A DNA stretch of 61,451 nucleotides, filler included, from Bipalium vagum (Eukaryota), in assembly GCA_037834085.1 (NCBI GenBank). It is 3 parts of 3 records of this genome, joined end to end, with 100 filler letters (N's around TTAATTAATTAA, not from the genome) between each part and the next. Parts side by side here need not be neighbours in the genome. Positions count along the whole stretch, not along the records: positions 40,484 to 61,451 come from JBBMKC010243599.1; 2 more parts are not named here. One strand, written 5' to 3'. The number at the start of each line of letters is the position of its first letter. Position 1 is the stretch's first letter. The position numbers were made by a program, and so were the translations under genes. The notes under the pieces are model-generated. The model was not told where the DNA came from. It did not search any database and worked only from the letters and a program-made list of their open reading frames with translations. Shown here one piece after another: positions 1 through 61,451 of this stretch.

Positions 1-1250
1 TATCATTACTCTTTATTATATTATCATTATTATATACTATATTATCATATCATCACTATATATTATTATTATTATTACTTTATGTAAAGTTCTTAATTAT
101 ACACTCAATATTATTTTATCTTTCTCCGCTCTCTACTCCTTCCATGCCCCATCACTTTTAAACCACTATCATATTTCCACCTGTCAAATTACTCTGGCGC
201 CCACGCCCCAAGAAGTTTCATTATTTATTATTTTTATTCACCCTATCCCAGATCCTGCTTGCTGCCTCACCCAAGTATATTTTTTATTATTAATTTATTA
301 TTATTATTTAATTTATTATTATTATTATTAACTTATATTATTTTATTTATTAAAAAAAATTTGGTATTAAATAAAATTTACTAATACAATGATAAATTCA
401 TAATACAATCAAAATAAAAGAAGTCGTAAAATGTTCAATGATAAAAGAAAAGTCATAACAATATTTGATGATACCGCGATCCTGCCCAACAACTCTTCAT
501 CTTTTCCTTTTTTGGTTGACGATTCCCACAGTTGAAAGTAATTATAATTTTCAATAATAATGTCACAAATAATTAGTATTTTATCCTTAACTATAAAACC
601 AAATAAAATCTTATAATAATAGATCGCCTTGTCTGGAACTTGACAACTGCTTTAATAATCTTTGAAATTGATGATGAAAAGTTATGATAGGCTCCGAACT
701 ATGAAGTGTTAAATGATTGACAGCAGAGAAAACTGTGGAACGGATAAAAAACATCGGTTGATTTTCTGCAAATAGTTTATTGTATAGATTTACATTTGAA
801 CTGTTTTCTATGTTTAACAATTTTGTTTGGATGTTTAGAAGGTTTCGGTGATTTAAGAAATCCATACTGTGAAGATTAACATTGGTTAACATTGTCTTTT
901 AAATAATTTGGTGCTAAAAATCATGTTAAAAAGTTAGAAATTCTTTGAATTTAGAATTCTAAGCATTTTATTTGGAGAAAAAAAGTTTTGGTAATTTAGG
1001 TATTCCAGTTTATAAAGATTAAGATGATGTTAAGTGAAATTATAAATATAAGGAAACAAAATACAAACTTAAATTATAATCTTATTTTAATATTATCTTA
1101 ATACTACAAGCATAATTTGAAAAATAATTTATAGTTATTTAATTAAATGATTCGTTTAAACAATTACCTGACCTTGAATTTTGGTATAATATATATAAAT
1201 TTTACCTTTATGATAAATGGAAGACCATTATAAATATATTGATAAAGAAA

Positions 1251-1433
1251 TTAAATACAATGGAACTGACTTAATATTTTAATGATACAACCACAAGCAA
1301 TTGATAAATCATGTTGAGCGAGTGGCTGCATACTGGTTATTGAGGTCGGGATCATAAAGATACCTTCTAGATCAGGTGGTCGCTCTGGTATTCGTGTGTT
1401 GAAGACAAAACCTTCTTTGATAAGCACTCCCAT
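1251..1433 (-). mobile_element. Possible degenerate pogo/Tigger (DDE_1) transposase fragment
   Basis: Translation IFMIPTSITSMQPLAQHDLS resembles the pogo/Tigger motif FLPPNTTSxxQPLDQGII. Single motif only. Confidence 0.35.
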
Positions 1434-2249
1434 TAGTCAAGAAATTTTGTAGGAATTTCCCTACAGTTTTTTCGTACTTTTAAAAGCACATGATTGATTT
1501 GACAACTAATTTACAATAGAATCATTTTTTACAATTTTACTATATATCTTTCCAGTCATGAATTCAACTCTACTGCCGCGTATGTTAGTCAACTTCCAAA
1601 AATTACAATCAACTTAATTATATCCTAATTATTTTACAACATCAATTCTCAAGCTTTTTCCATTATTTGTATCATATTTAACACGAAGTATATTAAAAGA
1701 TATTTAAGTTAACTGAAATAGAAACTAAATAACAATGATATAACTACAAATCACCTTATGGTCTTATATGATTAAAGTTTTTGTTGGAATTGATTAATAT
1801 ATCCTTCTCTGGAATTTAAAACGATAAAATAAAAAAGAGCACTTATTTTTATTAAGTAACTTACAACATTGTTAGAACCGTCATGACTCTTTAACATCTT
1901 TACCGTGGTACAGGCGACAACGATTGGTGGCATTCCAGTTGCCTCCAGCAGAATGTCATGTGGCAAGTACGTAATAGATTCTTGATTTTCAATTAATTTT
2001 GAGGCATTCATAAATCATTTTGTTCCATAAAAAATCAAAAATGATTGTCCTCTTCAGTAGTTCCATTTCAAGATGATAAAAAGAATTAATTGTTATGTAA
2101 GATCAAATAAAACAAAATGGATTTTACTATGAACAATGTAGGAAGCAATAAATGATTATATTTGGTTTTTATTGTTAACCAAGAGTAAGCATTGTTTAAT
2201 TCAATTTAATCCCCTTTTTAGTTTTATTATTTATGAAAATTACCACTTT

Positions 2250-2670
2250 TAGTGTTCTTGTTTTATTGTTGTGACCAGTGATCTAATCCAGGACAAAATA
2301 AATTTTTTTTGTGAGGGCTCGTTACATTTTGGATAATTAGGGGATTTTACACAATCAAAAGTTGGGAGGGATAGTTTCACATCATTCAAACTTATTTGAA
2401 GTACACTGTTTTATGTAGGAATTCGGAAAAATTGAATAGAATTTTGTCGTTTTCTTTTTTTTTCATTTCTGAGGATCTAATTAAAATCAATGTCTTATAG
2501 GGTGAGCATTATTTTCATTGCTTGATATCTGTTACAAGAATCTAATATTGTTTTAAGTTTTATGTTAATGCATGAAGGATATTGGTCTGCATTGTAATGC
2601 TTCTTCTGCATAAAAATCGATAAGAATCTTGGAACCTGATCACTGTCAAAGTAAAATAAGTTAGGCTCGT
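2250..2670 (-). mobile_element. Possible decayed non-LTR retrotransposon (LINE) fragment
   Basis: Minus strand gives DSDQVP (cf. APE endonuclease SDHxP) at ~2630-2650 and PGLD (cf. pre-RT SPGxD) at ~2280-2293, in the expected order but with many stops. Confidence 0.3.
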
Positions 2671-2865
2671 TTCATAAGCATTAAAACAATAATCACAACA
2701 ATATCAAATTTATGTTTCAGCTTTTGTCATCTAAAATAAAAATTATACATAAAATTAATAATACAAATGCAAATATAAATTTATCAGTGTTGTGGTTGCA
2801 CTACAACTCTTTAAATAATAATATATATTATAATATTTATATTTATAATATAGAATTTATGTATT

Positions 2866-3885
2866 ATCGTATTTTAGCAAATATAGATCGAAGCATGTTA
2901 TGCCCTCATTAAAAGATTTTACAGAATTTCTGAAGAAAGAATTTTTAAAATTTAATCCACAGAATAATCAAATTTTCAATTTGGATAAAATTCCTATGAC
3001 ATTAGATATACCAAATACTATAACTGTTCATTTGAAAGGAGAAAAAATAATACCTATTTCAACAACTGGTAATGAGGAAAAAAACTTCATTGTTTTGCTC
3101 ATGCTGTGCTGCTGGTGGCACAAAACTAAAACCATTTATTATTTTTAAGAAAGAAAATTTGAAAAAAGAAAATTTTCCAAAAAAATATTATTATCTGTTG
3201 CACTAAAGAAAAGGCTGGATGGATGAAGACATTATGAAAGTTTGGATAAATCAATGTTTTAATGGACGTACAAATTGTTTTATCCTTCAAAAAGCATTGC
3301 TGATCTTTAATGGCAATTCATAAAATGGATATTATAAAAAAGGAACTCAAACAACCTGAAACTAATATTGTAATCATTCCTGGAGTACTAACAAGAAAAT
3401 TGCAACCTATATATATTTCTGTATATCATTAATTTAAAAGCAAGATTCTTGAAGAATGGGAGCAATGGATGATGAAAGACAATCATTTTTATACAAAGAC
3501 TGTCCGATAAAGAAAAGCATCTTATTCCGAAATCTGTAAATGGATAGGAAGTGCATGGGATCAAATAATTTCTGAAACAATTGTCAAGGGCTTTCAACAA
3601 ATGTATAAAGAGCCAATTAATTATGAATCTATTGAATATATTTTGAATAATTATTAGTATATAATGAGTATTATGATTATGAATAATTATTAAAAAATTT
3701 TGAAAATTGTTGTTTCATTTTATTTTACCAAATTTTTACTATATTTCATAATCGATTACACAATTTTTTCTGTGCAATTTTAAGTTTTTTTATGTATAGC
3801 TCGCACTTGAGTATAGTTCACAAAGCCAACTTTTTGATGAAATTTTTTAAAATGTATAGCCTGTGGGCTATATTCGCTAATAGAA
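2866..3885 (+). mobile_element. Internally deleted pogo-like (POGK-type) DNA transposon with transposase pseudogene
   Basis: Frameshifted motifs NLDKIPMTLDIP..KGEKIIPISTTGNE, GWMDEDIMKVWI, IIPGVLTRKLQP, EEWEQWM, RKASYSEICKWIGSAWDQIISETIVKGF. Imperfect TIR: ttagcaaatatag (2874-2886) vs ctatattcgctaa (3868-3880). Confidence 0.85.
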
Positions 3886-4776
3886 ATTCCTATTTTTAGT
3901 ATAAATTTGTATAAATTTTTTTAATGTATTCATATAAATATTTATATTAAATAAATCATGACTGTTGAAGTCGGTTCTACAATCTCATGGAAAGAAATTA
4001 TTCTTCATTTGAAGTAAGGTTTCATTTTTTTTCTTGTTTATATACCTACCCTTCTTTCTATTTTTTGTATTTCATTCATTAAAACAAAAGGTTAAGTTTC
4101 CCTTTCTATTTAAATTTTTTGCTTGCAATCTGTCTCCAAAAATTTATCTTCGATTTTTTTGTATTTCGTTTTGAAAAATTTTAAGTTTTAAAATTTAACT
4201 TAAAATAATTCTTTGTAAGGTTGGATTGAACCTCTATGATAATTATATCTTTGTTTGGTAGCCTTACAAATTTATTATTCACCCAACCAAACTAACTTGA
4301 ACCGAATATGGTTTAGGTTATTTTATATCAATTACTTAAATTGCGTTTTCTATAATATTTTTATTTAGGCTGATTTTAAAATAAATAATTTAATAATTGA
4401 TAAGTTATCTTGAAAAAGTCTGCTCCTTTAATATAATGACACCTACAATTAGTTATATTTTTACACTTTTAATTAAATTAATGTACTAATCTGATTTCAA
4501 TACAATTCTTAAGAAATTAATCAGCGAGAATTGTGAGACTGGTGGTATCAAAATTTTTAACAATCTTTATAAAAAATTAAGTTGAAATTTTTAAATAATA
4601 AATTTACATAAAAATATTTTGATTATTTTAAAAATATAAAACTGAATTTAAATATTTAAGCGTTTTTTAAAACTTTAATTTTTTTACTAATTTTTTGTTT
4701 ATTTAATTCACATTATTTTCTAGAAATTATTATTTTTGATTCACTTTTAATTATTATTTAACGTTTTGCACGTTTT

Positions 4777-7700
4777 ATGGATAATTTGGCAAATATTTTA
4801 AGATGCACTCTAACTCCCGACCAAAACAAGGGGGCAGAAGAAATGTTGAAGGAGGTATGAATTTAACATATATTATTCGATATTGACTTTTTTAACAGAT
4901 GAAAAAAATTATTGGATTTTGTCCCAACCTATTCAATATTGCCATGGTTAACGAAATCGAAGAGGGAGTACGACAGGCAGCAGCGGTTCAATTGAAAAAT
5001 AATGTCAATGAATTTTGGCAAATTGACGATGACCCTACTCTTTTTTCCATTCACGAAGATGACAAAGCCTATATCCGAAGTCATATTCTGAATGCAATTG
5101 TCAACGTTCCAAATGTCGTTCGCGGACTCCTATTGGAAGTTTTGCATGTGATAATAAGAAACGACTTTCCCGGTCGCTGGGTCTCTCTGCCGAACGAAAT
5201 AATGAACTTCCTCGTGTGTGATAATCACATTTACTGGCTTAACGGATACCTGTGCCTGCTGAAGTTGATAAAATGTTACGAGTTCAAAAAGAACAGCCAA
5301 CGATCGGTGCTCAACCAGAATATGTCAGCATTTTTAGAAATTATGAAGAAGCACATGGAATTCCTATTCAACGACCAATCAGAAGTCAGCGTCACGATCC
5401 AGAAACATATTCTGAAGATTTACTACACCTACACACATCTGCACCTGTGCCTTGAGGTAGTCACCAAAGAAGTGTTCACATTTTGGTTGGACATTCTGTG
5501 TGCTGTTAGCACAAGACTCGTTCCCGAAGAGATTAACAGCGTTGAACCAGAGGACCGACCGGATCTGATGTGGTGGAAATGCAAGAAATGGTCATTGCAC
5601 ATTCTCTCGCGGTTCACGGACCGATACTCGAACCCGTCGTCGGTGATCAAGATGTACAAAGATTTCAGCAATTGGTTCTCCAGTGCGTTTACGGAAAAGA
5701 TCATCCAGACGCTCTTCACAATTTGCGAGCAATATAGTCGCGGGACATACATCGTCCCACGTATGCTGACGTTCGTCATAACAAGCTTCGAGTATCTAAT
5801 CAAGTGCAGCCATTCGTGGAAGTATCTCAAGCCGCATTTGATGACGCTTGTCAAGGAAGTACTATTTAAAATGCTGTCACACACAGCCGAGGACGAGGAA
5901 CTGTGGCAAGAAGACCCAGTGGAGTATTGTCGCGTATTCTTCGATATCCTGTCCGACCCGACTCCGGCATATTCGGCGGGAAATTTGTTAAACGAGGTTT
6001 GCCTGAAGCGCAAAGGCACATTGGAGGTTGTCATGACATTTATAACGGAAGTCCTTAACAGCTCAGAGACAAGTGCAATTCACAAGGATGCCGCGTTCCA
6101 CGTTATCGGTGAAGTTTCATCTGTGCTTCTGAAACGGAAAAACTTCTCTTGCCAAATGGAGAATTTCATCATCAACTTTGTCATTCCCGTGTTTCAGGCC
6201 CCCGAAGGGTTTCGGCGTGCACGCGCATGCTGGTTGGTTGGTCAGCTGGCTGCCGCTGAGTTTCAGAATAAAAATGTGCTGACGTCTCTCATTCAACAAA
6301 CTATAAATTCGATTGCAAACGATCCAGACTTGCCAGTTAAGATTATGGCAAGTATCGCCCTGTCGGAGCTGCTTGTTCAGCAGGCCGATGATGTCAAAGA
6401 TGCTGTCGGTGCCCATCTTCACCCACTGGTTCTCCAAATCCTAACTCTTCTCCGTGAGACCCAAGTTGACGAGCTAAACGACGTTTTGCAAAGCGTCATC
6501 CAGATTTTTATTGCAGAAATCGTTCCGATCGCCTTGGATACTACGACGCACTTGCGTGATACAATCCAGCCAATGCTGGCCGAAGAAATCGATGACAACA
6601 AGCAGTTAATAATAATGGGAATTCTGAGCACGGTCGAAATATTAGCTAAGGCTATGGAGGAACAGCCGACCGTTATCGTGCACCTGGAACCGGTTATCGT
6701 GTCGATAATCGAATCGATTTTCAGTAAGAAGGCGTACGACTTTTATGAGGAGGCCTATAACTTGGCGAGCAGTTTGATAAACGCAAAGATCTCGCCCACC
6801 ATGTGGCAGGTATTAGTTTTCTTGAAAACCGTTGTTGAGAACGATTGTGACGAAATAAGTGAAATGATGCCGTTACTATCCAAATACGTTACCGTTGACA
6901 AGCCGTCATTGGTAATGGATCCCATCAGAATACAGACTGTCTTTGAAATATGCTCGCTCGTTCTGAACAGCTCAGATATAAACGAAACTTTCGAACCGTA
7001 TGGTGCCAAATTACTAGAAATGATGTTGATTGATTATCGTGGACAGATAGATGAATATGTTCCGAGATTTATTGAGTTAGTCTTGACTAGACTGACACGC
7101 AAAGCTGAGCAGAGTGAGCTGCGAACCATGTGCATCCAGGTGATCATTGCAGCTTTGTATTATAACCAATCGCTGACGTTGAACATGTTGACCAATCACA
7201 ATTGGCCAGGAACATCGAGTTTAATTTTCGATGAATTTGTGTCTCGTCTGTATAATGATATGGATTGCTTTTTGGGTATTCATGATCGAAAATTGTATAT
7301 TATTGGTTTGAGCATGTTGTTGTCGTTGCCAAAACAACAGAGACCGGGCTCCTTGGAGCAATTGGGTGGCAAGATTATGCCTCCGTTGATCAAATTTATG
7401 GACACACTGAAGAACACTTATATCAACAACAAAGACGATGATGACGATGATGATGAGGACGACGAAGAAGAAGAGGGTGACGAAAAAGCTCTGGATACTG
7501 ACGAAAACGAAGAGGACGACGAAACAGTTCAGTACATGGAGATGTTAAATGACAGTGACAACGGTATTTTATCCGGTGACGACGTAGATGAGGACAACAG
7601 CGATGATGACTTGCCGGAATACACGACGGAGCTGGAAGAGTTCGAGACCGAATTGGATAAAAAAGAGCTTGAAATGTCGGAATTCATTCACTTTTACAAT

Positions 7701-7868
7701 GTCATTTCCCAACTAAACAACAGCGATCCAGAGTGGTATTGTTTATTGACATCGTCGATGACTGATGAGCATAGGAACACGCTGAAAAACATTATGGACA
7801 CGGTCAATAAGATTATCAAAGAGAACGAATCTAAGAAAGAGTCAGGTTCTGTTGCCGTTCAGCAATGA
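4777..7868 (+). CDS. IPO7: Importin-7 (IPO7/8 family karyopherin-beta); exons 4777-4854 and 4899-7868, ~1015 aa
   Basis: Exon 1 MDNLANILRCTLTPDQNKGAEEMLKE is followed by a 44-nt GT..AG phase-0 intron. IBN_N motif VRQAAAVQLKN, IIRNDFPGRW, WWKCKKWSLHIL.RF..RY, DEELWQEDPVEY, RARACW, DCFLGIHDRKL and a long acidic loop near the C-terminus. Confidence 0.95.
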
Positions 7869-10269
7869 TAACGTTGTGGGTTTCGGGGTCGACGAGTCGA
7901 TAAAAATCTTATTAAAATAAAAAATTACTTAGCTTTTGCTGTAAAAAAATGTTTTTTTATTTTTTTAAAAGAGAATTTTTTTAAGAAAAACAGTTTTAAG
8001 AGATGTCGACAAGCTCTTTATAGGAGAAAAGTAGTGACGTCTAGTAGCTGGACAAAACTTTGTTTTTGTTATGAATAGTAATCAACGTTAAAATCATATT
8101 GTTCTCAATTGATTTCTGTATACTTATTTATGTGTTCACCAACTAAAAAATAATGTGGTTTTTTTTTCAATTTTTATGTTTTATATAATGATAATAGTTT
8201 AAATATTAAAAATAAAGATTATTTCCGCTATTTACGACTAAAAACTGAATTTTTAAAATATTTTTCAATAGTCTGATTTTTGAAAAAACCGAAATAAATT
8301 GAGGGAGTAATGGTCAACGTGTTCTCTAACACGTAACAGTTCGTTAAGATTGGCAACTGTTTGTATTTGATCTAATCAAGTGACTTTATCGATTGCATCA
8401 GGTTGGTGCATACATCTTGACTATTAATGTAAATACAATGGATATTGTAATCAATTTTACGTGATGATTTAAAATGGAAATTGTGAAACTGTTTTAAATG
8501 TTACGCAAATTGATTTTGAAACTAAAATTGATATTTGGAAATAGTTAAACAAAATGTTTTAATTTTCATATTTATTTAGCTGACATATTTGATTGATATA
8601 GTTGTAAATGGAAATTTTTTTTAAAATCAATTTTTGAGTTGGCAGGATTTATTTAACAACAGAAAATATAATAAAAAATGTTCGCAGTTGATTGTTGAAT
8701 TGAAATTGTTATTAATTCCTTTTTACAAAATTTTCTTCAATTAATCAACTTGTCATTTATTAAATAATGTTGACTACACAATGGTTGGTTACCGTGCAGT
8801 CGTTGTTTATGAAATTTGACTGAAAACAGAAATATTCAAATATTACGTAAATTAATCGTTTTCACAATTGTTTCATTAAAATCAATTAAATATTAATTGT
8901 CATCGATATCAGATAATAATTAATCATACTTCTTATAAATACTATTCAATGTAATTATGCATAATTTCACAATGTGAGTTAGTGAAATCTAGATTTGTGT
9001 GCGTTTTTAAAATGGCACACTTCTATTTCAAATGGTGCACTTTAATTTTTTAAAAAATCAAAGTACTGGGTTATATTCTGACTGATGACCATTGTAAAAT
9101 ATCTTCATGAAATTTTAAAGTTGAAGAAAAAAGTAATATTGGTTAAAAATTTGAAATTTATTTGGGTAATTTAATCGCGAGTTTTACGTTTTTTCAATAA
9201 TAAAAGTAATATTTTTTACAAATTATTAATTATTAATAATACTTTAAAATATTTTAAATTTAAAGTCTTCTACTTTTCTAATAAATTTTTGAAAATTTTT
9301 ATTTTTTAATTTAAAAAGTTGAAGTTTAAGATTTTTGTAATTTTTAAAATATGAAATCTTGTATAAAATTTAATAAAATAAAAATTAATGAAATTATTTA
9401 GCAAATTAAAATTGATAAATATCTGTATTAATTAACAATCAGTATTTAGTCAGTTAAAATAAAAGTTCATTGAAAATTCGGTAACAACTTCTCATGCCTG
9501 TTCGTGTTCTAGATTTTGAAACTCAATATTATCATCTTGAAGATTTAAGATTTGAAAAAGTTGAAAACGAATAGGTATATTTGTGAGAGTGCCGGTCGTT
9601 ATAAATGAATTATAAGACTTTAGGCTTCTCAAAGTTAAATGATTGATCACACATTTTATAATGGATTTTTAAATAATACATAATAAATAATTAAAGGAAA
9701 ATGAGTACCTTTTAATTCATTTACTTACTGTATCTAAAATTATTGCTTTTTTGTTCCTTATTAATAAAGAGAAGACTCAAATATTAAATCTCATTTCCAT
9801 TCATAAACATAAAATAAAGACAAGACAAATAAACTAATATTAAAAAATTAAAAAGTGTCCATATTTCATCAAAAATTGTATTTTTCGACAAATTTTATTT
9901 CAGTTCTGTTTTCTGATAATTCTAAAGATAAACTTAGAAAAAAATATTTTGACTATTTATTATACATATTTAATTAATAAACTTACATATAATCAATAGT
10001 GGTTTTAACAATAAAGATTATATGTACTATAGAATTGTTGTTATTATCCTCTATTAAAATATGTAACTTTATCTGAAACTTCTGAAACTTCTCATTTGGT
10101 TAATATCGTGTTTTTTTGATTCAAAGTAATACAAAAATCTATCCTTTGTTGAATCAAATATATCACTCAAATATCAATCGAATCAATAAAATTTTGAAAC
10201 TTTATTCAAACGTTAATAAGATAAAATAAAAATAAAATGTCAGTTACATAAATATCAATTAAATTAAAG

Positions 10270-10550
10270 TTAAAGTCAAGAATAAAAGAACACAATCACC
10301 ATGATCGACAATATATCCCCGGGTTGTCCTCTTGACCCTGTTCGATCACATAATGATTCCAAAACTCGATGGGTCCCATTGTAAAATCCTACTGCAAATT
10401 GGCCATAATAATAACAATGATTACAAAAAAATATTTCCTTGGATTGTCGATAAAAGATTAATCTTCATTCTCACGAAAATTTCTTCGCATAATATTCTTT
10501 CGGATAATAATTTTCTTCTTATTAATCAACTTGATCCACATCAAAAACCC
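10270..10550 (-). repeat. Hairpin/TATA dispersed repeat, copy B, 3' part
   Basis: Reverse complement (aggattttacaatgggacccatcgagttttggaatca..aggacaacccggggatatattgtcgatcatggtga) aligns by eye to 61204-61300 (aggatttaccaagggtacccatcgtatttgggaatca..aggacaacccggggaccccttgtcgctcctggtga). Confidence 0.85.
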
Positions 10551-11613
10551 ACTTTTCAGTTTATTTAATTGTTTTTTTCATAATACGTTATTTTTCAATA
10601 AATCTAACCATATGGAAAATTCAAGAACTAACAGAAATAATTTCACACCAAATGCAAGTTGGAAATTTGTAATAAAAAAACACGAGCTAGACAACTCGAT
10701 TGTTCAAATTTTTAACGATCTGCGAGTAATTACAGCACGACTCAATCAATAATCTGGTAATTCAGAAAAAACGGAATATTCTTTAGCGAGAAAAAAATGT
10801 GGAAGAAAAGGTGAGATAACTGAAGAAATCAAAGATTTTATTAAAACAAAAATTGATCAAGATTGTTCCATCACACTTGGAAAAATCAAACCAATCCGAT
10901 GAAACTCTATTATTAGGATTGAAGCTCGATTTAACAATGAAAAATACCTTTAAAAATAGATATTAACCGGTTGACATTTCTTGATCAGTTTGGTATGAAT
11001 TGTTCGATGCGAAAATGATACAGTCGCTGTGTTATTGGTGAAATATCAAAAAACAGGTAACCTTAGTAAGAAGCCGAAAAGTTTCTGTTTGCGCTGCGTG
11101 TGAAAATGACAAATTGCTATTTTTTGAAATAAAAAAAAATGGTTATAATGGTAAAAGTTTTGAAAGTTATTTAGGAAATCTCTTGAAAACATTGAATTCT
11201 TAAAATATAACCAACCAGATATTTATTTTTGATAGCGTTAGTTTTCACAAAATGGCACAAATAAGAGAATTAGCAACGAGAAACAATCACGATTTAATAT
11301 TTTGTCACCGTATTCTCTCTAATTAAGTCTGATTGAGAAGGATGGAAAGAACATACAAGTGGCAGCAAATGCCATACCAATGAGCAGCTGCTGAGAACAA
11401 TTCAAAGTTTATAGGAGTAAATCAGATCTGAACACTGTCAAAATTATTTTTGCCATATGCATACATTTTTAATAAAAGCTGTTGGGTGTGAAAATTTTTG
11501 AATAAAAAGAAATTTTGGAGATATTGAACCTTTTTTATTTTTATATAAAATAAAATGCTTTTGCAAAAATAATTAAATATTTTTTAAAAATCAATTAAGT
11601 ATTTTGAAAAAGT
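10551..11613 (+). mobile_element. Degenerate IS630/Tc1-like transposon (DDE_3) with TIRs
   Basis: Broken ORF from 10612: KKCGRKGEITEEIKDFIKTKIDQDCSITL, RSRKVSVCAA, YNGKSFESYL, IFIFDSVSFHK, PYS..LSLIE. TIR acttttcagtttatttaattgtttttt (10551-10577) matches the reverse complement of 11586-11613. Confidence 0.8.
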
Positions 11614-11619
11614 TAATTA

Positions 11620-11800
11620 TCTATTTTGAAAACCCTATAATCCTTTCTGGGCAAATTTCTGATTGAAATCTTCGCCATATATAGTCGTAGAGATTTCTCT
11701 ACGACAACCAATATATAGGTTTGGAAATCTAATTCCTCTAATAGACCATTAATTAGAAAATATTTTTTAATGTTTACAACGAGGATTAGGAAGAAGTTCA
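11620..11800 (-). repeat. Hairpin/TATA dispersed repeat, copy B, 5' part
   Basis: Palindrome gtcgtagaga-tt-tctctacgac at 11684-11705. Reverse complement aatctctacgactatata..cagaaatttgccca matches 61005-61052, and aatggtctattagaggaattag matches aatgggctattgatggaaatag (60948-60969). Confidence 0.8.
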
Positions 11801-11849
11801 AAAATATTGCTAACGAAAACCTTTTTGAAAACCCAAGATCTTTTTCTGT

Positions 11850-12598
11850 TTAAAAAAGAGAAAAATTAGCAAATGAACTTCATAGAGCATTTAGAAAAAC
11901 TAAAATTTCTTTAAAAGTTACTTTTTATTTAAATAAAATTATATTTGAAATGCGTAATAAATCCTTGTTACAGGCGAAAAGATTAAAATAATTATAAAAG
12001 TTATTGATTTACACAAAAATTATGCTTTTACTGTTAATTTAATAATTAATAATTTAATTTAACTTTTACTGAAAATTCTATAATATACTTCAAAGAAAAC
12101 CTGAAAAACTTTGAATAGATAAAGTTATAGAATTTTACTATAAAACATTCGAAGATTTTTGTGATAATAATGAAATTGAAATTTACTAAATAGAAAATGA
12201 AGAAAAAATAGTTGTAATAGAAAGATTCAATAAAAGTTTGAAGAATAAGATGTTTAAAAATTTTCTGACAAGGAAACAGAATCTTTTACCTCACATAATT
12301 AATTTTTCTAATAAAAAATCCACCATCAATCGGTATTTCCCCTAAAAATGCATTTAATAATCCAACAAAGTTCGCAGCAAAAATTAATATAAGCAAAAAT
12401 ATTAATCCTTTAAAATATTATTGATGATAAAGTTAGAATTTTTAAATATAAAAATAAATAAAAAAAAATATAAATAAATCAATTTATTAAATTTTTATCA
12501 TAAATGAAATTTATTACACGAATCAATTTTTATATGAAATTATTGATTTAAATGTTGAAAAAATTTTAGATAAATTTTATGAGAATAAGTTGCAGTGA
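11850..12598 (+). mobile_element. Polinton/Maverick (adintovirus-type) retroviral-like c-integrase pseudogene
   Basis: KREKLANELHRAFRK, IIKVIDLHKNYAF, RKPEKL*IDKVIEFYYK..NEIEIY*IENEEKIVVIERFNKSLKNKMFK, DKVRIFKYK, FYENKLQ. There are 33 residues between the second D and E, the DD(33)E spacing of Maverick c-integrases. Confidence 0.85.
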
Positions 12599-14464
12599 AG
12601 CAGCTTTTGAAGCAAAGATATTTTCTAATTTGGTTAAAATTACTTCTTTTATTAAAAGACATATATTAAGAGTTGTTTTTTAAAAAAAACAGATTAATTT
12701 GGTTTGAAAGTTCTTTTTAAAATAACAAATTTTTATTTTTATAATTTTATTTATTTTTCATTAATTAATAAATAAAAATAAATCTTGGTAAAATATGATG
12801 TGAAAGAAAAATGTATTTATCTTTTTTAAAATTGTGTTTCATCAAAAAAGGACATGTAGTGATCTTTTAATAAATATTGGGATTTCATTCGAAATAACTG
12901 CAGCATCTTGTTTTTGTTTAAATCATTAATTTTTTAGCTTTACTGTTGTAACTGTATTATTTAAATTTAACAAAGGTGGTCGCTATTAAGGTCGCTACGC
13001 TTCCTAATTAAATAATCACTTTGTAAGTCTGAATTCTAAAAAAATTGTATAAAATAAGAAATATTAAATTCATAAATATTAAGTTAACCTTGACAAAAGA
13101 CCTACAATGATATCGAAGTCCAACCAAACATTTTAACACATTTTATTTAAATTAAATAAAATTGAATATATTCTTATACTTTTCCCAATTAAAATAGCTT
13201 TAATTTGATACAGCTAGTTGAAATAGAATAAATTCTTTAATTAAATAATTTATGATTTCTTTTTAAAATTTTAACATTTTTTATTATATTTTATTCGATC
13301 TATTTTTAAAAAACTTACATAAAATTCTAGAGTTTTACCTTTAAATTAAACTGTTTCACTAAAATCGGTTATATGATTATCTTTTAATACTACATTAAAA
13401 AACTAAAATTATCATTTAAATAATAAATAATAAAAATACATTTTTTCTATTAAAATAGTTTTATAATTTGGCTAAAAAATTTGATTTGATAAAATATGAA
13501 TAAAAACTTATTATCCAATAAAATAATAATAATCCAAAAATTGTCATCCAGATGGAAATTGATAAGCTTAACAATTTCCATAAGACCATAGGTGAATTAA
13601 AACCAAAAAAGAGACAACTGAAGCTGGATTATGTTTTGAATCATATTATGGAAAAAGATTGAGAGGCGCAATTTTAAATAGTTTAGAATACTCAGTAATT
13701 ATTAAAATTAGTAATAATAATACTACTACTACTAATAACAAAATTATATTGATAATAATAATAGTAATATCAATCAATAATTTGCTTCGATCAACGGAAA
13801 GACATTTGACAGAGTAAGAATCACATAGAGAGTATAAAAGCACAAATTGAATCGGTATTACGAAAAATGTTATTTATATTTTGTGAAGAAATCGTTATTC
13901 TTTAATAAGTGTTGAAGGTTTCAGCGTTTAAATAGAAGTTGAAAAAAGATTAGATCGATGACCAACATTGTGATATCCGGTTCTCATGAAGCACTGGTTG
14001 ATAATTCTTAGGCTTCCACTATTTAGATATAGTGATTGTGATCTTAATATTTACTGCAGCATTGACAAAATTATCATTAGCTTTAGGTTGGAAAATGAAG
14101 ATAAAATGAGGGCTGAAATATCAGATTGTCTTATCATACATAACCCGAACCGAAACACAAGGTTAATAAATTAAAACAAAAATTCCTCTTTTATTTTTCA
14201 TTCTTTGTTTATATGAGTGAAAAATAATTATTTAATCCAACCAAATTTTGGTTTCTTTGAATAAAATTGAGAACATTTCCTTAAAGAATTTAAAGTCTCA
14301 GTAGAAAAATATTTAACTCTCTGCACTAAATAATAAAAAAATCGAAAAGTAAAATAAATTTTCACCGACGTCGATGACGCAACATTTTCTAAAAATGCGG
14401 AATTTAAAAATGAAAAATAATTTGTTGAAGTAATCACTTTTAATGTTTATTTAAGTGACGGCGA

Positions 14465-14734
14465 ATGTTCCTTTACGCATTGATCTTGAGTTTCATTGCG
14501 GTTTTTGTACTCCTTTTGAAGATATTCGTCAAGAGGGAGAATGACAACCATTTAATCAGATTTATGGATGAATATGAGAAGCTTTTCCCTAACGGTCCAT
14601 CTACAGGCGTTCAAGGAGAAAAGGAGTTTAATAGCTATAATCCGTACAGAGCTAGTTTCGTAAAGCAAAAGGTAGCAAACAGATTTATGAAATTTACACC
14701 TGTCGAATTATTTCCAAATAAGTCTGAGAACTAA
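14465..14734 (+). CDS. Hypothetical 89-aa protein with N-terminal signal-anchor/TM helix
   Basis: ATG start, hydrophobic residues 2-22 followed by KR, higher GC than flanks, CRE-like motifs upstream (gacgtc/tgacgc ~14367-14380) and AATAAA at ~14774. No family recognised. Confidence 0.45.
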   Translation: MFLYALILSFIAVFVLLLKIFVKRENDNHLIRFMDEYEKLFPNGPSTGVQGEKEFNSYNPYRASFVKQKVANRFMKFTPVELFPNKSEN

Positions 14735-16130
14735 AGTAAAATCGATTTTGATAAGTTTTATCTTGGAAAAATCAATAAAAATTGAACCTAAAATAAAACA
14801 AATATACAAATATTAAATATCTCTGTTAGTTCAGACTAAGGTTTCATACTTACAGTTTTATGATATTTCGTTATGTAATTCTCCTAGATAATTTTCAGTT
14901 GTAAACTTTTCTTCAAAGTTAACATTTGTAATGCTTATTGAGTGTCTTGCTCCAGTTTTAAATTGTTTAGATTTGTCAAAATCAATCACTACATCTGACT
15001 TGACATTTACAAATGTTACATCTCTATATATATTGACAGTTTACCTTTAACCTTTTCCTTGATTTAAGCATTTTCTCTCTAAGTTCGTTTTGGCCATTAA
15101 ATCGTTTTCTTCAGTCCAAATTATCAGTTCGTATATTCTTGATTTTCTCTGTCCGGATAGGTTTAACTATTTTATTTCACTTTTATAATATATATGTTTT
15201 AATTTATCACTCCTATTCATTATTTTATTAACAAAGGAAAGATAAATTTTATTGACAATTAATTTTCAATATTATCACTTTTATATTCATGTTTATCTGC
15301 AACGAAAATTATTGGTAGTTCATTTGTGACAAATATTATTCTGTCTCTCTCTCTATATTTCTATCATAATTTATGATAATCTTCCCTGAAGCAAATTCTT
15401 TCTAGTTTAAAGATTAAGCAAAGGGAATACCAGTAATATTACCTCATTTTCTATGGTAAAGCGTTTTATAATTTGTTTTAATTAATTCATAAATCTTACT
15501 GGACAAATATTAGATAATATTATTTTTATATGATTATGTTTCTTAATTTATTTGTATGTCTAAAAATATTTAAAGCAACAAAGAAATTTTAATAATCAAT
15601 AAAATTTATTAAAATATTTACTATTGATATGAATTTTTTTTAATTATTAATTAATCAATAATGTTTTATTAAATTTTCAAGATAGTTTTGAACAGAAAGA
15701 ATGAGGTAATTTTATTAGAATGAATATTGAATTTGAGAAAATTTATCCGAACATGAAATGGGAGGGAAAGGTTAAGATCAATGTTTGAAATGAAAGAAGG
15801 AAAGACAAAGCTTCAAAAAATTTTCAAATGTACAATTCTTGTAACTACAGCTTGTAATCTAGAGGACTTATTACATGAAACCTGGTTGCTTTAGTTTCAT
15901 ATAGTTTTTAATAATTTGCTTTAAAAATTTTTCTTTTGTCGACATTTTGTCGATATTTGCTGTTTAAATTTTCTACGGATAAATTTAAGAAATTCTTGTG
16001 TCCTATTATTTTATGGAATCTAAGAGTTTCTTTAATATTTATAATATACTTTTTACGGAAATAAGGAAAATTAATGAAGTAACAAATAAGCAGATTACTA
16101 ATTATCACTTTGCCACTCCTTTATCATTTG

Positions 16131-16131
<1 letters not shown>

Positions 16132-16179
<48 letters not shown>

Positions 16180-16208
16180 TTATTATTATTATTATTATTA
16201 TTATTATT
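16132..16208. repeat. (TAT)n microsatellite at contig end
   Basis: Direct reading. Confidence 0.95.
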
Positions 16209-16308
16209 NNNNNNNNNNNNNNNNNNNNNNNNNNNNNNNNNNNNNNNNNNNNTTAATTAATTAANNNNNNNNNNNNNNNNNNNNNNNNNNNNNNNNNNNN
16301 NNNNNNNN
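16209..16308. other. Artificial contig-joining spacer (44N + TTAATTAATTAA + 44N)
   Basis: Exactly 100 nt, palindromic 12-mer with stops in all six frames, identical to 40384-40483. Confidence 0.97.
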
Positions 16309-16447
16309 TAAATAAGCTTGTCACTCGTTGGGAGAAGTGTGTACAGTCTGGCGGATTCTATTTTGATAAATAAAACTTTGTTTAAACTGCCATGTGTTCC
16401 TTTAAAGTTAGATGTTAAAAACCGCCATTTATTTCTTTACCACCTAA
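16309..16447 (+). mobile_element. mariner 3' end (transposase C-terminus plus TIR)
   Basis: NKLVTRWEKCVQSGGFYFDK* then aaaaccgccatttatttctttaccacctaa followed by TA. Confidence 0.85.
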
Positions 16448-18682
16448 TATTTATATATATATTTATATACGGATGGTGACAATGTCCTTCTGTAGTTTAT
16501 ATTAATCTAATCAACATTTCTTAGCTGAGGTACGTAAAATGTAATTTTACGTCGCTATATTTTTATGTTTGGATCTAATGTTTATTTTCTTTCGACTTCC
16601 AAATCGGGTTTGTAAGTGTTGCAGTTGGTTGTTTGACAGACCAGTGTTAAGAAGCCCCAGAAAAGTCAGTCAAATTTTAAAATATTATATTTACTTATAA
16701 TTTAGAGTACACAAGTATTATGAGTTTGAAGTGTGGGGGCGCTTATATTTCCTATCTGACTCCTAATAAAAGTGAAAGTACCAATCATAAAAATAACAAA
16801 GACAACTCTTTGAAAACTTATTAACGATATTACAATTTACAAATAAATGTTTACAATGACAATTGATTAATCTAAATAGACCAAAAGCTCCAAATGACAA
16901 ATTTAATTAATTAAAGAAGGTTCCAATATACATTAGGAAAAGTGTAGACGCCCTGAAGTAAAATAGTGAATCGAGTGACTAGTTCACCAGACCGTAAATC
17001 TCAAGAAATAAACACCAAAGAAGAATCTAGAAGATATTAAATAAAGGCAGAAACGGAAAATTATATTCACTTTCTGTGTAATTAGTTTAATTATAACAGT
17101 GGATGTGACAAATCACTTAAAATTGATCTACTGAATAAAATTTGGTTGAGTTAAGATAAACTCTTGAAAATTTTCTTTCAGGTGATTAAACTGAAATTTA
17201 GCTTTTAACTTATGACAAGTTTTATTTTTTAAACATCAATTCTAGTTGTAATAAGCTAAAATTTTGTTAAGTGCGAAATTATGATTTTTGCTTGTGTATT
17301 TATACTATTTTGTCTTCTGCCTTTGCATGTTGATGTCATAATGATATTGTAAATTATTTTTAGATGTCGTTATTTGTCGATTATTTGTTTTTCTTAATAC
17401 TTATTTAATTATTATATTTAAGTTTTATTATTTATATTATTATTGATATTTCTTATATTGTCAAATTTTATTCTTATTTTTATATTATTTTAATATCTAT
17501 AATTATACATTATTAAATTATTAACTATTGCATTTTATTTTTATAGTTTATAGGTCTCATGATTGAGAGGTATATTTTTATTATTATTTAATTTGACATA
17601 TATATTTCAGGTTTTGGAACTTGATTGACTGTTCTCACGTAAAGCTTATTTTATTTTTTGTCAACTTGGTTACATCATGAGTATTTAATAAAATTATTCA
17701 CGCACATAATTCGGAAATGAAATTGAAAAGGGTGCATATTTCTAAGAAAAAATCAAATTTGTCCTGCCCGGTTTGGATATACCAGATGACCCAGAAACCC
17801 ATGGACAGGGTTAAGTGAGTTGTTTTTCACTTTTGATTGAATTTTTATTGTTTCTACTTGCTATTTAATCATTATCATTGCTCCGATTTTATTGTCTGCG
17901 TTCTCGATTCGACTTGGTGCTAATTTGACAGTGTAATATTTGAAACAATAAAACTGTGTGAATTTATCATTATTATTATCGATTTATTTGGAACTCTAAC
18001 TAATCAATTATTGTGATCATTATTTTGACGAATCAAATGCAATTACTAAGTGACGTATCGCTTATTCGCTTATTGTGATTTGATCATTTATTCAGTCTGA
18101 TAATTCGACTATTGTGGCTGACTGGTGTATTGATTTTTTGGGGTCGCTTTGTCACAGAAAATAAAGTTTCAGTGTGACAATTTCGATTCATTAATAAAAG
18201 GGTACGTTAGAAACATATGTGACGGGGTCAGTCAGTTGTGATCTCCAGGATATATTAACAAATTTAAGACAACCAGTCAGCTCACCTGGCCGAATAGAAC
18301 TAAATTTAATGACGGTTGTTGTAAGACTGGACGTCAGTTTTCTCGTGGCACTTCGAAACAGAAGAGAGAAACTTGAGTATCAATGCAACATTTAAAGCTA
18401 ACACCAGGTGCTGCAAGAAAAAGCGAAACATTATTCTTTATCACACGTTACCGATGTAACATGTCACAACGTTTTCTCTGTCAAGATGTGAAATTGTACA
18501 ATGTTCACAGATCTGAGAATTGTCCTTGAGCGAATCACGTAAAAAGTCTGCTCTTAAAACGGAGAGACAATAGCAATAAAAGGTTCTGTAAATCTGACGG
18601 TTAGCGACCATTTCCGAGGTGCAATACAGTCTCTAGCGATCTGGAAGATAAGTGCGGTGCAGTGAAGACGGGTGGCGTGCTC

Positions 18683-19024
18683 TCAAAATGAAGACTGGTG
18701 CTCGGTGACCTCGATGCGGTTGATCTTGTTGAAGTAGCTGCGATTCGACGTGTCAATACTGTTGGAGGACGAGTGGTGTCGATGGTTTTCTGTCAGGTTG
18801 GCGGCAGAAGGTAAGGCTGCTCCGTGGTTGTCCTTGACTTGGCTCTTCATCTTGCAAATGTATGACTCCAGCCGACGGCACTTGATGAGCAGTTGCTGAA
18901 AGTTGGTTTCGATTTGCCTTTGATATGCTATCACTTTGAACTTCTCGGCCAGCCACGTCTTCTTTTCGTCTTCGAATTGTTCCAGCAATTTTGCTGCCGC
19001 CAGGTCGTTGGCGAATTGGCCCGT
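18683..19024 (-). CDS. LZTS2: LZTS/Fez1-family coiled-coil protein, terminal exon
   Basis: Acceptor ttcttag, then TGQFANDLAAAKLLEQFEDEKKTWLAEKFKVIAYQRQIETNFQQLLIKCRRLE, matching the LZTS signature FEQERxxWxEEKEKVIxYQKQLQxNY. Phase 0. Family-level call. Confidence 0.85.
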   Translation of the reverse strand, partial: TGQFANDLAAAKLLEQFEDEKKTWLAEKFKVIAYQRQIETNFQQLLIKCRRLESYICKMKSQVKDNHGAALPSAANLTENHRHHSSSNSIDTSNRSYFNKINRIEVTEHQSSF

Positions 19025-19439
19025 CTAAGAATGTCATCAAAAAAATCATTATTAAAGAGTTTCGGCACACTTTTTAATCTCCCCTAACATCAACACCATG
19101 CATCCTCATTTCCAGTCCAAGAGGAACCGGAAAAAGAGGAGAAAGACAGAAGGACTTGGGATATAACGAAGACTCGGGGAACAATAGGGGTCAATAAAGC
19201 GTTTGAAAATAAACAGGACTCCAAATAAGACTCCAATGATGAAGATTCGATTAAATCAATCCTGTCAGTTTATTATTGATTTTTTAAAGAAAAGTATCGA
19301 CAGAAATAAAAGAGAACAGTTTAGTCAAAAGAGCTCTTTCAAAAAATCCTCAAATATTCAGATCATGGAGGAGTCGATAAGCAAATTAGGAGATCACTGC
19401 AAAAGTTGTGGTTCCCTTTAAAATAAGTAAAGCAACCTT

Positions 19440-19870
19440 ACTGATCAATTGGACAATCACCATTCCTCCCCAACGTTCCACAAATTGTTCGAACCAATAC
19501 TGGTAGCAACTTCTTGGATTTCCTTGGAAATAGTCTCTAACAGGAATTTCAACAGCTTCACCAGAATTAGGTGCTTTACCACTGAAACCATTGTATAAAG
19601 GTCGGAACAGATAAAAATCAGAGGGCTCGATATCTGGAAAGTATAGTGGGCGTTGGAGAACTTCCCATTCCAATTGTTGCAGTATTCACAGTGTCTTTTG
19701 TGCATAGTGGAGTCTGATATTTTCGTGGTGAGATACAATTGCTTTCCTATTGTTCAAATAGCACAGTGCTTTTCTGCCAACATTGTTTCGCCTCATGGGA
19801 GAAGTTCAAAATGAATAATGCCTCTACAGTGCCATCAAATGCTCAACAACACCTTCAATGGATCTAGCCA
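19440..19870 (-). mobile_element. mariner transposase remnant (C-terminal half)
   Basis: WEVLQRPLYFPDIEPSDFYLFRPL (cf. YSPDLAPSDYHLF) and VERW. Confidence 0.85.
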
Positions 19871-19971
19871 CTCAAAAAAGATGATAAAAGAGAGGATATG
19901 AGACTTGCAACGTTTAGTTTTTATTGAAGAGAGTGAAATTGGGACATGTCATTAACAATTTGCATTATTTC

Positions 19972-20907
19972 GGTACTTTTCCCTTCAAACGAACTCATAC
20001 AAGTATCTGAGCACTAAAGATCGGTATGCGCCGCTTGGCGCCTATTCTGCAACTTGTAGACGTGTCAGAAAGATTCGATGGCTTATATGTCAGTTCCAGT
20101 TGTTCCAGTTGTTCCAGTTGTTCCAAATATCGGAAACGATGCTTGAGCCGATAGCAATGCACGTCTGAATTCTGTCCAGCACAGTGGCCGCAGTCCAATC
20201 TGGCACTGCATACATGAACACTTCTTTAGTCTCCCAGCATATCCATATGAAAATCCACTGCTGGGACTAGACTGGACTTGAGTGGTTTTTACACTTGAGA
20301 TTGGCGTCTCATCGATCTCGACGTGTAGACCTAACCGCTGACAATTGTTGGAGTCTGCAAAAACCGCCAGTCGCAAATTTCTCGAAGAAAGTTCTTACTC
20401 CAGTCAACAATGGTCGTGTGGCCCATACATAATTCCTCTGAGCAGAATCTCATTGTTGCCAGATTTTTGGACCAGCAATAAATGAATAGAATTACTATCC
20501 TGAACTCCATCCTAGACAGCTCCAGCCAAGTTCCCTTTCGAACACCAATTTCTTGCTGACACTGTCGAGAATTACACATGCAGCTCTGAGAAACTGTTGA
20601 AAGTGTTATTTGGTGGCCACTGTTGCATAAACGTTGCTGATGGATCACTTTGTGGCTTTGCAAAAAACGTATTGCCTTCTCCTTGTCATGAACGAGATTT
20701 CATAGTGTCAGAAAGTTCATTTCAGGATTTTAAGTCCGAACGTAGAAAATTTTTGCCTAATATGAGCCTAGAGGCGGATAAGAAGTTGTTTTTACGGCGT
20801 GCATTTAAATATTCAAAATGTCTGAACATCAGAAATAAATCAAGGTTGGGTGCGTGCATTAAATTAGAGTTGGCAAAAAGTTACGGGGCTTATCTGGAAA
20901 AGATACC
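19972..20907 (-). mobile_element. Merlin (IS1016/IS1595-like) DNA transposon remnant
   Basis: C..C zinc finger then GVRKGTWLELSRM..LFIYCWS..TIVDW..FLREIC, and VEIDET in a shifted frame. Imperfect TIR ggtacttttcc (19972) / ggaaaagatacc (to 20907). Confidence 0.8.
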
Positions 20908-21216
20908 TCCTGATTCATTATGAAGAGGGATGAATTCGTAAAGAATACAAATTTGAATATGTTGTTCAACCATGTCGTAGGAAATGAGAAAAATAACACC
21001 TAACCTTAAATTGAACTATATTCCAGGTTCTAGAATTATACGAAAAAGCAAAATTCACGGTCTACTTTTATAAATTAAAACAATTATTATCATAAAGATT
21101 GATTGATTAAAAAACCTGAATTAATTAATCGATATTCGTTATTTCATGCAGAACAACCTGACAGACGTAAAACATTTTTCATTTTAATGAAGCATTTTCT
21201 CATTACTTTTCTGAAC

Positions 21217-21252
<36 letters not shown>

Positions 21253-22000
21253 CATTATTATTATTATTATAACTATTATTATTATTATAACTTTTATTGT
21301 TATAATTATTAATTATTAATTTATTTATATTTATTATTAATTATTATTATTATTATAACTAAAATCATGACTCATTGTCATGTGCATTAGGAAATCCTAT
21401 TTCAAGCCACTGAACTTTAACTGGTAGATCCAAGTAAGAATAAATCCAATTTGGATTTCATGATTTTCATTAAAAGAAATCGAATTTATCATCAATAATC
21501 AATAAATCTGAAAAAAAATGAAAAAATAACTATCAAAAGAAAAAATCAATTAAAGTGGCCCAACAAAATCCCGATATCGGTTTTCGTTGAACTAAATCTT
21601 GTGTGCGTGTGCGTATGTGTAAGAATGTAACAGTGTGACGGAGAAATAGTTTTATAAATCAAACTTGGGAAAGTGTAATTACGAAATCGAAATTAAATAA
21701 TCATTGGGCCAGGCTGAATATTTAGATGTAGTTTTCGTTGGAGAAGACACTGCTCCGATCGTGTTACTGTTTAGGTTAAGGGGACTCTAAAAGGAATTTC
21801 ACGGAGAAGGTCGAGAGAAAGGTGAGATCAGAATAAAAACAAGTAATAATAATAAAACGGTACAAGTGCGGAACTGTTCAAAGTTCCACTATGAAAAGTG
21901 CTGAGGTTTCAGAGGTGACATCGGAGATCGTTGGGTTCAGTAGAAAACGGGCGTTAAGAGAAATGAGAGTATGGGATGGAGAGAAAACAACGGAGATTAC

Positions 22001-22279
22001 CTGAGTGGTCTGGTCCTTGAGCTGGCAGTTCATGGTTCGGTCATTGGTTATCACCCTCAGCGACTGAATTGTCATTTCGAGGTGCAGGGATTTCTGATGC
22101 TGCAGCTCCAAACTGTGCTTCAGCGACTCGAGCGTGTCCATGGCCCGGTTGAGCTCGTTGGTTTTCTGGGACAGACGCTTCTTCAGCTCACTGATATGAC
22201 TCTCCACCTCCAGTATTTTGCAGTTGGAGTTGATCAAGGACGCTTCGAGAAACTTGCCCCGCTGTCTTTCCGACATGAT
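22001..22279 (-). CDS. LZTS2: LZTS-family gene, coiled-coil exon
   Basis: cttcacag|IMSERQRGKFLEASL..ISELKKRLSQKTNELNRAMDTLESLK..KDQTTQ|gtaatc. 93 codons, phase 0 at both ends, compatible with the flanking exons. Confidence 0.8.
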
Positions 22280-24289
22280 CTGTGAAGAGAGAGAAAGACA
22301 GAGACAATAGATGAATGGCATCATTGTTTTACAAAAACCGTTTTGTTCGTCATGGCGCCTTTAACGACAAAAAATGAAATGAAATTCTCGACCATTTTTG
22401 TTATTTTAGGGCAGTGTCCCCCTCAATCGCGACGGTTGATAATGAAAAATATTCCTGTCTCGTTGAGCGCTTTTTATCAATCTAATTTTATTCCTCAACT
22501 CGATCGATTTCCTCTTACAATTTGGCAGTGATCATCGCCTGAAGGCATCCTCCACCAATGCACAGCCTCCTCTCAGACCCAACCTTGGAACGAGGGTTCA
22601 GGACGGACAATGGAAGGGTTCAAACGCCTCAATCAAAGACCACAGAAAGGAGATCAAACTTTATTTCATTGTTGGCAAAGAAAGTGAATTGTGAATTGAA
22701 GGCAAAACAACTGTCCAGGACGATCGATGCCCCCTGCCTGGTCTGAAGCAGAGAAATCCACGGCCAGTTGGCAAGGCAGCCCTGACAGCCTCGAAGCACT
22801 GGAAAGCAGGGAAAACAAATGCCGTTTGAGTCCCTGTTAGTCTCGGGACATTTCCCAGTGGGAACAATTAAAAAATTGATTTCCCATAAAATGCTCCTTC
22901 TGCCAGGCAAGGAGAGTCGTCGCGCTTTGCGGAGGAAGAACATTTCTTGCCACAAGGCAAAATGAAAGTTGGGTCTCACGTCACCACCACGAGATTGGAG
23001 AGGATAAAGCTTTATTTTATGACAGTTGGTCTTCTCGAGAGGGGCAGACGTCCGGTTGAACGTGTCCGAGACCTCTGTCATCACAAGAAGCGCACCCTTC
23101 CGTTTTAGTGAAGATAAATATTTTCCACATTTCGACTGGTGGGCAGTCCTGAATGATGCCAGGAGTGGCCACCAAACAATTCGTCCACCCTCAACCTTAG
23201 CACTTTGAACATCAACATATGAACAGTGTTATTGATAACAGGTCAAGTCCAGGCTCCAGCCACCGGACGACACAGCGCTGCGCGACGAACCAAACTGAAT
23301 ATTGATCACGGAGAGGTTGCACTTAATCTCAAGGTCGTCTGCCCCTGTGCACTTTCAGCACTCTTTTTAGAAAACGATCTTCGCTTTCCAATTAAAAAGG
23401 ATTATAATAATATAAAAATAATAATAATAAAATATTATTATTTTAATATTAAAAGGTAGTATAATAATTTTACTATGATAATAATAATATTAAATAATAA
23501 TAATAATAATAATAATATTAAAAATAAATAATAATAAAATTATAAAAATAATATTTAATAAAAAAATTAAAATAATAATACAATTATAATAATATAATAA
23601 TAATAAAATAATTGTCTTGTATAATTATGGTAAATACAATTCCCATGACAACGTTCGTGGTCTAATGATTCTTAAAGGTCGGACAATGTCGTTTAAAATA
23701 GAAAATGTGATCATCAATAATATTTACTAATTACTAATAATAATAATAATATAAATATCTTTGTTTAAGCTGTCTACATTGAAAACCTTTGAACTGAAGC
23801 TTTCCAATATCTAAGGTATTTTCGTCTTCAAAGGGTCACGATTGAATGATCGTTATTCGTTCCCCCTCGAACGAGACGACTAAAGGAACGAAGGGCAATG
23901 TCAGAGAATATTCTCCAATTGCTGTTCAACTGGAAGGACAAAATTCATGGAAAAAATTTGACTTTTCTATGGTTTCTGGTCAACCACTAGCCTGTAAAGT
24001 GTTCAGCAGAACAGTTACGATTGACCGGTTTTTATAGACGGTTTTGGTTGACTTGTTTCTTTCAAATAGTTACACTGATTTCAGTATAAAATTAGGCGAT
24101 GAAAGGCTTTATTTAACGACGAGAAGTGTTTCTTTCTTGACAATATCGATCTTCAAAATCTGCGGAAAGGGTCGATTGAGTGGATGCCTAGGATGTTCCT
24201 CGACCTCTATAATTGTCTATCAAGTCTTACACTTTTTCAAAATAACTGGCGAGCTCCATTGACAAAATCACAGTAATGACTTTGTTTCA

Positions 24290-24585
24290 CTGAACTTGTT
24301 AAGCATGAAGATTTAAATTTGGAAAATTACCCAATCAATACATAGTGAAACTCCACTAAACAATCGACCAAATCTTGCTGAAACCATTCGAAAACATTGT
24401 ACTAGTTTTGGTGAGCTCGCAACATCCTGGTAAGTTTAATAGGCAAATTTGAGCTGACCACCGCGTCGTGAGAGAGTCACTGTTTGGTGCGGACTTTGGG
24501 CTCAAGATTTGATTGGCCCTTACTTTCTCGAAAACGTAGTGGAAAAGTAGTTAACATTAACGGAAATCGATAGGGAAAGATTATT
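24290..24585 (+). mobile_element. rosa/DD41D-type Tc1/mariner remnant
   Basis: RVTVWCGLWAQDLIGPYFLEN...NINGNR is the KVTVWCGxxxxxIIGPYFFE..TVNGERY motif. Confidence 0.7.
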
Positions 24586-24954
24586 AAGAATCTCTAATTC
24601 GTTATAAAATGGATTATTAAATTATTGATTTAATAAAATTTTGATTATTATTAGGATTAAATTCGGTTTGGTTTCGCTTTGTTTTAACGGACTAATTGTA
24701 TATTAATTTAAAAGTGAAATATTTTTAAAAAATTTTATGACAAGTGTTAAGTAATTAATTTTTATCCATATAATTTATTAGCAGGGTAACAGTTGTCCAC
24801 AGAAGATGTCCACAAATTCTGAATGTTACAAATGTTATGTGGTTAGAATGTGAGTGAAATTTATTTAATTTCATCAATATCGAGAAAAGTAATATCTTTT
24901 AGAAGTATCCATGTAAAATTTCAAATAAATCTATAAATTGATTCTTTGTGTAAA

Positions 24955-25990
24955 TGTGCATGAAGTGTAAAATTTGAAAAATCGTGCTGTGATTGAATAT
25001 TTATCCGAAAGGATTATCCAGGAAAGAAATTCATTCAGATAGGATTGATGTATTTTGGCGAAAGTGCTCCTTCCTGTTCAACACTGACAGCATAGGTCAC
25101 TACATTTAAATCTGACCGCATATCGATTGAAGGTGATCATCGTAGTGGTAGACCAAAACTGTGTCAACATCAGAAATTGTTGAGGAAATCCATGTTATTG
25201 TTTTTGAACAACCAAGTATAACTACTCGTGAAGTAGCTCAAACAATTGGGATCTCGGATGAACGTGTACGAAAGATGATTTAAACATGAAAAAGGTTTTC
25301 AGAAAAGTAGTGCCACATTCGTTAACGATGCACAAAATCTGATGTGAAAATAATTTCTTTAGGAAGAATAAAACTGATTTCATCGGTCGGTTAATAACTG
25401 TAGATGAGACTTGGATATATCATCATGATACTAAATTAAAACAAGAACGTTTGCAGTGACCAGAACCAAGATGTTCCGTTCCCAAGCAGCCAAAAATAGA
25501 ACTATTAGTGAAAAGGTTATGACATCCGTTTTCTGGGATACTAAAGGTATTTTGATGAATGAATACCTGGAGAATGGTAAAACAATCAACTCCAATTATT
25601 ATAATAATCTATGGGATTAATTGGTGGAAAACATCGCTATAAATAGACCTGGATTGAAAAAGAGAAGACTCATCATTCACCGGACAATACACCAACTCAC
25701 AAAAGAGTTTGACAAAGGGAAATCTGGACAAATCAAATTCCAAACTCTCACCATATTTTTATCTCTTCATAAACCTAAAGCAATTCCGTCGTGACAGGAT
25801 TTTGTATCAAACGAGGAAGATGAGACAGCTGTAAACCAGCACTTTCGATACCTTCCAGATTCGCATTTCAGACATGGAAACCAGAATGACTGGAGAATAG
25901 GTGGACTGACTGCATGGCGTTGTCAGGAGATTATGTTGAAAAATAAATCATTTCATTTCCAGACTAAAGACCTTCACGCACCCTATAATG
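24955..25990 (+). mobile_element. Near full-length degenerate mariner (irritans/Himar1-like)
   Basis: ENRAVIEYL, GESAPS, DHRSGRPK, VVPHSLT, LITVDETWIYHHD, KVMTSVFWDTKGI, YLENGKTINSNYY and C-terminal ENRWT, with many frameshifts. Confidence 0.9.
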
Positions 25991-38000: not shown

Positions 38001-40313
38001 TGCTTCATCAACAGTTTCATGTCGTTTGTTCCTTCAAAAATCGATAATTACTTTAAAAACAAAAATAAAATGATGACCAAAAAGCGGTAGGTATCAACTA
38101 TCGATCTCTGTGGGTTGGAGTGAAACAGTGAATGCACAGACCCCTTTGTGGCTGCGTGGTCTTAGTTTTATGGACCCAAATTGCTTTTTATTGCAACTTT
38201 ATTATAATGGACACAATTTATACAGACGCAGAACTGGGGAATGAGGACCCACGCAAGCCATATCTGGTAATTGTTGGTGACATAAAAAAGTAATGATGAG
38301 CGATAAAAAAATGGTATTATGGAAAAAGACCATAAAATATGTCCATCCAAACTGACAGCCTCATCAAACGGGAACAGAAGGGGACTTGAGATTGAAAACA
38401 AATCAAAGTGGAAAATCGACACTCACCGTGCGACTTATACATTAATGTCAACAATATTTGAACCACGAAATGAAAAAATAAACAAACATTTTATTTGGTA
38501 AATATTTACCAAAACGGAGGAAGATATTTTCCATGCCGGTCTGCATCGTCATGTCGTCAGCAGAAGAATGGAGACAATTGAGTAAACATATGTGACTGAC
38601 GAAGGAAAAGAGTCAAAATTCCGCTCAATCGATGGCTGTCCTCGTTGGCGAAAGAGTTGACAGGCAACCCTTGAAGGGCAAAGGTAATATTATTCAAGCA
38701 AACCAAACGTCGAAGGTGCTACCAATAAAAACAGCCAATCAAAATCAACGGTACTGATATCGTGCTGCCATGGAAACACTGATAATATCTGAACTCATAA
38801 TAAAAGACGTGATCAACGATAACCAGGACTAATGGAATTTCTCTATTTAAACAAAATGTAAAATTGTATTTATTTAATTATTTCTCAACCACCGACCTAC
38901 AATCAATAAAGGCCCGGGAGAAGGTCTTGGACAGCGCCCTTTCAATTCCAAGGAGGAAACGTGTTCAATTGCCAAAGACATCTCCATTGATTGGCACAGT
39001 TTAATTAACTCACCATTTAATGTCGTTTTAACAGTGGCCAGGACAAGGTTTTCAGTCAAATTTGGACCCATCAATTCCGAGCCACGAGCGAGAGAAAATC
39101 ATTAAAAATCATTAAATGGAAAGTTATCATATTACACTGTCTCCAACATTCATCATTTAACAGTTTGTTTATATATTATGAATGATAGTTATTACATTAT
39201 TAATTATAATATTTATAATAATAATGTAATAAAAATATATAAATTATAAAAATACATTACTAGTAAAGCAATTAAATAATAATATAAATATCTTTTAATA
39301 ATAATATTAATATGAATAATAGTAAAAAATATTATAAATAATAATATAGTAAAATAAAAATAATTATTAGTAAAAATAAATAATAACAAAATAATCATAA
39401 AATAATAATAAAAATAAATTTTAATAAATTTATTATTATTCATTATTGTTTTATTTTTTTTAATTATTTTGATTATTATTTTATTTTAATTTTTTATAAT
39501 TATAATTATAATAAAGTAATATTTATAAAATTATTTTTTAAAAAAAACAATGCTATTAGTCACTAATAATAATAATTAGAATTAGAATACTTGTTAATAT
39601 TAATATTATTATTATTATTATTTATTATCCTAATAATATTATCATCGGAATATCGCTATCATTGACATTGAAACGGAGAACATATACTTCCTGCTACTTC
39701 CTGCCAGGGACTACGGGCATAAATTAGCAGTTTTGGCTCGCGTTCAGCTGGAGGGGAAAGAAACGACAAAGGCGAGGAACAATGAAGTGAAAGTTCGCTT
39801 TCGTTTCCAGGGCAACGGGCAGCGCTTGCAGAGGAGGCAACCAAAGTCAATAACGTTCCCAGACGATGTCAGGGAAACAATGACAAGCCAGTGGGAAGGT
39901 GAGCCAACCTCTTCAGATCTCTTGGAAATCAATGAAAACGCAATGAAAACGCAATGAAAAATCAATGAAAATGCAATGAGAATATTCTTGATCATTATGG
40001 GGACCCACTGGGACTGTTTATTGATTTATTTATTATTCCTAAGTTTAATTAATTTAATAAATTCGGCTGAGATTTTTCGCAATTTTATTTATTTTTTTCA
40101 AACTTTTCTGATGAAAAATGATATGTTTTTTGGACTGAAAAATGAAATTTTTTTTTGCGTGGAAAAACTTTGACCAAACAAACAAAATATTTGTTCAACT
40201 GTGACATTTTAAAGTGCAAATTTGTTTTAATAATAACTCGAAATAATATCTGGACTTGTCGCAGCTGGAACGGGGTTTGGGAGGGACAGTAATATTATTT
40301 TAATTGATAATAA

Positions 40314-40316
<3 letters not shown>

Positions 40317-40383
<67 letters not shown>
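40317..40383. repeat. (TAT)n microsatellite at contig end
   Basis: Direct reading. Confidence 0.95.
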
Positions 40384-40483
40384 NNNNNNNNNNNNNNNNN
40401 NNNNNNNNNNNNNNNNNNNNNNNNNNNTTAATTAATTAANNNNNNNNNNNNNNNNNNNNNNNNNNNNNNNNNNNNNNNNNNNN
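40384..40483. other. Artificial contig-joining spacer (44N + TTAATTAATTAA + 44N)
   Basis: Identical to 16209-16308. Confidence 0.97.
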
Positions 40484-41421
40484 ATATTATATATTGTAAA
40501 TATTGCATATTCTACTATTAAATATTAATATATAATTTCAATTACCAATTACATCGAAATATATTTACATTCATTCCAAGATTCATGACGAAGTTGCCTA
40601 TTACTTATGGTAATTAAAGTTATTCGGTTTAGTTTTTTATAATATAACTATTCTTTGTGTTTTCTAAATTTTTTATATCGTTTTAACTAACCAAAGGTGT
40701 TTATATTTTTTTTTTGAATTACAAGATGGAATTATAAAATTTCGAAATTGATTTACAAAATGATGAAATGATAGTCAAAATTTATGAAATGGCATGGCAA
40801 ACCCTGTAAAATGTAATAGGAGAAATATGGAGTCATCTCAAATCTTGTTTTATAATAATTACAAATTAAGTAAAACCAGCAAAGTTTTAAATCATTCGAT
40901 AAATTTCCGAGTCATAAAAAAGAACTTAATTCTGAAGAAAGAATTTTAAGACATTTTAATAATAATGATGAACGTAAAATATGCAAATCGTATTGTCATA
41001 ATTAATATTATTAGAGATATATTAGGTGGAAGAAATGTATAAATAATGATGGAAATTTTTTTGAATAAAATATTTTTATGTATCATTTAAAATTTTCGTT
41101 TTTTGTTTGCCCCAAAAATCTGCATATTTTTCCGGTACATCTCAGTATTAGAGGAAGTCAAAAATCAATTTAAAACTTTGAAATATAAAAAGGAAAGGAT
41201 TGCTAGTGGATTTTCTGATTAATTAAAGATAATTTTAACAAATCATAATTTATTAAAATAATTTTAATATGGAAAATCGTTTTTAATATTTAAAATATTA
41301 AATATTATTTCTAATTAAAACAAAACATTCGAAATATTTTTTAATTTTTTTGGTATTTTTATTATCATTGTTATTATTATTAAATCATAAATTAATTAGT
41401 TTATTAACTTCATCAGGAGAT

Positions 41422-43156
41422 TTACCCAGGAGAAGTAGAAGCCAAGTTAGAAACCGTCTTGAAATCATTGGGAACTTCTGTCATTTGTACAGTATGCCTT
41501 CTAACATTTAATTGTAATGATAAATTCTGTTCAATAAACGATGTCTGTTCCTGATTAAGTAGATACTCTTCATCGGCTTGAAGTACCCAATTATAAAGTT
41601 TGGCCATTATTGTAACATCGGAATTTAAATAAAATTTATTTTTTAAATATGACAAACTATCTCGCCGGCACGTATAAACTGGTTTTGTGTTGGGATCTCT
41701 ATTGATATTCAACTTTTCCGAATCTTCCGTTGGTTGTTGCTGTGAGATCGTCATATCAGATATATTGGCACTGGTTTGAAGATCAGAAGGTTGGTTATTA
41801 CTATTTATGAAGGTTGCGTGGGCTGCTTCAAGATAGACAGCGAGAATGGAATTGCTATAAAATCGATATACCTTGTCCTTTAATAAATGATATGCGGCGT
41901 AATTTCGATCGAATAATCGATTAATAACGGAATTTCGCACTTCGTCTTCATCAAAACCGTTCATTTGCAAGGCTAGCTGAATGGCGTAGTCCAATTTAAT
42001 TTTACTGGAATGGTACATTTGCTCTCTGATTATATCTGAATGCTCAGGATGCTGTCTGTGAAATATTTCTTCAAATTTATTTTCAATCGCCTTTTTATTA
42101 TACATTTCCATGAGAGCTCGATACTTATCAACATTATTCGAGGACTGCATCCAAGGTGTAGAAATAATCTGCTCAATTCTAAATCGCTTAGTCGGATCAA
42201 CCTGTAACATACCTCGCACTAGATATTCACATGATGTGGACAGATAAAATGGAAATCGAACCAGTCCTCTCAAAACCTGATTTCTTATATCACCTAAACT
42301 TTCACCGGGAAATGGAAATGATCCGCAAACCATTATATACAGTACAACTCCCAAACTCCAGACATCTGCTAAAGATCCATCGTATAATTCTCCCTTGAAA
42401 ACCTCTGGAGCGGCATATTGTGGACTTCCGCAATGGGTGGACAACAATTTATTTAATTCAAAAAAGTTGCAAAACCCAAAATCGGCAACTTTTATTTGAT
42501 AGTTAGAATTCAATAAGAGATTCTCCGCTTTTAAGTCTCGGTGAACTACGCTGGACTTATGACAATAATTAATAGCACAGACAATCTGCCAGAAAAGTTC
42601 TCTAGCGTCTTTTTCCGTGAACGCATGGGCCTGGCTAATATGGTCGAACACTTCTCCTTTCTCTGCGTATTCCATTACCATAAAGATCTTCGAGTCCGTT
42701 TCCAAAATTTGATACAATTTTACAATATGCGGATGATCCAGTCGTTTCATTGCCTCAATTTCACGAGTTACTTTTTCTAAATTGTTCATACCCAACAGGG
42801 ACTTATTCATTATTTTTATTGCACTTTTTGTCTTAATAATACTATGAGTAGCCAGTTTTACAACAGCGAAATTCCCTTTGCCTATGGTACGGTCCAAAAG
42901 ATATTCGGAGATTCGAGTTATTCTCATTTTCTGCTTGTTGCATTCCGACTGAGTTCCAATATTGGGATTAATGGTTGAAGATAATGAAGCTTGTTGATCA
43001 TACATTGGCATCTTTCTGAAATTGATATTCTTGGAAATAGTTTTTTCCTGAATATTGCTCAAGCGTGGACTTATAAATCGATAATTTCCGTGAAGGCTGT
43101 CTGTAATAGTTTAAATATAAAGTAAGAAATATATTTTTACTATTTGACACAATCAT
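41422..43156 (-). CDS. SIK2: Salt-inducible kinase (SIK1/2-like, AMPK-related Ser/Thr kinase); exons 43141-43156 and ~41426-43100, possibly 3'-incomplete
   Basis: GKGNFAVVKLA, AIK, HPHIVKLYQ, HRDLKAENLLL, DFG, T-loop LSTHCGSPQYAAPE, UBA-like MNGFDEDEV..YAAYHLL, PKA-type sites RRDS and RRHT. A 40-nt intron (43101-43140) gives ATG at 43156. The final TAA sits inside a gtaaat donor-like site. Confidence 0.9.
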
Positions 43157-43194
43157 TTCTATGAAAATATATTATTTATAAAAAATTTACTATA

Positions 43195-43790
43195 TTCAGG
43201 TGTTTTTAAAATACTGACATAATATTGAGTTAGCAAGAAAGTAATTATAGATATCTTTGAAGAATCAAATGACATGGAACTATATGAAGCAATCTATTTT
43301 TATTAAATTATGAGTTGTCCATTGTTACCAATGATCTGCTGTTATCTTTCAGAAAGCATAAAAACTTCTCATTCCTAAAATTTCTTTTGTTTATCTGCAA
43401 AAAACTAACAACTCGAATCATTAGTAACAGCTTCACCATTTAATAGATCAAAACAAATGATAATCGGAATGAGCAATGTCTGAACTGCGTGGTGAATGTG
43501 AGAATACATCCCAACTAAAGTTCAATAATTTTGCCGTGGCCAAAGAAGTGTGTGATTTGTATTGTCATGATGTAAAACAATGCCTTTAAGGTTTTTCAAT
43601 TTGGAGCGTTTTACTAAAATTTATGTGTTCACTTTTGTCAACTGATTAATGTAAATATCAAAATTAATTCATTACCTTCTTGACAAAATTTCGAACTACG
43701 GATCCTTAATAATCCCATCAAAACTATATTGTGAAGACTCCTACAGTCAAATCCAAAATATTGATTCTTTGACGTTGATCCATTAATTAA
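43195..43790 (-). mobile_element. mariner remnant (C-terminal half)
   Basis: VLHHDN..HTSLAT..FSWDVFSHSPRSSDIAHSDYHLF. Confidence 0.8.
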
Positions 43791-45072
43791 AAACATTTTA
43801 TTTTACTTGAAAAATATAAATTTGTGTTGTTTTTATTAACTTTTTTTGTAGTAAAAATTATTGTTATTTTTATTGTAAAAATCAGAACACGCAAATACGT
43901 AATTTTTTTTTATTCTTCCTTATAAAATATTAAATATAAAAATAATATGTAAAATATAAAAATTATCATTACAATTATTTAAAAAATAATCATTTTGATG
44001 AAAAATTTGGAAAAAACTAGGAAAAAAAATTAGTAAGATAAATAGTTATATTTAAATAATTTATTATTATAATTTCAGTTCACTACTGATTACAGGTCAA
44101 CCGATCAAATAATAATATAAAACAGAAATTATAACTATAATTCGATTACGAATAATAGGTTATTAATAATATAAATACAAGGAAAAATAAAAAAGGTTTG
44201 ATCAGCAAAACCAACACTTTAGGGTTAAATAATTTATCCTTTTTTACTTTTTTTTAGTAATTTCCTTTTTTGTGTTCTTCACGTCAAGTAGAACGGAGAA
44301 CCGAATTTTTATCTGAGGGCCCTTATCTTAAGTAAACCTTCTTCTCCTGATACTATCTTAAATTTAAATTTTAATTAAAAATCATGTTGTCAGATTTATT
44401 TAAAAAAATTTTATAAAAATAATTGTTATCTTGATTAATAATTTGTTTATAGAATTTGATTTAATTCTTATTTTTCGATTCAGTATTTCATAATCGATTT
44501 TGTCTTAACTGTTTCATTGGCACTTTAAATATTTTTCATTAAACATTACTCCTAACGTTACGCACATATAAATCTTTATGATTACAACAAATCTTGTTAA
44601 GTTGTCTAAAGACCAATATCGATATTTTTAACTTCATTTTCCTTTCAATACCTAGAAACTTAACAATATCATAACTTTCTTTTGATAATTATCAGCCTTG
44701 GACAATATCTGTGTTGTTTCCTCAGTGTTGCACCATGATCTTTTCTGATGAAAATTATTGTATCAATTTCATTTTTTATCGCCTCTTACAGATTATTTCA
44801 AACATTATATATTTTGTTGTGCTTGATAAGCAAATTGCAGATTTCAAAAGGTTGTCTAATATTTTAATGTTCCCGATAACAAAAAAAACTTATTTTTTCT
44901 GAAAATTATATATATATATATATATATATTTTATAGTTTTGTTTTACAATATCATATTTATTTAACACCAAATAAATTTTTATGAAAGATCTATTTCTGC
45001 TCTACAAAGTACAGTTGAATTTTTATATATCATTTCATTTCATTTAAATTTGAGAAATTTGACAAATTTGAA

Positions 45073-45935
45073 ATGCAGCACCAAGTTGATCAAAAACATT
45101 ATTTTCCCTACATTTTTTATTTTATTTTAATACAGTTCAGAAAGTTACAGAAACGGGTCAGGAAATTTGTAAATTTTACGAAAAACATGTCAGACAAATT
45201 CAATCTTCAAGGCAATCCATATACCGGTTGGTCATCCAATTTCGATGACCATTTGATTAAACTTGTGAAAAAAAATGGGCGTCAACTACATCCAGAGGAT
45301 GAACATTCAATGACTGTCTTCCGCTGCCTAAAATCAAATCGGTATAGTCAAAAACTGAGTGATTATTTTCCAAGTGAGCTCAACGAAAAAAATCAAAGAA
45401 ATTCGATTAAAAATTACAGTTCAAAATCTTGCACGGAGTAAGGAACGGTATTTTTATCGAATTATCACAGAAGATGAGAAATTGTGTTTGTATACAAATT
45501 TGAAGCACAAGAATTAGTGGCTTTTTGGCGGAAATGTACCGGTTTCATACATGTGAAAATAATCAATTAAAACCAGAAACTCAACAAGCACCTAAATCAA
45601 ATGCGTCGAGTAAACGACGTTATAAAAGGAAAAAATTGGATAGGCATTCCAAATTCATTCTTCTACATTATAACGCACACATAAAATATGGTCAAAACCA
45701 CCATCCAAAAGATTTATCAACCCTCCGTATTTCCTAGAATTTGTTCCAACAGGTTTTTATCTTTTCTGTTCGCTGTCTAACTAAATGAAAAGTATAGTTT
45801 TTGAAAAGAGGGTCTCGTAAAAATGATTGATCAATTAATTTCTTTATGGTATAGTAATTTATGGAATAAAGATCTCAATAAATTGGTGAAAAGATGGGAG
45901 AAAGTCCTAAAAAATAACTGAAAATAAATTATCGA
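45073..45935 (+). mobile_element. Degenerate mariner
   Basis: MQHQVDQKHYF N-terminus, IITEDEKLCLYTN (cf. ITGDEKW), VPTGFYLFCSLSN, LNKLVKRWEKV. Confidence 0.75.
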
Positions 45936-46355
45936 TTGATTTTTCTTTATTATTTTTAAATATTATAATAAAATAAAAATTTCTTATTGCTTGTAAATAT
46001 ATATTATTCAAAATCGCGAAAAAATATGTTACATCACATGAATTTGGATATCGCTGGCTTATGTAATGTAAAAAATTTTTTCATCTGAAATATCACTTTC
46101 TGAAATTTACACTTCTCCAATAATTGATATTTTTCTGAATTTTTTTCATGAAGTTCAAAGTCTTTTCGATAATATAAAGAATGTTGAACTCTAAAGTTCT
46201 TTTTTTCTTCATCTTTTTTTTTCCACTTTTTGAAAAATCTCTTAATTTTGAAATTTTTTAATACTACAGATTCGTAAAAAATTTAGTAAAAAGAAAAATT
46301 CGATATGGTACTTATTTATATTTACAAAAATTTATTACATTTTATATTTTTTATA

Positions 46356-46881
46356 TTAGGTTGTCTAAATATAAAAGTCGTTTTCTGTGAAAAACAAATT
46401 TTATTATAAAAACAATAATTCAACTGTTCAATCCAAAAGGTATTCTTCATTATTATCAATAAATCTTTGCCATCTTTGACGCAATGAATAGATGCTCCTC
46501 CTATAAAATTATTCTGGTTGTGATTCAAAGAACTGAAGAGCCCATATTTTGATTGTTTTTCGTTTTTTTGAATTTTTATTGACCAAAGAGTGCATACATT
46601 GGAATAAGTGGTAATCCGATGGAACTAAATCGAGACTATATGACGAAGAAGACAAAACTGCCCAGCCCAATTCATTGATTCTTTGGTGGGTGATCTTTGC
46701 AAAGTGTGGACAAACGTTATCATGAAGTAATTCGAAAAACAATCACTTATGAATAAATAATATATTAATTTAATCGTTAAAATAGCGCTATCAAAATGAC
46801 GCATGTATATTAATAATACAATTATCATTAAAGAAAAATAAAGAAAGAACGGTTAGTGACATTCATATTTAGACAATCTAA
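46356..46881 (-). mobile_element. 526-bp internally deleted mariner with both TIRs and TA target duplication
   Basis: TA|ttaggttgtctaaatataaaagtc ... gacattcatatttagacaatctaa|TA. Internal LLHDNVCPH..LGWAVL..YSLDLVPSDYHLF. Confidence 0.9.
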
Positions 46882-47780
46882 TACTATATAACTTTCGTTC
46901 AAAAAGAGTTTACTTTTTTCTCACGTTCTTAATTTTTGAATCTAACAAAATTAATGATTTATATTATGAAAAATGGTTAGTTAAATAATCAAAATTATTT
47001 AATTCCATCTAAGCATCCAACGTGTACCACAACCAAATGTTGACTATTATAGCTAAAACATAATTATTCCCATCATCCATGCAACTTTAATTAAATAGAG
47101 TGTCTAATATGTTAATGAAAAAGCTTATATATTTTTTTACTAGTTTACAATGAATCCAGAACCTGTTTAAATTCTTTTTGTTAAAAACCACATTCATCCC
47201 CAGCTTCAAAAGTCATCTTTGAATACAGAGACAAACACTAAAACTATAAAATTCACTGTTAAGTTATGTGCGAGATTTCCCAACAGAAAAGACAAATTGA
47301 TTAGATCTAAGCCTAAATAGCTGGAATTTCAAGATAGGACTCCCCGGTGAGTACAGAGATCTGTGATTCGTGATAGGAAATAGATTATGGATTAAGAAAA
47401 GAATTAATTATTTTGAATGACGACTGACGGAATTTCTGAAGCAACTTTGTATATTTAGTTTGAAAATATAATTCATTTAAATTTCCCACAAAATGTACAG
47501 TGCTTTAAATCATATTTTTCGATTTTATTCGAAAAGCAAATTTCCGATGAAATATGGAGATTGTGATTTATATAAATAATATTACATTTTTATATTATAT
47601 AAATTTAAAATTCCAATCTTTATTTTATTATTCTTCTCCATTTAAAAAGAAATTTGATATTTAACAAAAAAAAGAAATATTTCAAAACAATAGCTTCATT
47701 TGATTTTTTTATTGTTAGATATTTATTATAAATATAAATAAATAAATAATTGAATGTCAAATTCCTTGTTTCATTTTAAG

Positions 47781-48228
47781 CTAGTAATATTGAAAAAATC
47801 TACTACCTCCCAAGGATTTGTTCTGAGTATCTGGTAAAGGATGTAAATTAATGCTTCCAAATGTTCTTTCCTTTTCTTCAATTTCCGCTGAACCCTGGCT
47901 GCTCGATGTTTTGTCCGTTGAACTGGTATTCTGGCTTCCACTACTATTTTTGCTATCATTGGATAAAGTGCTTATCTGTCCCTCGGTAATTGCAGAAGAT
48001 TTCACAGTTGTTCCACTATCTATAGAGCTTTGCCTTTCTTCAACATTATGTACCGTTCTAAAATATATTTTTATCATATCCAAACATCTTCTTAACTAAT
48101 AATGTAATCAAATTGCACAAATTATTTTTAAAATTTAATTAAATAATATTAATAGCGTATAATATAATAATTTACTTTTCAATATCAGTGGTCCACTTTT
48201 GTCTTTGGATTCTATTACTTTTATTCAT
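47781..48228 (-). CDS. Two Ser-rich coding exons (48176-48228; 47807 or 47781 to 48057), possibly an N-terminal extension of the SIK gene
   Basis: MNKSNRIQRQKWTTDIE-K|gtaaat..ttttag|TVHNVEERQSSIDSG.. in frame across a 118-nt phase-2 intron. Confidence 0.55.
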
Positions 48229-49269
48229 TCTTTAAAATTTTTCGAAATGCATTTTCTAATAATATCTGATAAGAAATAAGCGAAATATATTATCTATACA
48301 TAAACATAATTATTGAAAAATTTGTTTAACGGAAAGTTAATTAAATTGATATAGTTTAAGAACATGCATATTATTTCTATTTTTAATAATTTTTACTTTT
48401 TTTTAAAGTTTCTTTAAAATTATTAATTTTATAAATTTATTATTTATTCTAGTTTATTTGACATTTAAAATTATTTGAATTACTTTTAATCAACAATTTC
48501 TGAAAATCTCGTATATAATTTAATTAAAATAACCTTACACTTAATTTATTTTTTGGAAAGTTGTAATATCAAAAAATGAGAGAATTTATAAGAGCAAATT
48601 TACTTAGAAAACGAGTAAAAGTATATTTCGATAGATTTTTTGATTTTTTTAATTAACAAATGAGTTTTTTAAATTCAACTTTGTAATTTTATTATAAATT
48701 ATAAAAAATTAAATTATTATTAAACAAATTAAAATTGTATTATAAATTCTATATAAATAATACCAATCCGAAATTCAATTTATGACAGTCCCAAGTTTCT
48801 TAATAAAGAATTATTCCGTGCAATTCAAAATGTATTTTGTCATATAACCTGCCAGGAACGTAAAAAATTAGAGTCTTCATACACGTCAATTCGATTCAGA
48901 CTATTTTAAGTACTGAAATTTTAAAATTTTCGTTTGTAAAAATTTAAGTGTATCTAAAATTATATAGATTTTCGTTTTTTAATATTTATGAAAATAGCTT
49001 CATTTGTGACACTGTAATAATAAACACTTTTTAACTATTATTATTTGTGATCCTTTTTTTAAACTTGTGTTGGGTTTACCCAAAACACCCACCAGTCCCA
49101 GGTGAAAATTGTGATATTGTGCACAAAATGATAAGACTAATAATAATAATAATTTTGAATTTGTGCATAAAATAACAATAAATAACAATAATAATAATAA
49201 TAATCAATATAAAAATATTAAGAATAATAATTAAAAATTAAGTTAATTAAAAAGGAAAAAGGCAATAAT

Positions 49270-49450
49270 TTTTTAGGGATCTAATCTTGACAATGACGAA
49301 TCTAAATTGTCAAGATTAGATCAGGGTCCACAAGGAGGGACCGATTTAAAATCAATGATCCTAAAAGGGAATTGACATTTCCCATTAATAAAACTGGTCT
49401 ACGACTAATTAGTCGTGGACCAGAATAATATATAAGAAGAAGGATTTCTC
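49270..49450 (+). repeat. Hairpin/TATA repeat, copy C (more diverged)
   Basis: Perfect 17-bp inverted repeat 49278-49294/49306-49322, small stems ggtcc/ggacc and gggaa/ttccc, 30-bp near-palindrome 49394-49423 containing tctacgacta, then tatataagaagaagg. Confidence 0.6.
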
Positions 49451-49872
49451 CATATATTCGCCTACAATCACAAGATTAACAACAACAACATGCTTTGTTA
49501 AGTTACCCAATTCCAATTTCAATATTTTTAAACCAAATCTTTGGTACCAATTTTTAAGAACTTAACAATAATAATAATAATTAGTAACACGTATGTATGA
49601 TGAAAACCTAATATTAATTAATCTACTTGAAAATTGTGAGATAGTACAGGGCTTCTAAAATTATGTCGCTAAGTATATTTAATTCTTTTATTAAAATGTT
49701 ACAGGGTCTTACTCTGCAATTATAAAAAATTGCCGTTTGTGACTTCAAGATATCGGGATGATAGTTCATAAAGCTTGAAAATCGATTCAAGAAAGTAATC
49801 GAATAAAACAAAAAGAAACTATTGAGACAAAGGGGAAAAGAGATTTTATTGGCAAAAGTAAGATCGACCAGA

Positions 49873-50240
49873 TGATTATTATTATCACTGATAATTCTAA
49901 TGATCAGCGCAGTGGCGAGTAATTGCAGCAGCTATTAGAGACTTGTGTGAGAGTGTCGACACTATATATTCGAATTGAAGAGCATTGAGCTTTATTTTTT
50001 GTCATTTATCGATTAACGCTGATGTTGTAGTGAATAATTAGGTGATTGTCTGTATATGAAAAACTATTGTAATATACCAGGTTCGACCATTGTTATAGTT
50101 TCAAGTGTTTATAGATACATTGTTTTCTTTGTGAGGTCGCTATTGAGACAATATTAAATTGAATATTAGTATTATACTGTTCCAGATGGAATGAATTTTT
50201 TAGATTAAAGAGATTATTATTCACGTTGCGAACCAAATCA
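49873..50240 (+). mobile_element. Possible solo LTR
   Basis: TGATT...AATCA termini, TATA-like ctatatatt at ~49962 and ATTAAA near the 3' end. No clear TSD. Confidence 0.3.
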
Positions 50241-50934
50241 ATAATTCTTTGGAATCAGATCGAAAGCAAATTTTGATTAACATTTTCAAAATATTAACAA
50301 TACTTTATTTATCATATGATTATTATTAATTAATTATGAAGATCAATTCTGAGGTTAAAGAAAAGTTTTGTTCTTTTCCAATAAAGTTTATAAACGAACT
50401 TAGTGTTCATCAATTTAGATATTTTAATAAAAAAAATTTCATTTTTGATAGACAAATCTTTTGACTAATCCTCTGATTCCTCTTTCAGCTAAATGTTGGC
50501 ATCAATTTTCATTTTTTTATAACCAATCTCAAAGAATTTGGGTAAATAATAATTTATTGTTTTTGAAATTTCATTACTTTTAGAGAATTTTTAAAATAAT
50601 TACCATTAGGTACCATAAAATCAGTTACCATAATAAACAATTAGACTTAAAAACGATAACAAAAATTAATTTTAGTCTTGAAATAATAACAAAATAATTT
50701 AAGCATAAGACATTTTACAATTTAGATTCTGATTTATCCATACAATAATACAAAGTTAAAACTTAAGACAATATGAAAGATGCTCAAAACCAAAAATTAC
50801 TTATGATGATCTATTTAATAAAGAATTTATGGTTTAATTATATTTGATTTTTTAATATATTAATAAAAATAGTATTAAAATAAAATATGGCTTTGTTTTA
50901 ATAGATACAAATTTAATAACATCATAAAATTCAA

Positions 50935-51346
50935 ATGTCTGTCGATATTTATGCTTTAGCTCTGTTGGCTCTTAATGATGCCAAAGTTGAAATAAATGGT
51001 AAATTTGGTTTAAAATAAACCTTTATTAATTTATTTTAGCTGAAAATGTTTCTAAAATTTTGAAGCAATCTAAATGTCAATCGAACAAACAGGCTATTGG
51101 TAATTTAATCTTTAATTAACCAATATTGTTCTTAATATATATTAAGATTTGTTCGTTGAAGTTGCAAAGAACATCAACCTTGATGATATGCTATCAAGAT
51201 TTTCACAAGTTGGTGCAGGACCAGCAGTAGCCGTCCAACAAGCCGCCCCTGCCACTGAGAGCAAACCAGCTGCTCCAGCTAAGGAGGTCGAAAAATCTGA
51301 ATCCGAAGAAAGTGATGCTGATATGGGATTCGGATTATTTGACTAA
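50935..51346 (+). CDS. RPLP1: 60S acidic ribosomal protein P1; exons 50935-50998, 51040-51099, 51147-51346 (107 aa)
   Basis: Spliced product MSVDIYALALLALNDAKVEINAENVSKILKQSKCQSNKQAIDLFVEVAKNINLDDML..VGAG..EESDADMGFGLFD. Introns are 41 and 47 nt, GT-AG. Ala-rich hinge and canonical stalk C-terminus. Confidence 0.9.
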
Positions 51347-52207
51347 TTTTCATAAATAAAATTGGTTCTTAAATATTTTAAAAATTTAACTGAATTTGTA
51401 GATTATGTATTATCATTTCAGCATAATGGTTTAAATTGTGAATTATTCTTTTAAATAAATTTTTTAATGTTAAAATTGTCTATGTTTCATATACCATTAA
51501 TAAAATAAACTGAAATGTAAAATAAATATGGTTATATTTTATGTAATGACTAAACTAAGTTTATAAGAAATCTTATTATAATCTTATAAGAAAACTTATC
51601 CTTCTACGAATTATGCTGTCCATAAATTACAAATACGATACCAGTTTAAGAGAAATTTAACATAATTTTTATTACTTGCTATTTTAAATCAGAATCTATT
51701 TTGTTTGTATCGAAAATTTTGAGCAGGCTACAATTGAAAACTCGACAAAAACAATAGTTAAAAATAAGGTTGGAACATAAACATTGTTCTTCACAAATCA
51801 AAGGAAATTATTGTTATTTGAACGTCTATCATCATACAGATAGCGATATTTTTTAAACTTATTACGCAAAAAAATTCTAAATGAAAAGTATTTTCTTTTT
51901 AAGCAAACCACATAATTTTGCAAAATTAAAGTTAAACAAAATGACTTAAGTAACTAAACAGTAAAAAAAAAGATTAAGATCAAATTTTAAAGGAAAATAT
52001 TGGAAAAGAAAAAAAGGAATTATTAATATAGACAGTAAAAATCTGAGATTTTCTTCAACACGACAAGATTTCCAAAAATACCAACGACAAAAAATACAAA
52101 ACTGACAGAAATATTTCTGTTACTGATTACGAATTATTGTTGACAAGACCTTTGAATGGTGGTAATTAATAATTCTCAACAGTCAATGACAATAGATGAT
52201 CAACGAT

Positions 52208-54547
52208 CTAATTATGCGACACAGTTGAAGAGTAAACGCTACTGCAGGCCACAATTCTCTTTCTTATTTTGAATTGCGACTTGACATTTGGAATTATCTC
52301 ATTTTTGGTGGATACATCAAAGTCGGGCTTCAAATAATTGAGCGCAGTGTTGTTTAGATATGGTTTGAATAGTGGCTGTCTTGTGAAATGATTGACTCTG
52401 GAATTTAACGTCTTATTTGAAGATATGCACGGGGCTTAAATGATAATATTATTAAATATTGTGATAATCAATTATCATCAGATATATTTTTTTTTGTTTA
52501 TCATCTTCAACAGAACTTACATTTGCAACGGGATGAATCTGAATTTACAACTTTACAATCGGTTAGTAAGTCAACAACAACTGTGGTGTTGGATTCTGTG
52601 GAATCATTGCATTCATTGTAATGTGAGTTATTTTCGCAAAGATATCCCATATCGACATCATTAATGTCCACTTCAATTCGCGATGAACTGTTTTGATTTT
52701 GATCGTCACAGTCACTAAGTTTAATTTTCTGGTTCTTGGACCATGTTCTGTTGATATCGCTGTTGATTTTGTTCTCGTCGTATAATTTATATGTCCGACT
52801 TCTCCAATGGGTCTGATCGGCATCAATATGGGACATTTCTTATTGGAAAAAAAAATGGAAATCAATATCAAACTTAATCAAGAAAGACAATTAAAACTAG
52901 CCGAATTCCAAATGATTCTGAACATTTACAACGAGTGAATCGATAATGTCCAGTGGTAAAGAATGCTGTATTAATTCATCATTACTGTGTCGGTTTATGG
53001 TATGAATGAAAAAATTGTGAAACACTTTCGTTTGGAAAAGTGAGATTTAGTGGACATAGAAAGAAAAATGTGTGGACTTCAAAGCATTAATGAATAAGTT
53101 ATTTAATTCTTTTTTAAATTGGACAGAGTGCACAGAGCAAGACAACTAAGAGGTTCGTTCATATAACGGAATTCGTTCAATTAGACACAACAAAAATAGA
53201 TCAATACTATGGATCGCTCAAGATCGTGGATAATTTTCTCGATAGACATAATATAATTTCACTTAATTGACTTCGGATTGATAAAATGAGAAAGATTATC
53301 GATTTAATTTGTGATTTAGTGAAACAACAAATCCATTTTCTAAGTCTAATTAGCGGTGAAATTAATTACGCATACAGAAGTGTTTTCACTTACATTACAG
53401 TTTGAAAATCAGTGTAATCACAAGTCATAAACATTCTACTAAAGGAATTAAGACATAACGGATAATAACATTTTAAATTTCTTTTACTGGATAAATTAAA
53501 ATTTTAGTGCCCATTCAGAATTAAAAATCTGTTTTAAAAGAATGACCTTTTATTCTTGTTTAAAACTTTATAAAGTTATTGGACAGTCAACCATATCAAC
53601 AACTTTAACTTCAACATATTTCTCGTAAATGTCCCTCTAATCTTATAAACAAGCATTTTAAAGGAGAACTAGATTCTAAATGGCGAAGAAGCTGAATAAC
53701 GAAGTGTGGGGTCTCAAACTGTTAAGACAGGACATGGATCAATTTATCCAAGAAATATGTCTTTTTTTTATACATTATGTTTGTTTTAATCAACGTTGGC
53801 CTGTAGTGGTCTACAGACTATCACAAAACTTCACCGACAGACATCCGAAGAGACTATAACTTATTTTTAAAAAATAAAATCGAAAACAAACTTTGAACAG
53901 ACGGGGAAATGGTTGATAATATTTTGGGATGAAAAGATCCTTCAATTGAATCTCCGTCAATCGGAACCGATGGGAAGAAATTATTGATTCCATTGACGCA
54001 CTTAACATTGACAAGGTTGCTCTTATCGGGTACAAGTCTTGATGACTTTTGAGAACGAACGTTAATTTTAGATTCATTGTTCTGCGGGGGTTCAAATGCA
54101 CCATTGCGTGATTGTTGTTGCTGTTGTTGGTGACATTTGAAAATTTCTTTTGATAATGTTTTAATAGAGTCAGGCTCCAGTGTTTGAGACCTTTGAAATT
54201 CGTTCGTTGTCGAGCTCGACTTAATATTCGCAGGTATGGTGTTGACGTCATGTTTGACGATTGTTCTAATTGAACTTCTTCGATGAGAAACGTTACCGGT
54301 TCTAAATTATCAATTAATTTCAACACAAAATGTAAAGACCAGATTTGACACCTGGATTTTCTATCAGAACCAATCTTGGATTGTGAATTCGTTGTTCTGG
54401 AATGGGATCCAACAGCGTATCCCCTGCAGCCATATGTGGTTGAAAGAACTGGTTTTCGGGGCGACGAACATTGAATGTTCTTGTTTCTATTCTCCTTGAA
54501 ATTGTTGGACCTATTTGTGAATGATTTATATTATGCTTTGTGTTCAT
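52208..54547 (-). CDS. Unidentified multi-exon gene(s); confident exons 52208-52434 and 52521-52838, likely ~53892-54301 and ~54352-54547
   Basis: 52521-52838 splices (T|gtaagt..ttaag|CC) into a 75-codon open terminal exon ending TAG. MNTKH..ENP|gt..ag|EPVTFLIEEVQLE joins the two upstream ORFs in frame. The middle part is unresolved and may be two genes. Confidence 0.55.
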
Positions 54548-55169
54548 TAATGATTTTCATTTTTAATCAGGATATTCGTAATTTTGTAACAGGTTTGATA
54601 ATAGATTTTAAAAGATAACTTAAAATTTCAAGGAAAAATCAATGAAACTGAATAATCAATCAATCAAGTTATCTTTTCTGAATTATACAATTAAGTTTTA
54701 TAGATAATCAAAAAATGGTGTTATTTTTGTTTGAAACTGAATTTTCTGTTTCATTTCTCCAAAATTAAGGTTCAATTTAACTGATAAAATTATTGATCAT
54801 TTTTTATATTTTCTAAAATATGGAGAACTGGAACACCGGAAAAAGAGAGCTTTCTCATTCGATGTGATAAATGAACTTTTATTATTATTATTATTTATTT
54901 TTAAAAAAAAAAATAAATTGATGTTACCAAAAGAATTTTTTTATTAGAAAACTAAACTGAAAACCATTCAAAAAATTATAAAATAATCCGAAAACGCAAT
55001 GAAACTAAACCAACGAGTTACGCTAATAATATTTCATGCCTGAAGTTACCTTCCGATTGTCTAAAGTTATGAAATGAATTAATCAAACTTACTTTTTCGA
55101 AGTAAAAAACTCAGATTATTATTTAATTCTTTTAATATTGATTGATTTTGAGAATAATGGTAAAACTAT

Positions 55170-55960
55170 TAGGTTGTCAAGAAAGTAATTATCGAATTTT
55201 TGAAGAAACAAAAGACATGAAACTATATATTTTTATTTATTTGTCATCTTCCCAGGAGCAAAAAAATTTAACAAAAGCAGTAACAAATCAAATTTGACGT
55301 CTTTATCATTAGTAAAAGTTTTATCATTGAAGAGGTTTTGCATATAGAGAAACAAATGTTAAGGAAATGCCGAAGTCTGGGCTATGCGGATCATTTGGCA
55401 ATATGTTCAAACCAAAGTTGAATAATTTTGATGAGTGGACAAAGTGTGATTTTGCCTAGTCTTGATGAAAAACAATATATTTACGTTTTCCAAATTTTGA
55501 ACTTTTTACTTGAATTTCCGTGTATAACTTTGTCAACTGATCAATGTACATATCGAAATTAATTTTTTGCTTGACAAAATTTCAAAATATGATTACTTGA
55601 TAACCCCACCAAATATTTAACATAATTTTCTTTTGATGATTATCAGCATTGAATAACGTCTGTGCTGCTTTTTCTGATCCTTTCCGTTTAATATTATTGA
55701 AGCAAATCATCGAAAATTATCAATTGTTTCAAATTGACATTTACCGGATTTCTAGAGACAAGATTTATTTTTTTTGCTCTTGATAAGCAAATCTGAGATT
55801 TCAGAGCGTTGTCTAATATGACTTTCTTTATATTGGTAAGGAATCCAAAAATAAAGTATTTCACAAAGCCATCATTCTTGATATGGTTGCAAAGTTACAA
55901 TTTGTTTTGTGACGATCTTCGTTAATTAAGTCATTGATTTCGTCGACAACGAAATCATCT
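55170..55960 (-). mobile_element. Degenerate mariner with TIR
   Basis: TA|ttaggttgtcaagaaagtaatt (Hsmar1-like TIR), IVFHQD and PHSPD motifs. Shares cttgataagcaaat..gatttca..gttgtctaat with a related remnant at ~44820-44860. Confidence 0.7.
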
Positions 55961-56222
55961 AGTTGACAGCAAGATATAATAATAAAAAAGAAAAATTTCA
56001 TAAATTCCTAAATATAATAATTGAATATCAATAAAAATTACATTAAATTGCACGGATAACCCAGTAAAAATTGAAAAAAAAAATTTTAATAGTTGATAAA
56101 AATTCATGAAATGAGGAGAAAATGCTGATAAAATTTTTATGTAACCAATAATTGTTTTAGAAAATCATAACAATTAAATTCTCCCTTATTTTTTCGACAT
56201 AAATATTCAAATTCCGTCAAAG

Positions 56223-57327
56223 GTTCTGTCCCAATTTTAAAATGTCAGAAAAAATTAAAATAGATAGTTTTAATGAAATATAAATAACCAAGAAAGACAA
56301 CTTTGTCCTAACAATTATAAGAGTTAGTAGGCACCATATTCATATACTTCATATATTTCAGCAACTACTTAAAATTTTCCAGATTCATTTGATGATTGAT
56401 ACACCCTTCTTTAAAATTGACCATATCTTGTAATCAATGTGATTAAAGTCTGGGTTCGAAGAGAGCTATTGTTCTAGACAGATCAACTCAATGTTTTGTG
56501 GTATTAGTCTTATGAATCGATGCAAAGTCCTTCTGAAATATCAAATGCTTATTTTAAAAATTGTTGAATCTAAGGGTTTAAATATATTACCCAGAACACT
56601 TTAGAGACAGTTTTGACATCATTTTGAATAAATTTACCTCAGGGAATCCCACTTCCAAACCGCGACCTGATGATAGCTTCGTACGTAATTTAGAAGCTTT
56701 TTCACAGGTTTCATAACTGTTGAAAGTAGATATTTTATTATTTTGCTTGTTTGGATACTGCTCAAAGGGAAAAATATATTTCTCTCAAGAGAACAAAATT
56801 TGACAATCTTCATTGTCCACGTAATGCTGCGGGAGTCCCCTCGAAATTTCATGTCTAATTATTATCAGGGTTGATTGACGTAATGATAATTACTTTTTCG
56901 ATCGAAGTTCTCGTCACCATTTATTACTCTTTCTCACAGATTCTTTCGATATTTTCATTTGCTTAGACATTATTTTCTACATTACTAATTTCAGCATTGA
57001 CTGCTGCTTTTCTCTTGGAACGTGGTTCACTCCTGCGTGACTATTTATTAATTGAGATCTGATTATATCTATTAATAGTCTTATAAGAAACCCTCTCTGT
57101 AACCTCGAGATTCTTCAAAAATCGGAGTATCGTTGTTGGTGTCCGCACACGTGTAAAGCCAAAAACAGAAACGCAGTTATTTTTGATTGGTCATTTCATA
57201 TTTAATTTAAAATCGATTTAGAAAAACAATGATTTTTAAGTTCAACCAACATAAAGGTTAAAATAAATACGTATTTTATCTTTCTCTAAAATTTATATAT
57301 TTTTAGGATCAAAATTTGGGACAGAAC
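56223..57327 (-). mobile_element. maT/DD37D transposon remnant with TIRs
   Basis: TIR gttctgtcccaatttt (56223-56238) / aaaatttgggacagaac (57311-57327). RRSEPRSKR, ILFS..EQYPNKQNNKI, FQKDFASIHKTNTT (cf. FQQDSAPAHKAKTT), SNPDFNHIDYKIWSIL (cf. SSPDLNPLDYKIWS). Confidence 0.8.
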
Positions 57328-57461
57328 TTATGAAAATATATTCGTATTTAGTTCTGATTTTGTTTTAGAGGAAGAGAAAATAATAAATAATAAATATTAA
57401 TACTAAATTGTCAGTAAGACCATCTCTATTTTAAGTTCTATTTCCATATGAAAAATAAGAT

Positions 57462-58030
57462 TTAACAATAACAGTACCTTAGCGCTAATTTTTGACGTCG
57501 TTTCAAGGTTGCTGAAGACAATTTGGCTGATGATTTCGTTCGGGATTCATGAGGATCCATAGATGTTTCGGGATCAAGAAGTTCCTTGCCATTATTCTGA
57601 AGTCTGGAGGTTGTTGATATCATTATTTGGTCGATATGGTTACGCATAAGTCGCATTTGCAGGAAAGATGGCCAGGTGAAAAAGATGTCATGCAGCTCAG
57701 ATAGAGCGGCTTTTATTTGTGAAACTAAGCGTTGCTGAAAAGAAATAATTTCCTGATTGTTTCGCCTAGTAAAAAATCTTGATGTTGTACACTCATCAGA
57801 TTGGGAATTATCACCGGACAATCTTTCCTGTCTTAACTTGATGGCCAATTGAGCCGTGTCCTAAAAATTAGATGCGAAAATTTCAAAAAATATACACTTT
57901 CCCCTATTACCTTTATAGTGATAATAATATTCTGAACTTTGTCCGTTTCATAAAGAGTTCGCACAATATAGCCTTTAATAAGAGCAGTAAATTTCACAAA
58001 ACCATTTCTAATTCGCGGACATTGCAGCAT
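57462..58030 (-). CDS. CCP110: Centriolar coiled-coil protein CP110, calmodulin-binding C-terminal region; exons 57911-58030 and 57462/57478-57860
   Basis: KFTALIKGYIVRTLYETDKVQNIIITIK|DT..QQRLVSQIKAALSELHDIFF..KLSSAT aligns with CP110 [51 protein letters not shown]. 50-nt phase-0 intron. Confidence 0.85.
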
Positions 58031-58929
58031 CTATTTCAAGAATATAAAAATGTGGAAAACATTTCCAGAAAAGAATTTTAGACAACAAAAGCGTATCAAA
58101 CTTAAATTAAGTTGTGTACACGTTAAACTTTTTTTGATAAAAGAAATTAATTTAGATGGTCCTTTTTTCGCCAAGGATCCCAATACCTGCCAATCAGATG
58201 GGAAAAAATAACATCAAACCATGGAAAATACCTTGATTAGTACATGTTTTTCATAATAGTGTTTTTTGTATTTAAAAAACGGGTCAAATTAATAAACATA
58301 TTTAATCCTATTATGAAAATTGGCCCAAAGATTTCAATTTACTTCTCAAACCCTTCAATCATCTTCAAATCCAATTCCAAAATCAAACATATCTTTTACT
58401 TGAAATATAATACCACCTAGAATTTAAGTGTGAATTTTAAAACTTTTGGTACTAAATTAATATAAGCCACTGTCTTATCTTCGAGGTAGACATAAATAAA
58501 AAATAATTAAACTTTCAACACAAATAAATAATGAAATAGTATTTTAATTGCATTTGATTTAAATAGAGTTATCTCAAAAGTCACAATTTATTTACAAACT
58601 TAAAAAGTTCATCATCTCTAATAGAAATTAATGTTTAGTTTTATCGGTTTTCATCTCAGAATTCATCGTTTCCCACAAATTCCAGTGGTTTTACTCTAGT
58701 GTTTTATAAAGGAATTCAAGGCAAAAATAAAATTTATTTCTCATAATGGACTATGTCGGTATTTGTTTAATAATATCTAAAGTCCATTAATCATTAAATT
58801 TTGGTAAAATCTTTTGAAATTTTTTAATAGATAAAAGAATTTTTTTTACATACCATTATTACAGGGTTATGCAGAAATATATTCAAAATATTTCATATCA
58901 AATACACGAGTGGAGATGTGCATATAAAA

Positions 58930-59380
58930 ACAATAAAACATTACGGGAAGAAAGTCTTATCTCACCAAGGCTTTATATTTCGAAAATAACCACTTAAATC
59001 GATATCGTCTTGCATGAGTACTTGGGTAATCAATTCTTTTAAATGGTCTCGATCTATAATGGTTCTCATAAAGGATGATATTTGCGACTGAAAAACTACT
59101 GAAAAACTCTTCGATCGGGTTTAATTGAGCCGAGTATGGTGGCAAAAACTTCTGGTTTGGTGTAAGTTGACTCCTGTGTCATCTAAGTAAACCGGCTTAC
59201 AGTTTTCAATTTAATCAATGTCCCTCGAATAAATCTGTCTAGTCTCAATGTTTTACTATAATTTCTTTCTTCGGGAACTCTGACTAATCGCTTTATTTTA
59301 TAATTTATCTCACGTAAAATTCTTGAGACCGTACTTAGGCTGACTAAAATGCAATCAAATTCAAATAGAAACAATCGAAT
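58930..59380 (-). mobile_element. IS630/Tc1-like transposase remnant
   Basis: VSLSTVSRILREINYKIKRLVRVPEERN and FLPPYSAQLNPIEEFFS. Confidence 0.8.
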
Positions 59381-59593
59381 ATTTTTTCTATATATTTCTG
59401 AATAACTTTCTATATATTTTGAATATTTTTCTATTTATTTCTGTATAAACCTGTAAATGAAATATTAAAATCATTCAAAAAGAAAAAATTGTAACTTTTT
59501 TATGGATGATAAATACTATTAAGAAATAAATATGAAATTTATTTTTTTAAAAATAAAGAATTAAAAACTTTGTTATCAAATTAAAAGTAGATA

Positions 59594-60340
59594 TTGGGTT
59601 GTTTAATAAGTCAGTGCGTTATTTTCAGTATTTTTAATAGTTTTAGCCTTTCAATATGTCAATATATATCATTATACATCATAATTTACAATTGATTGTT
59701 TATTTAAATTAAAAAAAGTAAGTACAATTTGATCCTCATTTTTAAAACTGTTTGTGTTTTTATAGTGTTTCAAAAAATGGAGAACTTTGACGAGCAAGTG
59801 TGGAATATTTTTTTTTCTTTTACTTCAAAAAAGTAAAATAAAAACCACTGAGACCAGAAAAAAATTAGTGAAAATTTATGGAGAAGATATGATTAAAGAA
59901 AAACATTGCCAGAAATGGTTTTCCCGTTGTTGTAATGGGATTTTTTCCTTCAAGGATGCTCTTCGGCCTGGGAAACCTGTTACGATTGTCATCGACAGAA
60001 TTACAACTTTTGTGAAAGTAAATAGACATTCAACGCTCAGAGAAATTGTGAGTGCTTAAAATTTGTCAGTAGAAAGCGATCATTGTCACTAAAAGTCCGC
60101 AGGGTTCATAAAAACTTGAATGTCTGGTCTCGCACGAATTGAAAGAAATTTACAAAGTCAATCAAATTGAAACTTGCGATCAACTTATGAAACAAAAAGA
60201 AGGCGATCCCTTTTTAAGGCAAACGAAAACGGGCGATGAAAATTGGATCGTCTACAATAATGTCAACAGAAAAAGAAGTTAGTATAAAAAAGATGAAGCA
60301 CAGGAGAGGCAAGCAGAAACAAATATTCAAATCCAAAATT
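59594..60340 (+). mobile_element. mariner 5' half (TIR plus N-terminal transposase)
   Basis: TA|ttgggttgtttaataagtc TIR. IYGEDMIKEKHCQKWFSR..DALRPGKP, SHEL (cf. WVPHEL), TGDENWIVYNNVNRKRS. Confidence 0.85.
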
Positions 60341-60499
60341 CCACACTGGGCAGCCTAATGACATTTCTTCTAAAAAAACTGATAATAAAGCAAGTACACG
60401 AAATAATTTGGTCGACAATAATGTTTAATAAAAAATTAAGATCTCTGATTACGACAGCAATGCATTATTAAAAAAAATTTAACAGCAATAGAAAATATG

Positions 60500-60848
60500 T
60501 ACATAGTTAGAACATTATTTGCATGTTTTGTATGCGAAATGTAGGATGTCAGACTTCATGGTCTCAAATAACACTTGAACATCATCTTCCGTTAATGTAT
60601 CTACCACCATTTTCCATTTGCAACGCAAATCTTTTACACTTTGTATTAACTTTTGTTTTTAGGAGTTTTCTTTTCATTATTACCCAATATTTTTCTACGG
60701 GCCTCAGTTGCGGGCAGTTTGGCGGATTCATGTTTTTTATTACATATGAAACATCATTTTGTTGATACCAGTTAAGAGTTAATTTATTATAAAATGAAGA
60801 TGCCAAAAACAGTACAGATCCGTTTTGAAACTTGAGGAAAGACAACAA
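60500..60848 (-). mobile_element. ITmD37E-type Tc1-like transposase C-terminal remnant
   Basis: LASSFYNKLTLNWYQQNDVSYVIKNMNPPNCPQLRPVEKYWVIMKRKL matches the DLASxHY..WY..NPPNCPxLRPIExYW signature. Confidence 0.75.
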
Positions 60849-60871
60849 TAACGCATTGAATTGAAAGATAA

Positions 60872-61360
60872 TGATGAATGAGCTCCGTCGTGGAGCAATT
60901 AATTTCTTTATCTAACTTTGTCTCGGGGTAGAGACAAGGTTAGAAATAATGGGCTATTGATGGAAATAGCCGTCTCGAAGCGTAGGGATTGGTGATCGTA
61001 GCCCAATCTCTACGACTATATAAAGAGAAAGGTATTCCCAGAAATTTACCCAAAACGAATTTCAGATGATATACAGACAATTTCAGAAGGATACACTGAA
61101 TATTTCAGAAAGACGATTTATACGATTTTATGCAATTTTCCAGAGGACCCGAGGACAATTCAAGGATTCCCATATTCATTTGTTTGTGGATATGCTATAA
61201 CAAGAGGATTTACCAAGGGTACCCATCGTATTTGGGAATCACTAGATGACCTGCAAAGGACCTAAAGGACAACCCGGGGACCCCTTGTCGCTCCTGGTGA
61301 GATCATTTATTTTGTTAACTTTCGAACTCTTTCTCTTTGTGATTATTCTTCTCGACCTTT
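60872..61360 (+). repeat. Hairpin/TATA dispersed repeat, copy A (most complete)
   Basis: Four inverted repeats (60882-60896, 60911-60944, 60952-60971, 60981-61014), TATATAAA at 61017-61024, three tttcaga-containing ~21-nt repeats, and a 3' block homologous to 10270-10400. Confidence 0.8.
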
Positions 61361-61381
61361 TCTTTATAACTATTTAATTAA

Positions 61382-61382
<1 letters not shown>

Positions 61383-61451
<69 letters not shown>
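61383..61451. repeat. (TAT)n microsatellite
   Basis: Direct reading. Confidence 0.95.

Follow-up and report, generated by a model that had tools for sequence, protein, structure and literature searches.

A ladder of hairpins before the TATA box of a broken Ty3/gypsy LTR in Bipalium vagum, a probable cluster of palindromic promoter motifs

The DNA of Bipalium vagum analysed here (hereafter, the window; 61,451 nt) is a pack of three stretches, and a ladder of hairpins running up to a TATA box lies at the end of the third. We find that this ladder is almost certainly part of a broken LTR from a high-copy, env-carrying Ty3/gypsy retrotransposon. More cautiously, we consider it probable that, within this truncated gypsy LTR, the ladder represents a cluster of palindromic DNA motifs in the U3 promoter region. 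An earlier note had proposed several identities for the element, one being an unusual LTR/U3, and this option is borne out by the TG..CA ends, 4-bp target duplications, primer site and adjoining gag-env-pol of the family. The flanking coding region that it suggested looking for is also present, as gag-env-pol beside LTR copies. The features of the window copy are as follows.

60850..61451, + strand: LTR fragment of family A, comprising part of U3, the TATA box and a putative R region (genome matches and alignment of copies)
60882..60896, + strand: stem H1, 5 bp (fold and sequence)
60911..60944, + strand: stem H2, 14 bp with one T.G, the sole stem with subfamily-level compensatory changes (about 3 pairs)
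60952..60971, + strand: stem H3, 7 bp, with arms conserved in sequence and a variable loop
60965..61036, + strand: 12-bp inverted repeat (arms 60965-60976 and 61025-61036), decayed in the window copy
60981..61015, + strand: stem H4, 12 bp with one G.T, carrying an inverted ATTGG/CCAAT (alignments of copies)
61017-61024, + strand: TATA box TATATAAA
61017..61051, + strand: TATA box with conserved downstream block, a putative core promoter with comparable spacing in families A, B and C
61267-61302, + strand: GC block
61294..61302, + strand: candidate 5' splice donor CTG/GTGAGA in the putative R region, from resemblance to the consensus
61384..61449, + strand: expanded (TAT)n microsatellite inside the LTR, where the contig breaks

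The four stems noticed earlier are all in place before the TATA box, in 156 nt that fold with a z of about -6, and the GC-rich block and (TAT)n tract were both located (61267-61302 and 61384-61449). The element is, by contrast, not a unit of about 490 nt with a (TAT)n body, as full LTR copies measure 0.9-1.1 kb (TGTTGGG...AACA) and the tract, short in other family copies, is an internal microsatellite. Similarity of the window copy to the family begins only at about 60850, so its 5' part (the initial 250-300 nt of the LTR) is absent, and at the 3' side the contig ends within the expanded microsatellite. Both LTR termini are thus lost, and a solo LTR and a 5' LTR are indistinguishable for this copy. 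The H4 loop motif (60996-61001) can pair alternatively with the same right arm, while H4 and the TATA box lie between the arms of the 12-bp inverted repeat, which, if paired, is mutually exclusive with H3. The donor-like GT at 61294-61302 is retained in most of 30 copies. Elsewhere in the window we observe a decayed mariner transposase upstream of the LTR fragment (59766-60330, + strand; Mos1 HTH match, E 6.7e-9), an importin-7-like ORF of 990 codons without introns (4896-7865, + strand) and, judged by eye, a kinase-like stretch of 562 codons (41425-43110, - strand).

A search of the same genome with the element returned at least 48 matches (best 40 of 3,122 candidates scored), from which 30 loci were taken. 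The copies share a 5' TGTTGGG, AAT tracts, the ladder, the TATA box, an internal AATAAA about 150-190 nt upstream of the LTR 3' end and a 3' ...GTAACA, and their core has a mean pairwise identity of 78%. Family copies therefore carry the TG...CA ends, with a short inverted repeat (TGTT..AACA), that are typical of LTRs along with other general LTR motifs (PMC3601003). An exact target duplication of 4 bp flanks 19 of the 26 copies with both ends (family A 7/9, C 6/8, D2 6/9), compared with 18/650 among mismatched end pairs, and duplications of 5 or 6 bp are found in none. One copy without the duplication is a 5' LTR followed by the primer site. Junctions of 5' and 3' LTRs are seen on many separate contigs; in this fragmented assembly no whole element with both LTRs was seen on a single contig, and all element copies examined are broken. 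For example, L263 retains a short 5' LTR end, the primer site, gag, an accessory ORF and a damaged 3' LTR. L262 (G000:C20332) probably holds a nested insertion, with a family A LTR located about 1 kb beyond the point where a family C 3' LTR starts. Repbase/Dfam may already contain the family or its Schmidtea relatives.

The internal region was reached through a gag fragment beside one primer-bearing LTR, which gave 151 matches among 1,368 candidates, with 20 longer stretches fetched. The order gag, linker, env, PR, RT, RH is found in L086, L089, L098 and L099, with IN also present in L086, L089 and L099; gag is preceded by LTR sequence in L049, L085, L089, L096, L097, L101 and L266. In L089 and L097, a single contig carries part of a family A LTR followed by gag and env, and in L098 env, PR and the start of RT share one frame, with stops. 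Pfam matches include zf-CCHC (8e-12), the viral fusion glycoprotein PF24664 (2e-63, in 5 fragments from L092, L097, L098 and L099), RVP (3e-8), RVT_1 (2e-18) and RT_RNaseH (6e-39), while 7 of 19 fragments have no Pfam family. The PR-RT-RH-IN order of L086, L089 and L099 and the RH, whose closest relative among solved structures is that of Ty3, are those of Ty3/gypsy elements, the integrase matches scoring under Pfam's cut-off. The position of a gB-type env between gag and pol is that of GAG-ENV-POL errantiviruses. One outside protein (P0001) also joins PF24664 to a protease; a homologue search with env gave 2 matches among proteins of near length and none among longer ones.

Gag to IN spans about 6-8 kb depending on locus (L086, L089, L098, L099), lengths that are lower bounds because some copies carry deletions. 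Between gag and env, a helical domain (L097:1824-2300, - strand) gives a weak Bcl-2-like signal (Atlas 0.76, Bcl-2 on 12% of members). Its model has a low pLDDT (50.6), and of the 50 rows listed by a structure comparison with that model, 7 are Bcl-2-type chains (Z 5.2-6.2, rmsd 5-6); no sequence match to such a domain was found. Between IN and the accessory ORF, 1-2 further ORF stretches with hydrophobic segments are visible (L086:1370-2907, - strand; L101, L264), and these match no Pfam family except for a weak IN C-terminal match.

A tRNA-Trp primer site lies 2 nt past the LTR end, and 6 of the 18 LTR ends with a following TGG share the downstream sequence. The site is complementary to the 3' end of tRNA-Trp, with 1 mismatch to a host tRNA-Trp(CCA) gene predicted by ARAGORN, and is matched fully by two tRNA-Trp-like fragments (L052, L053 and L054 compared); some copies have a 2-nt insertion within it. 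It has 162 exact matches in the genome, spread over several LTR families (30 fetched), compared with 0 for the control. Other LTR families (L202-L231; ends CTTAACA and CCCAACA) share this site, and two of them have a distant gag (27-28% identity). A single pattern used for the family C primer site found none among the 20 matches fetched out of 22. The plus-strand junction has no plain purine run; instead, a conserved small hairpin and a short G-rich motif precede the 3' LTR. The arms of this hairpin (e.g. L262:5690-5740, L263:5410-5460, L267:2870-2920) change in step between subfamilies.

The accessory ORF lies 3' of pol (L239:754-2760, G000:C202486; also L086, L099 and L262) and is open for 668 codons in one copy. 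Its product matches the ISG20-like exonuclease 1wlj (E 9.7e-5), although the homologue search and Pfam gave no match; in the genome, it has 808 candidates, of which the best 150 were scored. A pyrimidine tract and TTCAG shortly upstream of its ATG suggest putative splice acceptors. Two loci, L263 (G000:C85059) and L265 (G000:C245996), have internal deletions that keep gag and the accessory ORF and lack env and pol, possibly representing a non-autonomous lineage. Our literature search found no report of an ISG20-like accessory ORF in flatworm gypsy-type LTR elements; Trp priming and the atypical PPT were likewise not found in print.

The two other copies seen in the window belong to a diverged subfamily (B) and a sister family (C), with the following parts.

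11625..11790, - strand: copy B, U3 and TATA part of the diverged subfamily (homology to A)
10036..10480, - strand: copy B, 3' part of the same LTR (homology to A)
49068..49480, + strand: copy C, 5' part of a sister LTR family (TGTTGGG start, its own five-stem ladder, TATA)

Copy B, correctly recognised before as a homologous minus-strand copy, is one LTR (about 11625-11790 plus 10036-10480) interrupted by about 1.1 kb of inserted sequence. By eye, the translation of this insertion (10550-11600) resembles a decayed transposase, which we take to be of the Tc1/IS630 type. Family C, for which the genome search scored the best 40 of 2,534 candidates, has its own TG..CA ends and target duplications, and belongs to the same clade as A since the same accessory ORF precedes both C-type LTRs and A-related ones (L262, L263). 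The homology claimed for the copy at 49270-49450 holds in that it is a sister LTR with patchy matches, namely the 5' end, the TATA block (25/32 nt, E 0.11) and a 67-nt 3' patch (E 2e-4). It does not extend to the stems, which give no BLAST alignment with those of A at E<=1. As such, the comparison of A with C is no proof of covariation. Nor is the pairing of different left arms with a shared CTACGAC arm confirmed: CTACGAC is the left arm in C and the right arm in A and B. In subfamily D2, H1 is swapped for a different, longer palindrome.

The folding of the ladder is strong. Over the 156 nt that end at the TATA box, z is -6.25 with DNA parameters and -6.51 with RNA parameters, and none of 200 shuffles folds as well. 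Among copies that were the best-scoring ones, so that intact stems are favoured, z over the 150 nt preceding the TATA box averages -4.3 in A (n = 12), -4.0 in D (n = 6), -5.9 in C (n = 10) and -1.9 in B (n = 10). The family F mean is -0.6 (n = 5, two without U3), with -0.9, -1.3 and -0.3 in its three U3-intact copies. The opposite strand folds just as well (-4.3 vs -4.6 in A, -4.0 vs -4.7 in D, -5.9 vs -5.2 in C), whereas the region after the TATA box (z -0.6 to +1.1) stays at background, which is -0.4 +/- 1.3 in 40 windows.

Covariation was assessed in two alignments. A1 holds 45 of 85 extracted U3 regions and excludes hairpin-pattern finds, truncated and low-scoring ones; A2 holds 51 rows, i.e. 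39 of the 85 U3 regions and 12 of 30 younger-subfamily copies, with 14 of the 51 found via a pattern that requires H4 pairing. Double-change cells are more numerous than in shuffles (55 vs 24.8 in A1, 46 vs 19.9 in A2), counts that are inflated by related copies. The number of pairs with double changes does not exceed them (12 vs 9.9 and 7 vs 5.5, reached by 124 and 131 of 500 shuffles, respectively). Compensatory changes are confined to about 3 pairs of H2, and two of these changed separately, with all four combinations present (21, 15, 2 and 2 copies). No subfamily-level double changes are seen in H3, H4 or the TATA-spanning repeat. The latter was rejected as a covarying RNA helix, its count being reached by 341 of 500 shuffles. 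One H4 pair is standard in 44/44 cells of A1 (A-U, G-U, G-C) and 49/50 of A2. G.U mismatches outnumber A.C (91 vs 40), a difference that hinges on one H4 column, never A.C in A1, and drops to 52 vs 40 without it (p 0.25). In family C, A.C occurs in 11 of the 14 copies displayed, and T.C in the last stem. A general G.U bias is not supported, and the description of the mismatches as G-T type depends on that one position. Conservation of loop and stem is 0.83 vs 0.78 in H2 and 0.88 vs 0.93 in H4; the H3 loop is less conserved than its stem, and the arms of H3 and H4 are strongly conserved (0.93-0.94). The stems are made of few motifs that recur in both orientations, whole palindromes are gained and lost between subfamilies, and mismatches persist through whole subfamilies. 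Our literature search found no report of a U3 hairpin ladder with compensatory changes in an LTR retrotransposon.

Given these patterns, we asked what the ladder may do. RNA polymerase II starts transcription about 25-30 nt after the TATA box, and the transcripts of the element would start at that distance past its own. With a start downstream of the TATA box, the ladder would be absent from the RNA 5' end and present only at the 3' end; it would then be U3 and act as double-stranded promoter DNA in the 5' LTR. The conserved cores, namely the inverted CCAAT pair, TCTC-N6-GAGA and the 12-bp repeat round the TATA box, would serve as protein-binding sites, and the symmetry of the outer stem parts may be maintained either by weak selection or by one arm being copied onto the other in reverse transcription. 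Action at the DNA level is likely, as strand-equal folding, the lack of a general G.U excess, conserved loops and the absence of subfamily-level double changes in H3, H4 and the TATA-spanning repeat all back it. Specifically, the strand symmetry, conserved loops and invariant cores probably fit putative clustered binding sites. Several observations count against such motifs: of the three H2 pairs with double changes, two arose separately, which fits structure better than a fixed binding site; one H4 pair is standard in nearly every cell; and the family C ladder is rebuilt from sequence that does not align with that of A.

The same H2 changes and the ladder of unalignable family C, along with the H4 pair restricted to A-U, G-U and G-C, would be expected if the ladder were selected as RNA structure at the genomic RNA 3' end (U3-R of the 3' LTR), acting in export, packaging or polyadenylation switching. 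H3 against the TATA-spanning helix, and outer against inner H4 pairings, could then form a switch. The donor-like site upstream of AATAAA adds to this, with a layout as in foamy viruses, where a donor upstream of AATAAA is regulated by RNA structure (PMC3694450), as does the candidate spliced accessory gene, comparable to the Cer1 accessory gene that serves export (PMC10309623). However, the folding shows no strand preference and the pairs no general G.U excess, A.C and T.C mismatches are common in family C, the TATA-spanning helix does not covary, and the ladder is poor in family F of the same clade (z -0.9, -1.3, -0.3) and in B (average -1.9); we consider this explanation rather unlikely. 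The selection on single-stranded structure proposed earlier thus gains slight support from double-change cells in excess of shuffles, and none from the pair counts, the restriction to one stem or the lack of strand preference.

Palindromes may also arise as a functionless by-product, with template switching creating inverted duplications and copying arm onto arm. The reuse of few motifs in both orientations, the gain and loss of palindromes between subfamilies and the lack of a significant ladder in family F are in line with this origin. In quasi-palindrome correction, arm-to-arm copying also produces double changes. Yet the signal is limited to the 150 nt before the TATA box, with downstream sequence at background (z -0.6 to +1.1), mismatches last uncorrected through entire subfamilies, and the H3 and H4 arms are strongly conserved (0.93-0.94); we consider a by-product unlikely. 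For an independent structured ncRNA, a MITE or a replication origin, we see next to no chance: strong folding and dispersed copies would suit them, whereas the LTR ends, the 4-bp duplications, the primer site and adjoining gag-env-pol speak against them, and the link to the internal region refutes them. Rfam, searched with 5 loci, gave 0 matches at E<=0.1, and the structured ncRNA family of the earlier note is not supported; nor are its replication origin or its Rep, Penelope or tyrosine-recombinase terminus, given the LTR ends, duplications, tRNA primer site and gag-env-pol. A cluster of palindromic promoter motifs in U3 thus stays our preferred explanation. More speculatively, and improbably in our judgement, the clade could resemble complex retroviruses, with a spliced ISG20-like nuclease gene, a non-canonical plus-strand primer and a two-state RNA switch of the 3' LTR (polyadenylation/export) rebuilt in sister families.

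Among known systems, a GAG-ENV-POL order with an HSV/gB env is described from Nematoda, Bryozoa and Platyhelminthes (PMC13524379, Chary & Hayashi, eLife). The element resembles Smed_errantivirus_1 and _2 in its Ty3/gypsy pol and in a gB-type env between gag and pol (PMC13524379). Among the rows compared from the env table of that paper, its env peptides LREF and HPFC match only those of these two, and their env rows look colinear with this env by eye. Judging by these peptides and the by-eye comparison, the element is probably a new addition to the flatworm-type GAG-ENV-POL errantiviruses, a type known from planarians. For the six Schmidtea elements, neither a primer site nor an LTR is listed in that paper, and the passages and rows on Smed_errantivirus describe neither LTR structure nor an accessory ORF (PMC13524379). 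Here, a clear tRNA-Trp site is found, and all copies examined are broken.

Burro/GYPSM1, giant gypsy elements of planarians, also have env in frame between gag and pol and CCHC knuckles (PMC6431247). Burro carries a BCL2-like domain before env, for which there is a weak lead here, but its internal region reaches up to 25 kb with an ORF1 of 4,873 aa (PMC6431247), in contrast to about 6-8 kb from gag to IN. Neither a giant polyprotein nor an internal region of >20 kb, as in Burro, was found, the 6-8 kb being lower bounds; MATH, BIR and ankyrin domains gave no match in the fragments scanned. Like the element here, the gypsy-like Juno and Vesta of bdelloids carry an additional 3' ORF (ORF3) whose product falls in the DEDD exonuclease superfamily, and ORF3s are typically expressed via spliced messages (PMC5408684). 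In Juno and Vesta, an RNase D-like DEDDy replaces env (PMC5408684), whereas here the ISG20-like match comes in addition to a gB-type env.

The nearest precedent for the ladder, by analogy and not by membership, would be the palindrome region of maize Sirevirus LTRs, a GC-rich cluster of hairpin-capable palindromes before a conserved TATA box, which differ in sequence between families and are prone to module-sized indels (PMC4728375). Sireviruses belong to the Ty1/copia elements of plants and repeat a single 17-nt palindrome (PMC4728375), in contrast to the several different stems of this animal Ty3/gypsy element. Our analysis adds Trp priming, an odd plus-strand junction, a palindromic U3 and an accessory nuclease-like ORF to the recently described env-carrying invertebrate retroelements. 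If the ladder did act as an RNA switch, an endogenous retrovirus of invertebrates would have a control element resembling that of foamy viruses. The element further suggests that promoter regions rich in palindromes evolved not only in plant Sireviruses but also in gypsy elements of animals.
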